Below, in pieces: positions 1 to 64,000 of a stretch of 64,000 bases of DNA (position 1 is its first letter; each line of letters opens with the position of its first letter). The stretch spans positions 1 to 64,000 of the forward strand of contig CBFGIT010000006.1 in the NCBI GenBank assembly GCA_965648905.1, read 5' to 3'. The notes beneath the pieces were generated by a model. That model was not told where the DNA came from. It ran no database searches and saw only the letters and a program-made list of their open reading frames with translations. The position numbers and the translations under genes are program-made. Source of the DNA: a candidate division WOR-3 bacterium (lineage in GTDB: Bacteria; Hydrothermota; Tepidihabitantia; Tepidihabitantales; Tepidihabitantaceae).

Positions 1-570
1 GCCCTGGCGCTCTCCTTGCCGAGACCTCTGCCCCCGCGCCGGTCGCTCTGGTCTTGGCTCGGCTCTTGGCTGGCTGCATCGCTCCGACCTGCGCTCGGAG
101 TTAGGTTCCGGCCGTGGTTCCGGTCGTGGTTAGCCCAGCCGCTTGCCTTGCTGCTTCAGGCGCAGCGCGGCACTGTGCCGGACTCGTGGCACAGGTCGCC
201 TCTGTGGTCGGCCCTGTGTCGGCTCCAGACCAACGCAAGCGCTTGACTTTCGGGCCCGGCAGGTTTGTTATTCGGCGTTGCGGACCGGCAACCAGTTGGG
301 TTGCAACGACGGTCGGGCAGATACTCTGTGACGGCGGGGACAGGCCCGGGCGGAACGGTCCTCAACCCGGGCGAGAGGAGAAATCGACTGCGACATCCGA
401 GTCGCACCAGACCTGGACGTAGAAGTACCTATGGTCCAACAGGATAGAGCAGCAGGTTGGCGGCCAGTCCGTCTTGGAACCGGGCGATGCGGCGAGCAGA
501 CGGAAATGGTTCTCTGGTCCAGGTTTCGCAGTGCCAGCAAGTTAGGTAATACTTGCTATCGACTAGGTGC

Positions 571-586
571 TGGCACTGGGGTTGCA
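571..586 (+). promoter_or_regulatory. sigma54 (-24/-12) promoter of the Tad locus
   Basis: TGGCAC-TGGGG-TTGCA, exact TGGCAC-N5-TTGCW consensus, about 200 nt upstream of the flp pilin. Confidence 0.8.
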
Positions 587-792
587 ATACAGCGGTGTGC
601 GACTGTGTCAGAGGGGGTACTCACCGGCCGCCTTACGGCTCTGCCGTACGCGGTCGATGTCGGTTTGGTTTCCTCGCGCGGTCGTCGAGGGTATGGTAGT
701 TGGGAAGAGAGGGTGTGTGCACTCAAGGCCATACGGTGCCGGACAGCGCCGCACCCAAAGAAATGGGTGGGAAACCCGGAAAGGACCGAATC

Positions 793-972
793 ATGACTGG
801 CAAACTGTCCCGAATCGGCAGGACGCTCCTGTCGGATGAAAGCGGTCAGACGATGCTCGAGTACATCGTGATCGTCGTCTTCGTCGTTATTGCCGCAATC
901 ATCGGCTTCCGGCTTGTCAAGGGTACTGTTCAGCGCAGCATTCAGAAGGCTTCGGCCTCGATCGAGCAGTAA
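793..972 (+). CDS. flp: Flp/Fap type IVc major pilin
   Basis: DESG|QTMLEY Flp motif followed by hydrophobic helix; GAAAGGA SD before ATG 793. Confidence 0.92.
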   Translation: MTGKLSRIGRTLLSDESGQTMLEYIVIVVFVVIAAIIGFRLVKGTVQRSIQKASASIEQ

Positions 973-1113
973 CGACGCAGTGACCCGATGCCCGCCGCCA
1001 GGGTGCGCGGTCCGTAAGCGCGGGCCTGCTGCCTGCGCTCCGAAGAACCGGGCAACCCTGGCGGTCGGACGAGTTATCGGGCGTCCGGGCAACTGCCGCC
1101 GAAAGCGTAACGC

Positions 1114-1665
1114 ATGACCAATCCCACCGAGACCGTCACCAACGTCTGCACGCTGCTCCTCCTGATACTGAGCGCTTTCTGGGACCTGAAGTACCGCCGG
1201 ATTCCGAACTGGGCCACGCTGCCGGCCATCGTCCTCGGGCTTGGAATCAACGGCCTATCCGGCGGCTGGACCGGGCTCCGGACTTCGGGTTTCGGCTTTC
1301 TGGTCGGCTTTGGTGCGCTGCTCGTGCTGTTTGTCCTCGGCTGGATGGGCGGGGGTGACGTCAAACTGATTGCCGCGGTCGGTGCGCTCAAGGGCTATCC
1401 GTTCATTGTCTCGGCGCTGTTCTATTCGCTGCTCGTGGGGGTGGTAATCGGCGTTGCCATGCTCATCTGGAACCGGAGAGTGCTGCGGACGTTCCGCAAC
1501 CTCTTTTTCGTCATTGGGTCGCGCGTCTGTCGGCTGATTCCCAGGCAGGACTTGAGCCGCGAGGAAACGCAGAAGCTGCCGTTCGGAGTCGCGATCGTGT
1601 TCGGGTCACTCTGGGCACTGATTGCGGGCTACGCTGCCAGCCCGCTGAGACTGGCCGGCCTGTGA
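1114..1665 (+). CDS. cpaA: A24 prepilin peptidase (TadV/CpaA)
   Basis: WDLKYRRIPN and MGGGDVKL aspartate motifs, multiple TM helices, C-terminal LPFGVAI. Confidence 0.92.
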   Translation: MTNPTETVTNVCTLLLLILSAFWDLKYRRIPNWATLPAIVLGLGINGLSGGWTGLRTSGFGFLVGFGALLVLFVLGWMGGGDVKLIAAVGALKGYPFIVSALFYSLLVGVVIGVAMLIWNRRVLRTFRNLFFVIGSRVCRLIPRQDLSREETQKLPFGVAIVFGSLWALIAGYAASPLRLAGL

Positions 1666-2309
1666 TGCGCTGCCCGCGCCTGGTCCGGGACACCGAAGGC
1701 GGTGCGCTGCTTGAGACGGTCATCGTGCTGCCGGTATTGCTGCTGTTCATGATGGTAATCATGGAGCTCTCGTTGATGGTAAGCGCCAAGCAGGTCACGA
1801 ACTATGCCGCGTTCTGCGCGGCCCGCACCTGCGCGGTCTACGGAACCGACTCGACGGCCAAGACCCATCTGGCCGCGGCGATGGCGCTCAGTTCGATTTC
1901 GACCGGGGCACCGACGAACGCGATGGCGGTTCTCAATGCCTACGGTCTGCCCGACCCGAACCAGGCCATGGAGGCGCTCCGCAACGTCCCGGGTCTTGGT
2001 GACAACACCCTGTGGCACACGCGCCTGGCCGATGCCTACCTGCGGACCGGGGTCCCGACCTGCGACACCGGCACGGTCCCGGGCAAAGCCCGCAAGCACG
2101 TCACAGTGAATCTCACCTACATCTATCGCTGCTCGTTTCTGCCCTTCGGGAGTTTCTGGGGCGGTGCGGGCCTGAATTCGTTCATTGCCATGCTCAAAGG
2201 CCTGCCGTTCTACACGATAATCGAGCCCGCGGTCACGCGGCTGGAGAACAGCCGACCGTGGAACGTCCCGCTTCACGGCCGCGCCGTGGTCGACTACTGG
2301 GCAGGCTAG
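1662..2309 (+). CDS. TadE-like pseudopilin
   Basis: G|GALLE prepilin motif, TM helix, then NYAAFCAAR. Confidence 0.85.
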   Translation: MMRCPRLVRDTEGGALLETVIVLPVLLLFMMVIMELSLMVSAKQVTNYAAFCAARTCAVYGTDSTAKTHLAAAMALSSISTGAPTNAMAVLNAYGLPDPNQAMEALRNVPGLGDNTLWHTRLADAYLRTGVPTCDTGTVPGKARKHVTVNLTYIYRCSFLPFGSFWGGAGLNSFIAMLKGLPFYTIIEPAVTRLENSRPWNVPLHGRAVVDYWAG

Positions 2310-2313
2310 GCTC

Positions 2314-3945
2314 ATGCGTCTGTCCAAACTGCGCACGGGTCGTTTCGCGCGCGTTCGAGGTCTGGTCCGCGACGACAACGGCCAGGTCCTGCTCTATGGC
2401 GCGGTCATCGCGGTCGTGCTCCTCATATTCCTGCTCGTAATCCCCAACAGCACACACGTCATGACTCAGAAGGTACGCAGCCAGACCGCGGCGGATGCCG
2501 GCGCGTACACCGGCTCGGTCTGGCTTGCTAGGGGCCTCAACCTCAACGCCAGTCTGAACGTCGGCGTCAAGAGCATGTATACTTGGATGACCGTCCTGAC
2601 CATGGCCTCGGCTCTTGCTCAGGCGTTGTACAGCGATACGCACGACCTGTCAGTGCGGCAGATGGGCCAGGGAATCACCCAGGCTCTGTTCGACAACAGC
2701 GACCCGGTCTACGTTGCGAACAACGTCTACCCGCAGGCGATTCAGAAGCTGGCCGAGACCATGCAGTGGCTGGGCACGATGCAGGACGACATTGCCCGTA
2801 CATTCCCCATGGTCGCCCAGACCGCCGGAGGTCAAGAGGCCTGCCGGAACGCAAGCGGCGGGGACCCGGCATCGCAGAACCCGGGCGGCGCGACGCTGGT
2901 CAGCACCGGCGACACGCTGCCAACAGAAGTCAACGGGGCGGGCGATAGTCTGGTCTACTTCCATCTGCTCCAGCTCGCGGCCGCGCTCGACACGATTCCG
3001 ACCAATGACCCGAACATCGGCCCGGCAACCGGCGTGATCTTAGTCGACCCCAACAACCTGGAAATCAGGGCCTACTACGGCGATTCGAGCGAGTGGTGCA
3101 CAGTCCGCCAGGTCCTGAAGCGGCTGTACAAGAAGCCCGTGGTCCAGACATTCCGGCACAACTACACCAATGTCATCGACTCCGGCATCGAGTATTTCCA
3201 GAGCTCGGGCGGCAGCCGCTACGTATCTTACCTTCAGGGCGACAGTTGGGCGCGTTACGTCCTGGTCTGCAACGAAGGCGGGCCCCACACGCCCTTCATC
3301 TGGCCCAACGGCAGGCCGACTCCGCCGTACAAGAACACGGCCATGTGGACCCTGCTCAACTGTCATCCGGGTGATGCCCGGTACAAGATTGACACGGTGT
3401 GGATTGAGAACTACGTGGTCAGACGGAGCGACCCGGCATACGGCAGATGGAACGTGGGCCGGTGGCAACCGGGTGACTCGATTCTGCCCGGAGTCTCGGA
3501 CAGTGGATTCGAGGTCGAATCCTCCTATGCCTACCCAACCGATTTCTACACCGGTGCCGAGTCGACGCGCGGTAATCAGGGAACCAGGGTAAGGCCAAGG
3601 CGACTAAGCCCTGATGCTGACCTGTTCACGGTCTCTTTTGTCTGGCGACTGGGCGATACGAGCCAGTCGCCGTTCGGGCCGGCACCGCGGCTGGGCCGGG
3701 CGGTCCTGCCGCGCGAGCGGGTGGCGGCACCGTGTCCGATGCTTTCGGTCGCGCAGGCCCGACCGTACTTGGCCCTGGCCAGTCCGACCGAAGAAGACTA
3801 CTTCTTTTCGCCGAACTGGGAGGTACGGCTCGTGCCAATTGACTCGGCCGGGGTCTATCAGATAACGAGCGACCCAAGATACGAGGCGAACAGGCTCAGT
3901 GCAATCAACCTGGAGGACCTGCTCAAGTATGTTCTGCTGCCATAG
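2314..3945 (+). CDS. TadG-like minor pilin / putative tip adhesin
   Basis: G|QVLL, TM helix, then QTAADAGAY motif; large C-terminal domain not recognised. Confidence 0.8.
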   Translation: MRLSKLRTGRFARVRGLVRDDNGQVLLYGAVIAVVLLIFLLVIPNSTHVMTQKVRSQTAADAGAYTGSVWLARGLNLNASLNVGVKSMYTWMTVLTMASALAQALYSDTHDLSVRQMGQGITQALFDNSDPVYVANNVYPQAIQKLAETMQWLGTMQDDIARTFPMVAQTAGGQEACRNASGGDPASQNPGGATLVSTGDTLPTEVNGAGDSLVYFHLLQLAAALDTIPTNDPNIGPATGVILVDPNNLEIRAYYGDSSEWCTVRQVLKRLYKKPVVQTFRHNYTNVIDSGIEYFQSSGGSRYVSYLQGDSWARYVLVCNEGGPHTPFIWPNGRPTPPYKNTAMWTLLNCHPGDARYKIDTVWIENYVVRRSDPAYGRWNVGRWQPGDSILPGVSDSGFEVESSYAYPTDFYTGAESTRGNQGTRVRPRRLSPDADLFTVSFVWRLGDTSQSPFGPAPRLGRAVLPRERVAAPCPMLSVAQARPYLALASPTEEDYFFSPNWEVRLVPIDSAGVYQITSDPRYEANRLSAINLEDLLKYVLLP

Positions 3946-3952
3946 CCGAACC

Positions 3953-4564
3953 ATGTTTCCGGCACGCCTGGGCCGTGTCGTGCTGCGTCTTGCCTACGAC
4001 GGTCGGGGTGTTGCCACGCTTGAAGGCATAGTGGTCCTGGCGCTCTTTGCCGGGGTGTTCTTCGCCTGCCTGCTTCTTGGCCAGTGGGGTGTGAGTCTTC
4101 AATCCGGCCAGATGGGCGCGCGCCTGCTCGCCTTTGACGCCGGCGATGCTCAGCTCGCCCGACTGGGCCGGGTCTCGCGTCACCCGGCCCAGAGTTATGT
4201 GAACGAGGACTGGGTTATGCTGTTCAACAGCCGGACCGCGAACTGGATAAACCGCGTCTTCACGCTTAGCAACGGCCGGTTCCTCGGCAGCGTAGCCGAC
4301 ACGACCCATGGCCGATTGCCCGGAGGACCATCCCTGTTCGGCTATGCGCCCGCAAGCATGAGATACCACACGGACCAGTGGTCCGCAGCAACCGGAGCCT
4401 GGCCCGCACCCGACTCCGCGCTCCGGTTGAAGCTCCTCAGCACGGCCTACTACGTCGGACGCTACCGGTTAGGCCCGGATGACCTCGACTCCACCTACGG
4501 CCTCGGGATACCGGCTGCAATTCCCATCCTTGAGACCATCTATGCACGCGTGGGGGTACGGTGA
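3953..4564 (+). CDS. TadE/TadF-like pseudopilin
   Basis: G|VATLE motif plus hydrophobic helix; start moved to ATG 3953. Confidence 0.7.
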   Translation: MFPARLGRVVLRLAYDGRGVATLEGIVVLALFAGVFFACLLLGQWGVSLQSGQMGARLLAFDAGDAQLARLGRVSRHPAQSYVNEDWVMLFNSRTANWINRVFTLSNGRFLGSVADTTHGRLPGGPSLFGYAPASMRYHTDQWSAATGAWPAPDSALRLKLLSTAYYVGRYRLGPDDLDSTYGLGIPAAIPILETIYARVGVR

Positions 4565-5274
4565 AGGCCGCAAGCGTGCTCCTGCGTGTCAGCCTGACTA
4601 TGCTTCTCGCTCTCACAGGACTGGTGGTCGGCATTCTACTTACGCCCGGGCTGGCAAGGTTCGGTGCTGGGCCGAATGCCCGTGCTATCGGCCAGCCTGA
4701 CTGGGGTGGCGGCAGAATGTCGTTTGCCCACCGGCCCGCAACTCAGGTCATCGACTCGCTCCGGGGCGTACTGGGGACCGGTCGGTCATTAGCATCGGCC
4801 TGGTCGAACAGAACAACCGGGGTCGTACTCTGCCGCAAGCCTGATTCCGACTTCGCGCTCGCTCTGGTCCTGTCCACGACTCAGGTTCAAGACCGGGCCG
4901 GGCTGTTTGAACTCCCTTCGGCCCGGCAATTCCGAGATGAGCTTTTTCCCCGAGCCGGTGCGGCACAGGCGCCCGCGGCCGACATTCCGTTCTATCCCGG
5001 TTCTGATTGCCGGCTTCAGGTCGGACAGGGCACTGCTTGCTTTGTCGGTTTCTACCTGACTCCGGACAGTCCCGAGGCGGTTATGGCGTTCTACGTCCGC
5101 TCCCTGGAACGGCTCAAGTGGCAGCGGGCTGCGCCGACCGCAGCGCATGTCGAGGCTTTTGCGAAGCCGAATGACGAACGGACTCTAGTCGTGCAGATAA
5201 GGAAGCAGGACTCGGCGACAACCCGCATCGGACTGGTGGCGATGACCGAGGACAAGCGGGTCGGCCCGAAATGA
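4561..5274 (+). CDS. Hypothetical membrane-anchored protein of the Tad locus
   Basis: GTGA overlap with upstream gene; N-terminal TM helix. Confidence 0.65.
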   Translation: MKAASVLLRVSLTMLLALTGLVVGILLTPGLARFGAGPNARAIGQPDWGGGRMSFAHRPATQVIDSLRGVLGTGRSLASAWSNRTTGVVLCRKPDSDFALALVLSTTQVQDRAGLFELPSARQFRDELFPRAGAAQAPAADIPFYPGSDCRLQVGQGTACFVGFYLTPDSPEAVMAFYVRSLERLKWQRAAPTAAHVEAFAKPNDERTLVVQIRKQDSATTRIGLVAMTEDKRVGPK

Positions 5275-5290
5275 AAGGAGACAACCTCCA

Positions 5291-6037
5291 ATGGCGGAAA
5301 GTGAACGAACCGGACTACTACCCAACACCAACTGGCGCGTGCTGGCGCTCGCCGTCGCGCTGGGTCTGGTTGGTGTTGTCCTGATGACCCTCTACACGCG
5401 CACCAAAGAGCGTCGGCGGGAGTCGATTTCGGTCGCGGTGGCGACCCGACAGGTTGCTGCCCGCGACACCATCCGGCGCGGTACGCTCGTGGCCAAGACG
5501 CTGCCCAAGGGTTCAATCGGCGGCAACTTTGTGAGCGGTGAAGACATCGTCGCGGTCGAAGGACGGGTCGTGAGCGTCGACTTGGACCCGGGCCAGCCCC
5601 TGTACTGGAACGCCATTCCTCTTGCTGCCCAGGGTGGATACGACCGCTACCTCCGGCCGGAGAACCGCGAACGCGCGTTCGCCATCAATATCACCGGTGC
5701 GCCGGTCGGCCCGGGTGACGTTATCGACATTCTCGGCACCAGTACCCAGGGTAACCAGCGCCAGGCCTTCGAGGTTCTGCCTGCGGTCACGGTCATCGAC
5801 AAAGTCGGACCGATGCTCGTGCTCAGCGTCACCCCGGAAGAACAGCTCCTCCTCCTCGCCGCTCAGCCCTGCAACCTCACGCTCTCGGTTCGCAGCAAAC
5901 TCGAACCCAGACAAGATACCAGACTCGAACCGGTCAGCCTTGCCCAGGTTCTTCCCCGAGCCAAAGAACTCAGCAAGGCCCGAACTGAAAGACTCGCGCA
6001 GCCGACCGAAGTTGCAGGGTCCATCCGCCGTGACTAA
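5291..6037 (+). CDS. cpaB: Flp pilus assembly protein CpaB/RcpC (SAF domain)
   Basis: TM helix, VAVATRQV SAF-like start, RAFAI, PGDVIDI, LSVTPEE; AAGGAG SD. Confidence 0.85.
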   Translation: MAESERTGLLPNTNWRVLALAVALGLVGVVLMTLYTRTKERRRESISVAVATRQVAARDTIRRGTLVAKTLPKGSIGGNFVSGEDIVAVEGRVVSVDLDPGQPLYWNAIPLAAQGGYDRYLRPENRERAFAINITGAPVGPGDVIDILGTSTQGNQRQAFEVLPAVTVIDKVGPMLVLSVTPEEQLLLLAAQPCNLTLSVRSKLEPRQDTRLEPVSLAQVLPRAKELSKARTERLAQPTEVAGSIRRD

Positions 6038-6041
6038 CCGC

Positions 6042-7253
6042 ATGGAAAAGGCAGGGTGCAGAATGCAAATGCCAAAGTGCAAAATGGCGAATGGCGAGCG
6101 GCGCTCCTGGTACGCTCTGCTGCTGCTGGTCATTGTCGCTCTTCCGGTCCGCGCCTCGGAAGACTTGACCATCGGCGTCGGTGAGCAGCGCATTGTAACT
6201 GCCCCGGCTGGCAGCGACATCGGGTTCACCGGTCCGCTCCACGTCGTGCGACTCGATGCCGCGCGAGTCAAGATCATCGGCGACGGTCCCGGTTGGGGCT
6301 CGGTTACAATCAAGAGCGGTTCCGACGTCTTCCAATACTCGGTCACGGTGGTCGCGGTTCCGCCCGAGCAGACGATCTCAAAGCTCAAAGCGCTGCTCGG
6401 CGACCTGAAGCTGACCTACACCGCGGCCGGCGACCGCATTCTGGTTGAGGGACGGATTGAGACGACCCAGGAACTGGAGCGGTTCAACCGCATCATCGAG
6501 GCATTCCCCCAGGTGATCAACATGGCGGTCATCACGGCAAAGGAGCCGCTGGTCGACATCGCCGTGACCCTTGTCGAAGTCGACGTTACCAACTCGTCGG
6601 GTCTGGGTCTTCTTGACATCACCTCCCCGGCCGGCCAGGTCTCGATGAACGGCGCGTTTCCACTGAGCGACATCACTGCCCGGACGGTCAGTGCCGGCGA
6701 CGTCCAGGTCAGTTTCGCTCTGTCCAGCCAACTGCTCGAAGCGCTCCAGGCCCAGGTACAGCGCGGCCGGGCCAAGATCATCGCCAACCCGCGCGTCGTC
6801 ACGCGCAGCCGGCAGCAGGCGGTCATTACCTCAGGCGGCGAGATACCGTATCGGGTCGTCAGCGCCACCGGCGGCCAGGGCGTCGAATACAAGTCTTACG
6901 GTATCACACTGCGGGTCACACCGGAAGAGCGGATGAACGATGTCCTCCTGCATCTCAATCTGGAGTCGAGTGAGCCGGTCGGCTCGGTCAGCGGCTCAAG
7001 CCAGAATCCATTGACCTCGCGCAGCATCGAGCTGAACGTCGCGGTTGAGAAAGACAAGACCCTGGCCATCGCCGGGCTCTACAACGCCGTCACCTCCAGT
7101 TCAACCCGCAGCGGTTGCCTCTTCCCGCTGTTTGCCACCTCGGCCTCAACTCGACGCCGGGAAATCATCGTTCTGGTCACGCCGCGCGTGTCGCCGGATG
7201 GCATCAGGCAGGAGCACTTCCAGATGGTAAACCCCAAGGAACTGGGGCAGTGA
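6042..7253 (+). CDS. cpaC: Tad secretin RcpA/CpaC (with BON-like domain)
   Basis: AKIIANPRVVT, SGGEIPY, VEYKSYGITL.VTP, IIVLVTPR secretin motifs; signal peptide; start uncertain (6042-6084). Confidence 0.85.
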   Translation: MEKAGCRMQMPKCKMANGERRSWYALLLLVIVALPVRASEDLTIGVGEQRIVTAPAGSDIGFTGPLHVVRLDAARVKIIGDGPGWGSVTIKSGSDVFQYSVTVVAVPPEQTISKLKALLGDLKLTYTAAGDRILVEGRIETTQELERFNRIIEAFPQVINMAVITAKEPLVDIAVTLVEVDVTNSSGLGLLDITSPAGQVSMNGAFPLSDITARTVSAGDVQVSFALSSQLLEALQAQVQRGRAKIIANPRVVTRSRQQAVITSGGEIPYRVVSATGGQGVEYKSYGITLRVTPEERMNDVLLHLNLESSEPVGSVSGSSQNPLTSRSIELNVAVEKDKTLAIAGLYNAVTSSSTRSGCLFPLFATSASTRRREIIVLVTPRVSPDGIRQEHFQMVNPKELGQ

Positions 7254-7263
7254 GGCGCACCGA

Positions 7264-8697
7264 ATGAAGCTCTTCGACCGCCTGCCCGCGCCACAGCGGC
7301 AGGCGAGCCCGCCTTCGGCATCCGGTCTTCTGCGTTCAACTGGTGCTCCTGCCGAGCCGGGTGGTTCAGTGCCGAATTCAGATGAACTCGGACTCCGACT
7401 CCAGCCCGGGCCGGCCGAGCCGGACACCGGCCTGTTCGGCTTCAAGCAAAGCATCCAAAACGAACTCCTGACGCGTGTTAACCGGCACCCGGCAAGCTTC
7501 CAGGGACTGAGCGATGCCGAGTTCCGGGAACGGGTACGCGACACGCTGCTCGACATCCTGTCTGCCCCTGGGACCGCGCTGCCGCCCGGATGGACGCGAG
7601 AAGAGATGCTGACCGAGCTGCTGCACGACTTCCTTGGCCTGGGCCCGCTCGAGCAGTTCCTCGCCGACGACTCGGTCACCGAAATCATGGTCAACCAGCC
7701 CGACCGGATCTACGTCGAGCGCCGCGGCCGACTCGAACTCACTTCGGCTCGCTTCCTCAACGAAGACCAGGTCCGCGCCGTGATTCAGCGTATCGTCCAG
7801 CCACTGGGCCGCCACGTTGACGAGGCCGTCCCCTATGTCGATGCTCGACTCGGCGACGGCTCCCGCGTGCACGCCATTATCCCGCCGCTGGCCCTGAACG
7901 GCGCGAAACTGACGATTCGCAAGTTCTTCCGCAACAAGCTGACCACCGACGACCTTCTCCGGCTCGGCTCGCTCAGCCGTCCGATGGCCCGGTTCCTTGA
8001 AATGATGATCGAGTACCGGGCCAACATCCTCGTCTCGGGCGGAACCGGCAGCGGCAAGACCACGCTGCTCAACGTCCTGTCCAACTTCATTCCCGACGAC
8101 CAGCGCATCATCACGATTGAGGATGCCGCGGAACTGCACATCAACAAGACCCACGTCATCTCACTCGAAGCCCGCTCGGCCAGTGCCGAAGGCACCGGCG
8201 CGGTCACGATTCGTGAGCTGGTCCGGAATACACTCCGCATGCGGCCGGACCGCATCGTCGTCGGCGAGTGCCGCAGCGGCGAGGCCCTCGATATGCTCCA
8301 GGCCATGAACACCGGCCATGACGGCTCGCTGACCACAATCCACGCCAACAGCCCACGTGATGCCCTAGCCCGGCTCGAAACTCTGGTTCTCATGGCCGGC
8401 GTTGACCTCCCGGCCCGCGCCATCCGCGAACAGATTGCATCCGGCATCAACATCGTGGTCCAGACCGCCCGCCTGTCTGACGGCTCGCGCAAGATCACCA
8501 ACATTTCCGAAGTCACCGGCCTCGGTGAGAACTCGGTCTTCCTGATGCAGGACATCTTCCTCTTTCGACAACAGGGCATCGACCCCGCAGGCCGCATCGT
8601 CGGTCAGTTCCGGCCGACCGGCACCGTACCCAGATTCGTCGAGCACTTGAGCGCCCGCGGCATCAAACTGCCCATGGAGGTCTTCGCTGCTTCTTAG
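7264..8697 (+). CDS. cpaF: Tad assembly ATPase TadA/CpaF
   Basis: GGTGSGKTT Walker A, LRMRPDRIVVGECR, AMNTGHDGSLTTIHAN. Confidence 0.97.
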   Translation: MKLFDRLPAPQRQASPPSASGLLRSTGAPAEPGGSVPNSDELGLRLQPGPAEPDTGLFGFKQSIQNELLTRVNRHPASFQGLSDAEFRERVRDTLLDILSAPGTALPPGWTREEMLTELLHDFLGLGPLEQFLADDSVTEIMVNQPDRIYVERRGRLELTSARFLNEDQVRAVIQRIVQPLGRHVDEAVPYVDARLGDGSRVHAIIPPLALNGAKLTIRKFFRNKLTTDDLLRLGSLSRPMARFLEMMIEYRANILVSGGTGSGKTTLLNVLSNFIPDDQRIITIEDAAELHINKTHVISLEARSASAEGTGAVTIRELVRNTLRMRPDRIVVGECRSGEALDMLQAMNTGHDGSLTTIHANSPRDALARLETLVLMAGVDLPARAIREQIASGINIVVQTARLSDGSRKITNISEVTGLGENSVFLMQDIFLFRQQGIDPAGRIVGQFRPTGTVPRFVEHLSARGIKLPMEVFAAS

Positions 8698-9529
8698 TAT
8701 CCTCGCCGCCGCCGCCATCTTCGGCGCACTCGTTCTGACGACCATTGTCGCGGCCCACGCGGCGGGCAGATACCGGCAGCGGTTCATGGTTCGCACCGAA
8801 GAGAAGGTCGAATCGCTCTACCTTGCCGTCTCGCCCGAACGCCTCTGGCTTTCCGCCCTGCTCGGTGCGGCGGCGGGCGCGGTTCTGATGGCGCTTGTGA
8901 CCGGTTTCACCCTGGTTCCGGTGCTGCTCGGCGCAATCGGCGGTTTCATGGTTCCCAGGCTCTATCTGCGCCAGACTGAACAGAGACGCCGTCGCAAGTT
9001 CGACACCCAACTGCTCGCCGCCATCACCATGATTGCCGGCGCGATGAAGGCCGGCATGAGCCTGCTACAGGCCATCGAACAAGTCACGCGCGAAATGCCT
9101 CCTCCGATCCGTCAGGAGTTCGCCCACATGCTCCACGAAAACCGCATCGGCCGACCGCTCAACCAGGCCCTGCAGGATATGAGGGACCGCATCAAATCCG
9201 ATGACCTGAGTATCACGGTCAACGCCATCAACATCGCCCTGGAGACCGGGGGGGTGCTTTCCGAGGTGCTGGTGAACATCGTGGACACGATTCGGAGCCG
9301 GAATCGGATTCGCGCTCGAATCGATGCTTTGTCGGCCCAGGGACGGTTGCAGGGAATCGTCATGAGTCTCATGCCCTGGGGTCTGGCCGCAATCCTCTTC
9401 ACGCTCGACCGGGAGATGATTCGTCCGATGTTTACCACAACTCCGGGGCAGGTCGGCCTTGTAATCGTCTGCGTGCTGGAGTTTCTCGGCTGGCTCGTAA
9501 TCCAGCGTCTGGTCGCGATTGACGTCTAG
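8687..9529 (+). CDS. tadB: TadB (T2SSF family) inner-membrane platform protein
   Basis: KAGMSL, ETGGVL, LSAQGRLQ motifs; frame open upstream of ATG 8786 with a TM helix; proposed CTG start 8687 after GGAGG. Confidence 0.88.
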   Translation: MLLSILAAAAIFGALVLTTIVAAHAAGRYRQRFMVRTEEKVESLYLAVSPERLWLSALLGAAAGAVLMALVTGFTLVPVLLGAIGGFMVPRLYLRQTEQRRRRKFDTQLLAAITMIAGAMKAGMSLLQAIEQVTREMPPPIRQEFAHMLHENRIGRPLNQALQDMRDRIKSDDLSITVNAINIALETGGVLSEVLVNIVDTIRSRNRIRARIDALSAQGRLQGIVMSLMPWGLAAILFTLDREMIRPMFTTTPGQVGLVIVCVLEFLGWLVIQRLVAIDV

Positions 9530-9537
9530 GAGCCCAA

Positions 9538-10338
9538 ATCACCACTCATCATTCATCACTCCCTACCTCTCATTCGTCACTCCTCACTCTCCTGCTGCCG
9601 CTGGTCCGGTCCTTTGCTGGCTACAACCGGCTTCTGCCGCTCGGCGCGCTGCGCCGGCACTTGGCGCGTCAGGTCGAGCGGGCCGGACTGCGTCTCGAGC
9701 TGAGCGCCGACGAGTTCATCGCCATTCAGGAAATCAGCGGGCTGGGCATGGCGGTCGCCGCAGTTCTGGTCTACCTGACGCTCGTCCCCAACGCGTTCCT
9801 TGTTGTCGGCCTAATCTGCGCCGGCCTCCTTGTTCCCTATGCCTGGTTGTCCGCCCAGGTCGACAAGCACCGCCGGGCCTGTCTCAGGGCGCTTCCCGTG
9901 TTCATGGACATGCTGGTCCTGACTGTTGAGGCCGGCATGTGCTTTGATGCCGCGGTGCGCAAGCTGACCGAGGTTCTCGAACCTTCTCCGCTTGTCGAGC
10001 GGTTTCAGTTCTACCTGAGAAGTGTCAACGTCGGCGAGCCCCGTGCGGCTGCCTTGCGCGAAACAGCGCGCCGACTGGATTTGCCTGATTTTACTTCGCT
10101 TGCCAATGCGGTGATTCAGGCGACGGAGACCGGTTCAAGCATCGGTGCCGTGCTCAGGACCGAGTCGCGCGAGATGCTGCTACGCCGCTTCGAGCGGGCG
10201 GAGAAGGTCGCGGCCGAGCTGCCGATTAAGATGCTCTTTCCTCTGTTCGCGTTCATCTTCCCGGCCACGTTTCTGATGATAATCGGGCCACTCTACTTCC
10301 AGTTCGTGGCTTCGGGTGCCGGCGGGGTACTGCAATGA
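9538..10338 (+). CDS. tadC: TadC (T2SSF family) inner-membrane platform protein
   Basis: VEAGMCFD, RAEKVAAELPIKMLFPLFAFIFP; frame open from 9523; proposed ATC start 9538 after AGGAG (first canonical start TTG 9661). Confidence 0.88.
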   Translation: MTTHHSSLPTSHSSLLTLLLPLVRSFAGYNRLLPLGALRRHLARQVERAGLRLELSADEFIAIQEISGLGMAVAAVLVYLTLVPNAFLVVGLICAGLLVPYAWLSAQVDKHRRACLRALPVFMDMLVLTVEAGMCFDAAVRKLTEVLEPSPLVERFQFYLRSVNVGEPRAAALRETARRLDLPDFTSLANAVIQATETGSSIGAVLRTESREMLLRRFERAEKVAAELPIKMLFPLFAFIFPATFLMIIGPLYFQFVASGAGGVLQ

Positions 10339-10958
10339 CCACTACTCCCAACATTGAGCCGGTCGGTTACGTTCCCGACGAACTGCCGACGATTGAGGAA
10401 TCAGTGCCGAAGCGACGAACGAGCTCGGCCGGACGGGTAGCAGCCATTGGCACGCTCGTCATCCTCGCCGCCGCGGCCGTGGTCTGGTTCACGCCGAGCC
10501 TGCGGCAACAGCTCCTGCACCGACCACTGCCGACACGCACCGCTCCGGCCAGAACGTCGGTGGCAGACGCGGAGTCACTCCCTCCAGTACCGGTCCTGTG
10601 GGGGAGGATTGACCTCGGTGCGTTGCCGGCTGAAGTTGCGCAGGACCTCAGGTCAGGCAAGTATTACTACGACCGAAAGCTCCCCGGCAACTTCGGTCTG
10701 GCAATCAGCCACTGGAAGCAGGCGCTGGCCAACTCCGGGACAGAGCACCAGGCCTTCCTGAACGACCTAGTGACGTCCGCGGAGAGGGAACTGGCCGCCC
10801 AGTTCAACGCGGATTCGGGCGACGTTGTCGTCCTGCTCAAGCAGGGCAAACAGGCCCAGGCCGTCATCCTGCTGGAGAAGATGCGGGCTGATTTCCTTGA
10901 CATCTCGGCGCCGCAGTATGTCTGGGCGTCGGTGATGCTCTCTCGGCGGCGCCGCTAG
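10335..10958 (+). CDS. Hypothetical bitopic protein with helical (TPR-like) C-terminus
   Basis: ATGA overlap with tadC, one TM helix, Pro-rich linker. Confidence 0.7.
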   Translation: MTTTPNIEPVGYVPDELPTIEESVPKRRTSSAGRVAAIGTLVILAAAAVVWFTPSLRQQLLHRPLPTRTAPARTSVADAESLPPVPVLWGRIDLGALPAEVAQDLRSGKYYYDRKLPGNFGLAISHWKQALANSGTEHQAFLNDLVTSAERELAAQFNADSGDVVVLLKQGKQAQAVILLEKMRADFLDISAPQYVWASVMLSRRRR

Positions 10959-10961
10959 CAC

Positions 10962-11162
10962 ATGGTGAGCATCGAACGGCGAACGGCGAACCGCGGATGG
11001 CGAGGGGTGCTCCTCGACGAAACTGCGGCTACCGCGACCGAGTACGTCGTTGCTGCGGCGGCAGTCGCGCTCGGGGCACTCCTGGCCGCAGCAGCAATTG
11101 CCGGGGTTCTGGTGAACTACCTCCACCGCCTCTATCTGGTGGTGACACTGCCGGTACCTTGA
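10962..11162 (+). CDS. Second Flp-like minor pilin with atypical cleavage site
   Basis: DETAATATEY followed by hydrophobic helix. Confidence 0.7.
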   Translation: MVSIERRTANRGWRGVLLDETAATATEYVVAAAAVALGALLAAAAIAGVLVNYLHRLYLVVTLPVP

Positions 11163-12709
11163 TGCCGACTGTGGCTCATGTCACTCCGCAGAGCGTGCCG
11201 GCGCGGCAGTCTGCCGACCGGTCCAGAACGACCAGTACACATCGGCTTCTGGTCCGTTCGCTTGTACCGAGTCCTGCGCTCGGCGCAGGGCTGGCTGCCT
11301 TCATTGCGACGCTGGCCGCGCCCAATAACCCGGATACGCTCTGGCACATGGCGGTCGGCAGGTGGATTCTCGAACACCGGGCCCTGCCCGACATCAGTCG
11401 TTTCTATTACTCCGCGACCGCAGGATACGGCTACGACTACTCCTGGCTCTCGCAGGTAGTCCTGTACAGCATCCACCGCTTCCTGGGCGGGGTCGGCGTT
11501 GCGGTCCTGGCGTCGTCTGTTGCCGCGTTCGTGTTCTACCTGCTTTATAAGCTGCTCGAAGAGAACGAGCCGAACATGCTGGTGAACATCGCGGTGCTGT
11601 GCGTCGGCCTGCTGGCGACCGCGGGCTGTCTGTCGGGCCGGCCGCTGATGTTCAGCGTGTTGTTCTTCACTCTTGACGTTTTCGTCCTTGCTCGCTTCAC
11701 CCTTCCCGGTGGGAGCCGCGTCCGGACCAGGACCGGTCGAGGCGGGTTCATCTGGTTGATACCGGTGACTACGGCTTTGTGGGCCAACCTCCACCCGGGT
11801 TTCGTACTGGCCCCGCTCTTGGTCGCTATGTTCCTGCCCCTGGCACGGGAGTTCCGAGACCGTCGAACCTTGGCACTCTGCCTGGCAGCCACCGTGCTCG
11901 CGGTCATGTCAAACCCATTCGGCTGGAGGCTGTACCTCATGCCGCTGGCCACGGCACAGTCAATGTCGATGCTCCGGGGCCTGAGCGAATGGACTAGCGT
12001 CTCGGGCTGGGAAGCCGTGGTCTGGGGCGGTCTTGTCGCCCTGGTCGCGGTCGGGCTGTCCGTCAGGCGGCAGCCGCTGCCGCTGGTGCTCATCGGTGCG
12101 CTGGCAGCTCTGGGGGCCGGGGTCAGCAACCGGAACATGCCTTTGTTCGGCGTGATCGCGGTGTTTCTTCTGGGCCGAACCTTGGTACCGGCATTGGCGC
12201 CGCTGGTCCGGCGGTCCGGGTTCGTTCGCCGATTCGACGCAAGATTCGAAGCCGCGGGCGGGTGGCTGTGGGCAGTTGTGCTGCCGGTCTTCATCGTCGG
12301 TGCGGCGCATCTTCGGCTGCTTCCCATGGAGCTTGACTTCGACTTTTCCCGCTACCCGGTTGCTGCGGTTCGGTGCATCCAGGACCGCAACTGTCCGGGT
12401 CGGGTCTTTGTCCGCGAGACCTGGAGCGGCTATCTGTTGTGGGCGATGCCGGATCACCAGCTCTTCTATGACGCCAAGGGCGGCTTCAGCCGGCAGGCCG
12501 CGGCCGACCATGCTGAGCTCGCCAAGGCCGGGCCCGGGTGGCGTGACGCGGCCGAGCGCAACGGCCTGTCCACGTTCCTGCTCGAACGCGGCAGTCCGCT
12601 TGCCGTGGTTCTCGCCGAAGCAGTTGACTGGCATCGGGCACACGCCGATTCACTGGCCGAAGTGTTTGTGCGCGCGCCCGGCACTCGGTTAGTGATGAGT
12701 GATGAGTGA
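11162..12709 (+). CDS. Polytopic membrane protein, putative GT-C-fold glycosyltransferase
   Basis: DTLWHMAVGRWI...YSWLSQ, RP..FS, LWANLHPGF, NPFG, EW motifs; many TM helices; TGATG coupling to the pilin. Confidence 0.65.
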   Translation: MPTVAHVTPQSVPARQSADRSRTTSTHRLLVRSLVPSPALGAGLAAFIATLAAPNNPDTLWHMAVGRWILEHRALPDISRFYYSATAGYGYDYSWLSQVVLYSIHRFLGGVGVAVLASSVAAFVFYLLYKLLEENEPNMLVNIAVLCVGLLATAGCLSGRPLMFSVLFFTLDVFVLARFTLPGGSRVRTRTGRGGFIWLIPVTTALWANLHPGFVLAPLLVAMFLPLAREFRDRRTLALCLAATVLAVMSNPFGWRLYLMPLATAQSMSMLRGLSEWTSVSGWEAVVWGGLVALVAVGLSVRRQPLPLVLIGALAALGAGVSNRNMPLFGVIAVFLLGRTLVPALAPLVRRSGFVRRFDARFEAAGGWLWAVVLPVFIVGAAHLRLLPMELDFDFSRYPVAAVRCIQDRNCPGRVFVRETWSGYLLWAMPDHQLFYDAKGGFSRQAAADHAELAKAGPGWRDAAERNGLSTFLLERGSPLAVVLAEAVDWHRAHADSLAEVFVRAPGTRLVMSDE

Positions 12710-12726
12710 GGAGTGAGGGAGGACCG

Positions 12727-13089
12727 ATGACACAGACATTCGAATGGAAAGGTCACGAGCTCGAGATGGGCATCGCCTTCTCGCCAAGGTTCCTCATGTT
12801 CGCCACCGACACGACCCTGTGGGTGGACCGCAGACTGGTGGCGCGCAAAGGCGGCCTCGGTATCACCGAAACCGCGACCGGAACCTTCCGGCACGAAGGC
12901 CGGGAAGTTCGAGCCGAACTCGAGGTCTGCGGCGGACTGTCGGTCTTCACGCAGATCCCCTATGTGCTGCGTCTTGACGGCGCTCTGGTCAGCACGGGCA
13001 GACTGAAGTTGGGAAGACTGCCGGCCGCGGCCGTAGTCTGGTCCCTGCTGCTCCTGCTCATCTTCGCGCTCAGGGTACTGGCATTCTGA
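12727..13089 (+). CDS. Hypothetical protein with C-terminal TM helix
   Basis: GGAGG SD before ATG 12727; beta-rich body and hydrophobic tail. Confidence 0.65.
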   Translation: MTQTFEWKGHELEMGIAFSPRFLMFATDTTLWVDRRLVARKGGLGITETATGTFRHEGREVRAELEVCGGLSVFTQIPYVLRLDGALVSTGRLKLGRLPAAAVVWSLLLLLIFALRVLAF

Positions 13090-13112
13090 AAACGGGGACA
13101 GTCCCCGTTTTC
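13088..13112. terminator. Perfect palindrome, likely terminator or REP-like element
   Basis: GAAAACGGGGAC-A-GTCCCCGTTTTC. Confidence 0.65.
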
Positions 13113-13116
13113 CGGT

Positions 13117-13144
13117 TTGACTGGGGCAACATCCGGGCTAGAAT
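13117..13144 (+). promoter_or_regulatory. sigma70-type promoter, leaderless geometry
   Basis: TTGACT-N16-TAGAAT, 6 nt before GTG 13151. Confidence 0.75.
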
Positions 13145-13150
13145 TGGCGC

Positions 13151-14410
13151 GTGAAGCTCGAGTACGCGCTGTTGCTGGGCCTGCTGGTCGCTGCTCTCGG
13201 CCCGGGTTGCGGCCGACCTGGTGAACCGTCCGGAAAGACCCGGGTCAAAGTCACGTTCTGGCACGCGATGGGCGGTCCGCTCGGCGACGCGCTCGACCGA
13301 ATGATTGCCGAGTTCGAACGCGCCAACCCGGGAATCGACATCGAGCCGGTCTCGATGGGCGGTTACTCGGCACTGTCCCAGAAGCTGATGGGCGCGGTCC
13401 AGGTCAACTCGCCGCCGAACATGGCCCAGATGTACGAGTCATGGACCAGTCAGTTCCATGCCATGGACAAGCTGGTGGTGCTCGACTCGTTCGTCTCCGG
13501 GCCGGACGGACTTTCGGCCGAGGAGCTGGCCGACTTCTATCCGGCGTTCCTCGACGACAACTCATGGGACGGAAGGATTGTGACCATGCCGTTCAACAAG
13601 TCGGTCCCGGTCTACTTCTATAACGCCGGGATGCTCGAGCAGGCCGGGTATCAGGAGTTTCCCCAAACCTGGGATGAGTTCCGCATCATGGCCCGAAAGC
13701 TGACCCGCCGGGAGCAGGGTATACACGGCACGGCCGGTGGTGTCAACGAGTGGATGTTCGGCTGCATGCTCAGGCAGCAGGGCGGCGATTTTCTCGACGA
13801 TTCCGGCCGGGCCCGGTTCAATTCGGCCGAAGGCGCAAAGGCAGCCCGGTACATGTACGACCTGGTCGCGGTCGATTCGAGTGCGGTATTCGGAACCGGC
13901 TATGACCCGCAGAATGACTTCCTGTCCGGCAAGATCGCCTGCATCTGGGGCACGAGCGTATCCTGGGCATTCATGAAGCCAAACATGACCTTTCCGGTTG
14001 CCGTCGCTCCGATTCCGACCTGGGGCCGGCCCAACGTCCTCTCGTTCGGCACCAACGTCGGCGTGTTCCGGACCGGCACGGCCGCGCAGGTCGCGGCCTG
14101 CTGGCGGTTCATCAAGTGGTTCACCAGCCCTCAAGCCCAGGCTGAATGGGCCCGGGCCACAGCCTATGTTCCCTGCCGCCGCAGTGCGCAGGAGCGGCCC
14201 GAGTACCGCGAGTTTGTCGGTCAGGTGCCCGGGCTTGACCGCGCCCTGGCCCAGCTTGACTATGTTTCGTTCGAACCCCGAACCGAGGCCTGGTTTGCCG
14301 GCCGCCGCCTGCTCGGCGAGGCGCTGGAAAAGGTGATGCGCGGGGCAGCAAGCCCTGAAGTCGCGCTCGATGAGGCCGCGGTCCTGGTTGAAAAGGAGAT
14401 GAAGAGGTGA
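13151..14410 (+). CDS. ABC transporter substrate-binding lipoprotein (UgpB/sugar family)
   Basis: Lipobox-like GPGC, VTFWHAMGG, MPFNKS.PV.FYN, PQTWDE. Confidence 0.9.
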   Translation: MKLEYALLLGLLVAALGPGCGRPGEPSGKTRVKVTFWHAMGGPLGDALDRMIAEFERANPGIDIEPVSMGGYSALSQKLMGAVQVNSPPNMAQMYESWTSQFHAMDKLVVLDSFVSGPDGLSAEELADFYPAFLDDNSWDGRIVTMPFNKSVPVYFYNAGMLEQAGYQEFPQTWDEFRIMARKLTRREQGIHGTAGGVNEWMFGCMLRQQGGDFLDDSGRARFNSAEGAKAARYMYDLVAVDSSAVFGTGYDPQNDFLSGKIACIWGTSVSWAFMKPNMTFPVAVAPIPTWGRPNVLSFGTNVGVFRTGTAAQVAACWRFIKWFTSPQAQAEWARATAYVPCRRSAQERPEYREFVGQVPGLDRALAQLDYVSFEPRTEAWFAGRRLLGEALEKVMRGAASPEVALDEAAVLVEKEMKR

Positions 14411-16029
14411 GACCAGTCCTGGTGCTCGTGTTGCTATCTGGTTTGGTATCTGCCCAGGTCCTGCCGATTGCCACGGTCATCGAGGACCTGGACAACAACG
14501 GCAAGCCGGACCGGAGAGGCCAGAACGTCACCGTCACCGGCATCGTTACTGCGCCGGACAGTATGTTCGACGTGCGCTACACCGACATCTATGTACAGGA
14601 CTCGACCGCGGGCGTCAACGTCTTCAGTTTCACTTTCCAGAACGCCGACCTGGGCGACAGTGTCGTCGTCTCCGGCAAGATTGACTGGTACCGAGGCAAA
14701 ACCGAAGTAGCCAACGCAACTGTTACCGTGGTGGCCCGGGGCCGGCCCGTGCCCGAACCAAGGGTTCTAACCTGCGCCCAGGTGAACGCCGAGCAGTATG
14801 AAGGTGATCTCGTTGTGCTCAAGGGAATCGTCACAACCGCCACGGTCCTTGCCGGCAACAAGACTTACGACATCTCCGACTCGACCGGCAGCGCCAAGAT
14901 GTACATCGACCCGCAGACCGCTCTGGCCGGAATCATCTGCGTGCCGGATACGTTCACGCTTGTTGCCATCAAGGGCCAGTACACCGGGACCGATACCACG
15001 AATCCGCTGTCCGGGTACCAGGTACTGCCGCGGTTCGCCACCGACTTCTCGCGCACAGCGAGCGACATGCCGGTTGTGCCGATTGAATCGGTACAAGCTC
15101 CGGGCCCGGATGGCGTCACGCCCCGGCGACTGGGCCAGGTGGTGCGGGCGCGCGGCTGGGTCTCAGGCCCGGCTTCGGCCTTCACGAGCGGAGCCAAGAG
15201 CTGGTTTCTTCAGGACTCGAGCGCGGGCGTCAACGTCTACGGCGGAACCTATGACCCGGCTCAGGTCAACTGGCTCGACTCACTCGGCGCACACTGGGAG
15301 GTCATCGGCACCGTCACTGAATACAACGGCCTGACCGAGATCGCGGACAGCCGCGTCGCGGTGCTGCTCGACACGGTGCGCAACTTCATCATACCTCGGG
15401 TCCTGCCGTTCAACATCGGCCTCACCGAGGCGATGGAAAGTGACCTGGTCACGGTCGTCGGTGACGTGGTTCAGGCGCCGTACTCCTCAGGCCCGGGTTA
15501 CAACATGACGGTGAAGAACGGCAACGCCGCACTCGCGGTCCGCATCAACAACGCGACCGGCATCAGTACCAGTGCACTGACCAAGGGCCGCCGTATCCGG
15601 ATTACCGGCATCGTCGGCCAGTACGACAACTCCGAACCCTACACCAGCGGCTACCAGCTCATGCCCCGGTTCCAGTCCGACCTGTTCGATACTTCAGGCG
15701 CATTCCCACCGGTCTCCGGTCTTGTGATTGACACGATTACGCCCAACCCGTTTGTCCCCGGCCTGGGTCAAGCGGCCAGTATCCAGCTCAACGCGCCGAC
15801 GACCGGCTATCGGTTGAGCGTCAACGTCTATGACCTTGAAGGCCGGCATGTGCGCGAGCTGCTGGCCAACGCTCCGGGCGGATACTACGACCTGAAGTGG
15901 GATGGCACTGACGCGCTGTCAAGACCTCAACCCGCCGGCATCTATCTCGTGAGCGTCAAGGCGGCGCGCAGCAACGGCCGGCCCGAAGTGCTTTCCCGGC
16001 CGGTCGTGCTTGGGGTCAAGCTCAACTAG
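14407..16029 (+). CDS. Secreted tandem OB-fold protein with C-terminal FlgD-like/sorting domain
   Basis: Signal peptide; duplicated module (YVQDSTAGVNV...YQVLPRF / FLQDSSAGVNV...YQLMPRF); PNPF...YDLEGR.VREL...WDG...GIYLV. Confidence 0.75.
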   Translation: MRPVLVLVLLSGLVSAQVLPIATVIEDLDNNGKPDRRGQNVTVTGIVTAPDSMFDVRYTDIYVQDSTAGVNVFSFTFQNADLGDSVVVSGKIDWYRGKTEVANATVTVVARGRPVPEPRVLTCAQVNAEQYEGDLVVLKGIVTTATVLAGNKTYDISDSTGSAKMYIDPQTALAGIICVPDTFTLVAIKGQYTGTDTTNPLSGYQVLPRFATDFSRTASDMPVVPIESVQAPGPDGVTPRRLGQVVRARGWVSGPASAFTSGAKSWFLQDSSAGVNVYGGTYDPAQVNWLDSLGAHWEVIGTVTEYNGLTEIADSRVAVLLDTVRNFIIPRVLPFNIGLTEAMESDLVTVVGDVVQAPYSSGPGYNMTVKNGNAALAVRINNATGISTSALTKGRRIRITGIVGQYDNSEPYTSGYQLMPRFQSDLFDTSGAFPPVSGLVIDTITPNPFVPGLGQAASIQLNAPTTGYRLSVNVYDLEGRHVRELLANAPGGYYDLKWDGTDALSRPQPAGIYLVSVKAARSNGRPEVLSRPVVLGVKLN

Positions 16030-17524
16030 CCCTGGTCAGCCGGCTTCGGCGAACCCGCCGGATGATAACCGCTCCGAGAAGCACGGCCACGCTCAGCCCG
16101 ATGAACCAGTCGCCGAACCGCCGGTACAGAGTCGGCCCGCGTGCTGCTGGCACATCGCCGACCAGGACATCCTGAGTGAACAGCCGAGTCCGTTTCAGCA
16201 CCCGGCCAAACGGGTCGACGATGAACGAGATGCCGTTATTCGCGCTCCTTATCATCGGTACACCGTTCTCGACCGTGCGCATCACCGCCAGTTCGGCGTG
16301 CTGCTGAGCCCCGAGCAGTTGGCCGAACCAGCCGTCGTTGGTCACATTCGCCAGCACCCGGGCGCCCCGGTTGACAAACTCCCGACACAGGTCCGGGAAA
16401 ATTGCCTCGTAGCAGACTAAGACCGCGGCCCGGGCCCGGCTGAGCTCGAATACGGTGAAGGTGTGTCCCCGGGCCCAGTCACCCATGTCCTGCGTGCCGA
16501 GCAGCTTCTTGAGCAGCGGCACCTCATCGGCGTAAGGTATCTTTTCTGAGAAAGGTACGAGCCGCATCTTGTAGTAGCGCTGGCTCGGCGGCCACTCACC
16601 AGGCCGGACCAGGACTGCGCCGTTGTGCCAGGTCCCGTGCTGTTCGTCGCGCAGCGGGGTGCCGGTCAGAATCTCAACTCCGAGCGAATCGACCAGTTGT
16701 CTGAGCACCGGCCCGATGGTCGAGGAACGGGTCACGTCTACAAGCGTGGCGGTCTCAGGAAAGAGTACCAGGTCAGGCCGTTGCTCGGCGGCACGACCGG
16801 TCAGGCGCACAAGGTCAGCCTGAATACGCTCACGTGATTCCCAGTCGCCCTTGTCGAGCGGCGACACATTCGGCTGAACAATCGCTACTCTGAAACCGGT
16901 TCCGGTCGGTCGAACCGTTGCTCGGCAGTAGAGCACCGGGCCGAGCAGCACCAGCACCAGCCCGAGCGCAAGCCAGCGCCGGGCCGGGCCGACCAGAAGC
17001 CCGTAGACCAGGGTGTTCACCAGTACGACCCAGGCCGAAACCAGAAAGACCCCGCCGATTGAGGCGAGCTGAACAAACTGCCGAACCGGGGTCATCGTGT
17101 ACCCGAGCAGGTCCCAGGGAAAGGCAATCTGGGTCCGGCTGCGAACAAACTCAAGCACGGCCCAGACCAGGGGAGCAGACCAGAGTCCGAGCCGGCGCAC
17201 AACCAGGGCAAACACCCCGACGTAGAGTCCGAGATAGGCAAAGAGCAGTACCACGCCGAGATTCAGGAGAATCCGGGTGACCGGCTCGACCGGCACGACC
17301 AAAAACCAGACCCAGAACAGGTGGAAACCTGCGGCCAGGCCGCCAAACAGCCAGCCCCAGCAGAACGCCCGGCCGGACGATGGCGCGTGGTCGACCACGC
17401 CGAGCAGGGGCACGAGCGCAATCAGAGCCAATAGCCGGAATGGGAAGGGCGCAAACGCCAGACCAAGGCACAATGCCCCGGCCCCGAGGACCAGCGGTTT
17501 CTTTATCCGGGCCGGACTTCGCAA
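16022..17524 (-). CDS. lnt: Apolipoprotein N-acyltransferase
   Basis: FPW..LGY, VQPN, FPET, YYK..LVPFSE, VCYE, TNDGWF, QQH, RSANNGIS. Confidence 0.95.
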   Translation of the reverse strand: MRSPARIKKPLVLGAGALCLGLAFAPFPFRLLALIALVPLLGVVDHAPSSGRAFCWGWLFGGLAAGFHLFWVWFLVVPVEPVTRILLNLGVVLLFAYLGLYVGVFALVVRRLGLWSAPLVWAVLEFVRSRTQIAFPWDLLGYTMTPVRQFVQLASIGGVFLVSAWVVLVNTLVYGLLVGPARRWLALGLVLVLLGPVLYCRATVRPTGTGFRVAIVQPNVSPLDKGDWESRERIQADLVRLTGRAAEQRPDLVLFPETATLVDVTRSSTIGPVLRQLVDSLGVEILTGTPLRDEQHGTWHNGAVLVRPGEWPPSQRYYKMRLVPFSEKIPYADEVPLLKKLLGTQDMGDWARGHTFTVFELSRARAAVLVCYEAIFPDLCREFVNRGARVLANVTNDGWFGQLLGAQQHAELAVMRTVENGVPMIRSANNGISFIVDPFGRVLKRTRLFTQDVLVGDVPAARGPTLYRRFGDWFIGLSVAVLLGAVIIRRVRRSRLTRAS

Positions 17525-18513
17525 TGGGTCTTCTGGGACTGGTAGAATGCGTCGGTCAGTTGCGCAATCATGAGCCCGTCTTCCGCAGTAACGACCGGAG
17601 TCGAGCCCCGCCGCAGCGATTCGACCCAGACCCGGATGAGCGCCTGGTTGGCCGCGCGTTGAATCCCTTTGGACGATATCTGGGGGGTGACGTTGACCAG
17701 ATGGCCGTGCATCTCTTTGTGAATCTGGACCGGGTTGAGCAGTGCAGCACCGCTGTTGCCCATCAGGTTGAGATAGGTGAAATCCTTTTCCTGGAGCACG
17801 CTCCAGCCGACCTCGACGGTCAGGAGCAGGTCCGGCTCAAAGCGAATCATCGCGAATGCAGTGTCCTCAACCTCGGCCCGGGGGTCGCGGTGGTGGGCTG
17901 CGCCCATTACCGACACCGGCCGGTGTCCGGCCAGAAGATACAGCGAAGCATCAAGCAGCGCCGTGCCCAGACTCATGAACGCGCCGCCGCCGGCGCGCAG
18001 CCGCTGGCCGCGCCAGCCGGGCAGCGACCACGACTCGCGGCCCTGAAGCCAGCCGGTCTTGGCATAGTATAGCGCGCCCAGCTCGCCGCCGTCGATGAAC
18101 CGTCGGATGGTCTGGACATCAGGTCGGAGCCGGGCTGCAAGGCAGGGGAGAAGACTCCGCTGCTCCTGGCGCGCGGTCTCGATCATCTGTCCGACCTCAG
18201 CCGCAGAAAGGCCCAATGGCATCTCGCAGAGCACGTCCTTGCCCGCGCGCAGAGCGGCGAGTGTCATCGGCGCGTGCAGGTGATTGGGGGTGGCGATGAG
18301 CACGGCATCGATGTCGTCCGCCTCTTTCAGCACGTCGAAGTCAGCAAAGTGACGGGGGACGCCGTGCATCTGACAGAGCTGGTTCAGCTTGCGGATGTCG
18401 CGGTCACACAGTGCTGCAAGCTCGACGTTCGGGTTTGCCTTCAGGGCCGGGATGTGAGCCAGTTGCGCCTGCGCTCCGCACCCGACCACGGCAACTCTCA
18501 GTCTGTCTTTCAT
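17503..18513 (-). CDS. Gfo/Idh/MocA family oxidoreductase
   Basis: VVGCG, IATPNHLH, GKDVLCEMP, GGGAF. Confidence 0.9.
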   Translation of the reverse strand: MKDRLRVAVVGCGAQAQLAHIPALKANPNVELAALCDRDIRKLNQLCQMHGVPRHFADFDVLKEADDIDAVLIATPNHLHAPMTLAALRAGKDVLCEMPLGLSAAEVGQMIETARQEQRSLLPCLAARLRPDVQTIRRFIDGGELGALYYAKTGWLQGRESWSLPGWRGQRLRAGGGAFMSLGTALLDASLYLLAGHRPVSVMGAAHHRDPRAEVEDTAFAMIRFEPDLLLTVEVGWSVLQEKDFTYLNLMGNSGAALLNPVQIHKEMHGHLVNVTPQISSKGIQRAANQALIRVWVESLRRGSTPVVTAEDGLMIAQLTDAFYQSQKTHCEVRPG

Positions 18514-19133
18514 TCCGGTGCCGCCTTCACCCTTCGGCCGCTGACCAACAGCCGGTGCTCGCAGTAGAGCCTCACAGCCTCAACATACGCCTTGTGCTCC
18601 TCGGCCAGCACGCGCCCGGCCAGGCTTTCGGCCGTATCCGAGTCCGCGACCGGCACGACCCGCTGGACAATAATCGGCCCGGAATCCACCTCCTCACTGA
18701 CAAAGTGGACCGTGCACCCGGAGAACTTCACTCCGGCACTGATTGCCGCCTCGTGCACCTGCATCCCCTGCAGTCCGGCAAACGCGGGCAGCAACGACGG
18801 ATGGATGTTCATGATGCGATTCCGGAAATGGTCGACAAAGAACGACGACAGGATGCGCATGAACCCGGCCAGACAGACCAGTTCCACGCCCGCGGCCTCA
18901 AGCTCCTGAACCAGTGCCTGCTCAAACGCAACCCGGGTGTTGAACTGACGGTGACTGATAACCCGGGCCGGAATCCCGAGCGACTCAGCCCGGGTCAGCG
19001 CGCCGGCACCGGCAACGTTGGCAACAAGCAGCCGCACCTCGCCCTTCAGTTCGCCGGCCTGAGCGGCCCGGGCCAGCGCCTCAAAGTTCGAACCCCGGCC
19101 CGAAGCCAGGACACCGATACCGACACTACTCAC
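18510..19133 (-). CDS. purN: Phosphoribosylglycinamide formyltransferase
   Basis: SGRGSNFEA, LAGFMRIL, NIHPSLLP, GCTVHFV..EVDSGPII. Confidence 0.97.
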   Translation of the reverse strand: MSSVGIGVLASGRGSNFEALARAAQAGELKGEVRLLVANVAGAGALTRAESLGIPARVISHRQFNTRVAFEQALVQELEAAGVELVCLAGFMRILSSFFVDHFRNRIMNIHPSLLPAFAGLQGMQVHEAAISAGVKFSGCTVHFVSEEVDSGPIIVQRVVPVADSDTAESLAGRVLAEEHKAYVEAVRLYCEHRLLVSGRRVKAAPE

Positions 19134-19139
19134 AGCCGG

Positions 19140-19167
19140 ATTCTACCTCGGCCTGCCGGCCTGTCAA
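19140..19167 (-). promoter_or_regulatory. sigma70-type promoter of purN, leaderless geometry
   Basis: TTGACA-N16-TAGAAT, 6 nt before GTG 19133. Confidence 0.8.
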
Positions 19168-19206
19168 ACCGGGCACGGGCACGGGCATTCGCCGTCCGCC
19201 ATTCGC

Positions 19207-19869
19207 CTACGGTCTGCTTGCCCGTTCGAGCCAGACACACCCGGAAAGCAGCTCCTCTTTGGGCCCGGGCCCGTGCTCGCCCTTGGTCACGCTCAGTTCG
19301 GCCCGAACGCCGTGCTCCATGAACTGCCGGAACATCGTCTCGCACGCAGGTCGGTTCCAGTCCTTTTCCCGTGTCACCAGATAGACCAGCCGGCCCGGCA
19401 GCAGGTCCCAGTTTGCGAGCGCCATGGCCCGGTCGTGCGGACAGACCGCCACGACGCCGCGGACCAGTTCCGGGTGCAGCAGCATGGTCGCAATCGCCTG
19501 GACACCCTGACCTGAGAATCCGAAGAGAAACACCCGGCTTGTGTCAACCCGGGGGTTCTTCAGCAGCTTGGTGATGGTTCGAACAATGTCCCGGTCGTTC
19601 AACCCCATGTCCCGGTGATTGCGGGTCTGGTGGCAGGTCGCCAGCACCCAACCGAGCGAGTCGCCGACGCTGCGCACCGTGTCAAGGTCTACCGGTCTTG
19701 CCCCGACGCACGACAAGACGACCAGAGCCGGAACCCGGCCACGCGCCGCCCGGGCCGGCACGTAGACGCAGTCTGAATCCGGGTCACAGGTGATGCCCGG
19801 AGCCAGGGGCTTGCCGCAGGCTACGGCCAGCACCGCAACCAGACCGACGACCAGCGCGGCCCGACTCAT
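19207..19869 (-). CDS. Alpha/beta hydrolase lipoprotein
   Basis: LAVAC lipobox; RVFLFGFSGQG nucleophile elbow; late His (GEHG). Confidence 0.7.
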   Translation of the reverse strand: MSRAALVVGLVAVLAVACGKPLAPGITCDPDSDCVYVPARAARGRVPALVVLSCVGARPVDLDTVRSVGDSLGWVLATCHQTRNHRDMGLNDRDIVRTITKLLKNPRVDTSRVFLFGFSGQGVQAIATMLLHPELVRGVVAVCPHDRAMALANWDLLPGRLVYLVTREKDWNRPACETMFRQFMEHGVRAELSVTKGEHGPGPKEELLSGCVWLERASRP

Positions 19870-20949
19870 CTACCGCTCGGCCCTGAGCACGAGCACAATC
19901 GCGGCCGCGCCGAAGACGATATTCGGCAGCCAGGCAGACACGGCCGGACTGACCACGTGCGACGTCCCATATGCCCGGCTCATCTGGATTGCGCCCCAGT
20001 AAAGAAACGAGAAGAGCAGTCCCAGCCCGAGCCCGAACATGGTCCCGCCCCGCCTGAGCCGCACCGAAATCGGCAACCCGAGCAGGACCACGACCAGGCC
20101 GATCAGCGCGTAAGAGAACCGGTAGTAATACTCGACTTCATGCTTGGCCACGTTCTCTCCGGCCCGCTTCATCCGGTTGATGTAGTTACGTAGTGCCGCG
20201 GTTGACATCTCCTCAACCGGCCGGGTCGTCCCGATGAAATCGGCCGGCTTCTCGGTAATCATCGTCAGGGCAAGCGACTCGGCCCGGGTCAGTTTCTCCC
20301 GGCCTGCTTCGTCGAACTCCCGGATGCTTAAGTCCCGGCCCAGCCACTGACCGTTGACATAGGTCGCCTCGGCTCCGTCCACCCGGCGCACCACCCGCCG
20401 GTCCGGTCCGAGTTCGGTCAGACTGAAGTTCCGCATTACCCCGTTCGACTCAAGCTCGCGGATGTAGAACACCCGGCCCGCTTCGCCGACAAAGTAGACG
20501 TTGCTCCGCGTCTGGACCTGAGCCACTTGGCGCTTCTCGATTTTCGTCCGCCGCAGGTCGGAAAGCCGGGCATTGGCCGGAATCGTCACCAGCTCGTTCC
20601 CGACCAGATAGACCGCAACCGAAGCGAGCCCCAGCCCAATCGCGGGCACAAACAGCCGCGGCACCGACACCCCCGCGCTCTCCAGCGCGTGCAGCTCCCG
20701 GTGCCGGACAAGCTGACCATAGACGACGAACACCGAAAGAATCATGCTCACCGGATAGAGCAGAGTCACTGCCGAAGGCAGAGTGTAGACGTAGTTGAGC
20801 AGGATGACGGACAGGCCGACCCGGCGGCTGGTGAAATAGGTCAAGTCCTCAAACAGGTCAATCAGCAGATAGATGACCACGACCGACAGACAGGCAAGCA
20901 GGGCGAACTTGACCAGCTCCCTGACCAGATGCCGGTCGACAATTTTCAC
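19870..20949 (-). CDS. lptG: LPS export permease LptG
   Basis: LptF/G family pattern (E..ALESAGVS, SAWLPNI); paired with lptF. Confidence 0.88.
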   Translation of the reverse strand: MKIVDRHLVRELVKFALLACLSVVVIYLLIDLFEDLTYFTSRRVGLSVILLNYVYTLPSAVTLLYPVSMILSVFVVYGQLVRHRELHALESAGVSVPRLFVPAIGLGLASVAVYLVGNELVTIPANARLSDLRRTKIEKRQVAQVQTRSNVYFVGEAGRVFYIRELESNGVMRNFSLTELGPDRRVVRRVDGAEATYVNGQWLGRDLSIREFDEAGREKLTRAESLALTMITEKPADFIGTTRPVEEMSTAALRNYINRMKRAGENVAKHEVEYYYRFSYALIGLVVVLLGLPISVRLRRGGTMFGLGLGLLFSFLYWGAIQMSRAYGTSHVVSPAVSAWLPNIVFGAAAIVLVLRAER

Positions 20950-22184
20950 TGCCGCCTCACCATCGCGCCGAGTGCCGACCGCTCAAAGAACGCCCGGCTG
21001 AAAAGCTCGATTACCGGCAAGACCAGCAGCAGATTCGGAAGCCACATCCCGACGAACGGATTGAGCCGGCCGGCGTCGGCCAGATTCTGCCCGGCGAGCA
21101 GCAGCACGTAGTACAGGGCAAAGAACACCAGGCCGAAGATGAACCCGGTTCCGACCCCGCCCCGCCGCAAGAGCAGCCCGACCGGAGCGCCGAACAGGAC
21201 AAAGAAGAACGCCGAGAATGCAAGCGAAAGCCGCTTGTGCAGCTCGACCTCGTGCCGGGCCCGCTCCAGATTCTTGTAGCGCAGCCTGGTGGCCAGCTCA
21301 TTTGCCCGCATCTGGGCCGGCTCATTATCCCCGGCCTGAGCCCGGGCCTCATCGACCTGACGCCGAATCTCGGCGCCTTCGGCCCGCAACCGGCCAAGCT
21401 GACCGAGCAGTTGGGGCATCGTCATCTCTTCATCGCTCCGATACTCCCGGTCCCGCCGCACCAGCTCGTCATCCATCGCGACGTTGATTACCTGACGCTC
21501 GAACTTGAGCCGGCGATAGGTCGTGCCTGAGACCAGCTCGTGGATCTCGCCGTCGTAGAGCGTCAGAACCATGTACCGGTCATCGGGCGTGTAGGCAATC
21601 TCGCCCCGCGGCGCGGTGACAAAGCTCGGCGCTGCGCCCTTGGGCCGGGACTCGAATATCGCCACGTTCTTCACCCTCGAATGGCGCTCCTCAATCGAGC
21701 CGATGTACACCATGTACCCGGCAAAGTCATCCATGAATACACCTTCACGAATCCGCAATGCCGGCTTCTTCCGGGCCACGTCGGAAATCAGATTCCGCAC
21801 CCGATGCTGAGCCTCGGGCACGGCAAACCCGTTGAACCCGGTCATCACCAAAGCAAGGGCTGCGCAGGTCAACGCGGTCGGCGCAAACACCCGCTCCACT
21901 CTGATGCCGGCGGCCCGGACAACTCGAATCTCATTGTCCTGGGCCATCCGGCCGAACGAAATCACCCCGGCAATCAGACTCCCGAGCGGGGCGCACACGC
22001 TCACGACAAACGGCAGCGAAAGCACCATCATTTCAGCGACGACTACCACGGCCACGCCCTTGCGCACCAGCAGATCGGCAAGCAGAAACAGCCGGTCCAT
22101 CAGCAGCACGAACGTCAAGATGACAATCGCGAGAAAGAACGGCGGGAAAAACTGCTTCAGCGCCGAGCGCTGCAAAATCGTCAC
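20946..22184 (-). CDS. lptF: LPS export permease LptF
   Basis: FGRMAQDNEI...AAGI, ELHKRLSL, MWLPN; start placed at GTG 22184. Confidence 0.88.
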   Translation of the reverse strand: MTILQRSALKQFFPPFFLAIVILTFVLLMDRLFLLADLLVRKGVAVVVVAEMMVLSLPFVVSVCAPLGSLIAGVISFGRMAQDNEIRVVRAAGIRVERVFAPTALTCAALALVMTGFNGFAVPEAQHRVRNLISDVARKKPALRIREGVFMDDFAGYMVYIGSIEERHSRVKNVAIFESRPKGAAPSFVTAPRGEIAYTPDDRYMVLTLYDGEIHELVSGTTYRRLKFERQVINVAMDDELVRRDREYRSDEEMTMPQLLGQLGRLRAEGAEIRRQVDEARAQAGDNEPAQMRANELATRLRYKNLERARHEVELHKRLSLAFSAFFFVLFGAPVGLLLRRGGVGTGFIFGLVFFALYYVLLLAGQNLADAGRLNPFVGMWLPNLLLVLPVIELFSRAFFERSALGAMVRRQ

Positions 22185-22190
22185 GCGCCA

Positions 22191-22219
22191 ATCATACCCC
22201 TGCCTGCGCACCCGGTCAA
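22191..22219 (-). promoter_or_regulatory. sigma70-type promoter of lptF, leaderless geometry
   Basis: TTGACC-N17-TATGAT, 6 nt before GTG 22184. Confidence 0.75.
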
Positions 22220-22249
22220 ATCGCGGGCCGGCCCCTCATCGCCTGCCGA

Positions 22250-23422
22250 TTAGCGGCAACGATGCGCCGGCCTGAACACCGAAAACCCGGCCAGCACCGG
22301 CCGATGGTCCGACACCTCCTCCTGATAACGCGCCACCCGGTCATCAAGCCGCAGAGTCCGGGTCACACCCGGCCCGTACTCCTCAAGCGCATCGTGCGTC
22401 ACCAGCGCATGGTCAATCAACCCGCCGCCGATGTACGACGCCTGGGTTCTGTCCCCGGCCAGCGCCCGGGTCAGAAAGCAGTACCGCGCCGTATCCTCGA
22501 GGAACGGCCAGAACACATTCTCCTCAACCGGGTCATCGAGCCGGTCGTTCCAATCCCCGGCCACGACAAAGTCAGGCTCAAGTCCGGACTCCATCTCGCT
22601 GTCAATGTACTCCTTCAGCAACCGGCACGCGGTCCTGCGCCGCTCCCGGTCCTCGCTCGTGCCCCCGGCCTTCAAGTGCAGCACGATGAGCCGGAAATCA
22701 AACGCCTGTCCGTTCCCGGCCGCAGTCACGAACAGCTCAATCGGCGGCCGGGGAAAAGCGCTGTTCGACACAAACAATGGCCGCATCCCGCTCACCGCCA
22801 CGGTCGCGGTCCGATACACCACCCCGGTCTTCTGATAGCTCCCGTTGTAGGTATCCGGAGAATAGCGTCCCTCATACCCGGTAAGTCCTGAGACCAGAGT
22901 CCGGAACGCCAGCGTGTCGGCAATCTCCTGCACGGCAAACAGGTCAATATCCAGCCGCTCCATCAAAATCCGCACCTGACTTATGCTCCGGGTCCCGGCC
23001 TTGGGAAAGTTCTCGATGTTCCACGTCACCAGGTCGAAAGTCGTATCGGTTCCGGCCGGCTCAAGCGCATTCGGAAACTCGTAGGAAAACGTCCACACCG
23101 CGGCCACTGACCGCGCCCCGGAATCATCCACCGCCTGCACGTAGAAATCATGCACCCCGAACCCCAGACCGGCAAGCGTCACCCCGCTCGACTCGGTCCA
23201 CGTCCCGGGCACCGAATCATCCAGCCCGTAAAAATACCCTGCGACTGCGCCGTCAATGTCGGCCCCGGCCCACTCAAACCGCACCTGCTCGCCCGTCACC
23301 GGCTCAAGCGGCCCCAAGGTTATCACCACGGTCGGCGCCCGATTGGGCCGGCTGGTCTCTCGGCACCCGCAGACCACGCTCACCGCAACCGCGGCGCACA
23401 ACAGCCATCGCAGCCAGTTCAT
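22250..23422 (-). CDS. Endonuclease/exonuclease/phosphatase (DNase I-like) lipoprotein with Ig-like N-domain
   Basis: TWNIENF, AVQEI, HLKA, GDWND, IDH, SDHRPV; lipobox VCGC. Confidence 0.9.
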   Translation of the reverse strand: MNWLRWLLCAAVAVSVVCGCRETSRPNRAPTVVITLGPLEPVTGEQVRFEWAGADIDGAVAGYFYGLDDSVPGTWTESSGVTLAGLGFGVHDFYVQAVDDSGARSVAAVWTFSYEFPNALEPAGTDTTFDLVTWNIENFPKAGTRSISQVRILMERLDIDLFAVQEIADTLAFRTLVSGLTGYEGRYSPDTYNGSYQKTGVVYRTATVAVSGMRPLFVSNSAFPRPPIELFVTAAGNGQAFDFRLIVLHLKAGGTSEDRERRRTACRLLKEYIDSEMESGLEPDFVVAGDWNDRLDDPVEENVFWPFLEDTARYCFLTRALAGDRTQASYIGGGLIDHALVTHDALEEYGPGVTRTLRLDDRVARYQEEVSDHRPVLAGFSVFRPAHRCR

Positions 23423-23480
23423 CCCCAAGCCTACCCGACCCCCTGTCCGCAGTCCAGACAGGCGGACGCAACGTCATTCC

Positions 23481-23508
23481 TTGACAGCCTGAGAGGCGGG
23501 CCCATAAT
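23481..23508 (+). promoter_or_regulatory. sigma70-type promoter of the Kelch protein gene
   Basis: TTGACA-N16-CATAAT. Confidence 0.65.
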
Positions 23509-23654
23509 ACCTTGGCCCGGCGGTGCGGCTGGTCGAATTGACACCGTCACGCGGTCAGCATCTGGTCCGCACATGACCGGCCTGCCAGTGCTGTGGGCGG
23601 CGCCAGCCTGGCATGGACAGTTACCGCCCAGAACCAGACCCGGGGAGGCAGAAA

Positions 23655-26600
23655 ATGACTATTGGCGCAGCCCTGTTCACACTCGTTCTCAGCCTGGGTG
23701 CATCCGGAACTTTGTTGCCCGAGACGCCTTCGGGCCGCGATTCGACCGACGCCGTAACCTGGGAATCGAGAACGGCATGTCCGTACTCCTGCCGCCGTTG
23801 CGGCGGAGCCTCAGACGGAACCTATTTCTACGTCCTCGGCGGATGGGACGGAGTCAACACCCGTGCCTACAACTACCGCTACGACCCGGGCTCAAACTCC
23901 TGGCTCCAGCGCCAGAACATGCCGACCGCGGTCAGCAACGCCGGCGTCTGCTACAGCCCGCAGTACAACGCCATCTTTGTCCTCGGCGGACTGGTTCAGT
24001 CCGGTGACTCGGTCACCCTGGTTCAGCGCTACGATGTAACCTCAAACTCCTGGACCAGCAACGCAACCCTGCCTTATCAGGACTACGGCATTGCCGCGGT
24101 GGCCCTGGGTGACTATCTGTACGTGCTTTTCGGCAGCGGCCATCCCGGCCGGTTCTGGCGCTACCATCCTCAGACAGGTGCCTGGGTCGAACTGGCTCAG
24201 TGCACCGGCGCTTCCTCACATGCCGCGCTCTGTGTCCGGGGTGGACTCGTCTACGCTTCCGGCGGCTGGACTCAGAACTCAATGTTCAAATGCTACAACC
24301 CCGGCACCAACGCATGGCAGACTCTTCCCGCGCTGCCCCAGGCCCGTCACGGCCACGGCATGGACACGGTCGGCACGAGGGTCTATGTCTACGGTGGTGG
24401 GCAGACCTGGGGCGCAACTCAGAACTGCTGGTCGTACAACCCAGTGGACAGTACCTGGGCGAACGAAGGACCCATGCTCCAACCCCACATCGGCGGCGCA
24501 TTCGCTGCGGTCGTGACCGACGGCATCACGCGGCTTCACGCCGCATGCGGTCACTACGCAACCGACCGTCACGAACGCGGCAATCCGGCATCACCGGATG
24601 TCGGTGTCGTCGCAATTGTTGCTCCGACCGGGACGATTGACACCCTGCAACCGGTCACGCCGACCTGCTCGGTCGCCAACTTCGGTCTTGCGTCGGTGAG
24701 CTTCCGCGTCCGCTGCCGGGTTGGTGCGTTCTACAACGACACGACAATTGTCTCTGCCCTCGCGCCCGGAGCCAAAGCCTACGCTGCTTTTCCTGCGCGG
24801 GCGAACTGGCCCCGAGGTCGTTATGCGGTCACGTGTTCCACCGAGCTGGCTGGCGATGCCAATCCGGGCAACGACCGGATGACCGATTCGGTCACAGTCA
24901 GCGTTCGTGACGTTGGCACACGAGTGATTGTTGCTCCATCCGGCAGCATTGACTCGGGAGTCGCAGTCACTCCGGCCTGCTCGCTATACAACCACGGCAC
25001 GACTACGGAAGTCTACCGAGTCCGCTTCAGAATCGGCACGAGCTACGTTGATACGACAGAGGTCGTGAACCACGCGCCCGGCGTAGTTCGATACGTGACG
25101 TTGCCTCCCTGGTCATCGAGCCCCAGAGGCAGCTTGGCAATTTCGTGTTCAACCGAGCTGGCTGGCGACGCTAACCGCTCAAACGACCGCCGCACCAGTG
25201 TGGTCGAAGTGGGTGTGCATGATGTCGGCTGTGTCTGCGTGACGAGTCCAGCCAGCACGCTCGACTCAGGTGTCAGCGTAGTTCCAATCTGCACGGTAGC
25301 GAACCAGGGTATGGCAGCAGAGTCGTATTTCGTACGGCTGAGAATCGGCACGACCTACAACAACTTCGGCGCCGTGGTCGGCCATGCCCCCGGTTCACGG
25401 CTTGCGGTCACGTTTCCGGTGTGGCAGGTAAGTGGCCGCGGCCGAGTGACGGTCTCGTGCTCGACCGAGCTCTCGGGCGACGTTCGTCCGGCCAACAACC
25501 GTGTGACATCGAGTGTTGAAGTCCGCATCACTGATGTTGCCATGCAGAGCGTGTCAAGACCACTTGCGTGGGAACGACCGGGAGACATACCGGTGACTGT
25601 CCGCGTCGTCAACCTCGGGACTGCCGAGGCGGTCCAAATCCGCGTCACCGCGACCATCCGAGACTCGCTCGGAAGCGAAGTATATCGCGACTCGGCTTCC
25701 GTCGCTTCGCTTGCCGCTGGCGACCGAGCCGAAGTCGGTATGGGGAACTGGTCGGCTTCAGCCGGCAGGTTCCGGTTGCACGCCGCTGCCTTGCTCGCCG
25801 GCGACATGAACCCGGAGAACGACACCGCGGGCAGGACTGTGCTTGTCGCTGCGACTGGCGGCGGTTTCTGGACCGAGCGCCACCCGATGCCGGGCCTGCC
25901 GTCGTCAAAGCAGGTCAAGCACGGTGCCTGGCTCACCTCGGCGGGGGAACTGGTCTACGCCGCCAAAGGAAACAAGACCCCTGACTTCTACTGCTATGGT
26001 CCGGTTGCAGATTCCTGGACCCGGCTTGCTCCCATCCCACCCGGCCGGGAAGGCAGACCGCCGTCAAAGGGCGCGGCCGGATGTGCGTCGGGAGCAGGCC
26101 GCATTTTCGCGCTCAAGGGCAACAATACCCTTGGGTTCTGGAGCTACAACACTACGACCGATTCGTGGACCCAGCTTGCCGATGTCCCGTCGGGCGCGAC
26201 AAACAGGAAAGTCAAGGGCGGCAGCGACTTGGTCTGCCAGAACGATAAGGTCTACGTGCTCAAGGGCATCACCCGGGACTTTCTCGTCTACGACCCGGGT
26301 GCAGATACATGGGGAACACTGGCAGAAGCTCCGGCTACGAAGTACGACAGAGGTTCCTGGCTCTGTCTTGACGCTGCCGGCAGCAGGATATACTGCCATC
26401 AGGCAAAGTACCACGCTTTCCATGCCTATGACCTGGCGTCTAACTCCTGGGGCCCGGTTCTGCGACCGATGCCCTTAGTCAACCAGTCGGGTCGGGTGAA
26501 GAAGTCGAAGGACGGCGGGTGCGGGGCGTGGCTGGACCAGCAGGTGTTCTGCCTGAAGGGCGGGAATACCCAGGAGTTCTGGGCGTACTACCCGGCCGGA

Positions 26601-27020
26601 GATTCGTGGGCCGAGCTTGAGACCCTGCCCATGCTGGGCTCGTCCGGTAAGAAACGGAAGGTGAAAGCCGGTGCTGACATCACCGCGTGGTCCGGCGCTC
26701 TGTTCGCGCTCAAAGGCAACAGCACCCTGGAACTCTGGCAGTACCTGCCCGCGCTCGACGCGCCCCGCCGTTCGCCGCTCTGCTCGCCAATTTCCGGCTT
26801 CCAGCTTCTGCCTGCGGCCGCTCCTCAGTCCTCAATCCTCCGCCTTCCCGAGCACCCGACTACTGCGCCGCCCGAGAAGTACTCCGTCTATGACCCCACG
26901 GGCCGTCGTGTCTCGCTGCCCGCTGCCTGGCCTTCGCCGGTCGGACCTGGCAGGCTGCGGCCTGGGGTGTACTTTGTGGTCCGGGCGTCGGGCGCGACCA
27001 AGGTCGTGGTCCTGCGGTAG
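23655..27020 (+). CDS. Secreted Kelch-propeller / Ig(CARDB-like)-repeat protein with C-terminal sorting-like tail
   Basis: GGAGG SD; N-terminal Kelch repeats (YVLGG..YDP..NSW); four ~100-aa repeats (DVG...STELAGD.N..ND); second Lys-rich propeller; YDPTGR...PGVYFV...KVVVLR. Confidence 0.85.
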   Translation: MTIGAALFTLVLSLGASGTLLPETPSGRDSTDAVTWESRTACPYSCRRCGGASDGTYFYVLGGWDGVNTRAYNYRYDPGSNSWLQRQNMPTAVSNAGVCYSPQYNAIFVLGGLVQSGDSVTLVQRYDVTSNSWTSNATLPYQDYGIAAVALGDYLYVLFGSGHPGRFWRYHPQTGAWVELAQCTGASSHAALCVRGGLVYASGGWTQNSMFKCYNPGTNAWQTLPALPQARHGHGMDTVGTRVYVYGGGQTWGATQNCWSYNPVDSTWANEGPMLQPHIGGAFAAVVTDGITRLHAACGHYATDRHERGNPASPDVGVVAIVAPTGTIDTLQPVTPTCSVANFGLASVSFRVRCRVGAFYNDTTIVSALAPGAKAYAAFPARANWPRGRYAVTCSTELAGDANPGNDRMTDSVTVSVRDVGTRVIVAPSGSIDSGVAVTPACSLYNHGTTTEVYRVRFRIGTSYVDTTEVVNHAPGVVRYVTLPPWSSSPRGSLAISCSTELAGDANRSNDRRTSVVEVGVHDVGCVCVTSPASTLDSGVSVVPICTVANQGMAAESYFVRLRIGTTYNNFGAVVGHAPGSRLAVTFPVWQVSGRGRVTVSCSTELSGDVRPANNRVTSSVEVRITDVAMQSVSRPLAWERPGDIPVTVRVVNLGTAEAVQIRVTATIRDSLGSEVYRDSASVASLAAGDRAEVGMGNWSASAGRFRLHAAALLAGDMNPENDTAGRTVLVAATGGGFWTERHPMPGLPSSKQVKHGAWLTSAGELVYAAKGNKTPDFYCYGPVADSWTRLAPIPPGREGRPPSKGAAGCASGAGRIFALKGNNTLGFWSYNTTTDSWTQLADVPSGATNRKVKGGSDLVCQNDKVYVLKGITRDFLVYDPGADTWGTLAEAPATKYDRGSWLCLDAAGSRIYCHQAKYHAFHAYDLASNSWGPVLRPMPLVNQSGRVKKSKDGGCGAWLDQQVFCLKGGNTQEFWAYYPAGDSWAELETLPMLGSSGKKRKVKAGADITAWSGALFALKGNSTLELWQYLPALDAPRRSPLCSPISGFQLLPAAAPQSSILRLPEHPTTAPPEKYSVYDPTGRRVSLPAAWPSPVGPGRLRPGVYFVVRASGATKVVVLR

Positions 27021-27137
27021 CGGGAGCCTTACCACCAGGAACACGGAGGCAAAGAGAAGGCAGAATGCAGATTACAGAATGCAGAATGGGGAAGGACCGA
27101 GGGTCAGGCGACAGGGACGAGGCGCTGGGACTAGGAA

Positions 27138-27758
27138 CTAGGGCAGGGCCGATGCTGCGCTGCGCATGAGCGCGTTGTACCGCGCGATAAGCGCATTCAG
27201 GCGTTCGTCCGGGCTTGAGGATTCGTCAGCATCGGGCGTCGGACGGTCGCGAATCGCACGATAGACGATAACCGCAAGGACCGGTAAGCATACTGATGCG
27301 CCGCAGGCTACGCAGCACGCCGCCCGGGCGGTTGGGCCCGCAAGCTCGCCAAGGCACGGAACAGTCTGAATCCCGGTGTTCAGACACACGGTCGCGGACC
27401 GATTGCACTCTTCGTCGGCTGCGCTTCCGCCACCTGCAATGTGTACTGTCGGAGCCGACGTGTTCCGGAGTGCGCTGCCGGCAGTGAGGCCGAGCGCGGT
27501 TGTGCCGCACGGGACTGAGCCTGCCTGACCGGCGTTGTCGTCGGCCCGCAGCCGGTCGTATTCGGTCTGGATGCTGGAGAGCAGGCCGCGTGCCTCCGGG
27601 CCGCGAACGCCAGAGCCTAGGAGTTGTGCCCGGAGTTCGGCACAGCGCTGAATTAGTTCCGGTCTTCGGGCCGACCTTGCGACATGAGTCAGGGTGTCGG
27701 CACGGACAGGGCCGGGGGCAAGCAGACCGAATGCCAGGACACACCATGTGCCGTGCAT
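27138..27758 (-). CDS. Hypothetical exported Cys-rich membrane protein
   Basis: GGAGGT SD before ATG 27758; signal peptide; Cys cluster before a late TM helix; own promoter at 27819-27846. Confidence 0.55.
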   Translation of the reverse strand: MHGTWCVLAFGLLAPGPVRADTLTHVARSARRPELIQRCAELRAQLLGSGVRGPEARGLLSSIQTEYDRLRADDNAGQAGSVPCGTTALGLTAGSALRNTSAPTVHIAGGGSAADEECNRSATVCLNTGIQTVPCLGELAGPTARAACCVACGASVCLPVLAVIVYRAIRDRPTPDADESSSPDERLNALIARYNALMRSAASALP

Positions 27759-27818
27759 GTTCTTACCTCCCACAGGAGACCGGCACTGCCGAGTCAGCCA
27801 GCGTTGTCAAGATGTTCC

Positions 27819-27846
27819 ATGATACTATGCGACACTCCGGAGTCAA
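27819..27846 (-). promoter_or_regulatory. sigma70-type promoter
   Basis: TTGACT-N16-TATCAT. Confidence 0.7.
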
Positions 27847-27847
27847 G

Positions 27848-28044
27848 GCAGAATGCAGAATACAGAGGGCAGAGTGCAGAATGCAGAGTGCAAAGTGCAA
27901 GCTGCAGAATGGCGGAGCGGCGAGCGGCGCATGGCGAACGACGAAGGCAGAGTGCAGAATACAGAATGCAGAGTGCAAAGGGCAAACTGCAAGATGGCGA
28001 ATGGCGAGAGGCGAACGGCGAGCGGCGAGCAGCGAATGGCGCTT
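27848..28044. repeat. Compound heptamer tandem array [(GCAGART)n(GGCGARY)n] x2
   Basis: About 28 degenerate 7-nt units read directly from the sequence. Confidence 0.92.
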
Positions 28045-28094
28045 TGGGCCGCGTGTGTTGACAGATGGATTGGGCCGGGTAGAAGTATACGCGC

Positions 28095-28580
28095 ATGAAA
28101 GAATGCTGCGTCTCGGATGCCGAGGCGATGAGGCTGGCGATTGCCGCTGCGCTCGAGGGAATCGAACGCGGCCAGACGCCGTTCGGCTGCTGTATCGTGA
28201 AAGACCAGAAGGTCCTTGCCACCGCGTACAACACGGTCTGGCAGGAAGGCGACCCGACCCGACACGCCGAAATCAATGCCATCAGCGCGGCCTGCCGCGC
28301 TCTCGGTACGATTGACCTTTCCGGCGCGAGCCTCTACGCGACGTGTGAGCCGTGTCCGATGTGCTGGGCAGCCGCGCACTGGGCCCGGGTTTCACGGGTT
28401 GTCTTTGGCGCACGCATCGCCGATGCCCGTGCAGTCGGGTTCAACGAACTCGTGCTTTCGGCCCAGACCCTGAAGGAGCTGTCCGGCAGCACGGTCGAGC
28501 TGGTGCCTGACTTCATGGCTCGAGAGTGCCGCGACCTTTTCCGACTCTGGCAGGCAAAGGGCCGGGCCGCACCGTACTGA
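28095..28580 (+). CDS. Nucleoside/guanine deaminase (CDA fold)
   Basis: PFG, DPTRHAE, TCEPCPMC. Confidence 0.9.
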   Translation: MKECCVSDAEAMRLAIAAALEGIERGQTPFGCCIVKDQKVLATAYNTVWQEGDPTRHAEINAISAACRALGTIDLSGASLYATCEPCPMCWAAAHWARVSRVVFGARIADARAVGFNELVLSAQTLKELSGSTVELVPDFMARECRDLFRLWQAKGRAAPY

Positions 28581-28586
28581 CAACTC

Positions 28587-29597
28587 GTGTCGAATCCGAC
28601 CGTCCCTGCTCCGGTCCTGAAGCTCCACCACGACGCGACCTGTGTTGACCTGCACTGCGATTCACTGCTCGCTCATGTTGCGGGCCGGCGCGACCTGCGG
28701 CAACGGTCCGAGACCGGCCATCTTGATTTTCCCAGGATGAAGGAAGGTGGTGTGGATGGTCAGGTCTTTGCCATCTGGGTTGACCCGAACGAGGAGCGGC
28801 CCCAGGGCCAGGCCGCATTTGTCGTCGATGTACTGAACCGGGCAAAGGAGCTGTGGCAGGAGACCGAAGTCGTGTTGTGCCGGACCGCGCCGGAACTGGT
28901 GCAGGCCGATGCCTCAGGTCGCATCGGAGCGATTCTGGGGGTCGAAGGCGGGCACGCGCTCGAAGGCGACCTGGGCAATCTCGATCGGTTCTTTGAGCTG
29001 GGTGTGAGGGTGTTCACGGTCACGTGGTGCAACTCGAACGAGCTGGCCGACAGCGGGGCGGACGAATCAAAGCCGCACCACGGGCTATCGGCGCTTGGCC
29101 GCCAGGCTGTGCGCCGAATGAACGAACTGGGCATGGTGATTGACGTCTCGCACTGCTCAGACCGGGCGTTCTTCGATATCCTTGAAGCCTCGCGCGCTCC
29201 GGTCATTGCTTCTCATTCCGGCCTGCGCTGCCGGCGCGACTTCCACCGCAATCTGACCGACGAACGGGTCAAGGCCCTGGCTGCAAACCAGGGTCTGCTT
29301 GGCATGGTTTTCCTGCCCTACTTTCTGCGGGAGAATGAGGCCGAAGCATCGGTTGAAGACGTCGTCACCGGCATCGACCATGTCTGTCAACTGGTCGGGC
29401 CGGACTTTGTCGGGCTCGGCTCGGATTTTGACGGGTTCGAGGGCAGGCTTGCCGGACTTCCGGACGTTTCTTTCCTCCCCCGAGTCACGGCCGGGCTTGT
29501 GTCCCGCAATTACCCTGAAGCCGACATCAGGAGAATCCTCGGCGACAACTTTCTGCGCGTCTGGGAAAGAGTCCGGGCCGGTTCTGGGGCCGGATGA
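28587..29597 (+). CDS. Membrane dipeptidase (M19 family)
   Basis: DLHCD, GVEGG, IDVSH, IASHS, RNLTD, GLGSDFDG. Confidence 0.93.
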   Translation: MSNPTVPAPVLKLHHDATCVDLHCDSLLAHVAGRRDLRQRSETGHLDFPRMKEGGVDGQVFAIWVDPNEERPQGQAAFVVDVLNRAKELWQETEVVLCRTAPELVQADASGRIGAILGVEGGHALEGDLGNLDRFFELGVRVFTVTWCNSNELADSGADESKPHHGLSALGRQAVRRMNELGMVIDVSHCSDRAFFDILEASRAPVIASHSGLRCRRDFHRNLTDERVKALAANQGLLGMVFLPYFLRENEAEASVEDVVTGIDHVCQLVGPDFVGLGSDFDGFEGRLAGLPDVSFLPRVTAGLVSRNYPEADIRRILGDNFLRVWERVRAGSGAG

Positions 29598-29598
29598 G

Positions 29599-30993
29599 CT
29601 ATCTTGCCTGGCCGGTGTGACCGGCATCGTGCTGGAACATCGGCCAGGGCGCGTCGGCCGGCCCGCCGGGGATGTTCAGCGCAGACAGGACACCGGATGC
29701 TGTCCCAACCAGCAAGGTACCTTGGGCCAGAGTCAGCGGGCCGCACTGAGCCTGGTCGAACCAGATATGCCAGCGAATCGTACCGTCGGGCCTGACCGCG
29801 TAGACCAGACCCTGCGCGGTCCCGATGTAGACGGTCGAGTCACACCCGACCGCCGGACACCCGGTCGGCGGGTCAATCCGGCGCGTGGTCCAGCGCTGCC
29901 GGCCGTCCTGACCGACGGCGACAAGATGGTTGCCGGCCGCGATGTAAACTGTCCGGTCCGGCCCGATTACCGGCGGGCCGACTGTTGCCTGCGGGGTGAA
30001 GCGCCAGCGCAGGGTTCCGTCGGCCGCAACCGCATGAAGCGCCAGGTCAACACCGAAGACAATCGACCCGTCGGCATCAACGGCAATCGGCGTCACCTCA
30101 CCGGCAACCGGGTAGCTCCATTTCAGTTCGCCGTCCGGACTGAGCGCGTAGACCGCTTCCCAGTCTGCCCCGACGTAGACGGTTCGGTCCGGCCCGAGTG
30201 AGACCGTTGGGTTGAGAGCCGAGCCGGGCGAGAATTGCCACATGAGACTGCCGGTTGAGTCGAACGCGACCAGCGCGTCCGCACTGGTCGCATAGATTGT
30301 TCCGTCGCCGGCCACTGACGGGCAGTGCAGTCCGTCAAACCAGCCAGGTATCGGACTGCACCACCGGAACGTGCCGTCTTCAGTGAACGCCCAGAGGTTA
30401 GTGGGCGAGTTGACGTAGACCATTCTGTTCGGCGCAACCGCGGGAAAGAACACCGTGCTGTCCAGTTCGTGCCACCACCGGAACGTGCCGTCCGGATGGA
30501 GCGCGAATAGGCAAGTATCCCATGCACCGTGGAAAATGCTGCCGTCGCTGCCCACTGCCGGCCCAGTCAGGGTCGGGGAGAAGCCGAGCCGCTTAGCCCA
30601 GCGCTGATTGGTGATGGTTATTTCGCAGGCAGGCGAAGCACCGAACCGGCTGAGCATTCCCCGTTCATCCTTGACCTGAGCTTTGATGCGGAAGACATCG
30701 ATGTAGTGCCAGGCATGACTCAAGGCGATGCTTTCACCGCTCTTCGCCCATGCGCTCCACTCCGAGGTGTCTCCATCGCACCAGGCGCAGCGTACTGAAG
30801 TCCTGTCGCCTTCCGGGTCAGTTGCGACAGCGTAGAACGTGTAGGTCGTGTCAAGCCCTCCGACGCGCGGCCCGGAGAGCACGACTATCTCGGGTTCGGT
30901 GTTACGACCTTGACAGGCGACAAGAACCACCGCAGCCAGCGCCAGTCGGCTCGTACCGGCCGCAACTCGGCAGGGGAGAGATAACCTCAACAT
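29599..30993 (-). CDS. PQQ-like beta-propeller lipoprotein with PKD-like N-domain
   Basis: Repeated PA.G.DGT.Y...A..PDG..RW units; VLVAC lipobox; WPMFQHD..HTG end; start uncertain (30993 or 31038). Confidence 0.85.
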   Translation of the reverse strand: MLRLSLPCRVAAGTSRLALAAVVLVACQGRNTEPEIVVLSGPRVGGLDTTYTFYAVATDPEGDRTSVRCAWCDGDTSEWSAWAKSGESIALSHAWHYIDVFRIKAQVKDERGMLSRFGASPACEITITNQRWAKRLGFSPTLTGPAVGSDGSIFHGAWDTCLFALHPDGTFRWWHELDSTVFFPAVAPNRMVYVNSPTNLWAFTEDGTFRWCSPIPGWFDGLHCPSVAGDGTIYATSADALVAFDSTGSLMWQFSPGSALNPTVSLGPDRTVYVGADWEAVYALSPDGELKWSYPVAGEVTPIAVDADGSIVFGVDLALHAVAADGTLRWRFTPQATVGPPVIGPDRTVYIAAGNHLVAVGQDGRQRWTTRRIDPPTGCPAVGCDSTVYIGTAQGLVYAVRPDGTIRWHIWFDQAQCGPLTLAQGTLLVGTASGVLSALNIPGGPADAPWPMFQHDAGHTGQAR

Positions 30994-31085
30994 CACGGTC
31001 TTGACGAGCAATAGTACTTCACCCGCAGGTCGCTTCAAGCTCCACCTTCTGTTGCACGACCGACCGATTGGCGCTACACTAGACT

Positions 31086-31985
31086 GTGAGTTCGCATTCC
31101 ACTGTCCCCGAGGCCGGGCACGCCGGCGTCGGTTACGAGCGTGTCGTCGAGCGGTTCGCTGTCTGGGCCCGAACCCAGCCGGATGTCCGGGCTGCCCTGG
31201 TTGTCGGCTGCCGGGCAGACAAGGCCGCAGCCGCAGACCCCTGTCTTGACCTCGAGATCGCGGTCGTGACCGACTCTGCCCGCGAGTTCTGCCTGGATGA
31301 GTCGTGGCTTGCCGAGCTGGGCGACTGGGTGCTTAGTTTCCAAACGACCGGCCCGACCGGCCTGCCTGAGCGCCGGGTGCTGGACACCAGCGGGCTTGAT
31401 GTGACGTTCGTCGCGGTTTCGACCGAGGCGGTGCAGCGGGCAATTGCCTCAGGCGAGACATTCGGGCTCGGGCCGCTGCTGCATCGAAACATGCACGTCA
31501 TTCTCGACCAGGACGGGCTGATTCCGCGGCTCGTCGCCCGGCTCGGGAACCGGCCGCCACGTCTGCCGACTGAGGCCGAGTTCCTCAATGCCGTCCACGA
31601 CTTCTGGTATCACGCGGTCCGAACCGCCCGGCAACTGCGCCAGCGCCGACTGTGGCAGGCCAAGACCAGTTGTGACGGGCACATGAAGTACCTGCTTCGC
31701 ACCGTGCTCGAATGGCATGCCCGGGGTTCTAAAGACCAGTACCGTGATGCGGGTCTGGGGGACGAGTCTCTCGAACACTGGGCCGACGTACGCGCGGTCC
31801 GGGAACTGGGCGATGCGTTTGCCCGCTACCATGAGGATGAGGTCTGGCGCGCCTTGTTCGCAACGATGAATCTGTTCGGTTGGCTGGCCCGCGAAACCGC
31901 ACGGCAGTCCGGGTTCAGCTACCCGGTTGCGGGTGAGACCGTCGCACGCGAGCTTGTCCGGGAATTGAACGCCGGACGCAGTTGA
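31086..31985 (+). CDS. Aminoglycoside 6-adenylyltransferase (AadK)-like nucleotidyltransferase
   Basis: RLPTEAEF...DFWYHA, LWQAK, EWHA, LEHWAD; catalytic motif degenerate. Confidence 0.75.
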   Translation: MSSHSTVPEAGHAGVGYERVVERFAVWARTQPDVRAALVVGCRADKAAAADPCLDLEIAVVTDSAREFCLDESWLAELGDWVLSFQTTGPTGLPERRVLDTSGLDVTFVAVSTEAVQRAIASGETFGLGPLLHRNMHVILDQDGLIPRLVARLGNRPPRLPTEAEFLNAVHDFWYHAVRTARQLRQRRLWQAKTSCDGHMKYLLRTVLEWHARGSKDQYRDAGLGDESLEHWADVRAVRELGDAFARYHEDEVWRALFATMNLFGWLARETARQSGFSYPVAGETVARELVRELNAGRS

Positions 31986-31993
31986 CGACAGGT

Positions 31994-32344
31994 ATGGAGA
32001 AACTGCTTTCGTGCTGCGGGCTGGTGTGCAATGAGTGTCCGGCCTATGTTGCCCGCAAGCGGGGCGACGACACAATCCGGCGCGAGGCTGCGGCCACCTG
32101 GTCTGAACTTTACGGCGCTGATATCAAGCCCGAAGACATTAACTGTGACGGCTGCACGGCACCGCTCGGCGTGCACTTCTCATTCTGGCATGAGTGTCCG
32201 GTCCGCCCCTGCTGCCTTAGTCACGGTATCGACAACTGCGGGCTCTGCCCTGACTATCCCTGCGACCAGCTCAACGAACTGCACGAACTCGCCCCATCGG
32301 CCCGGCTCAATCTCGACGAAGTTCGGGCCCGGCTCGAACAATAG
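31994..32344 (+). CDS. DUF3795-like Cys-rich protein
   Basis: CGLVCNECP, CDGC, C.VR.CC, NCGLCPDYPC. Confidence 0.8.
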   Translation: MEKLLSCCGLVCNECPAYVARKRGDDTIRREAAATWSELYGADIKPEDINCDGCTAPLGVHFSFWHECPVRPCCLSHGIDNCGLCPDYPCDQLNELHELAPSARLNLDEVRARLEQ

Positions 32345-32396
32345 CAGGTCGGAATCAACGCTGCCTTGCTCTGGTAGATGGTGTCATCCGGCAGGC

Positions 32397-32426
32397 TTGA
32401 CCCCGCTTCGGTCCGGAGAGTATAAT
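32397..32426 (+). promoter_or_regulatory. sigma70-type promoter
   Basis: TTGACC-N18-TATAAT, followed by AAGGAG SD and ATG 32465. Confidence 0.6.
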
Positions 32427-32464
32427 TTGGCTTTGGAACTGCAACTGCAAAAGGAGTAGACCAC

Positions 32465-33103
32465 ATGCGATTACACCTCACCCTGGCCCTGCTGCTCGCA
32501 AGTACCCTGGGTCCGGCCCAGCCGGTCCCGCTCGTGCCTTACGACCCGAACATGGAAGACCGGGTGAGTGTCGACGGTTTCGTTGACCTCGAAGACGAGG
32601 AGTACCCCGGGTTCTTTGTCGACAAGGCCTCAGGCCTCACGGTTCACTGGGGCTACGACGACAGCCTGCTCTACGTCGCGCTTGAGACCAAAGGCAAGGG
32701 CTGGCTGGCCATCGGGTTCGGCTCGGCCAAGATGCACGAGTCGAACATGTTCATCGGCTTCTATACTGATGATTCGGCCGAGGTCTACAACCACGTCGGC
32801 GCGAACTACACCCACGGCCCGACTCAGGCCAAGGACAGCAGTGAAGTTGATTGGGACTGGGACATCGACTTCGACGATGAAACCGGCGTGACGACGATGG
32901 AGTTCTCCTATCCGCTGAGGTTCCCGGCCTACCCCGGACTGGCGATTCCCGGGCTTGTGCCTGACGATACCTATGACCTGATTCTGGCCCAGAACACCAA
33001 GTCAATCTCACTTGCGGCCAAGCACACCCACAAGTCGGTCCTCAAGTTCCGCACCGCACCCAAGCCCGTTCCTGCGGCACCGGCCGAGAGCAAGGAGAAG
33101 TAG
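32465..33103 (+). CDS. Exported DOMON-like domain protein
   Basis: Signal peptide; LYVAL...GWLAIGF...MHESNMFIG; late His residues. Confidence 0.75.
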   Translation: MRLHLTLALLLASTLGPAQPVPLVPYDPNMEDRVSVDGFVDLEDEEYPGFFVDKASGLTVHWGYDDSLLYVALETKGKGWLAIGFGSAKMHESNMFIGFYTDDSAEVYNHVGANYTHGPTQAKDSSEVDWDWDIDFDDETGVTTMEFSYPLRFPAYPGLAIPGLVPDDTYDLILAQNTKSISLAAKHTHKSVLKFRTAPKPVPAAPAESKEK

Positions 33104-33170
33104 CCAGCCCTGCCGACCGTCCTGCTCCCGGGTTGACTTCTGTCAACCGGCCGGTATTGTCTAGTTTCAC

Positions 33171-34493
33171 ATGCGCACTTCAGTGTTACTATTGATTGCC
33201 CTGTTCGCCGCCTGCGCGGGCCCGGACCGGCAGAACGTCGCGGTCGTCAACGGCGAGCCGGTCACCGCGGCCGAACTGGCTTCCAGTCTGCCGCTCGGAA
33301 TAGATTCAGGCCAGAGTCTTGATTCGGTCCGCCGCCAGGTGCTCGACAAGTACATCAGCAAGAAACTGCTGGTCCAGGAAGCACTGAGACAAGGGCTCGA
33401 CAAGGCCATCCGCTATCGATTGGAGCTCGAAGAACGGTCGCTGGTCAATCAGGAGCTCTACAATGACGTGGTCGAGTCCGGTAACCGACTGAGCGACCTT
33501 GAGGTTCAGAACTCGTACAAGCTCCTCAAGACCGAGGCTCATGTCAAACGAATCGTTGTCCGGGCCGAGACCCTGGCGCATCGGATTGCCCGCGAGTTCC
33601 AGGCCGGGGTACCGTTCGAGAGTCTGGCGGTGCGCTACTCGGTGCACCCGTCAGGCCCGGCCGGCGGCGATATGGGTTACGTTTCCCCTTTTCACATCGA
33701 CGAACCGGTCCGTTCGGTTGTCCTGGGACTGAAACCGGGCCAGCTCTCTGAGCCGATTCGGACCGGCGACGAATACGAGCTCGTGCTTCTGTCCGATACC
33801 AGACCCAGCGAAAAACCAGTTCCGCCCCTGGGCGAGTTCCGTCAGGAGCTTGAGTTCCGACTCAAGCAGCAGCGCCGCCGCGACCTGGCAACCGAATTCC
33901 TGGCCAACCTGCGCAGCCGGCTCGAGTTCAACCCTGCCGGACTCGACATTCTGTGCCGGCCGGTCGACTCCATCACCGAAGCAGAAAAGGAAGTCCCGGT
34001 TGCGGTCAAGGACGGCAGCAAGTACGTCAAGGTCGGACGGCTGCTTCACGTTGCGGCCCGGTTCCCGCCCGCGCTCGACACGGCCATGCGCCACTACGCC
34101 ATCAAGCGGGAGGTCGAGGAGGACCTGCTCTACGAGGAAGCCCGCAGCCGTGGTCTGGACCGGAAGCCCGAGGTGACCCGAGCCCTGGAGCGCCGGCGTG
34201 CCGACCTGCTCTATGAGGCGCTGTACAAACAGGAAGTCGCAGACCGGGTTGAGGTCACGGACGCCGCGGTTTTCGACTACTGGCGGACCCACCGTGACAA
34301 GTTCCCCGACCCGGACTCAAACGCGGTCGTCGGCCTGATTCGCAACCGGCTGCAGGCCGAGCTGCGCGATATGCGGTTACAAGAGTATCTGGCCGGGCTG
34401 CGTTCCCGGGCGCGTATCGAGGTCAATGAACGACTATTGGCCACCGTTCGCCGGGACAGCCTGAAGCCGACTCGGGTCAGGGGCAGGAGATGA
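33171..34493 (+). CDS. Parvulin/PpiC-type PPIase lipoprotein
   Basis: FAAC lipobox; FESLAVRYS..PSG..GGDMGY, PGQLSEPI. Confidence 0.88.
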   Translation: MRTSVLLLIALFAACAGPDRQNVAVVNGEPVTAAELASSLPLGIDSGQSLDSVRRQVLDKYISKKLLVQEALRQGLDKAIRYRLELEERSLVNQELYNDVVESGNRLSDLEVQNSYKLLKTEAHVKRIVVRAETLAHRIAREFQAGVPFESLAVRYSVHPSGPAGGDMGYVSPFHIDEPVRSVVLGLKPGQLSEPIRTGDEYELVLLSDTRPSEKPVPPLGEFRQELEFRLKQQRRRDLATEFLANLRSRLEFNPAGLDILCRPVDSITEAEKEVPVAVKDGSKYVKVGRLLHVAARFPPALDTAMRHYAIKREVEEDLLYEEARSRGLDRKPEVTRALERRRADLLYEALYKQEVADRVEVTDAAVFDYWRTHRDKFPDPDSNAVVGLIRNRLQAELRDMRLQEYLAGLRSRARIEVNERLLATVRRDSLKPTRVRGRR

Positions 34494-34540
34494 AGCCGAC
34501 CAGCACGCCCGGAGACGAAAGGCCCGGGCAAGGAGGAACA

Positions 34541-35437
34541 GTGCAAGAAGCCACATACCGAACGCGACCTGCGGCAATCATCAGTTACCTTTTCGGCGTC
34601 GCCGCTTTGGCCGTGGCCGCCTGGTTCGCAGGCTGCGGCAGCCAGAATGACCGTCTGCCCGGTTCGGGCGGCCCGGTCCTGGCTCAGGTCAATACCGACC
34701 GGCTGACCAAGGCTGACCTGGACAGCCTTGCGCCCGAAGGGTACGAGTTCGACGAGACCAACCTGCGCCAGATTCTCGACAAGTGGGTCTCCAATTCGCT
34801 GATGTACCAGGAAGCGCTCAGCCGGGGTCTGAACAAGCGCCCGTCAGTCATCAGACACATGAAGCGGCTCGAACGAGACTACCTTGTTAACGAACTGCTT
34901 GAAGAGGTGACCGCTGACGCCCGGGTCGGGGTCACCGACGTGATGGCCTACTACAACCAGCACAAGGACGAGTTCAGCTACGAAGTGAAGATTCAGCGCA
35001 TCATCGTTCCCGACTCGATGATGGCGGTACAGACGCTGGCCGACATCAAGGCCGGGGGCGATTTCACCAAGCTGGCCAAAGAACGCTCCCGCGACATGCT
35101 GCTTGAGGGCGGGCAGGAGTCGCGCTACTTTGCCCGGGACGTGGGCGACCCGCGGATGGGAGGTGACCCGCACCTGGCCGAAGTCATCTTTGCCCTTGCA
35201 CCCGGACAGGTCTCGGACGTTGTCCGGACCCAGGAAGGCTACCAGATTGTGAAGCTGGTCGACCGCAAGAAGGTGAAGGCCGAGACCAGTCTGGCCGATG
35301 TCAAAGACCAGATTGAGGCCGTGCTCAACTACCGGCGTAGTCAGGCGATCGTTGACAGTATCCTGTCCGAGCTGCGGGCCCGAGCCAAGATTGAAATCAA
35401 GCCCGACGCCTACTTTGCCGAGCCCGGCCGCAAGTAG
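34541..35437 (+). CDS. Parvulin/PrsA-type PPIase lipoprotein
   Basis: AGGAGG SD before GTG 34541; FAGC lipobox; DFTKLAKERSRD, GQVSDVV.TQEGYQIVK. Confidence 0.88.
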   Translation: MQEATYRTRPAAIISYLFGVAALAVAAWFAGCGSQNDRLPGSGGPVLAQVNTDRLTKADLDSLAPEGYEFDETNLRQILDKWVSNSLMYQEALSRGLNKRPSVIRHMKRLERDYLVNELLEEVTADARVGVTDVMAYYNQHKDEFSYEVKIQRIIVPDSMMAVQTLADIKAGGDFTKLAKERSRDMLLEGGQESRYFARDVGDPRMGGDPHLAEVIFALAPGQVSDVVRTQEGYQIVKLVDRKKVKAETSLADVKDQIEAVLNYRRSQAIVDSILSELRARAKIEIKPDAYFAEPGRK

Positions 35438-35457
35438 CCGCTATCGGGTTTCTGCCT

Positions 35458-36741
35458 TTGACTCGCCTCCTGGGTCTGTTCGTTCCGGCTGTTGCTCTGG
35501 TCTTGGTCCTGCCGGCCACGCTTCCGGCGGCACCGGCGGACAGCCTTGTTGCCGTTGTCGGCGAGCAGGTGATTCTGGCCGGCGAGCTTGAGCAGGCGGT
35601 TGACTTCCTCCGAATCGCTGACCCGGACACAACCAGGTCCGACTCCGCACTCCGCGCCGACGTACTCCAGCGGATGATTGACGACCTGCTCCTGCAGGAG
35701 CAGGCTCGGAAAGAGACCATCGACGTCGCCAACGCCGAGGTTCAGGCCGAGGTCGAGGCGAGCATCGCGGCACTGGTCGAACGGTTCGGCGGCGAAGACC
35801 GGTTCAAGCAGGCGCTGGCTGAAGAAGGGCTGACTGAGCGAATCCTGCGCCAGCGCTACACCGACGAAGCCCGCCGTAAACTGATTGCCCGTCGACTGAT
35901 GGATAAAGAGGGTCTGACCCAAATCTACATTTCGCCGACCGAGGCCGAGCGATTCTATGGCGAGCACCGCGATTCGATCGCCTTTGTACCTGGCCGGGTC
36001 CGGCTCGCACACATCCTCATCACCATCACGCCCGGCCCGGTGGCCGAATCACTGGGCCAGCGCCGGATCAGTGAGGTGCTCGATGTCCTGGCCCGGGGCG
36101 GCGATTTCGCGGTAGTCGCCGGCTCGTTCTCTGAAGACAGAAAGACTGCGGCCAAAGGCGGCGACTGGGGCTGGGCCAGGCTGACCGAGCTGCCCCAGGA
36201 GTTCGCGCTCGTGCTCAGCCAGCTCAAGCCCGGCCAGATTTCGCCGCCGTTCCGGACGCTTGACGGCTATGTCACACTCCGGCTCGAAAGCCGGGCCGGG
36301 GACCGGGTCCGCTTCCGCTCGATCCTTATCCGCGTTCCGGTCACCCGCAACGACACAATCTGGGCCCGACGTGAGGCCGAGGCAATCCGTGCCCGGGCCG
36401 CAGGCGGGGCAGCCTTCGACTCGCTCGCCCGCGCGCACTCCGGCGACCCGGTTACCGCTGATTCGGGCGGTTACCTCGGTGAGTTCCTGGTTGCCGGTTT
36501 GACTCCGCCGTTCGACTCGGTCGTAGCTCGTCTTGACTCGGGTGACGTGAGTCAACCGGTTCTCTCTGACCACGGCTTCCACATCATCAAGGTCCTGGCC
36601 CGGCAGCCGGAACGGATGATGTCCTATCTTGAGATGCAGGACGGCATCCGAAACTACCTGTACCAGCAGAAACTGGCCGAGCGGCTCCGGTCCTATCTGA
36701 ACCGTATCGCCGACCGGGTCTTTGTACGCCGCTTCAGCTAA
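35458..36741 (+). CDS. surA: SurA-like chaperone with two parvulin domains
   Basis: VAVVGEQVIL SurA-N start; HIL, FS.D...GGDWG and HSGD...GGYLG, GFHIIK. Confidence 0.8.
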   Translation: MTRLLGLFVPAVALVLVLPATLPAAPADSLVAVVGEQVILAGELEQAVDFLRIADPDTTRSDSALRADVLQRMIDDLLLQEQARKETIDVANAEVQAEVEASIAALVERFGGEDRFKQALAEEGLTERILRQRYTDEARRKLIARRLMDKEGLTQIYISPTEAERFYGEHRDSIAFVPGRVRLAHILITITPGPVAESLGQRRISEVLDVLARGGDFAVVAGSFSEDRKTAAKGGDWGWARLTELPQEFALVLSQLKPGQISPPFRTLDGYVTLRLESRAGDRVRFRSILIRVPVTRNDTIWARREAEAIRARAAGGAAFDSLARAHSGDPVTADSGGYLGEFLVAGLTPPFDSVVARLDSGDVSQPVLSDHGFHIIKVLARQPERMMSYLEMQDGIRNYLYQQKLAERLRSYLNRIADRVFVRRFS

Positions 36742-36805
36742 CTTCTTCCCTGCCGGCAGGTTGACAGGCCGGCCATCAAGACCGATAATCTGGTGGTAGA
36801 CTGCC

Positions 36806-38371
36806 ATGCGGTGCATTCTGGTTCTGCTGTCTCTGGCTGCGGCCCGGCCGCCAGCCGACTACCTCATCGTCACCCCGGCCCGGCTTGCGCCCGGGTTTGA
36901 GCAGCTCGTCCACTGGAAGACGCGCAAAGGGCTCTGGACCGAACTCGTGCCCATCGAGACCGTGCTTGCCCGGTCACCAGGCCGGGACCGGGCCGAGCAA
37001 CTGCGCAATTTCATCTGTCGCTGGCACGACAGCCTCGGCACGAGCCGGGTGCTACTGGCCGGTGACACCGCGGCCGTGCCCACGCGCATGGCCGCAACTC
37101 CGGGCAACCTCACCGAACTCTCGCCCTGCGACATGTATTTTTCAGACCTCGACCGCGACTGGGACGCCAACGGTAACGGCCGATTCGGCGAAGAGGCGGA
37201 CAGCGTTGACATGTACGCCGATGTTGACGTGGGCCGGGTGGTTGTCAGCGACACGGCACAGGCTCGTGCAGTCGTGGGCAAGTGGCTTGAGTTCGAGCTT
37301 GGGCCTGAGCCCGGCTACCTGAGAAGACTGCTGATGGCCGGGGATTCGCTCAGCCTCACGCTGCCCACCGGCTGGCTTGTCGGCCGGCTCTCCAGTCCGC
37401 CGGCTCGTCAGGAACTCCCGGAATCACTCAACTCCGGATACCAGTTTGTCTCTCATGTCGGCCACTCTGACGGCACAATGCTTCTGGTCGGCACTCAGGT
37501 CGTGCTCGACCTGGCCGATGTCTACAACCTGCAGAACCGCAGCCGGCTCAACGTTTTCCTCACGGTCGGGTCCCAGGCCGGAGCCGTTGACCGGCCGAGC
37601 ATCGGCACTGCTCTGCTTGCCCAGCCGGATGCGGGCAGCATTGCGGTGCTGGCCAACTCACGGGCCGGCTGGCTTGGTCGGAGCGAAATGCTCAGCCACC
37701 TGTTTCTTGCCCGGTTCTTCGCCACCGATACTCTGTACGAGATTGGCCGGAACTTTTCCTGTGCCAGGAACAGCTATGTGCCGCTGGCTCGGACCGACCG
37801 CTACTGGCGTCAGACTCTCTATGTGTGGCACCTGCTGGGCGAGCCGAACCTGCCCTGCTGGAAAGATACGGCCCGAACCTTCGATGTCACCCACCCGGTT
37901 GTACTTGACACCGGGCTTCAGGACTTCCCGGTTGAAGTGCGGTCAGGTGGAGTACCGGCTCGGGCATTCGTCTGCCTCTGGCAGGAGGACCAGGTTTACG
38001 AACGCTGCTGGATTCAGGGCAGCGGGAGTATCACGATTTACCCGCGTGTGCCGGGCGAACTGCTGGTCACGGTCACCGGCCCTGACCATCGCCCTTACCT
38101 GGGCAGTTGTGGTATTGCTACTGCCAGTGCTGAGCCGCGCGCGAGCAGACCGACGCGGTGTCTCTGTCTGCCGAGCCGAGCCGGTGTCGTTGTTCAGGCC
38201 AGCCAGCCGGCAGAGGTCAGAGTCTTCGATGCTCTGGGCCGCTGCGAGCGGCATTGGATGTGTCTGAAACCAGACGCGCGGCAGGAACTGTCGCTGCGGC
38301 CCGGACTCAAGTTCATCGTCTTCAGCACCACAGACGGCTCTTTCTGTCGCAAGGTCGCAGTCCTGAGATAG
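36806..38371 (+). CDS. C25 (gingipain-like) peptidase homologue with sorting-like tail; catalytic Cys appears to be Ser
   Basis: YLIVTP, WKTRKG, LLAGD, CDMYFSDLD, DVGR, HVGH, LLGEP. Confidence 0.85.
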   Translation: MRCILVLLSLAAARPPADYLIVTPARLAPGFEQLVHWKTRKGLWTELVPIETVLARSPGRDRAEQLRNFICRWHDSLGTSRVLLAGDTAAVPTRMAATPGNLTELSPCDMYFSDLDRDWDANGNGRFGEEADSVDMYADVDVGRVVVSDTAQARAVVGKWLEFELGPEPGYLRRLLMAGDSLSLTLPTGWLVGRLSSPPARQELPESLNSGYQFVSHVGHSDGTMLLVGTQVVLDLADVYNLQNRSRLNVFLTVGSQAGAVDRPSIGTALLAQPDAGSIAVLANSRAGWLGRSEMLSHLFLARFFATDTLYEIGRNFSCARNSYVPLARTDRYWRQTLYVWHLLGEPNLPCWKDTARTFDVTHPVVLDTGLQDFPVEVRSGGVPARAFVCLWQEDQVYERCWIQGSGSITIYPRVPGELLVTVTGPDHRPYLGSCGIATASAEPRASRPTRCLCLPSRAGVVVQASQPAEVRVFDALGRCERHWMCLKPDARQELSLRPGLKFIVFSTTDGSFCRKVAVLR

Positions 38372-38822
38372 GCCCGGGCCCTTGTCCGGCTTGTACGCTG
38401 AGGCCTGGCTTCATGCTTCTAACTCCATCGCAAGAAGGTCTGCGTTCTCGGCCGACCGGACAGCTTCCTAAGTTACGTATTGCTGAGGTTTAGGGCCTGA
38501 GGCCGTGTCTTAAGTCCGGCTTCGGCCCCGGTATCAGAAGCGACTCCGGGAACCACTCCCCCTGCCAGCTCGATCAGCAGACTCGAGAACAGGATGCCAT
38601 CTGCTTGGCTCGGCGGTCCCACTCGCGAGCAGGACAGCGTGATGCGGGCTACACTAGACAGCGAGGACAGCAGCAGGCGCATGAACGTTGGGACATGCAG
38701 GCTGGCGGCCGTGCCGGACTCCGCGTTGAACTTCAGACCTGTTGCCAGGTTCGACAGCACTGGTCAGGCCAGCATCCGGGACGAGGTGACGGCCAGGCGC
38801 GAGCCAGCAATCCCGGTTGCCG

Positions 38823-39626
38823 CTACGGATGACTGACAACTGACAGAAGAGCTTGAGACAAACCGAAGAACGACTCGGGCACAAGGTTTTCAGCCCGCTG
38901 GTTCGGTGCGACGCCACAAGCGGTCAGCACCAGAAGAGCCTGCTTCTTGCTCAGGTCGAATCCGACTGCAAGGTTGTTGAGCATGGTCTTGCGCCGTTGG
39001 CTGAAGCAGACCTTGACTACGCGCCTGAACCACGCCTCATCCTGTACTGCAAACAACGGTTTTTCCCGCCGGGTGATTCTGATTGCGGTCGAGACTACGT
39101 CGGGTCTTGGTTTGAACCGGTTCGGCTCGATGTTGAACAGCCGCTCGCGCTCGGTGAGGCGTTCGAACAGCACGGTCGGTACGCCGTAGGCTCTCCTGCC
39201 CGGTTGAGCCAGCAGCCGCTGAGCAAACTCACGCTGGACCGTGACCACCGCGCTGGCCCATGTGTCGATGTAGTCAAGCAGGCGGAATAGCATCTGGGAG
39301 GCGAGGTTATAGGGCAGGTTTCCCATAACCTTCAGACCGCAGCCGGGCCTGAGGTCATAAGTCATGAAGTCGGCGTGAACCAGCTCGAATCTGGGGCTGG
39401 CTCCGAAGGCTGCCGCAAGGCCGGCGGCCAGCCGCTCGTCAAGCTCGACCGCAATGACCCTGGCGCCGGTGTGAATCAGACGGCTGGTGAGAATCCCCTT
39501 GCCCGGCCCGATTTCGAGCACCGTGTCGAGCGGGCCGGCCCCAAGCGCGGCGACCAGCGCGTCCGCAGTCGGCTCGTGCGTGAGGAAGCACTGGCCAAGG
39601 CCTTTGCGTGGTCGGACGTGTTTCAA
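38823..39626 (-). CDS. rsmA: 16S rRNA m6,2A dimethyltransferase
   Basis: LGQCFL, LEIGPGKG, VELD, GNLPYN, F.PRPDVVS, FSQRRK; start placed at TTG 39626. Confidence 0.95.
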   Translation of the reverse strand: MKHVRPRKGLGQCFLTHEPTADALVAALGAGPLDTVLEIGPGKGILTSRLIHTGARVIAVELDERLAAGLAAAFGASPRFELVHADFMTYDLRPGCGLKVMGNLPYNLASQMLFRLLDYIDTWASAVVTVQREFAQRLLAQPGRRAYGVPTVLFERLTERERLFNIEPNRFKPRPDVVSTAIRITRREKPLFAVQDEAWFRRVVKVCFSQRRKTMLNNLAVGFDLSKKQALLVLTACGVAPNQRAENLVPESFFGLSQALLSVVSHP

Positions 39627-39643
39627 GGGGCGAGGAATCGAGG

Positions 39644-40435
39644 CTAGATACGATAGCAGCGGCGGGCGTTGTCCGAAAGCACAAGGGACAGGGCCTTGGC
39701 ATCCTCGGAAAGGACCCGAGCCAGTGCCTGTACCGTCAGCCTGATGTGCGCCGGCTCGCACCGGTTTCCCCGTTCCGGTATCGGGGCCAGGTAGGGCGCG
39801 TCGGTTTCAACCATCAGCCGGTCTTTGGGGAATCCACGCAGGATGTCGAACAGCTTGGTCTCGCCATAGGTGATATTGCCGGCGACCGAGATGAACAGCC
39901 CCTTTTCCGCTGCCCACTCTGCGGTCTTTCGGTCCCCCGAGAAGCAGTGCAGCACCCCGGCATAGTGGCCGTGTTCGTCAACTATCGCCCGGGCCCGGCC
40001 GGCAGCGTCGCGGATATGGATGACCATCGGCATGTCAATCATCCGGGCCAGTTCAATCTGGGCGTGGAATGCGGTCTCCTGATTCGACCGAGACGAGATA
40101 TTGCGGAAGAAGTCGAGTCCGATTTCCCCGATTGCCTTGACTTTCGGGTCGATGCACATGTCTTTCAGAGTTTGGACGTCCATCGGGCGGAATCGGTCTG
40201 CCTCGTGCGGATGCACGCCGATAGCACAGTAGACATCGGGCCGCTGTCGGCAGAGCGCGACCGCCTGCTTGCTGTCCGGCACGCTCTGGCTTGCCGTCAT
40301 GATGCCCTGGACACCGGCCTGCTGGGCCCGTTTGAGCACGACCGTAAGGTCGCCGGCAAACTGCCCGTCAGTCAGATGACAATGGGAGTCGAAGAACCGC
40401 AGGCCGTCATCATCCGCTCGGACGCGCCGTGCCAT
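39644..40435 (-). CDS. tatD: TatD family DNase
   Basis: DSHCH, GVHPH, IGEIGLD, HIRDA, LHCFSG, ETDAPYL. Confidence 0.95.
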   Translation of the reverse strand: MARRVRADDDGLRFFDSHCHLTDGQFAGDLTVVLKRAQQAGVQGIMTASQSVPDSKQAVALCRQRPDVYCAIGVHPHEADRFRPMDVQTLKDMCIDPKVKAIGEIGLDFFRNISSRSNQETAFHAQIELARMIDMPMVIHIRDAAGRARAIVDEHGHYAGVLHCFSGDRKTAEWAAEKGLFISVAGNITYGETKLFDILRGFPKDRLMVETDAPYLAPIPERGNRCEPAHIRLTVQALARVLSEDAKALSLVLSDNARRCYRI

Positions 40436-40437
40436 GA

Positions 40438-42444
40438 CTAGGAGACCGAACTGCCCGGCGCAATCGGGCGGTCCGGCACGAGGAGCGCCATGCTGTCACT
40501 GCTGACCGCGGCCAGCAGCATGCCGTTCGACTCGACTCCGCGGATTCTTGCCGGCGCAAGATTGGTCACGACAACGATGCTCCGGCCCACCAGCTCTTCC
40601 GGTTTGTAGGCCCGGGCAATGCCCGCAACAATCTGACGCTGCTCAGTACCGAGGTCAATCTGGAGCTTGAGCAGTTTGTCGGCGCCGGGCACGGGCTCAG
40701 CCGAGACCACCCGGGCGACTTTGAGTTCCAGCTTCTTGAATTCATCAAACGAAATCATGTTCTTCTCCTTGGTTGGCGCTGCCGGCGGGGTCTCTTTCCG
40801 GCCGAGCTTGTCGACCTGAACCTTGATGGCCGCCTCGTCGATCTTGCCGAACAGGACCTCGACCGGCCCGAGCTCTACGGGCAGCTCGGCCCGGGCAGCA
40901 TCATCCCAGGTGCGCCGGCCCAGCCCGAGCATGGCTCCGAGTTTCCGACTGGTGTAGGGGAGAAACGGGTAGAGCAGCACTTCAAGACACGAAACCAGTC
41001 GCAGACAGGTAGTCATGGTTCGGTCACAGCGGTCGCGGTCCTGTTTGAAGCTCCGCCAGGGTGCCGAATAGTCAAAGTACCGATTGCCCCGGGCCGCAAG
41101 GGTCATTACCTCACGCGCCGCATCTTTGATGCGATAGCTGTCAATCAGCTCGCCGAGCCGCGCGGGCGCCGCCTCGATCGCCTTGAGGACCTCAAGTGAA
41201 CTCTCGTCGTCAGCGCTGACCCGCGGCACCCGACCTTGGTAGTTGTTCTTCAGGAACACCGCGACCCGGTTGACGAAGTTGCCCAGCACATCGGCCAGCT
41301 CGTTGTTGTTCCGGGCATGGAAGTCACGCCAGGTGAAATCCACGTCTCGGTTCTCAGGCAGGTTCACTGCCAGCGCATAACGCAGCGGGTCGGCGGCAAA
41401 CTGCTTCAGGTAGTCTGGCAGCCATACTGCCCAGTTGCGCGAAGTCGAGAGCTTGTCGCCTTCAAGGTTCAAGAACTCGTTGGCCGGGATGTCGGTCGGA
41501 AGCACAATGCCGCCGTGGGCCATGAGCATCGCCGGCCAGACAATTGCATGGAACACGATATTGTCCTTGCCGATGAAATGGACGAGCCGGGTGTTCTCGT
41601 CGTGCCAGTAGTCCTGCCATCGGTCCGGCTGTCCTTTCTGCTCGGCCCATTCTTTGGTCGAGGAGATATAGCCGATCGGCGCATCGAACCAGACATACAT
41701 CACCTTGCCTCTGGCCTCAGGCAAAGGCACTGGCACGCCCCAGGCGAGGTCGCGCGTGACCGAGCGGTCAGCCAGACCCCGGTCAAACCAGCCTTGGCAG
41801 AACCGTCTGACATTGGGCTTCAGGTTGTTCTTCGACCCGATCCAGTCCCGGAGTCGCGGCTCGAACTTCGACAGGGCAAAGAACCAGTGGGTTGTCTCCC
41901 GTACCTCTGGAGCAGCGCCGCAGGTCTTGCACTTCGGCCCGATGAGGTCGAAAGGCTCAATCCACTTGCCGCATGCCTCACACTGGTCTCCGCGTGCGCC
42001 CGGCGAGCCGCAGGCCGGACACGTCCCTTCCACGTACCGGTCGGCAAGAAACATCCGGCACCCCGGGCAATAGAGCTGGCGCGTGGTCTGGGGCTTCAAA
42101 AACCCCTGGTCATAGACCCGGAGAAAAAAGTCCTGGGCGGTACGGTGGTGTATCGGCAGCGAGGTCCGGGAGTAGTTGTCGAACTCGATGCCGAACTCCT
42201 CGAACGAGCGCTTGATTGACGGATGGAACCGGTCAACGATTTCGCGCGGGCCAACCCCGGTCTGCTGGGCTGCCAGGGTTATCGGCACGCCGTGCTCGTC
42301 CGAACCGCAGATATAGACCACGTCCGACCCTTTGAGTCGGTGGTATTTCACAAAGATGTCGGCGGGCAGATAAGCGCCGGCCAGGTGGCCGAAGTGGATT
42401 TCCCCGTTGGCATAAGGCAGGGCGCTTGTTACCAGAATCTTCAA
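40438..42444 (-). CDS. metG: Methionine--tRNA ligase with C-terminal tRNA-binding domain
   Basis: TSALPYANG..HFGH, Zn knuckles, YVWFDAPIGY, KLSTS, GVESNGML; start TTG 42444. Confidence 0.97.
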   Translation of the reverse strand: MKILVTSALPYANGEIHFGHLAGAYLPADIFVKYHRLKGSDVVYICGSDEHGVPITLAAQQTGVGPREIVDRFHPSIKRSFEEFGIEFDNYSRTSLPIHHRTAQDFFLRVYDQGFLKPQTTRQLYCPGCRMFLADRYVEGTCPACGSPGARGDQCEACGKWIEPFDLIGPKCKTCGAAPEVRETTHWFFALSKFEPRLRDWIGSKNNLKPNVRRFCQGWFDRGLADRSVTRDLAWGVPVPLPEARGKVMYVWFDAPIGYISSTKEWAEQKGQPDRWQDYWHDENTRLVHFIGKDNIVFHAIVWPAMLMAHGGIVLPTDIPANEFLNLEGDKLSTSRNWAVWLPDYLKQFAADPLRYALAVNLPENRDVDFTWRDFHARNNNELADVLGNFVNRVAVFLKNNYQGRVPRVSADDESSLEVLKAIEAAPARLGELIDSYRIKDAAREVMTLAARGNRYFDYSAPWRSFKQDRDRCDRTMTTCLRLVSCLEVLLYPFLPYTSRKLGAMLGLGRRTWDDAARAELPVELGPVEVLFGKIDEAAIKVQVDKLGRKETPPAAPTKEKNMISFDEFKKLELKVARVVSAEPVPGADKLLKLQIDLGTEQRQIVAGIARAYKPEELVGRSIVVVTNLAPARIRGVESNGMLLAAVSSDSMALLVPDRPIAPGSSVS

Positions 42445-42451
42445 GTCGCAA

Positions 42452-42518
42452 AGGATACCCACCGGAGTCTCCAAGTCAAGCCGGTCAGACTTGACCTTGG
42501 CCTGATTGTCCCTAGACT
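42452..42518. promoter_or_regulatory. Back-to-back sigma70-type promoters for metG and the response regulator
   Basis: Minus strand TTGACT-N16-TATCCT 7 nt before TTG 42444; plus strand TTGACC-N16-TAGACT 8 nt before ATG 42527. Confidence 0.75.
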
Positions 42519-42526
42519 GAGGCAGT

Positions 42527-42916
42527 ATGGATACGAAGAAGAAGCACATCTTCGTGATTGACGATGATGGCAGTGCGCGCCTGCTCCTGCGCAAGATACT
42601 TGAGCCGGCCGGCTATCGCGTGTCCGAGGCGAAGAACGCGCTTGAGGCTTTCAACATCGACCCGAAAGACCCGCCCGACCTTGTCCTGCTCGACCTGGCC
42701 ATGCCCGGCATCAGCGGCCACAAGGTTCTGGCTTCGTTCAAGTCGGACGCGAGCTTCAAGGCGCCGGTTCTCATTGTCTCGGCCCACACTGACCCGGACA
42801 GCACCCAGGCCGTGGCTGCGGCCGGTGCCGACGGGTTTGTCGCCAAGCCGGTACGACGTGAGCAGTTGCTTGCCATTGTTGCCGACCTGCTGGCCAAACG
42901 CGACGCACGGCCTTAA
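42527..42916 (+). CDS. Single-domain (CheY-like) response regulator
   Basis: VIDDD, LLDLAMPG, VSA, FVAKP. Confidence 0.93.
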   Translation: MDTKKKHIFVIDDDGSARLLLRKILEPAGYRVSEAKNALEAFNIDPKDPPDLVLLDLAMPGISGHKVLASFKSDASFKAPVLIVSAHTDPDSTQAVAAAGADGFVAKPVRREQLLAIVADLLAKRDARP

Positions 42917-42999
42917 CCGACCTAGTCCGATTGGCACGAACGGTCAGATTGCCGGACTCGAACCACCCGGTCATAAGCCAGCATGAGGAGTTCTGAAGG

Positions 43000-43980
43000 A
43001 TGATACTTGCCGTTGCCGAACAGCGCGAAGGCGTGCTCAAGAAAGTGACGTTTGAGGCTCTGCTTGTCGGCTATGCGGCCGCCAGGCAGCGGAACGAGGA
43101 ACTTGCTGCGGTTGTTGTCGGCTCAGATGTCGCCGGTCTCGCCAATCAGATTATCCGGTTCGGTGTGTCCCGGGTCCTGACGCTCGACACACCTGAACTC
43201 GAATACTACACTCCGGACCGCTGGGCCGGCGCAATCGCCGAGCTGTGTCAGGAGTTAGAGCCTTCGCTGATTGTCACCAGCGCCACGCTCCAGGGTCGGG
43301 ACCTTTCCGCCTCGCTTGCTGCCCGGCTCGAATCGGTGCTGGTTCCCGACTGCATCGCCTTTGAGTTTGACGAGCAGGGCCGGCTGATCCTCACCCGTCC
43401 CATTTACGCCGGCAAGGCGCTCACTCGGGTCAGGACTCCGGCCGACGGCACGGTTGTCATCTCGATGCGGCCACGCGCGGTCGGGTCCCAGCCCGAGACC
43501 GGAACCGAGGCCCCGGTCGTTGCCGCGAATCTGAAGCCGGCTGAGTTCCGCACGCGGGTCGCGGAAATCGTCCGTGCCGTGACCAAGACGGTCGAGCTCA
43601 CTGAGGCTGATATTGTCGTCTCGGGCGGCCGGGGCATGAAAGGTCCGGAGAACTACGTGATTCTCGAAGAACTGGCCCAGGTTGTCGGCGCCGCGGTCGG
43701 CGCCTCGCGTGCCGCCGTGGATGCGGGCTGGCGCGACCACCAGTTTCAGGTCGGGCAAACCGGCAAGACCGTTGCTCCCTCGCTCTACATCGCCTGCGGC
43801 ATATCCGGCGCGATACAGCATCTGGTCGGCATGATCAATTCCAGGTGCATCGTTGCCATCAACAAGGACGCCGAAGCGAACATCTTCAAGGTCGCGGACT
43901 ACGGCATTGTCGGCGACCTCTTCACGGTCGTGCCGATGCTCACCGAGGAGTTCAGGAAACTGAAAGCTCAGGGAGGCTAG
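43000..43980 (+). CDS. etfA: Electron transfer flavoprotein alpha subunit
   Basis: IVVSGGRG, ASRAAVDAG, QVGQTGK, LYIACGISGAIQHL. Confidence 0.97.
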   Translation: MILAVAEQREGVLKKVTFEALLVGYAAARQRNEELAAVVVGSDVAGLANQIIRFGVSRVLTLDTPELEYYTPDRWAGAIAELCQELEPSLIVTSATLQGRDLSASLAARLESVLVPDCIAFEFDEQGRLILTRPIYAGKALTRVRTPADGTVVISMRPRAVGSQPETGTEAPVVAANLKPAEFRTRVAEIVRAVTKTVELTEADIVVSGGRGMKGPENYVILEELAQVVGAAVGASRAAVDAGWRDHQFQVGQTGKTVAPSLYIACGISGAIQHLVGMINSRCIVAINKDAEANIFKVADYGIVGDLFTVVPMLTEEFRKLKAQGG

Positions 43981-44012
43981 GCTGCTCGTCGGCCCGGCCG
44001 GCTCCGGCACAC

Positions 44013-44462
44013 ATGCCTAACACCAAGCAGACCGACGTCGCCGAAGTCTTCGATGTTCTGGCTCGGGTGCTCGACATCTCGGAACCACCGGTAGCCCGAT
44101 GCCGCTTGCTCTCCTCAGGCTTTGGCCCTTCGCACATGCTCAAGACCGAGGCGGAACTGACCGGAACCAGGGCCTGTCTGGGGTGCGGCAACTGCGTCGA
44201 CATCTGCTCCCTGCTTGCTCGCGAGCCGGCCCGACTGAAGAAGACCGCTCAGCGCACCTCGCTTGCGCTTGAGACCATGGTCGGCACTGACTGCGACCGC
44301 TGCTATGCCTGTGTCATGTCCTGCCCGCAGGTTGATACGACTCTGAAGCACTACATCGTTCGCACGCGTACGGTCGAGCAGATGAAGCACCTGCTTGAGC
44401 GGCTGGCACCGACCGACGACTACTACCTGGATGCTTTCCTTGAGGAGGCAGAGAATGGCTGA
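44013..44462 (+). CDS. 2x[4Fe-4S] ferredoxin-like protein
   Basis: CLGCGNCVDIC and CDRCYACVMSCP. Confidence 0.85.
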   Translation: MPNTKQTDVAEVFDVLARVLDISEPPVARCRLLSSGFGPSHMLKTEAELTGTRACLGCGNCVDICSLLAREPARLKKTAQRTSLALETMVGTDCDRCYACVMSCPQVDTTLKHYIVRTRTVEQMKHLLERLAPTDDYYLDAFLEEAENG

Positions 44463-45141
44463 GGCCAACCTGATTGACATCTACATTACCGGCGAGCATC
44501 ACCAGGTCCCGGATTCGCTCACCATCCTGCAGGCGTTTGAGTACGCCGGGTACAAGCTGGTGCGCGGAGTCGGGTGCCGGGGCGGGTTCTGCGGCGCCTG
44601 CGCCACGGTTTACCGCCTGCCCGGTGACTACCATCTCAAGTTCGCGCTCGCCTGTCAGACCAAAGTCGAACCCGGCATGCAACTGGCAATGGTGCCCTTC
44701 TACCCGGCGCACCGTTCGAGCTACCGATTATCCGAGCTCAAGGGCGAACCACGCGAAGTCCTGGACCTTTACCCTGAGCTGCTCCGCTGTTTTGGCTGTA
44801 ACACCTGCACCAAGTCCTGCCCACAGGACATCGACGTGCTCGGCTACGTCTCGGCGATGGTACGAGGCGACATCCCGGCTGCGGCCGACATCTCATTTGA
44901 CTGCACCATGTGCGGGCTGTGTGTTTCCCGCTGCCCGGCGGAACTCGTGAAACACAACGCGGCCCTGCTCTGCCGGCGCATCTACGGTCGCAATCTCGCG
45001 CCCCGGTCTGCGCATCTGGCGAAGCGCTGCGACGAAATCAAGGCCGGGAAGTTCAAAGAAGATATGGCTGCGTCCAAGAAGCTCTCCAAAGAAGAGCTGA
45101 AGAAACGTTATGCTGCCCGCGACATCGAACCTGGCGAGTAA
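44455..45141 (+). CDS. Sdh/Frd-like iron-sulfur subunit ([2Fe-2S] + 2x[4Fe-4S])
   Basis: CRGGFCGAC...C, CFGCNTCTKSCP, CTMCGLCVSRCP; GAGGAGG SD. Confidence 0.88.
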   Translation: MAEANLIDIYITGEHHQVPDSLTILQAFEYAGYKLVRGVGCRGGFCGACATVYRLPGDYHLKFALACQTKVEPGMQLAMVPFYPAHRSSYRLSELKGEPREVLDLYPELLRCFGCNTCTKSCPQDIDVLGYVSAMVRGDIPAAADISFDCTMCGLCVSRCPAELVKHNAALLCRRIYGRNLAPRSAHLAKRCDEIKAGKFKEDMAASKKLSKEELKKRYAARDIEPGE

Positions 45142-45150
45142 GGAGCGACG

Positions 45151-46755
45151 ATGAGCTATCCATCTTCAATGCAGGATTCGCTGGCCAAGGTCGTCGCTTC
45201 CCGCGAGCGGAGAATGTCCGAGCAGTTCCCCAGGGCGACCGCGGAGGAGAAAGAACAAGTCCTGAAAGAGAACCACCCGGACTACCGGGCGGAGACATTT
45301 GCCACCGTGCGGGTCGGGCCCAATGCCGGTGACCGGACGCCGAAAGAGCTGGCACTGCTGCTTGAGGCCGACAGTCTGCTCGACCCGGCGCAGATGAAAC
45401 TCGATTCGCCTGACTACCTGGCGGACGTACTTGTCATCGGCGGCGGCGGAGCCGGGTGTGCTGCTGCCATTATGGCGGACTCAGCCGGCGCATCGGTCCT
45501 GATTGCGACCAAGCTCAGGCTCGGCGACGCCAACACGATGATGGCGCAGGGCGGGATTCAGGCCGCGGACAAGGAGAACGACTCGCCGCTGACACACTAC
45601 CTCGATGTGATGGGCGGCGGTCACTTCGCGAACGACCCAGACCTGGTCGAAGCACTGGTGACCGACGCACCGGAGTCGCTCGCCTGGCTCGAGAGTCTGG
45701 GCGCAATGTTCGACAAGAATCCGGACGGCTCAATGAAGACCATCCACGGCGGTGGCACCTCACGCCGACGGATGCACACGGCCCGCGACTACACCGGCGC
45801 CGAGATCATGCGCACTCTGCGCGACGAAGTCCGCTCGCGCGACCGGATCACGATTCTTGAGTTCTCACCCGCGGTCGAACTGCTGACCGACGGCAGCACA
45901 GTGACCGGCGCGGTCCTGCAGAATCTGAATCTCGGTCGTTACACCGTGGTCCGGGCCAAGACGGTCATCATCGCGACCGGCGGCTCAGGCCGGCTCCACT
46001 ACCAGGGTTTTCCGACGTCGAATCACTACGGCGCGACGGCCGACGGCCTGGTCCTCGCCTACCGCGCAGGCGCACGCCTTGCGTTCATCGACACAATGCA
46101 GTACCACCCGACCGGCGCGGCATTTCCGCAGCAGATTCTCGGTCTGCTTGTCACCGAGAAGGTTCGCTCCATCGGCGCCCAACTGGTCAACTCCGATGGC
46201 GAGCAGTTCATCTTCCCTTTGGAGACCCGCGACGTCGTCGCCTCGGCGATTATCCGCGAGTGCGGCCGGGGTAAGTGCATTACTACGCCAACCGGGGTTC
46301 AAGGGGTCTGGCTCGATACGCCGATGATTGAAATCAGGCGTGGCCCGGGCACGGTCAAGCGTGAACTGCCGGCGATGGTGCGCCAGTTCGGTCGGCATGG
46401 CATCGACATCGCCAGGGAGCCGATGCTCGTCTACCCGACGCTCCACTACCAGAACGGCGGCGTCGAAATCAAGCCGGACTGCACCACCTCGGTTCCGTAC
46501 CTGCTGGTGGCCGGCGAAGCGTCCGGCGGCGTTCACGGCCGGAACCGGCTGATGGGCAACTCGCTGCTCGATGTTATCGTGTTCGGCCGCAGGGCAGGCA
46601 CGGCTGCGGCAATCGCGGCTCAGGAACGCAAGGGCGATATCAAGCTTGGTCTTGCTCATGTCGAACGCTGGCGCGCGGAACTGAAGGCCAAAGGCCTGAC
46701 CCCTGAGGTCAAGTCACCCCTGCTCCTGCCGGACTACACCCGCAAGGAACCCTGA
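45151..46755 (+). CDS. Succinate dehydrogenase/fumarate reductase flavoprotein-like subunit
   Basis: GGGGAG, AQGG, QYHPT, TE, RDVV, HYQNGG, HGRNRLMGNSL. Confidence 0.92.
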   Translation: MSYPSSMQDSLAKVVASRERRMSEQFPRATAEEKEQVLKENHPDYRAETFATVRVGPNAGDRTPKELALLLEADSLLDPAQMKLDSPDYLADVLVIGGGGAGCAAAIMADSAGASVLIATKLRLGDANTMMAQGGIQAADKENDSPLTHYLDVMGGGHFANDPDLVEALVTDAPESLAWLESLGAMFDKNPDGSMKTIHGGGTSRRRMHTARDYTGAEIMRTLRDEVRSRDRITILEFSPAVELLTDGSTVTGAVLQNLNLGRYTVVRAKTVIIATGGSGRLHYQGFPTSNHYGATADGLVLAYRAGARLAFIDTMQYHPTGAAFPQQILGLLVTEKVRSIGAQLVNSDGEQFIFPLETRDVVASAIIRECGRGKCITTPTGVQGVWLDTPMIEIRRGPGTVKRELPAMVRQFGRHGIDIAREPMLVYPTLHYQNGGVEIKPDCTTSVPYLLVAGEASGGVHGRNRLMGNSLLDVIVFGRRAGTAAAIAAQERKGDIKLGLAHVERWRAELKAKGLTPEVKSPLLLPDYTRKEP

Positions 46756-46782
46756 TGTCCTCCACTCAATTGCCCTCCTGAG

Positions 46783-47862
46783 ATGGACTTCTGCTTGTCC
46801 GAAGACGCCGAAATGGTCCGTCAGACCGCGCACGAGTTTGTTCGGCGCGACCTGCTGCCCCACGAATCCAAGTTCCTGAACACCAAAGACGAGGCTGAGC
46901 GCAGGGCAATGGTCCAGGCGGCGACCGAAAGCCTGAGAGAGATGGGCCTTTACTCGGCTGGCGTGCCTGAGGAGTTTGGTGGCGGCGGGCTCGGGCCAGT
47001 CGAGACTTGTCTTATCGCGGAAGAACTCGCCCACACGTTGATACCCGTCGAGTGGGGCGAGCTGACACCCCTGCTCTACGAATGCTCTGACGCCCAGCAG
47101 GCTGCGTTCCTCAAGCCAGTAGTCGAAGGCACTAAGACCTACGCGCTCGCGTTCCAGGAACCCGAGCGTTTTCGTGACCCGGCGTCGATGAAGGCGACTG
47201 CTGTCGCCAGGGAACACAACTATGTCCTGAACGGCACCAAGCTGCTTTCGCGTGCCGGCGCTGACTTCGCACTCGTGTTCGTGAAGGCACCAGAAGGTCC
47301 GACCTGCTTCCTTGTGGACTCGGAGACGGCGAATGGCGAAGTGCGAGAGGCGAACGGCGTCCCGGTGCTTGCCCTGTCCGGTTGTGCGGTCAGCCAAGAC
47401 CGGATGCTGGGTCAGCCCGGCAAGGCACTGCAGCTCGGCCGCAAGTGGTTTCCACTCGCCCGCATCACGCGAGCTGCTGCCATTCTTGGTGCCTGCGACC
47501 GACTGCTTGAGGTCAACGCCCAGTATGCCCACGACTGGAACTCGCTCGGCCGGCCGATTCACGAACGCGCCTCAATCCAGCAGGCCATTGCCGACATGGC
47601 CGGTGACGTCGAAGCCCTGCGCTGGCTGGTCTATCATGCTGCCTGGCTTGCATCTGAGGGCAAGAAGGTCGACTATGACTCGATGCTGGTGAAGGTCCAA
47701 GCGCATAAGGTCCTCACCGACACAATCAACCGCTCGGTTCGCATCCACGGCGGGACAATGCCAGCGATTGCCGAATGGCTCTCCAAAGCCGCATCCGACG
47801 ATGCCTCCGACGTCCTTCGGTTCGCGGTGAGCCGCGAGACCATCTCGCGCCTGCTCCCTTAG
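46783..47862 (+). CDS. Acyl-CoA dehydrogenase family protein (degenerate C-terminus)
   Basis: MDF.LS, VPEEFGGGG, EP, YVLNGTK, IADM, IHGG. Confidence 0.85.
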   Translation: MDFCLSEDAEMVRQTAHEFVRRDLLPHESKFLNTKDEAERRAMVQAATESLREMGLYSAGVPEEFGGGGLGPVETCLIAEELAHTLIPVEWGELTPLLYECSDAQQAAFLKPVVEGTKTYALAFQEPERFRDPASMKATAVAREHNYVLNGTKLLSRAGADFALVFVKAPEGPTCFLVDSETANGEVREANGVPVLALSGCAVSQDRMLGQPGKALQLGRKWFPLARITRAAAILGACDRLLEVNAQYAHDWNSLGRPIHERASIQQAIADMAGDVEALRWLVYHAAWLASEGKKVDYDSMLVKVQAHKVLTDTINRSVRIHGGTMPAIAEWLSKAASDDASDVLRFAVSRETISRLLP

Positions 47863-47882
47863 GCCGCTGCGACAGACATCCG

Positions 47883-47916
47883 AAAAAACTGCCGGGGCAG
47901 AGAACCTGCCCCGGCA
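47883..47916 (-). terminator. Intrinsic terminator between convergent genes
   Basis: TGCCGGGGCAG-agaac-CTGCCCCGGCA with a T-tract on the minus strand. Confidence 0.85.
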
Positions 47917-47934
47917 ATGGTATCTGGCTTCTAA

Positions 47935-50900
47935 CTAGCGGACTACAAGTTTGCTGCTCAGGGTCTTGTCCTGAGTCGCGAGCTTGCAGAAGTAGACGCC
48001 TTTGGCCACGGCCTGACCGTTGTTGTCGTCCAGGTTCCAGACCAGGCTGTTGACCCCGGCCTTGACCTTGCCATGGAACAACGTGCGGACCAGCCGTCCG
48101 CTCTGGTCATAGACGGCGAGTTGAATTGGCCCGCCCGACGCAACAGCATAGCTGACCTTGGCCTGGAACTGAGCCGGATTGGGCGTGGCCTGCAAAGCCA
48201 CGTGCAGCACCGGAGCAAGCGGGTCCAGCCCGTCGATGCCGGTCGCCCCGCCCGACACGAACATCAGGGCGTTGTGGATGACCAGGGCCCAGTCGCCCTG
48301 ACGCTCCGGCGTCGAGTACGAGCCCGGATACATGTTCGTACCCGCGACCTTCTGATTCGAACTCACGGCCACATAAGGCCGACCATCGCTCCAGCGTGCG
48401 ACCGACTCCGCGGTCGAGATGAACGTGCCTGAGGCCATGAACTGGTCCTGCACCGAGCTGACCCCGGCCATGATTGGATGGGCAGGGTTGGTCCAGCCCA
48501 GTCCTGAGGCCTGGTGGGTGTTCGTGCCCGGGTTGATGGTTGCGTAGGCACCGGTCATGACCCGGCCGGCCATCGCCCAGCCCGAAGTATACGAGAAGTT
48601 GGCAAGCACCACGCCGCCGCCCGCATCAACGTAATCGGCCAGCACGTCGCCCAGCCCGGACGGACTCTGGTAGGGGTAGTTCGAATGGGCGCCGACCGCG
48701 TCGTACGACTGCAACTGCTGCAAGGTCGGGGTCCCGGTCTGACCGTCGAAGTAGTCAACCGAGTCACCCAGGGCCTGGAGTCTGACCCCGAGGGTCGTGT
48801 CAGGGGCGCCGTAGTCAGAGTAGATCCAGAGCACCCGAATCTGCTCGACCGCGGTCGTCGTAATGTGCATGGTATCATTCCGGCGGTTCTCGTCGGGCGG
48901 GCAGTTGTGGAACATCGTCACCAGGTAGCTCGTGCCTGAATCACCGACCTGCCATGAGCTCGGAAACGCCAGGCTGCGTGTTCCCATCTCGGGCACGCTG
49001 TCAACCGCGACCGAGTCGGAGTAGACGCTGGTCCCGGCTGAGTCGATGCGGCAGTATGCCATGAAGCCGCGCTCGGTGTAGTCGGTCGAACGCAACGTGA
49101 TCCGCGGCGTCACCGCGGTGTTGGCCCGCACCCTGGTTCCGATATTTGCACCGGCCACCGACACGTCGTGGCCCCGCGTCGTGGTTGACTTGCGGAGCGT
49201 GTCATTGCGGCGGTTGGTGTCGGGTGAGTAGAAATGCCAGAAGGTCAGGTCATAGGTTTGGGAACCCGGCCCGACGTTCCAGTTCGGGAAGGTCACGGTA
49301 TCGACCCCGGCCGAGTCGAGCAGGGTTATCGTTGCGCTCTGAGTATAAATCGTCGTACCCAGTGATTCGACCTGGCAGTGGACCTGCACGTTCGGCTCGG
49401 GATAGGTTCCCCGGTTCTTGACGATGCAGACCGGAGCCAGCGGCGTGCGCGGCTCGATCTTGTCCAGCGGCGCCACGACCTTGTCCATCGCCACGTCGTG
49501 CCGCGGCCCGGGCAGGGGCGTGTTCTCGATGCAGCGCATCGCATCGATGCGGCCCGTGCCGTAGGTGTTGTTCTTGGGCTGGGTCCCGCGCGGCAGCACC
49601 GAGTTCTGCATTATCTCGTCGACGTCCTCGGGCAGCAGACTCGGGTTCTTCTCCAGCATCAGGGCACAAACCCCGGCCGCGCACGGCGTCGCCATCGAAG
49701 TTCCGGACATCTGGGTATAGCCGCCGCCCAGTCGAGTCGAGGTAATGTCCACACCGGGCGCAGAGAAGCTGGGCTTGAGAAGTCCGGGCGGGTAGTGGTA
49801 GTCAAAGTATGGGTCGATCGTGTCCCAGGTCACCGGGCCCCAGGAAGTGAAAGACGCGTAGTTGTCGTTGTTGTCGGTTGCACCGATTGAGATTGAACCG
49901 GACAGGCCGCCGGTGGTATCGGCCGGATGCTTCCACGGGTCCGGGCAGTGGCCCGGGCAGCGCAGATTGTACGGCGGACTCGAAGAACCCTCGTTGCCCG
50001 CGGCGATGAAGTAAGGCAGGCCTGCGGCCGCGACGTTGGTGACCGCCGCACGCCAGACTGCCTGACGCGGACTCCATGAGCGGATGATCCAGCCGAGGCT
50101 CATGGTCAGCAGGTGCGCGTGATTCGCCGGCGACAAGGGCGGCGCGACGCAGAACTGCATCGAGTTCAGCACGGTGTTCTCGGCAATCGTGTCCGGGTAT
50201 GGCTGGCTGATGCTGGTCTTGGTCCTAGTGCTCATTATCTGCGCTTTCGGAGCCATGCCGGTCGTGTCGCCGCCGGTCCCATTACCGGCAACAGTGCCGC
50301 AGGTGTGCGTGCCGTGGCCGTGCGCGTCCATCGGGTTGTTGTTGTTCTGCTCGAAGTTCCAGCCGTGGTACGGGTAGTTCGGGTCGGTCCACATGTGCCC
50401 GGCCAGATCCGGGTGGGTGTAGTCGCAACCGGTGTCGATGTCGCCGACGATTACGCCTTCGCCGGTGTAGCCGTAGACGTACCAGACCGAATCAGCTTTC
50501 ACCTTGCGCACGTTCCACTCGACCGTGAACGTGCCATCGGTCACGTCCCGGGCACTCGTTGCCGGCGCAAGACCCAGTGCGTTCTCGGTCGGGATGAGGT
50601 CCCACTGCACGAACCAGACCTCGTCCCGGTCGGCCATGCGGTTGATTACCTCGGGCGTTGCTTCGCAGTAGACCGCGTTGACAATCCATAGCGGCCGGAT
50701 TTCAGCGACCTTGCCCGACGCCTCGAACGAGCGCAGCTCGGACAGCAGTCCGGCCTGGTCAAGCGCGGCCATCTCCTTGAGCGCGTTGACCGTGGTTTCC
50801 CAGCGCTGCGGTTTGTCCTTTATCGTCCGGATGATGTTCTCGCCATCGAGCTGGTGCTTGAGGGCAATCAAAACCCCAAGCCGCTCAAGCCCGTCAACAC

Positions 50901-50988
50901 GGGCCATCTGCTCCTTGAGCGCCGGCTCAATCAGTCCGGCTGATGCAAGGGCAGTCACTGCTGCCAGAAGAGACAGCACGTACTTCAT
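47935..50988 (-). CDS. Secreted S8 (subtilisin-like) serine protease with Ig repeats and FlgD-like/sorting C-terminus
   Basis: DTG, HGTH, AAGNEG, SGTSMATP triad motifs; signal peptide; PNP...YDQSGRLVRTL...GVYF...KLVVR. Confidence 0.95.
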   Translation of the reverse strand: MKYVLSLLAAVTALASAGLIEPALKEQMARVDGLERLGVLIALKHQLDGENIIRTIKDKPQRWETTVNALKEMAALDQAGLLSELRSFEASGKVAEIRPLWIVNAVYCEATPEVINRMADRDEVWFVQWDLIPTENALGLAPATSARDVTDGTFTVEWNVRKVKADSVWYVYGYTGEGVIVGDIDTGCDYTHPDLAGHMWTDPNYPYHGWNFEQNNNNPMDAHGHGTHTCGTVAGNGTGGDTTGMAPKAQIMSTRTKTSISQPYPDTIAENTVLNSMQFCVAPPLSPANHAHLLTMSLGWIIRSWSPRQAVWRAAVTNVAAAGLPYFIAAGNEGSSSPPYNLRCPGHCPDPWKHPADTTGGLSGSISIGATDNNDNYASFTSWGPVTWDTIDPYFDYHYPPGLLKPSFSAPGVDITSTRLGGGYTQMSGTSMATPCAAGVCALMLEKNPSLLPEDVDEIMQNSVLPRGTQPKNNTYGTGRIDAMRCIENTPLPGPRHDVAMDKVVAPLDKIEPRTPLAPVCIVKNRGTYPEPNVQVHCQVESLGTTIYTQSATITLLDSAGVDTVTFPNWNVGPGSQTYDLTFWHFYSPDTNRRNDTLRKSTTTRGHDVSVAGANIGTRVRANTAVTPRITLRSTDYTERGFMAYCRIDSAGTSVYSDSVAVDSVPEMGTRSLAFPSSWQVGDSGTSYLVTMFHNCPPDENRRNDTMHITTTAVEQIRVLWIYSDYGAPDTTLGVRLQALGDSVDYFDGQTGTPTLQQLQSYDAVGAHSNYPYQSPSGLGDVLADYVDAGGGVVLANFSYTSGWAMAGRVMTGAYATINPGTNTHQASGLGWTNPAHPIMAGVSSVQDQFMASGTFISTAESVARWSDGRPYVAVSSNQKVAGTNMYPGSYSTPERQGDWALVIHNALMFVSGGATGIDGLDPLAPVLHVALQATPNPAQFQAKVSYAVASGGPIQLAVYDQSGRLVRTLFHGKVKAGVNSLVWNLDDNNGQAVAKGVYFCKLATQDKTLSSKLVVR

Positions 50989-51139
50989 TGGTCAATCCTC
51001 CTGGATTGGTGGTTTGTGTTCGGATCGACAGATGCCAGAACCGTAGTCGCCTCCAGTTGACATCGCCGGTGCTGGTAGTCCAGTAGATAATTCTCCTCTG
51101 GAAACACCCGCAGTCAAGACAAGACATGCGGCACGGGTT

Positions 51140-51167
51140 TTGACTCGGTCTGGAACCAGGCTATATT
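51140..51167 (+). promoter_or_regulatory. sigma70-type promoter, leaderless geometry
   Basis: TTGACT-N16-TATATT, 8 nt before in-frame GTG 51176. Confidence 0.7.
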
Positions 51168-51175
51168 CTCGTACT

Positions 51176-53695
51176 GTGTCCGCCACTCTGTTCGTTCTGG
51201 TCCTGAACCTGGCAGCTCCTGTGGTTCGGTCTCTTCCCGATACGGTCGTCGTCCGCGACTGGGTTGTGTGTGGGCCATTCGCCGTCGGCCCGCGCGAGGG
51301 TACTACGGGCGCGGTCGAAGACCCGACCACGTTCCGGCCGGCCCCGGGCGATACGTTCCGTTCGAGTCTTGTCCAGGGCGGCATTACTGTCGGCCGCAAG
51401 CGGAGCGTTGACTCGCTGGGTTGGCTTGAAACCGGTTATCAGGACGTGCGCTGGGACTCCATCATTCAGTACTACGGCACGGCCGGTATCGTCTGCGCCG
51501 GCTATGCCTATGCCGAGTTTGAATGTTCCTATGCCTGCCGTGGCCTTGCTGTGGCCACCAGGCTGGGCGGGTTTGTGCTCAACGGCAGGAGCTATCTGGG
51601 CGACGTGTACGGCAATGGCTGGTTCCGAACTCCGGTCCAGCTAGACTCTGGCACCAACCGCGTGCTCTTGCGTATCTCGGGCTACGGTGACGAACGGGTT
51701 CGGTTCCAGCTCGTGCCCGTGTCCTCACCGGTCAGCATCGTGAAGCAGGACGTAACCGCGCCGGACATGGTTCCGGACTCTGGCCAGGCAGCCTGGTTCG
51801 GTATCCCGCTTGTGAACAACACGGCTGACCGCATCAGTCAGGTCAGGCTGCAACTGAAGCTTGTGACCGATTCGGTCGTTGCCGAGGCCACTGTCCATGA
51901 CCTGCCCGGTCTCGGGGTGAAGAAAGTTCCGCTCTTTGCCCGATTCCCCTCTTTGCCGTACGACTCGGGCGGTCTGAGGCTCGTGGTCTCTGCCAACCCG
52001 AGTGACACGACAACTGACTTCGGTCATCCGAGCGAGACCCTGTGCCTGCCGTTCCGCAGACCTGACCAGCCGCAACGCCAGACCTTTCTGTCTGCCATCG
52101 ACGGTTCGTGCCAGTACTACGCCGTGACGTACCCTGAAGACTTTGACCCGTCACGCCGCTACCCGGTCATCTTCACCCTGCATGGCGCTGGTGTCGAGGC
52201 CTGGGGCCAGGCCAATGCCTACAAGCAGAAGAACTGGGCCTTTGTCGTCGCGCCAACTAACCGGAGGCCTTACGGGTTCGACTGGCAGGACTGGGGCAGG
52301 CTCGATGCTATCGAAGTGCTTGACACCGTTCTTTCCCGCCTGCCGATTGACCCGGACCGGGTCCTGCTCTGTGGCGGGTCCATGGGCGGGCACGGGTGCT
52401 GGCACGTGGGACTGAATCATCCGGACCGGTTCGCAGTTCTTGCACCTCAGGCCAGTTGGCCCACGCACCAGCTCTACGTGCCGTGGTTCCTGCAACGCAG
52501 TGCCGTTTTCGCTCAGCCGGGCCAGCTTGCGGTCCGCGACCGAGCCCTGCGTTCGGACAACGTGCCGGCCCTGCTCGGCAACGCCCTCAATCTGCCCTGT
52601 TTCATCCTGCACGGCGGTGACGACGACAACGTGCCGACCCTGCACGGCCGGAACTTCGCGCTCTGGCTCGACGAGCTGGGCCAGGAGTTTGTCTACCGTG
52701 AGGTGCCGAATCGCAAGCACTGGTGGACTGACGAGAGTCTCGGCATCACGGTCGCGGACGACACGGCCCTGATGAGCTACATCAAGGACAAGCGACGGGT
52801 TCAGGGCCCGCGCCGTGTCCGGTTCAGGACCGGTGACCTGGGCACGTCCCACCGCGCCTACTGGGCGGACATCGAGCAGGCGAGCACGGTCGGGCAGGAC
52901 GCAGCCATCGAAGCCTGGGCTGATGACTCGACCGTCCGAGTAGTCACGGAGAACGTGGCGCGGTTTCGCCTCAGCCTTGATGGCCTGTCTTTTTCCCGCA
53001 CCCGCATCCGGGTCGAGGTCGATGGTCAACCCATCGGCAGGGCCTTCGAGCTGCCATCACATCCGGCATTTCGGCAGGTCAGTGGTCGATGGTTCGCCGG
53101 CGAAGCGCAGTCCAGTCGTCTGACCAAGACACCGCGGGCCTATGGCCCGTGTAAGCAGGCGATGATGAAACCGTTTGTCCTTGTCTATGGCACGCAGGAC
53201 CCGTCCCTTGCTGACTTCCTGCGTCACACCGCAACCCAGGAAGCACTGCGCTGGTGGTTGATTGCTAACGGCACAACCGAAGTCCTGCCTGACTCCGAAG
53301 TAACCGACTCGATTGTCGCGAGCCGCAACCTCGTTCTGTACGGCGGTCCGAAGGAGAATTCGGCAACGCGGCGCATCGGGTCCGAATTCCCCGTACGGGT
53401 CAGGTCCGGCCACTTGTTCCTCGGCAGAAAGGACCTGGGCGACAGTCTGGCTGCGATGTTCGTCTACCCGAATCCTCTGAACCGCAGCCGCCTGGTACTC
53501 GTGCGCCTGGGCACTGACGCCGAGCACACGCGCCTATCCACGTTCTGGGGCGTGCTCAGTTCGAGCGCCGGCATCCCGGATTTCATGGTCTTTGACAAAC
53601 GGGTGCGCCGATACGGCTGGGCCGGTGTCCGGGCCGCGGGGTTCTTCGGCCCGGACTGGCAGCTCGACCACGGCTCGACGTTCCTGGAACGCTAG
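51176..53695 (+). CDS. Exported alpha/beta hydrolase (S9/esterase-like)
   Basis: LHGAG, GGSMGGHG, HGGDDDNVP, HWW. Confidence 0.85.
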   Translation: MSATLFVLVLNLAAPVVRSLPDTVVVRDWVVCGPFAVGPREGTTGAVEDPTTFRPAPGDTFRSSLVQGGITVGRKRSVDSLGWLETGYQDVRWDSIIQYYGTAGIVCAGYAYAEFECSYACRGLAVATRLGGFVLNGRSYLGDVYGNGWFRTPVQLDSGTNRVLLRISGYGDERVRFQLVPVSSPVSIVKQDVTAPDMVPDSGQAAWFGIPLVNNTADRISQVRLQLKLVTDSVVAEATVHDLPGLGVKKVPLFARFPSLPYDSGGLRLVVSANPSDTTTDFGHPSETLCLPFRRPDQPQRQTFLSAIDGSCQYYAVTYPEDFDPSRRYPVIFTLHGAGVEAWGQANAYKQKNWAFVVAPTNRRPYGFDWQDWGRLDAIEVLDTVLSRLPIDPDRVLLCGGSMGGHGCWHVGLNHPDRFAVLAPQASWPTHQLYVPWFLQRSAVFAQPGQLAVRDRALRSDNVPALLGNALNLPCFILHGGDDDNVPTLHGRNFALWLDELGQEFVYREVPNRKHWWTDESLGITVADDTALMSYIKDKRRVQGPRRVRFRTGDLGTSHRAYWADIEQASTVGQDAAIEAWADDSTVRVVTENVARFRLSLDGLSFSRTRIRVEVDGQPIGRAFELPSHPAFRQVSGRWFAGEAQSSRLTKTPRAYGPCKQAMMKPFVLVYGTQDPSLADFLRHTATQEALRWWLIANGTTEVLPDSEVTDSIVASRNLVLYGGPKENSATRRIGSEFPVRVRSGHLFLGRKDLGDSLAAMFVYPNPLNRSRLVLVRLGTDAEHTRLSTFWGVLSSSAGIPDFMVFDKRVRRYGWAGVRAAGFFGPDWQLDHGSTFLER

Positions 53696-53701
53696 ACGCG
53701 G

Positions 53702-54571
53702 TTGACTACGCTCACGCTCCGCTCTCCGGCCAAGGTCAACCTCGGTCTCTGGGTGGGCCCCATGCGTCCGGACGGGTATCACGACATTGTCACCATCGTC
53801 GCTCCAATCGAGCTCGCCGACACGGTCACAATCAGGCAGATACGATTCGGCGTCGAGGTTCGGTGCGACTCGCCAGTGGTTCCGTCCGACGAGCGCAACC
53901 TTGCCGGGAAGGCTGCCCGAGCTTTCTTTGCGGCAGCCGGCATCAATTCCGGTTGCCGTATCAGCATCCGCAAGAGGATTCCGGTTGGTGGTGGTCTGGG
54001 AGGCGGCTCATCAAATGCGGCCACGACCCTGCTCGGACTCTCCCGCCTGTTTGGGTTTCCCCTGTCCGCGGCTGAGCTCCGTCGCCTCGGAGCAAAGCTC
54101 GGCAGCGATGTCCCGGCGTTCCTCCTGGGTGGTCCCTGCGTCGCCCGCGGCCGCGGGGACAGGCTGCGCCGCATCAGGCTGCCCCACCTGACGCTGCTGC
54201 TGTACTTCCCGGGACACGGGGTCTCGACAGCCTGGGCCTATGCTGCGCTCGACCGCTGGCGCGCGGCCCGCGCGGACTTGACACCGCTGCCGTTTTCGCC
54301 TAGACTTCTCGGCCTCTACCTGAGGCGCAACGAGCCGGACAGGGCCGCTCCGTTGCTGGTCAACAGCTTTGACCCGGTCGTGTTCCGTCGCTACCCGAAG
54401 CTCGAGCGAGCAAGAAGCCTGCTGCTCGCCGGCGGTGCGGACGCAGCGTGCCTTTCCGGTTCCGGCAGTACGGTCTATGGCCTGGTGATGAAGCAGGACT
54501 GGAAAGACCCGATGGCCGAGCTGGCCCGCCACGGTTTCCCCTGTTTCAGAACTACCACCGTACCCGCATAA
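53702..54571 (+). CDS. ispE: 4-diphosphocytidyl-2-C-methyl-D-erythritol kinase
   Basis: PAKVNL, DGYH, KRIPVGGGLGGGSSNAA, GSDVP, LSGSGS. Confidence 0.96.
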   Translation: MTTLTLRSPAKVNLGLWVGPMRPDGYHDIVTIVAPIELADTVTIRQIRFGVEVRCDSPVVPSDERNLAGKAARAFFAAAGINSGCRISIRKRIPVGGGLGGGSSNAATTLLGLSRLFGFPLSAAELRRLGAKLGSDVPAFLLGGPCVARGRGDRLRRIRLPHLTLLLYFPGHGVSTAWAYAALDRWRAARADLTPLPFSPRLLGLYLRRNEPDRAAPLLVNSFDPVVFRRYPKLERARSLLLAGGADAACLSGSGSTVYGLVMKQDWKDPMAELARHGFPCFRTTTVPA

Positions 54572-54594
54572 GATTGTCTGGTCTGATGATGTGT

Positions 54595-54669
54595 TGGGGC
54601 GTCGTTCAACTGGCAGGACCCAGGACTTTGGATCCTGTTATGAAGGTTCGAGTCCTTCCGCCCCAGCCA
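54595..54669 (+). tRNA. tRNA-Gln (anticodon TTG)
   Basis: Acceptor TGGGGCG/CGCCCCA, anticodon arm CAGGA-CTTTGGA-TCCTG, GGTTCGAGTCC T-arm, encoded CCA; usual ispE-tRNA-Gln-prs context. Confidence 0.97.
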
Positions 54670-54709
54670 CGATGAACCGGCCTGTGGCCGGTCAGCAGAG
54701 AAGGCAAAG

Positions 54710-55657
54710 ATGCAAGGACAGATGAAGGTGTTCAGCGGCCGGGCCAACCAGCCCCTGGCCAGGAAAATCTGCGCTCACCTCGACGTGCCCCTGGGCAACG
54801 CCGACATCAGGAACTTCGCCGACGGCGAAATCCGGGTTAACATCCGCGAGAGCGTGCGCGGCAGCGACGCTTTCGTGGTCCAGCCCACCCATCCGCCGGC
54901 CGACAACCTGCTTGAACTATTGCTGATGATCGATGCGCTCAAGCGAGCATCGGCCGGGCGTGTCACCGCGGTCATTCCCTATTACGGCTATGCTCGTCAG
55001 GACCGCAAGGACCAGCCCCGCGTACCGGTTTCGTCCAAGCTCATCGCCAATCTGCTGGAGCGCGCCGGCGCCGACCGGGTCCTGGCCATGGAGCTGCACG
55101 CGGAGCAGATTCAGGCGTTTTTCGACATTCCGGTCGACCATCTGTACTCGACCCCGGTGCTGGTTGACTACCTGAGCAAACGTGACACCGACCGGATGGT
55201 GATTGTGGCTCCGGACACGGGCCGAGCCAACCGTGCCCGCGGTTTCGCCCGACGACTGGGCGACAACATCCCGATCGCCATCATCGACAAACGCCGTCCC
55301 GAGCCCAACCGGGCCGAGGTAATGAACCTGGTCGGTGAAGTCGCCGGCCGCGATGCCCTCATCTTCGACGACATGATTGACACCGGCGGTACGCTGGTCG
55401 GCGCGGCCGATGCGCTGCTCGCGAGCGGCGCGCGCAGCGTTGCCGCGGTCGCAACCCACGGTATCTTCTCCGGCCCGGCGATCGAACGGTTGACAGCGTC
55501 ACGTCTGAGCGAGGTCGTCGTCACCGACACCATCGACCAGTCCCGGTCCAGCCGGGTCGATCGACTCAAGATACTCACCGTCTCAACCCTGCTCGCCGAG
55601 GCAATTCTCAGAACCAATCGCGGCGAGTCGGTCAGTTCGCTTTTCATTGGAACATAA
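54710..55657 (+). CDS. prs: Ribose-phosphate pyrophosphokinase
   Basis: FADGE, PYYGYARQDRK, DKRR, DDMIDTGGT. Confidence 0.98.
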   Translation: MQGQMKVFSGRANQPLARKICAHLDVPLGNADIRNFADGEIRVNIRESVRGSDAFVVQPTHPPADNLLELLLMIDALKRASAGRVTAVIPYYGYARQDRKDQPRVPVSSKLIANLLERAGADRVLAMELHAEQIQAFFDIPVDHLYSTPVLVDYLSKRDTDRMVIVAPDTGRANRARGFARRLGDNIPIAIIDKRRPEPNRAEVMNLVGEVAGRDALIFDDMIDTGGTLVGAADALLASGARSVAAVATHGIFSGPAIERLTASRLSEVVVTDTIDQSRSSRVDRLKILTVSTLLAEAILRTNRGESVSSLFIGT

Positions 55658-55669
55658 GAGAGGAATAAC

Positions 55670-56404
55670 ATGGCATACACAGTCAAAGCCGTTGTCCGTG
55701 TCGAAACCGGCAAGAACCCGGTACGCCGTATGCGACGTGCCGGCAATCTGCCGGCGGTGATGTACGGTCACGGCGACCCTTCCCTGATGCTCACCCTGTC
55801 CGCGCACGCCTTCGACCTCCTGCTTGAAGAACTCAAGGGCCACAGTCCGATTGTCGACGTCGAAATCGACGGCCAGCCGCCGACGAAGTGCGTCATCAAG
55901 ACCATGCAGCGCAACCCGATTACCGGTGCACTGCTGCACGTTGACTTCCAGAAGGTGCACCCGCACGAGAAGATTACCATGAACGTGCCGGTCATTGTCA
56001 AAGGCAGTGCCGAAGGGGTGAAGCAGGGCGGTATGCTCGACCACGTCATGCGCGCCGTGCCGGTCCGGGCGACGATCGACCGAATCCCCGAGCACTTCGA
56101 TGTCGACGTCACCCACCTGAAGATTGGACAGAGCATCCACGTCAAGGACCTTGGCCGACCCGAGCTCGAGTACGGTGTACCGCTTGACTCGTCGGTCGTC
56201 ACCGTCCTCAGTCCGCGCAAACTGACCGAGGTGCCGACTGCCGCCGAAGCCGCGGCCGCTGCCGAAGCCGCCCCGACCGAACCCGAAGTTATCAAGGAGA
56301 AGAAAACCGCTGAGGAAGAGGGAGCCGGGGAAGAAGACAAGGGCAAGGCCAAAGGCGGCAAGGAAGAAAAGAAGCCTGCGACCAAGGAAGAGAAGAAGAA
56401 GTGA
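55670..56404 (+). CDS. rplY: 50S ribosomal protein L25 (Ctc type)
   Basis: PAVMYG, HVDF, GVKQGG, IGQSIHVKDL, Glu/Lys tail. Confidence 0.95.
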   Translation: MAYTVKAVVRVETGKNPVRRMRRAGNLPAVMYGHGDPSLMLTLSAHAFDLLLEELKGHSPIVDVEIDGQPPTKCVIKTMQRNPITGALLHVDFQKVHPHEKITMNVPVIVKGSAEGVKQGGMLDHVMRAVPVRATIDRIPEHFDVDVTHLKIGQSIHVKDLGRPELEYGVPLDSSVVTVLSPRKLTEVPTAAEAAAAAEAAPTEPEVIKEKKTAEEEGAGEEDKGKAKGGKEEKKPATKEEKKK

Positions 56405-56489
56405 GCCGAACTTCTGGTTACCGGTCCCCGATTGCCGGCTGGCAGAACTCAGGCTGGGCAATGCTGCTTGAGGATTGGGGCTTCCCTGC

Positions 56490-57086
56490 TTGACGATCTT
56501 CGGCCTCGGTAACCCTGGTGAACGGTACGCGCGTACCCGGCATAACATTGGTTTCATGGTAGTCGATGTCCTGTCTCGACGGCTGCACGCGCGCTTTCGG
56601 CATCAGCCGGGCTGTCTGGTGGCCCGTAAGGAACACGCCGGTCGCCCGCTGGTGCTCGTCAAGCCGCTGCGCTACATGAACGAGTCGGGCGTGGTCGTGA
56701 AAGAACAACTAACCCGGGAGCCAGATGAATTCCTCGCGGTATGCGATGACCTGGCCCTGCCGTTTGGTCGGCTGCGCCTGCGGCCCAAGGGCTCAGACGG
56801 CGGCCACAAAGGTCTCGGCTCAATCATCTATCACCTGGGTCGAACCGACTTCGCGCGTCTGCGTATCGGCATCGACGCGCCCGGGCCTGGTGAGGACGGC
56901 ATCGACTATGTGCTCAACGACTTCCCCAGTGAGCAGGCAGCCCGGCTGCCTGAGGTGCTCGACCGCGCGGCCGACGCCTGCCTTACCGTTGTCACCGGCG
57001 GACTCGAACTGGCCATGAACCGCTTCAACCCGTCCCTTGACGCCGAGTCAAGCGAGTCGTCCGGCGTGGAGCGTCCGGTATCATGA
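56490..57086 (+). CDS. pth: Peptidyl-tRNA hydrolase
   Basis: GLGNPG..YARTRHNIGF, YMNESG, DD, GGHKG, RLRIGI. Confidence 0.96.
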   Translation: MTIFGLGNPGERYARTRHNIGFMVVDVLSRRLHARFRHQPGCLVARKEHAGRPLVLVKPLRYMNESGVVVKEQLTREPDEFLAVCDDLALPFGRLRLRPKGSDGGHKGLGSIIYHLGRTDFARLRIGIDAPGPGEDGIDYVLNDFPSEQAARLPEVLDRAADACLTVVTGGLELAMNRFNPSLDAESSESSGVERPVS

Positions 57087-58132
57087 AAGTCGGCATCGTC
57101 GGCCTGCCCAATGTCGGCAAGTCCTCGCTCTTCAACCTGCTGACCGCGGGCTCGGCCAAGGTCGACCTTTACCCGTTCACGACCATCGACCAGAACGTTG
57201 GGGTCGTGTTCGTGCCGGACGAACGGTTGGAGCGCATCGGCGAAATCCTCAAACCCGAGAAGCTCACCCCGGCGCACGTTGACTTCGTTGACATCGCCGG
57301 GCTGGTGAAGGGTGCGAGTGCCGGTGAAGGACTGGGCAACCGGTTTCTCGCTCATATCCGCGAAGCCGACATCATCCTGCACATCGTGCGCAACTTCGCA
57401 TCGGCCGACATTCCTCACGTTTTCGACTCGGTGGACCCGGACCGGGACGCGTCCATCGTCGAGGCCGAGCTGGCCCTTGCCGACCTGGTGATTGTCCAGA
57501 AACGACTCGAACACGTTCGCAAGGAACCCAAGTCATCGGAGCAGCAACTTCTGCTCCACGCACTCGAGTCTGCGTACTCCGCCCTTGGGTCCGGTAATGC
57601 GCCCGAGCTCGACCCGGAGCAGCGCCAGGCGCTCAAGGGGCTCGGCCTGATTACGGTCAAGCCGGTTGTCTATGCGGTCAACTGCTCGGACTCGGTGCCG
57701 GCCAACCCGGCGACGTTTCCGCGCACCGCGGCCCGCACCAACCTGCTCTTCTCGGCCGCGCTTGAGGTCGGCATGGCTACGTTCGACGAGCCGGACAAGG
57801 TTGAACTGCGCTTGAGCCTTGGGCTCGCGTCTGAAGGCCCCTCCGGGATTGTCGCCCGGTGCTTTGTCGCCCTTGACCTGATTCGATTCTACACCGTGAA
57901 GGGTCCGGAGTCGCGGGCCTGGGCCGCGCCGCGCGGCACGACCGCGGTCGAAGCTGCCGCGATGATTCATACCGACCTGGCCCGAGGCTTCATCAAAGCG
58001 GACGTTGTCACCTACCACGACCTGGTCACCGGCGGCGACTTCCATGCCTGCCGGGACTCAGGCCGCGTCAAGACCGAAGGCCCCGGCTACGTTGTTCAGG
58101 ACGGCGACGTCCTGCTCATCAAATTCAAGTGA
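57083..58132 (+). CDS. ychF: Obg-like ATPase YchF
   Basis: GLPNVGKS, YPFTTI, DIAGLVKGAS.GEGLGNRFL, IHTDL.RGFI. Confidence 0.95.
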   Translation: MKVGIVGLPNVGKSSLFNLLTAGSAKVDLYPFTTIDQNVGVVFVPDERLERIGEILKPEKLTPAHVDFVDIAGLVKGASAGEGLGNRFLAHIREADIILHIVRNFASADIPHVFDSVDPDRDASIVEAELALADLVIVQKRLEHVRKEPKSSEQQLLLHALESAYSALGSGNAPELDPEQRQALKGLGLITVKPVVYAVNCSDSVPANPATFPRTAARTNLLFSAALEVGMATFDEPDKVELRLSLGLASEGPSGIVARCFVALDLIRFYTVKGPESRAWAAPRGTTAVEAAAMIHTDLARGFIKADVVTYHDLVTGGDFHACRDSGRVKTEGPGYVVQDGDVLLIKFK

Positions 58133-58204
58133 GACACGAATCCTGCCTGCCCGGCTGTATTCGTCATCCGTTATTGGTAGTTCGTCATTTCCCAAGGAGG
58201 TAGT

Positions 58205-58585
58205 TTGAACAGCTACGAAATCGCAATGATCGTTGACCCGAACATGCCGGAAAAGGACGTCCAGCAGTTGGCCCGTGAAACCAGAGACCTGCTGGTCAGG
58301 AACGGTGCCGGCGCGGTCGCAGACGAGCGCATCGAACGCCGCGCGCTCGGCTATCCTATCAAGCGGCACGCCGAGGCCAACTATATCTTCATCGCCTTCA
58401 CCGGGCCAACCACGATTCCGGACAAGGTTCGACTCGAGATGAAGCACCGCGAGGGTCTTCTGCGCATGGCGTTCATCGCCAAGCCGTTGAGCACGGAACC
58501 CAGTGCCGAACCGTCTGCCGTTCCGGAGAACACGCCGAGCGAGCCGGTACCGGCTGAGCCGGCGCCGGAGGTGACGGGTGGCTGA
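58205..58585 (+). CDS. rpsF: 30S ribosomal protein S6
   Basis: YEIAMIVDP, LGYPIK, LLR; AAGGAGG SD. Confidence 0.9.
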   Translation: MNSYEIAMIVDPNMPEKDVQQLARETRDLLVRNGAGAVADERIERRALGYPIKRHAEANYIFIAFTGPTTIPDKVRLEMKHREGLLRMAFIAKPLSTEPSAEPSAVPENTPSEPVPAEPAPEVTGG

Positions 58586-59048
58586 CGCTGAGCGCGGCCC
58601 CCGCGGCCCGAGCGCACCCCTGCGCCTGGGCAGCCTGAACGTTGTCATCCTGCTCGGCCGCGTCACGATGGACCCGGATCTGCGCTATACGCCTAAGGGC
58701 TCGGCCGTGCTCAGCTTCAGAGTCGCGGTTGACCGGGTCTGGAAGGACAAGGCGACCGACGAATGGAAGCGCGAGGCGTCGTTCTTCAACGTTAACATCT
58801 GGGGTCAGGCAGCCGAGCGCTTGAGCGAGACCATGCGCAAGGGTTCGGCCGTGCTGGTCGAGGGTCAACTTCGGAGCCGAACCTACGATACCCAGTCGGG
58901 CGAGAAGCGCACCGTTGTCGAAATCTGGTCCACCCGCACCCAGGTGCTTGACAAGACCGGCCCATCGGCGGAGACGGGCACGCCTGCCGGCCCGGTTGAG
59001 GAAGAACCAGACATACCCAAAGAACAGCTCGACGACATCCCGTTCTAG
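58578..59048 (+). CDS. ssb: Single-stranded DNA-binding protein
   Basis: NVVILLGR, LRYTP.G, VEGQL..R, C-terminal DDIPF. Confidence 0.97.
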   Translation: MADAERGPRGPSAPLRLGSLNVVILLGRVTMDPDLRYTPKGSAVLSFRVAVDRVWKDKATDEWKREASFFNVNIWGQAAERLSETMRKGSAVLVEGQLRSRTYDTQSGEKRTVVEIWSTRTQVLDKTGPSAETGTPAGPVEEEPDIPKEQLDDIPF

Positions 59049-59069
59049 CCCGGCAGCTTTCAGGAAACA

Positions 59070-59101
59070 GGTCGGGCGGGAGTATTGACTCCCGCCCGAC
59101 C
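59070..59101. terminator. Hairpin between convergent ssb and gdhA
   Basis: GGTCGGGCGGGAGT-attg-ACTCCCGCCCGACC, 14-bp stem. Confidence 0.8.
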
Positions 59102-59118
59102 GGTCTTGCAGAGCTTCG

Positions 59119-60477
59119 CTACACGACGCCGTGGTCAATCATCGCGTCGGCGACCTTGACGAAGCCGGCGATGTTCGCACCGTTGACGTAGTTGACGAAC
59201 TTGCCCTCAGTGCCGTACTGGACACACTGGGCGTGGATCGCCTTCATGATACCCTGGAGCCGCTGGTCGACCTCTTCGCGGGTCCAGGAAAGCCGCAGAC
59301 TGTTCTGCGACATCTCCAGACCTGAGGTAGCGACGCCGCCGGCGTTGGCGGCTTTGGCCGGCCCGTAGAGAATCTTGGCGTCCAGATAGGCTGCCATCGC
59401 CTCAGGCGTTGAAGGCATGTTGGCACCTTCAGACACGACGAACACGCCGTTCTTCAGCAGGTTGGCGGCGTCTTTGCCGTTCACTTCGTTCTGGGTGGCA
59501 CTCGGGAAGGCACAATCGGCCTTGTAGTTCCAGAGCGGGTTGTAACCGAGTTTCGGGTCAGCCGGTGTGTAGACCACGCCCTTGTACTTTCGCGCGTACT
59601 CCTCGATGCGGCCGCGCCGGACGTTCTTCAGCTCCATGACGAACGCCAGTTTGTCCTGGTCGATGCCCGCTTCATCATAGATGCAGCCGTTGGAGTCGGA
59701 CAGCGTTACGGCCTTGCCGCCGAGCTGGTTGATTTTCTCAACCGTGTACTGGGCGACGTTGCCCGAGCCCGACACCAGGCAGACCTTGCCCTTCATCGAG
59801 TCACCGCGCGTCGCGAGCATCTCCTGGGCGAAATACACTGCGCCGTATCCGGTCGCTTCGGGTCGGATTAGCGAACCGCCCCAGTTTCGGCCCTTGCCGG
59901 TCAAGACGCCGGTGAACTCGTTGCGCAGCTTCTTGTACATTCCGAACAGGAACCCGATTTCCCGTCCGCCGACGCCGATGTCACCGGCGGGCACGTCGGT
60001 ATCTGGGCCGATGTGACGGAACAGCTCGCACATGAAACTCTGGCAGAACTTCATCACTTCGTTGTCCGACTTGCCCTTGGGGTCGAAGTCCGAACCGCCC
60101 TTGCCGCCGCCCATCGGCAGCGTGGTCAGGGAGTTCTTGAATACCTGCTCGAATGCCAGGAACTTGAGGATGCCCAGGTTGACGGACGGGTGGAACCGCA
60201 GGCCTCCTTTGTAGGGACCGATGGCGGAGTTCATCTCGATTCTGAACCCGCGGTTGACCTGAACTTCGCCCTTGTCGTCGAGCCATGGCACGCGGAACAT
60301 GATTACCCGCTCCGGCTCGGCGATGCGTTCGAGCACCTTGTGCTTCCGATACTTCGGGTTCTTCTCGATGTACGGCACTAGAGACTCAGCCACTTCGCGA
60401 ACCGCCTGGTGGAATTCCTTCTCACCGGGATTCTTCGCGATAATGCCTTCCATGAAGGCATTTACTGCATCAGACAT
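59119..60477 (-). CDS. gdhA: NADP-type glutamate dehydrogenase
   Basis: GPYKGGLRFHPSVN, GGGKGG, DVPAGD, SGSGNVA, LSDS; AGGAGG SD before ATG 60477. Confidence 0.96.
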   Translation of the reverse strand: MSDAVNAFMEGIIAKNPGEKEFHQAVREVAESLVPYIEKNPKYRKHKVLERIAEPERVIMFRVPWLDDKGEVQVNRGFRIEMNSAIGPYKGGLRFHPSVNLGILKFLAFEQVFKNSLTTLPMGGGKGGSDFDPKGKSDNEVMKFCQSFMCELFRHIGPDTDVPAGDIGVGGREIGFLFGMYKKLRNEFTGVLTGKGRNWGGSLIRPEATGYGAVYFAQEMLATRGDSMKGKVCLVSGSGNVAQYTVEKINQLGGKAVTLSDSNGCIYDEAGIDQDKLAFVMELKNVRRGRIEEYARKYKGVVYTPADPKLGYNPLWNYKADCAFPSATQNEVNGKDAANLLKNGVFVVSEGANMPSTPEAMAAYLDAKILYGPAKAANAGGVATSGLEMSQNSLRLSWTREEVDQRLQGIMKAIHAQCVQYGTEGKFVNYVNGANIAGFVKVADAMIDHGVV

Positions 60478-60563
60478 TCTGTCCTCCTGATTAGGTCTGT
60501 CCAGACGGTAAGAATAGAACTGAAAAAGGGTGCTGTCCTGTCGGCGTTGGAACGCCGACGGCA

Positions 60564-60591
60564 ATTATAGCCCGGAGAGGGGCAAGGTCAA
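60564..60591 (-). promoter_or_regulatory. sigma70-type promoter of gdhA
   Basis: TTGACC-N16-TATAAT. Confidence 0.8.
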
Positions 60592-60694
60592 CAATGCGCG
60601 TTGCCTGTGAGCAGCCGGCTCGAACTCACCCCGGTGCCTTGTCCCGTAGACTCGGTCGAGGCAGAGACTCAACGCGACTACCTCCAACCCCTGG

Positions 60695-60733
60695 AAAAGA
60701 GGTCCGCGCCCCGCGGGGGGGGCGGGCGCGGAC
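60695..60733 (-). terminator. Intrinsic terminator of the upstream GDH operon
   Basis: GTCCGCGCCC...GGGCGCGGAC 10-bp stem followed by CTCTTTT. Confidence 0.8.
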
Positions 60734-60765
60734 TGCGGGAGGACAGACCCGCTCAGGACAGACCA

Positions 60766-62082
60766 TCACGGAAATATGCCGCGTTCCTTGTAGACTTTCT
60801 CGAGTCTTGTCAGAGCAACCACGTACGCTGCGGTGCGCCAGTCGACGTCGTACTGCCGGGCTGCTTCACGCACGCGTCCGTAGGCCGCGACGATACGCTT
60901 GTAGAGTTTGCAGTCCACCTCTTGGAGCTCCCAGGATTCGCTGCGCTTGTTCTGCAGCCACTCGAAGTAGCTGACGATGACGCCGCCCGAGTTGCAGAGG
61001 ATGTCGGGCAGCAGGTCGATGCCCCTCTCCTTGAGAATCCGGTCACCGTCCGGGTCGGTCGGCCCGTTGGCACCCTCGGCGACAAGCCGGACGTTGAGCA
61101 GCGGCGCGGTTGAGGCGGTTAGCTGGTTCTCAAGCGCCGCCGGGATCATGATGTCGGCCTTGGTCCTCAGGAAGGCAAGGTGCGTCGAAGCCCGGGCCTT
61201 CTGGTAGCCGGCAACACCGCCCCGGGCCTTGACGTGGCGAGCCAGGTCGTCAGGGTCAATCCCGGCACTGTTCTCAATTACGCCGGTGACATCCTCGACG
61301 GCAACGAGCCGAGCGCCAAAGGGCTTGAGCAACCGGGCGGCCCAGGAGCCGACGTTGCCGAAACCCTGGACGGTGTAGGTGGCCGCTTTGAGGTCAAAGT
61401 TGTGGTCCTTGGCCCATTCGCGAATCATAAAGACCACACCCTGGCCGGTCGCCTTTTCGCGGCCGAGGCTCCCGCCGGCCTCAATCGGCTTGCCGGTGAC
61501 GACGTGCAGCATCCGCTGCCGTTCGTGGGCCGGCATCATTGACTGGTAGGTATCCAGAATCCAGGCCATGATCTGGGCGTTGGTGTTGACATCCGGGGCC
61601 GGAATGTCGTACTCGGGCCCGATGGTGTTGCCGAGGGCAAACGTGAAGCGGCGCGTTATCCGCTCGAGCTCGGTGAGCGAGTACTTGGAAGGGTCGATCT
61701 GAATACCACCCTTGCCACCGCCAAACGGGATGTCAGCGATGGCCGACTTCCACGTCATCCAGGTGGCCAGCGCGCGCACTTCGTCGATGTCCACGGCCGG
61801 ATGGAATCTCAGTCCGCCCTTGAAGGGCCCGAGCGCGTTGTTGTGCTGCACCCGATAGCCGGTGAAGACCTCGATCCGACCGTCGTCCATCTTCACCGGG
61901 AAGTGGACGACTACCTCGTTCATCGTTGTGGCCAGGATTCGACGGATGCTCGGGTCGAGCTTCATCAGGTCTGCGGCCCGGTTGAACTGAGTCGTCACGT
62001 CGTCATAGACGCTGCGTTTTCGAACCTCACCACCCGAGACCCGGGACCGGCGGCTGCGGGTTACTGCTGTTGTCACACTCAT
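60766..62082 (-). CDS. Glu/Leu/Phe/Val dehydrogenase, probable NAD-type glutamate dehydrogenase
   Basis: GPFKGGLRF, GGGKGG, PAPDV, QGFGNVG, acidic VAVED, SYFEW; start ATG 62082. Confidence 0.93.
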   Translation of the reverse strand: MSVTTAVTRSRRSRVSGGEVRKRSVYDDVTTQFNRAADLMKLDPSIRRILATTMNEVVVHFPVKMDDGRIEVFTGYRVQHNNALGPFKGGLRFHPAVDIDEVRALATWMTWKSAIADIPFGGGKGGIQIDPSKYSLTELERITRRFTFALGNTIGPEYDIPAPDVNTNAQIMAWILDTYQSMMPAHERQRMLHVVTGKPIEAGGSLGREKATGQGVVFMIREWAKDHNFDLKAATYTVQGFGNVGSWAARLLKPFGARLVAVEDVTGVIENSAGIDPDDLARHVKARGGVAGYQKARASTHLAFLRTKADIMIPAALENQLTASTAPLLNVRLVAEGANGPTDPDGDRILKERGIDLLPDILCNSGGVIVSYFEWLQNKRSESWELQEVDCKLYKRIVAAYGRVREAARQYDVDWRTAAYVVALTRLEKVYKERGIFP

Positions 62083-62164
62083 CTCTTCTCCGTTCTTCTG
62101 TTCGGTCGCGGTGCGGTCGCAAGAGCCGGGCAGGGTTGCTGACCCGGCGGTCGCTGCACCCTGC

Positions 62165-62515
62165 CTACCGGTACTCCTCGCAGTGCCAGACGCCGGTATC
62201 AGAATTGCGGATGGCACAGTCGTCACGGTTCTCGCAGTTGACGCACAGACCCTTGTACTTGTCCCACTCCTCGAGGTCCTGCAGAGTTGGCGACTGAACC
62301 TCGACCAGTTGCTCTTCGGCAACCGGCGGTACGTAGCAGTCGAACTCCTCGCAGAACAACACCGGCTGTTCGGTGTTTCTGATGTACCCGCAGTTCTTGG
62401 CATGGTTACAGGTCGAACACAACCCGCTGGGGAGCTTGACCTCAGGAGCAGGCCGGTGGGGCTTGGGCAGACTGGGCTTGACTGCTGCTCGACGTCTCGT
62501 TGTGACTACTGACAT
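62165..62515 (-). CDS. Small protein with two GLC-x2-C-x5-C...CEE motifs (putative metal binding)
   Basis: GGAGG SD; GLCSTCNHAKNC...FCEEF and GLCVNCENRDDC...HCEEY. Confidence 0.85.
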   Translation of the reverse strand: MSVVTTRRRAAVKPSLPKPHRPAPEVKLPSGLCSTCNHAKNCGYIRNTEQPVLFCEEFDCYVPPVAEEQLVEVQSPTLQDLEEWDKYKGLCVNCENRDDCAIRNSDTGVWHCEEYR

Positions 62516-62605
62516 GGCGAACCTCCATTTCTTTCTCGCTCAGCCACAAGCAATAGGCCGTTGGGCTGAGTCATTACTAGTCTAGTGAACATCTGCCCAC
62601 CAGAG

Positions 62606-62621
62606 TGCAAGCACCATGCCA
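62606..62621 (-). promoter_or_regulatory. sigma54 promoter
   Basis: TGGCAT-GGTGC-TTGCA on the minus strand, about 90 nt upstream of ATG 62515. Confidence 0.85.
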
Positions 62622-62727
62622 AGACGTGAAGGCGGCGTGAGAGCCGAAGCTAGTGCATAACTGACACTTTTCCAGTATGATACAAGACTGACTCTGCTTC
62701 GATGCGACTCGGCGGCAGTCAGGTAAG

Positions 62728-62761
62728 CGGGGAATTATTCCCCGGCGGGGCAATTATCCTC
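62728..62761. promoter_or_regulatory. Tandem dyad sites, putative enhancer (UAS)
   Basis: CGGGGAATTATTCCCCG and degenerate copy GGGGCAATTATCCTC, 18 bp centre to centre, 107-140 bp upstream of the -24 box. Confidence 0.7.
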
Positions 62762-62771
62762 AGAGATGCTT

Positions 62772-64000
<1,229 letters not shown>

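Follow-up and report, generated by a model that had tools for sequence, protein, structure and literature searches.

The 3' untranslated region (UTR) of gdh2, a glutamate dehydrogenase (GDH) gene of a candidate division WOR-3 bacterium, carries a short antisense match to the ribosome-binding site (RBS) of a second GDH gene, gdhA. Comparison of related loci indicates that this complementarity is real and under selection; the match would most likely prevent the simultaneous making of both enzymes. On the same comparative grounds we favour, with some reservation, the view that the element, borne in a 3'UTR and acting without Hfq, represses gdhA translation by antisense pairing. Bacteria with one dehydrogenase that forms glutamate and another that degrades it must keep the two from running together, and the solutions to this problem known to us are transcriptional or allosteric.

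Table 1. Features of the gdh2-gdhA locus. Positions refer to the window, that is, the whole 64,000-nucleotide stretch of DNA that was analysed.
Feature	Position	Strand	Description
NtrC-family sigma-54 activator gene	62772..64000	-	response regulator; runs past the window end
Sigma-54-type promoter	62606..62621	-	TGGCAT-N5-TTGCA; serves the small-ORF/gdh2 operon
Cys-rich ORF	62165..62515	-	116 aa; first in the gdh2 operon; conserved
gdh2	60766..62082	-	438-aa hexameric-type glutamate dehydrogenase
GGUCUGUCC, copy 1	60756..60764	-	directly 3' of the gdh2 stop; complements leader site 60494-60502
GGUCUGUCC, copy 2	60749-60741	-	
Anti-SD hairpin	60735..60752	-	GCGGG 60752-60748, loop UCUGUCCU 60747-60740, CCCGC 60739-60735
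Intrinsic terminator	60693..60733	-	GC-rich; stem-loop 60733-60702, then short U tail CUCUUUUCC
gdhA promoter	60564..60591	-	TTGACC-16-TATAAT; 11/12 consensus positions; between terminator and gdhA
Leader site GGACAGACC	60494..60502	-	-25 to -17; possible second pairing site
gdhA Shine-Dalgarno GGAGGACAGA + AUG	60475..60487	-	proposed target
gdhA	59119..60477	-	452-aa NADP-specific glutamate dehydrogenase

An earlier, sequence-only reading of the locus had assigned the two enzymes to different cofactors. For gdhA the NADP type holds: the protein scores 748.9 bits with the NF006929 equivalog, whose cut-off is 536, and its structural match is the E. coli-type GdhA (4fcc/3sbo, E 1e-173). The NAD type assigned to gdh2 found no such backing; the names that depositors gave to its nearest solved relatives – GDHs of Thermotoga and Thermus, the nearest structure being T. 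maritima GDH (1b26/1b3b, E 1e-129) – carry no cofactor preference. Transcription of gdh2 by sigma-54, likewise proposed, is supported by a sigma-54-type promoter and an adjoining activator gene. The promoter motif has two matches in the window against 0.10 expected, and RpoN is encoded in the genome; the activator gene, upstream of the gdh2 operon, has Sigma54_activat (2.5e-69), Response_reg and HTH_8 domains and scores under all equivalog cut-offs, so that no specific name can be given to it. Of the 44 family genomes, 23 have the Cys-rich ORF directly 5' of gdh2; it received no Pfam-style name from family profile searches. The separate sigma-70-type promoter postulated for gdhA is indeed present 3' of the terminator, and it is conserved in tandem loci: its TTGAC and TATAAT are invariant across all seven that were aligned. 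Hfq was not found in the genome (99.6% complete), and an RNase E/G homologue is present.

On the minus strand, the gdh2 stop codon (UGA, 60768-60766) is followed by GGUCUGUCC, the hairpin GCGGG-UCUGUCCU-CCCGC and a GC-rich terminator, in that order; the element thus lies after the stop of a protein-coding gene and ahead of that gene's terminator, which it shares. What had been claimed about the sequence of this UTR is correct throughout on the minus strand, as is the claim that a seed is displayed in a hairpin loop: both loop and hairpin are present in the minimum-energy and the centroid structures given by RNAfold, and the seed, UCUGUCCUCC (60747-60738, minus strand), spans the loop and the 3' arm. 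The first copy of GGUCUGUCC is invariant in the three sequences of the host genus (g1), and the pairs of the terminator stem co-vary among relatives. A search for promoters on this strand revealed none belonging to the element itself, the promoter-like sites being that of gdhA and a weak one at 60503-60476. No family in Rfam 15 reaches its gathering score for the element; a match to sroE within the gdhA coding region (23.3 bits, gathering score 51) was rejected as chance. Nine metatranscriptome runs from four studies each contained 0.05-0.07 of the sampled words, and in four of the runs (three studies) contigs were confined to the conserved coding parts 60300-60515 and 60759-61100, with none across 60490-60760.

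The proposed target is GGAGGACAGA (60487-60478), which abuts the gdhA AUG (60477-60475). As the sequence-only reading had it, UCUGUCCUCC is the exact 10-nt complement of this site, covering the Shine-Dalgarno (SD) sequence through position -1. When 100000 random 72-nt windows of the genome were compared with the gdhA start region (-25..+6), 89 contained a complement of at least 10 nt; of 100000 shuffled UTRs, 172 did. GGAGGACAGA is not unique: the genome has eight copies, two of which fall at other plausible start sites (C2:66494 and C7:23593). The duplicated GGUCUGUCC and its complement in the gdhA leader, GGACAGACC, are also as had been described. GGACAGACC is a possible second pairing site, assessed in the host genome: it is predicted to bind the UTR both in the read-through RNA (minimum-energy structure) and in the cofold. 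It is not conserved in the sister genus. Within the window GGTCTGTCC has four occurrences where 0.95 are expected, a count reached in 2 of 100 shuffles.

One expectation of the sequence-only reading was that gdhA should stand at or near the top of a genome-wide energy ranking of targets. It does not: among 7541 crude start sites (an ORF of at least 80 aa plus an SD-like 4-mer), many of them probably not real, its rank varied from 48 to 834 across settings. It ranked 198 of 7541 by duplexfold, which was scored without an accessibility model, and 207 of 7286 by cofold (7286 of the 7541 sites being scored), where its ddG of -14.2 compares with a mean of -7.1 (sd 3.4). The energy rankings are dominated by long, GC-rich, imperfect duplexes, and the element core could reach a GGAGG site in about 505 long ORFs. 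By seed length gdhA ties within the top 13, the number of start sites that match the UTR over at least 10 nt. In this GC-rich genome, gdhA is not the best thermodynamic target.

Covariation among relatives had been suggested as a check on the pairing, and here the result is positive: complementarity is conserved, and both partners change together. All seven confirmed tandem gdh2-gdhA loci of the family can pair, five of them with 10-11 contiguous pairs (longest Watson-Crick run of 10 in G000 and G021, and of 11 in G052a, G058 and G042; G057 has 9 pairs including one G.U, and G022 has 8/9). Pairs were counted by a script anchored on CCUCC and GGAGG, because a MAFFT alignment of the seven intergenic regions put the g13 anti-SD outside the columns of g1 and g10. 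Where the host has GGAGGACAGA with UCUGUCCUCC, the pair in genus g13 is the RBS GGAGGAUGUG and the UTR sequence CACAUCCUCC: all four flanking pairs are altered on both partners, from CAGA/UCUG to UGUG/CACA. In g10 the register is shifted and 11 pairs are kept. When partners are combined across genera, runs fall to 6-8 nt and duplexes are weaker by 5-12 kcal/mol. The chance of the match is 49 in 100000 for g13 alone and 6 in 100000 for g10. Within genera the hairpin is invariant (identity 54/54 among three g1 sequences and 114/114 among four g10 sequences) beside a terminator loop that is 22-42% identical – 22% in the host genus – and a tail that is 35-38% identical: an unchanged hairpin next to a diverged loop and tail points to selection on sequence, not on fold alone.

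These comparisons bear on two further explanations. GC-rich DNA yields short complements, and the 13 start sites that match the UTR show as much; the gdhA match might accordingly be coincidental, or a functionless, neutral relic left when the region around the gdhA ribosome site underwent local inverted duplication. We consider this very improbable, given odds of 6 to 89 in 100000 per lineage, the invariance of the element within genera beside fast-evolving flanks and the compensatory changes on both partners. The second explanation builds on an alternative offered in the sequence-only reading, that four copies of GGACAGA are DNA half-sites; they would be bound by a transcription factor regulating the gdh2 end and the gdhA start together. 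The four copies lie within 290 bp, two in each orientation, and form the sole cluster of at least three within 300 bp across the 3.0-Mb genome. The motif itself is nevertheless not enriched: the window has 13 copies (9.8 expected) and the genome 353 (about 380 expected), and with no second cluster there is no sign of a regulon. Relatives retain a single copy on each side instead of four; in g13 both sides have changed and are still mutually complementary, so that the specificity of the factor would need to have changed too; and one of the 'sites' is the Shine-Dalgarno sequence. Half-sites for such a factor are thus unsupported, and we give the idea very little credence.

The element stands behind two well-separated gdh2 clades (tree supports 99/98 and 100/99), and, as judged from these sequences, the complementarity tracks the gdhA site of the host, not gdh2 ancestry. 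Scores of 53.6-86.1 bits were obtained with a covariance model of the element, exclusively at gdh2 3' ends, the seven matching sites being the sequences from which the model was built; a search of 44 genomes with it gave no additional copy, the next match (31.7 bits) being a plain terminator. Twelve family genomes from low-GC genera, together with G019 and G043, are without the element and have a plain terminator or a 5-6-nt match; gdh2 is found in these genomes, so both enzymes can coexist without it. The low-GC genera also show 6-8-nt 'complements' between a U-tail and an A-rich leader, which we rejected as compositional since cross-genome values are equal or higher. In G018, where the gene order is gdhA, another ORF, gdh2, the sequence UCUGUCCUCU lies about 90 nt past the gdh2 stop and forms 9 pairs plus one G.U with the genome's own site; the stretch around it is unstructured and has no clear terminator, and this match lends the element weak support. 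An order-level search added one gdh2 (G029), which has the small Cys-rich ORF 3' of it and no anti-SD. A gdh2 search of genome contigs, covering 19 of 64 parts, gave at least 80 loci from many phyla; among the matches listed two were in tandem with gdhA, both on contigs of family members already included. A search of metagenome contigs with the Cys-rich ORF gave 16 loci and added L136 as the only close relative. Because a single family was sampled, only a small number of independent events (two or three) is represented.

Conservation of the loop at the sequence level would also fit a hairpin that binds a protein or stabilises the gdh2 mRNA, its complementarity to gdhA then having no regulatory effect; the poor energy rank of gdhA and the retention of the hairpin in non-tandem loci (see below) agree with such a role. 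It would leave unexplained why the loop flank of g13 changed to match the flank of the gdhA RBS, why the register shift in g10 retains 11 pairs, and why a complement of the local gdhA site is found in two gdh2 clades. We therefore hold this to be improbable, and return to antisense action on gdhA.

The sequence-only reading had placed the pairing in trans. In its favour, three loci with a convergent next gene (L136, G056 and G052b) retain an intact hairpin, which thus shows no dependence on a downstream gdhA; L136 and G056 give the hairpin side only, and the G052 gdhA leader comes from a bin possibly holding two strains. Persistence in the three non-tandem loci favours action in trans. Pairing in trans is not the only mode indicated, since one in cis is predicted equally well: when RNA from the gdh2 stop to gdhA was folded for three tandem loci, a long-range anti-SD:SD helix was present in the minimum-energy fold of all three and in the centroids of at least two (z-scores -2.75, -3.86 and -6.72), from which masking of gdhA on read-through RNA is predicted. 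Presence of the anti-SD correlates with tandem order at the genus level, and a purely cis role would fit this too. The element would then be an insulator behind a leaky terminator, the anti-SD solely masking the gdhA RBS on sigma-54 read-through, with no RNA acting in trans and gdhA translated solely from transcripts of its own promoter. U tails that are short or absent (CUCUUUUCC, CUUCUCAUC, ACGUUGGUU), the confinement of the element to genera having the tandem order, the helix in all three folds and the precedent of intramolecular 3'UTR-SD pairing in icaR (PMC3868564, as far as the accessible part of that paper goes) are in keeping with this. We nonetheless think an exclusively cis role unlikely: the 19-nt hairpin is fully conserved in the three convergent-neighbour loci where the flanks have diverged, and the terminators, which fold at -33 to -53 kcal/mol, have long GC-rich stems. 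Masking in cis is, in any case, compatible with a trans mode.

The known systems closest to the element are compared here on the basis of the accessible parts of their sources. In Streptomyces coelicolor the small RNA (sRNA) s-SodF, processed from the sodF 3'UTR, represses the isozyme sodN (PMC3919588). There too an antisense sequence in the 3'UTR of one isozyme gene complements the 5' region and RBS of the other, two enzymes of the same reaction are inversely expressed (here a prediction), the host is GC-rich, and the system was first noticed as a conserved complementary stretch between sense strands. The differences are that s-SodF pairs over 19 nt and the gdh2 element over 10-11 nt, possibly at two sites; that sodF and sodN are separate genes whereas gdhA directly follows gdh2 on one strand, so that action in cis is also possible; and that s-SodF is documented by Northern, 5' mapping and half-life data, the gdh2 element being known from sequence alone. 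In Staphylococcus aureus a C/U-rich anti-SD in the icaR 3'UTR pairs with the SD and blocks the initiation complex (PMC3868564). The motif and its SD target are alike, but icaR acts on its own mRNA through a 3'UTR of more than 100 nt, whereas here the SD is that of another gene with its own promoter and the module, of about 75 nt, ends in a terminator. The alpha-proteobacterial sRNA NfeR1 silences gdhA in Sinorhizobium meliloti via anti-SD loops (bioRxiv 10.1101/2025.11.14.688489). It shares a CCUCC-type anti-SD in a hairpin, gdhA among the silenced mRNAs and a link to nitrogen status; as described in the accessible part, it has an sRNA gene of its own, three redundant motifs and many targets, and is not the 3'UTR of a rival GDH. 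GlnZ of E. coli is an sRNA from the 3'UTR of glnA (bioRxiv 10.1101/2022.04.01.486790), again a nitrogen-assimilation gene with NtrC/sigma-54-dependent transcription. In the accessible part of its description gdhA is mentioned as background, not as a target. GlnZ is Hfq-dependent, and in this it differs from the present case, where no Hfq was found in the host genome. In Bacillus subtilis rocG is a catabolic GDH under sigma-L and RocR; it resembles gdh2 in having a sigma-54-type promoter with an enhancer-binding protein and a separate route of glutamate synthesis. We know of no 3'UTR antisense element for rocG, and the analogy backs only the guess that gdh2 is catabolic. A search of the openly accessible literature found no description of a 3'UTR switch between GDHs, and in the accessible part of a 2022 review (PMC9438474) gdhA and glutamate dehydrogenase have 0 occurrences. 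The element is probably a new example of the s-SodF / icaR 3'UTR kind.

We propose the following mechanism. The last ~75 nt of the gdh2 mRNA (60693-60765, minus strand) would form a two-hairpin RNA module whose exposed C/U-rich anti-SD pairs with the gdhA RBS and start codon and so blocks 30S binding. Induction of the small-ORF/gdh2 operon by the sigma-54 activator would supply one antisense copy per gdh2 transcript, acting within the mRNA or as a processed 3' fragment and without Hfq; that none was found in the genome fits C-rich, Hfq-independent anti-SD pairing. The gdhA mRNA, made from its own sigma-70 promoter ~110 bp onward, would be silenced, read-through transcripts would be silenced in cis through the same pairing, and the outcome would be reciprocal expression of the two isozymes. 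The analysis shows the sequences, the predicted fold, the conservation and the joint change of both partners; from these we infer that the RNA accumulates, pairs in the cell and represses, as well as the physiological direction, with gdh2 catabolic and gdhA assimilatory. The full version – in which the ~75-nt module silences gdhA both in trans and in cis, has two head-to-tail GDHs of opposite metabolic direction made strictly one at a time without Hfq, and was acquired or kept behind two gdh2 clades by tracking the gdhA site – we put forward only tentatively.

The gene that encodes one GDH seems to bear, in its tail, the repressor of the other, and such a switch would need neither an extra gene nor a chaperone. 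The loci offer a natural test of specificity: the CAGA/UCUG and UGUG/CACA versions should each work with their own partners only. Elements of this sort may be found from sequence, by looking for complementarity between the 3' and 5' ends of neighbouring genes and for joint change of the two. If the proposal is true, then the s-SodF principle reaches into central nitrogen metabolism and into an uncultured phylum-level lineage; and if the reading with both modes is true, the element would be the first RNA-based switch between GDH isozymes and, for this uncultured lineage, the first regulatory RNA to be described.

Re-reading of the minus strand showed all sequence statements of the sequence-only reading to be correct. 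The 3'UTR of gdh2, the upstream glutamate dehydrogenase (GDH) gene, carries UCUGUCCUCC (60747-60738), a perfect complement to GGAGGACAGA (60487-60478), which adjoins the AUG of the downstream GDH gene, gdhA; GGACAGACC (60502-60494) in the gdhA leader matches both UTR copies of GGUCUGUCC; and gdhA has, as claimed, a promoter of its own. The second leader site (GGACAGACC) could be looked at in G000 (the genome of the window) alone, the leaders of the relatives G001 and L136 being missing from the sequence. Copy 1 of GGUCUGUCC is invariant in all three UTRs from g1, the genus of G000.

Features of the gdh2-gdhA locus in the window
Feature	Position	Strand	Remarks
sigma-54 activator gene	62772 to window end	-	
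sigma-54-type promoter	62621-62606	-	TGGCAT-N5-TTGCA
116-aa ORF	62515-62165	-	Cys-rich
gdh2	62082-60766	-	glutamate dehydrogenase, 438 aa
gdh2-gdhA intergenic region		-	288 nt
GGUCUGUCC, copy 1	60764-60756	-	directly 3' of gdh2 stop
hairpin	60752-60735	-	GCGGG-UCUGUCCU-CCCGC
terminator hairpin	60733-60693	-	GC-rich, 32 nt + tail CUCUUUUCC
gdhA promoter	60591-60564	-	TTGACC-16-TATAAT
gdhA	60477-59119	-	452 aa

The gdhA product is an NADP-specific GDH by the NCBI equivalog model (748.9 bits, cut-off 536), with E. coli-type GdhA as its nearest structures; nearest to gdh2 are the hexameric GDHs of Thermotoga and Thermus, the NAD-specific RocG and GudB standing lower in the list. A catabolic role for gdh2 is a guess from its sigma-54 context, the analogue behind this reading being B. 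subtilis rocG. Of the 80 loci listed for other phyla, 10 (in Stahlbacteria, Zixibacteria, KSB1, Coatesbacteria, Aminicenantes and others; L026, L028, L037, L049, L058, L063, L069, L070, L072 and L074) also have a strict sigma-54 pattern (TGGCAY-N5-TTGCW), 250-950 nt 5' of their gdh2 homologue (at positions 1545-2257 (+)); sigma-54 control of gdh2-type GDH may be widespread. Elsewhere in the window, TGGCACTGGGGTTGCA (571-586 (+)) is another perfect match to the sigma-54-type promoter pattern. The 116-aa ORF, which opens the gdh2 operon, carries a C-x2-C-x5-C ... C-E-E-F/Y pattern twice and occurs in 23 of the 44 family genomes, in each case adjoining gdh2; in G029 the two genes also adjoin, in reversed order. 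It has no NCBIfam match and falls only in 'hypothetical protein' clusters of the protein atlas, commonest in WOR-3, Acidobacteriota and Planctomycetota: it would be an uncharacterised, metal-binding-looking small partner of gdh2-type GDH. A weak Rfam sroE match within the gdhA coding region (59382-59465 (-); 23.3 bits vs a gathering score of 51, E 0.051) was taken as chance.

Both UTR hairpins are present in the minimum-energy and centroid structures (RNAfold). In g1 and a second genus, g10, a 5-6-bp hairpin with a 7-8-nt loop showing (U)CUGUCC(U) lies directly 5' of the terminator; g13 and, in part, g14 instead have a single-stranded anti-Shine-Dalgarno (anti-SD) sequence, with a hairpin 5' and the terminator 3' of it. 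Either architecture is, in the predicted fold, a two-hairpin module of ~75-90 nt with an exposed C/U-rich seed, and so modelled it resembles a typical small regulatory RNA. Among the RNA runs found, no contig spans the region of the module. The G000 genome (99.6% complete) encodes RpoN and an RNase E/G homologue; Hfq was looked for and not found.

Across the family (44 genomes; gdh2 in 25, gdhA in 35) the DNA 3' of gdh2 was inspected at 25 loci from 24 genomes, plus L136, the closest metagenome relative; the G024 copy is cut by a contig end. At seven loci (G000, G052a, G057, G058, G021, G042, G022) gdhA stands in tandem behind gdh2 on the same strand, and at all seven a CCUCC-type sequence just 5' of the terminator is able to pair with the locus's own gdhA site: the longest Watson-Crick run is 10 in G000 and G021 and 11 in G052a, G058 and G042, with 9 pairs (one of them G.U) in G057 and 8 of 9 in G022. 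G001 is probably also tandem, because both its contigs (C94 start, C62 end; L025, L021) end within the intergenic region, one end reading AGGACAGAAUG; one stops 12 nt past the terminator, and 8 nt separate the end of the other from the gdhA AUG. The downstream gene differs in L136, and this locus may be polymorphic for the tandem arrangement. In 12 genomes of low-GC genera gdhA lies 4-6 kb upstream of the gdh2 operon, and gdh2 is followed by a plain terminator with a U tail and lacks an anti-SD; in G019 and G043 the matches reach only 5-6 nt. In G018, with the order gdhA-ORF-gdh2, UCUGUCCUCU (L118 4530-4545) lies ~90 nt past the gdh2 stop, in a stretch that lacks both structure and a clear terminator, and forms 9 pairs plus one G.U with its own gdhA site. 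A covariance model of the element gave 7 hits in the 44 genomes (53.6-86.1 bits), at gdh2 3' ends only and all of them sequences used to build the model; there was no further copy, the next hit (31.7 bits) being an ordinary terminator.

Covariation in genomes with the tandem pair, which the sequence-only reading had proposed as a check, is borne out, within one family and over two or three independent events. In g1, GGAGGA-CAGA at the ribosome-binding site (RBS) pairs with UCUG-UCCUCC in the UTR; in g13, GGAGGA-UGUG pairs with CACA-UCCUCC, such that each of the four flanking pairs is different from that in g1, in RBS and UTR alike, with pairing kept throughout. In g10, where the RBS is the same as in g1 and the UTR reads CUGUCCUCCUG, the helix is shifted one or two positions to the 5' side of the SD, giving 11 pairs; the change that adds these pairs doubles as a compensatory substitution, G:C to A:U, in the stem of the small hairpin. 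Cross-genus combinations of UTR and RBS give runs of only 6-8 nt, and predicted duplexes range from -29 to -35 kcal/mol for own partners vs -16 to -25 kcal/mol for g1/g10 against g13. The protein tree splits the family's gdh2 into two clades (supports 99/98 and 100/99); sequences from other phyla join the same unresolved backbone; the element is present behind members of both, and complementarity therefore tracks the local gdhA site, not gdh2 ancestry. That g10 has gdh2 from both clades (G052, G056, G057 vs G018) suggests that the gene was replaced or transferred within the family.

Of 100000 random 72-nt windows of the genome, 89 contain a complement of at least 10 nt to the gdhA start region, as do 172 of 100000 UTR shuffles; the chance of the g13 match alone is 49/100000, and that of the g10 match 6/100000. 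GGACAGA is enriched neither in the window (13 vs 9.8 expected) nor in the genome (353 vs about 380), and the gdh2-gdhA region is the sole place in 3.0 Mb with at least three within 300 bp. The expectation that gdhA would be the top or near-top target by energy failed: among 7541 candidate start sites, crudely called, it ranked 198 by duplexfold and 48-834 under other windows and seed definitions, and cofolding placed it 207 of 7286 (ddG -14.2 vs mean -7.1, sd 3.4). By seed length it is among 13 start sites with a match of at least 10 nt. A GGAGG site is present at ~505 long ORFs; specificity must lie in the flank. The interpretation is supported in part: the RNA-RNA complementarity is under selection, and expression of the RNA, repression and the cofactor roles are putative.

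The target 10-mer is not unique, with 8 occurrences in the genome. GGAGGACAGA also precedes a 375-aa secreted-looking protein and a 90-aa protein (G000 C2:66494 (+), C7:23593 (+)), and GGAGGACAG precedes a 380-aa ORF (C2:106811 (-)) taken, from its N-terminal sequence, as acyl-CoA-dehydrogenase-like; these three start sites are possible further targets. Two near-identical ~310-bp stretches outside the window (G000 C5:~170-480, C6:~104600-104900), both containing GGAGGACAGACC, look like paralogous coding sequence with no relation to the element.

The UTR RNA could act on a separate gdhA mRNA (in trans) or mask the gdhA RBS on read-through RNA (in cis). When RNA from the gdh2 stop to gdhA was folded, the anti-SD:SD helix was in the minimum-energy structure at all three loci folded (z = -2.75, -3.86, -6.72), and the G000 fold uses both sites: copy 2 with GGACAGACC, copy 1 with the SD region. 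On any read-through transcript gdhA would thus go untranslated; the terminators have strong stems and weak U tails. Sequences of one genus (3 from g1, 4 from g10) are 100% identical over the 19 hairpin columns; their within-genus identity is 83-90% in the terminator stem, 22-42% in its loop and 35-38% in the tail. For three of these seven sequences (L136, G056, G052b) the next gene is convergent, with no gdhA within ~2 kb: the element is therefore kept where masking a downstream gene is impossible, which argues that read-through masking is not its sole role, and we consider the trans mode needed to account for such loci. That the element is confined to genera with the tandem order speaks for a role of adjacency, through local concentration or the cis mode. 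Both modes are judged likely.

Several related systems are known. In the closest case, s-SodF, processing of the sodF 3'UTR yields a small RNA with a complement to the 5' end and ribosome site of sodN, which couples two SOD isozymes inversely (PMC3919588). In the S. aureus icaR 3'UTR a UCCCCUG motif pairs with the Shine-Dalgarno region of its own mRNA and blocks initiation (PMC3868564); NfeR1 of S. meliloti has CCUCCUCCC loops and silences gdhA as one of many targets (bioRxiv 10.1101/2025.11.14.688489); and GlnZ is a 3'UTR sRNA under NtrC control (bioRxiv 10.1101/2022.04.01.486790). In the literature covered, including a term search of a review (PMC9438474), no report came up of a GDH gene being acted on by the 3'UTR of another. 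The element is best filed, as a purely computational member so far, with 3'UTR-borne antisense regulators. It is unusual among these in that the proposed target, gdhA, lies next to it; a single element may thus work in trans as well as on read-through RNA.
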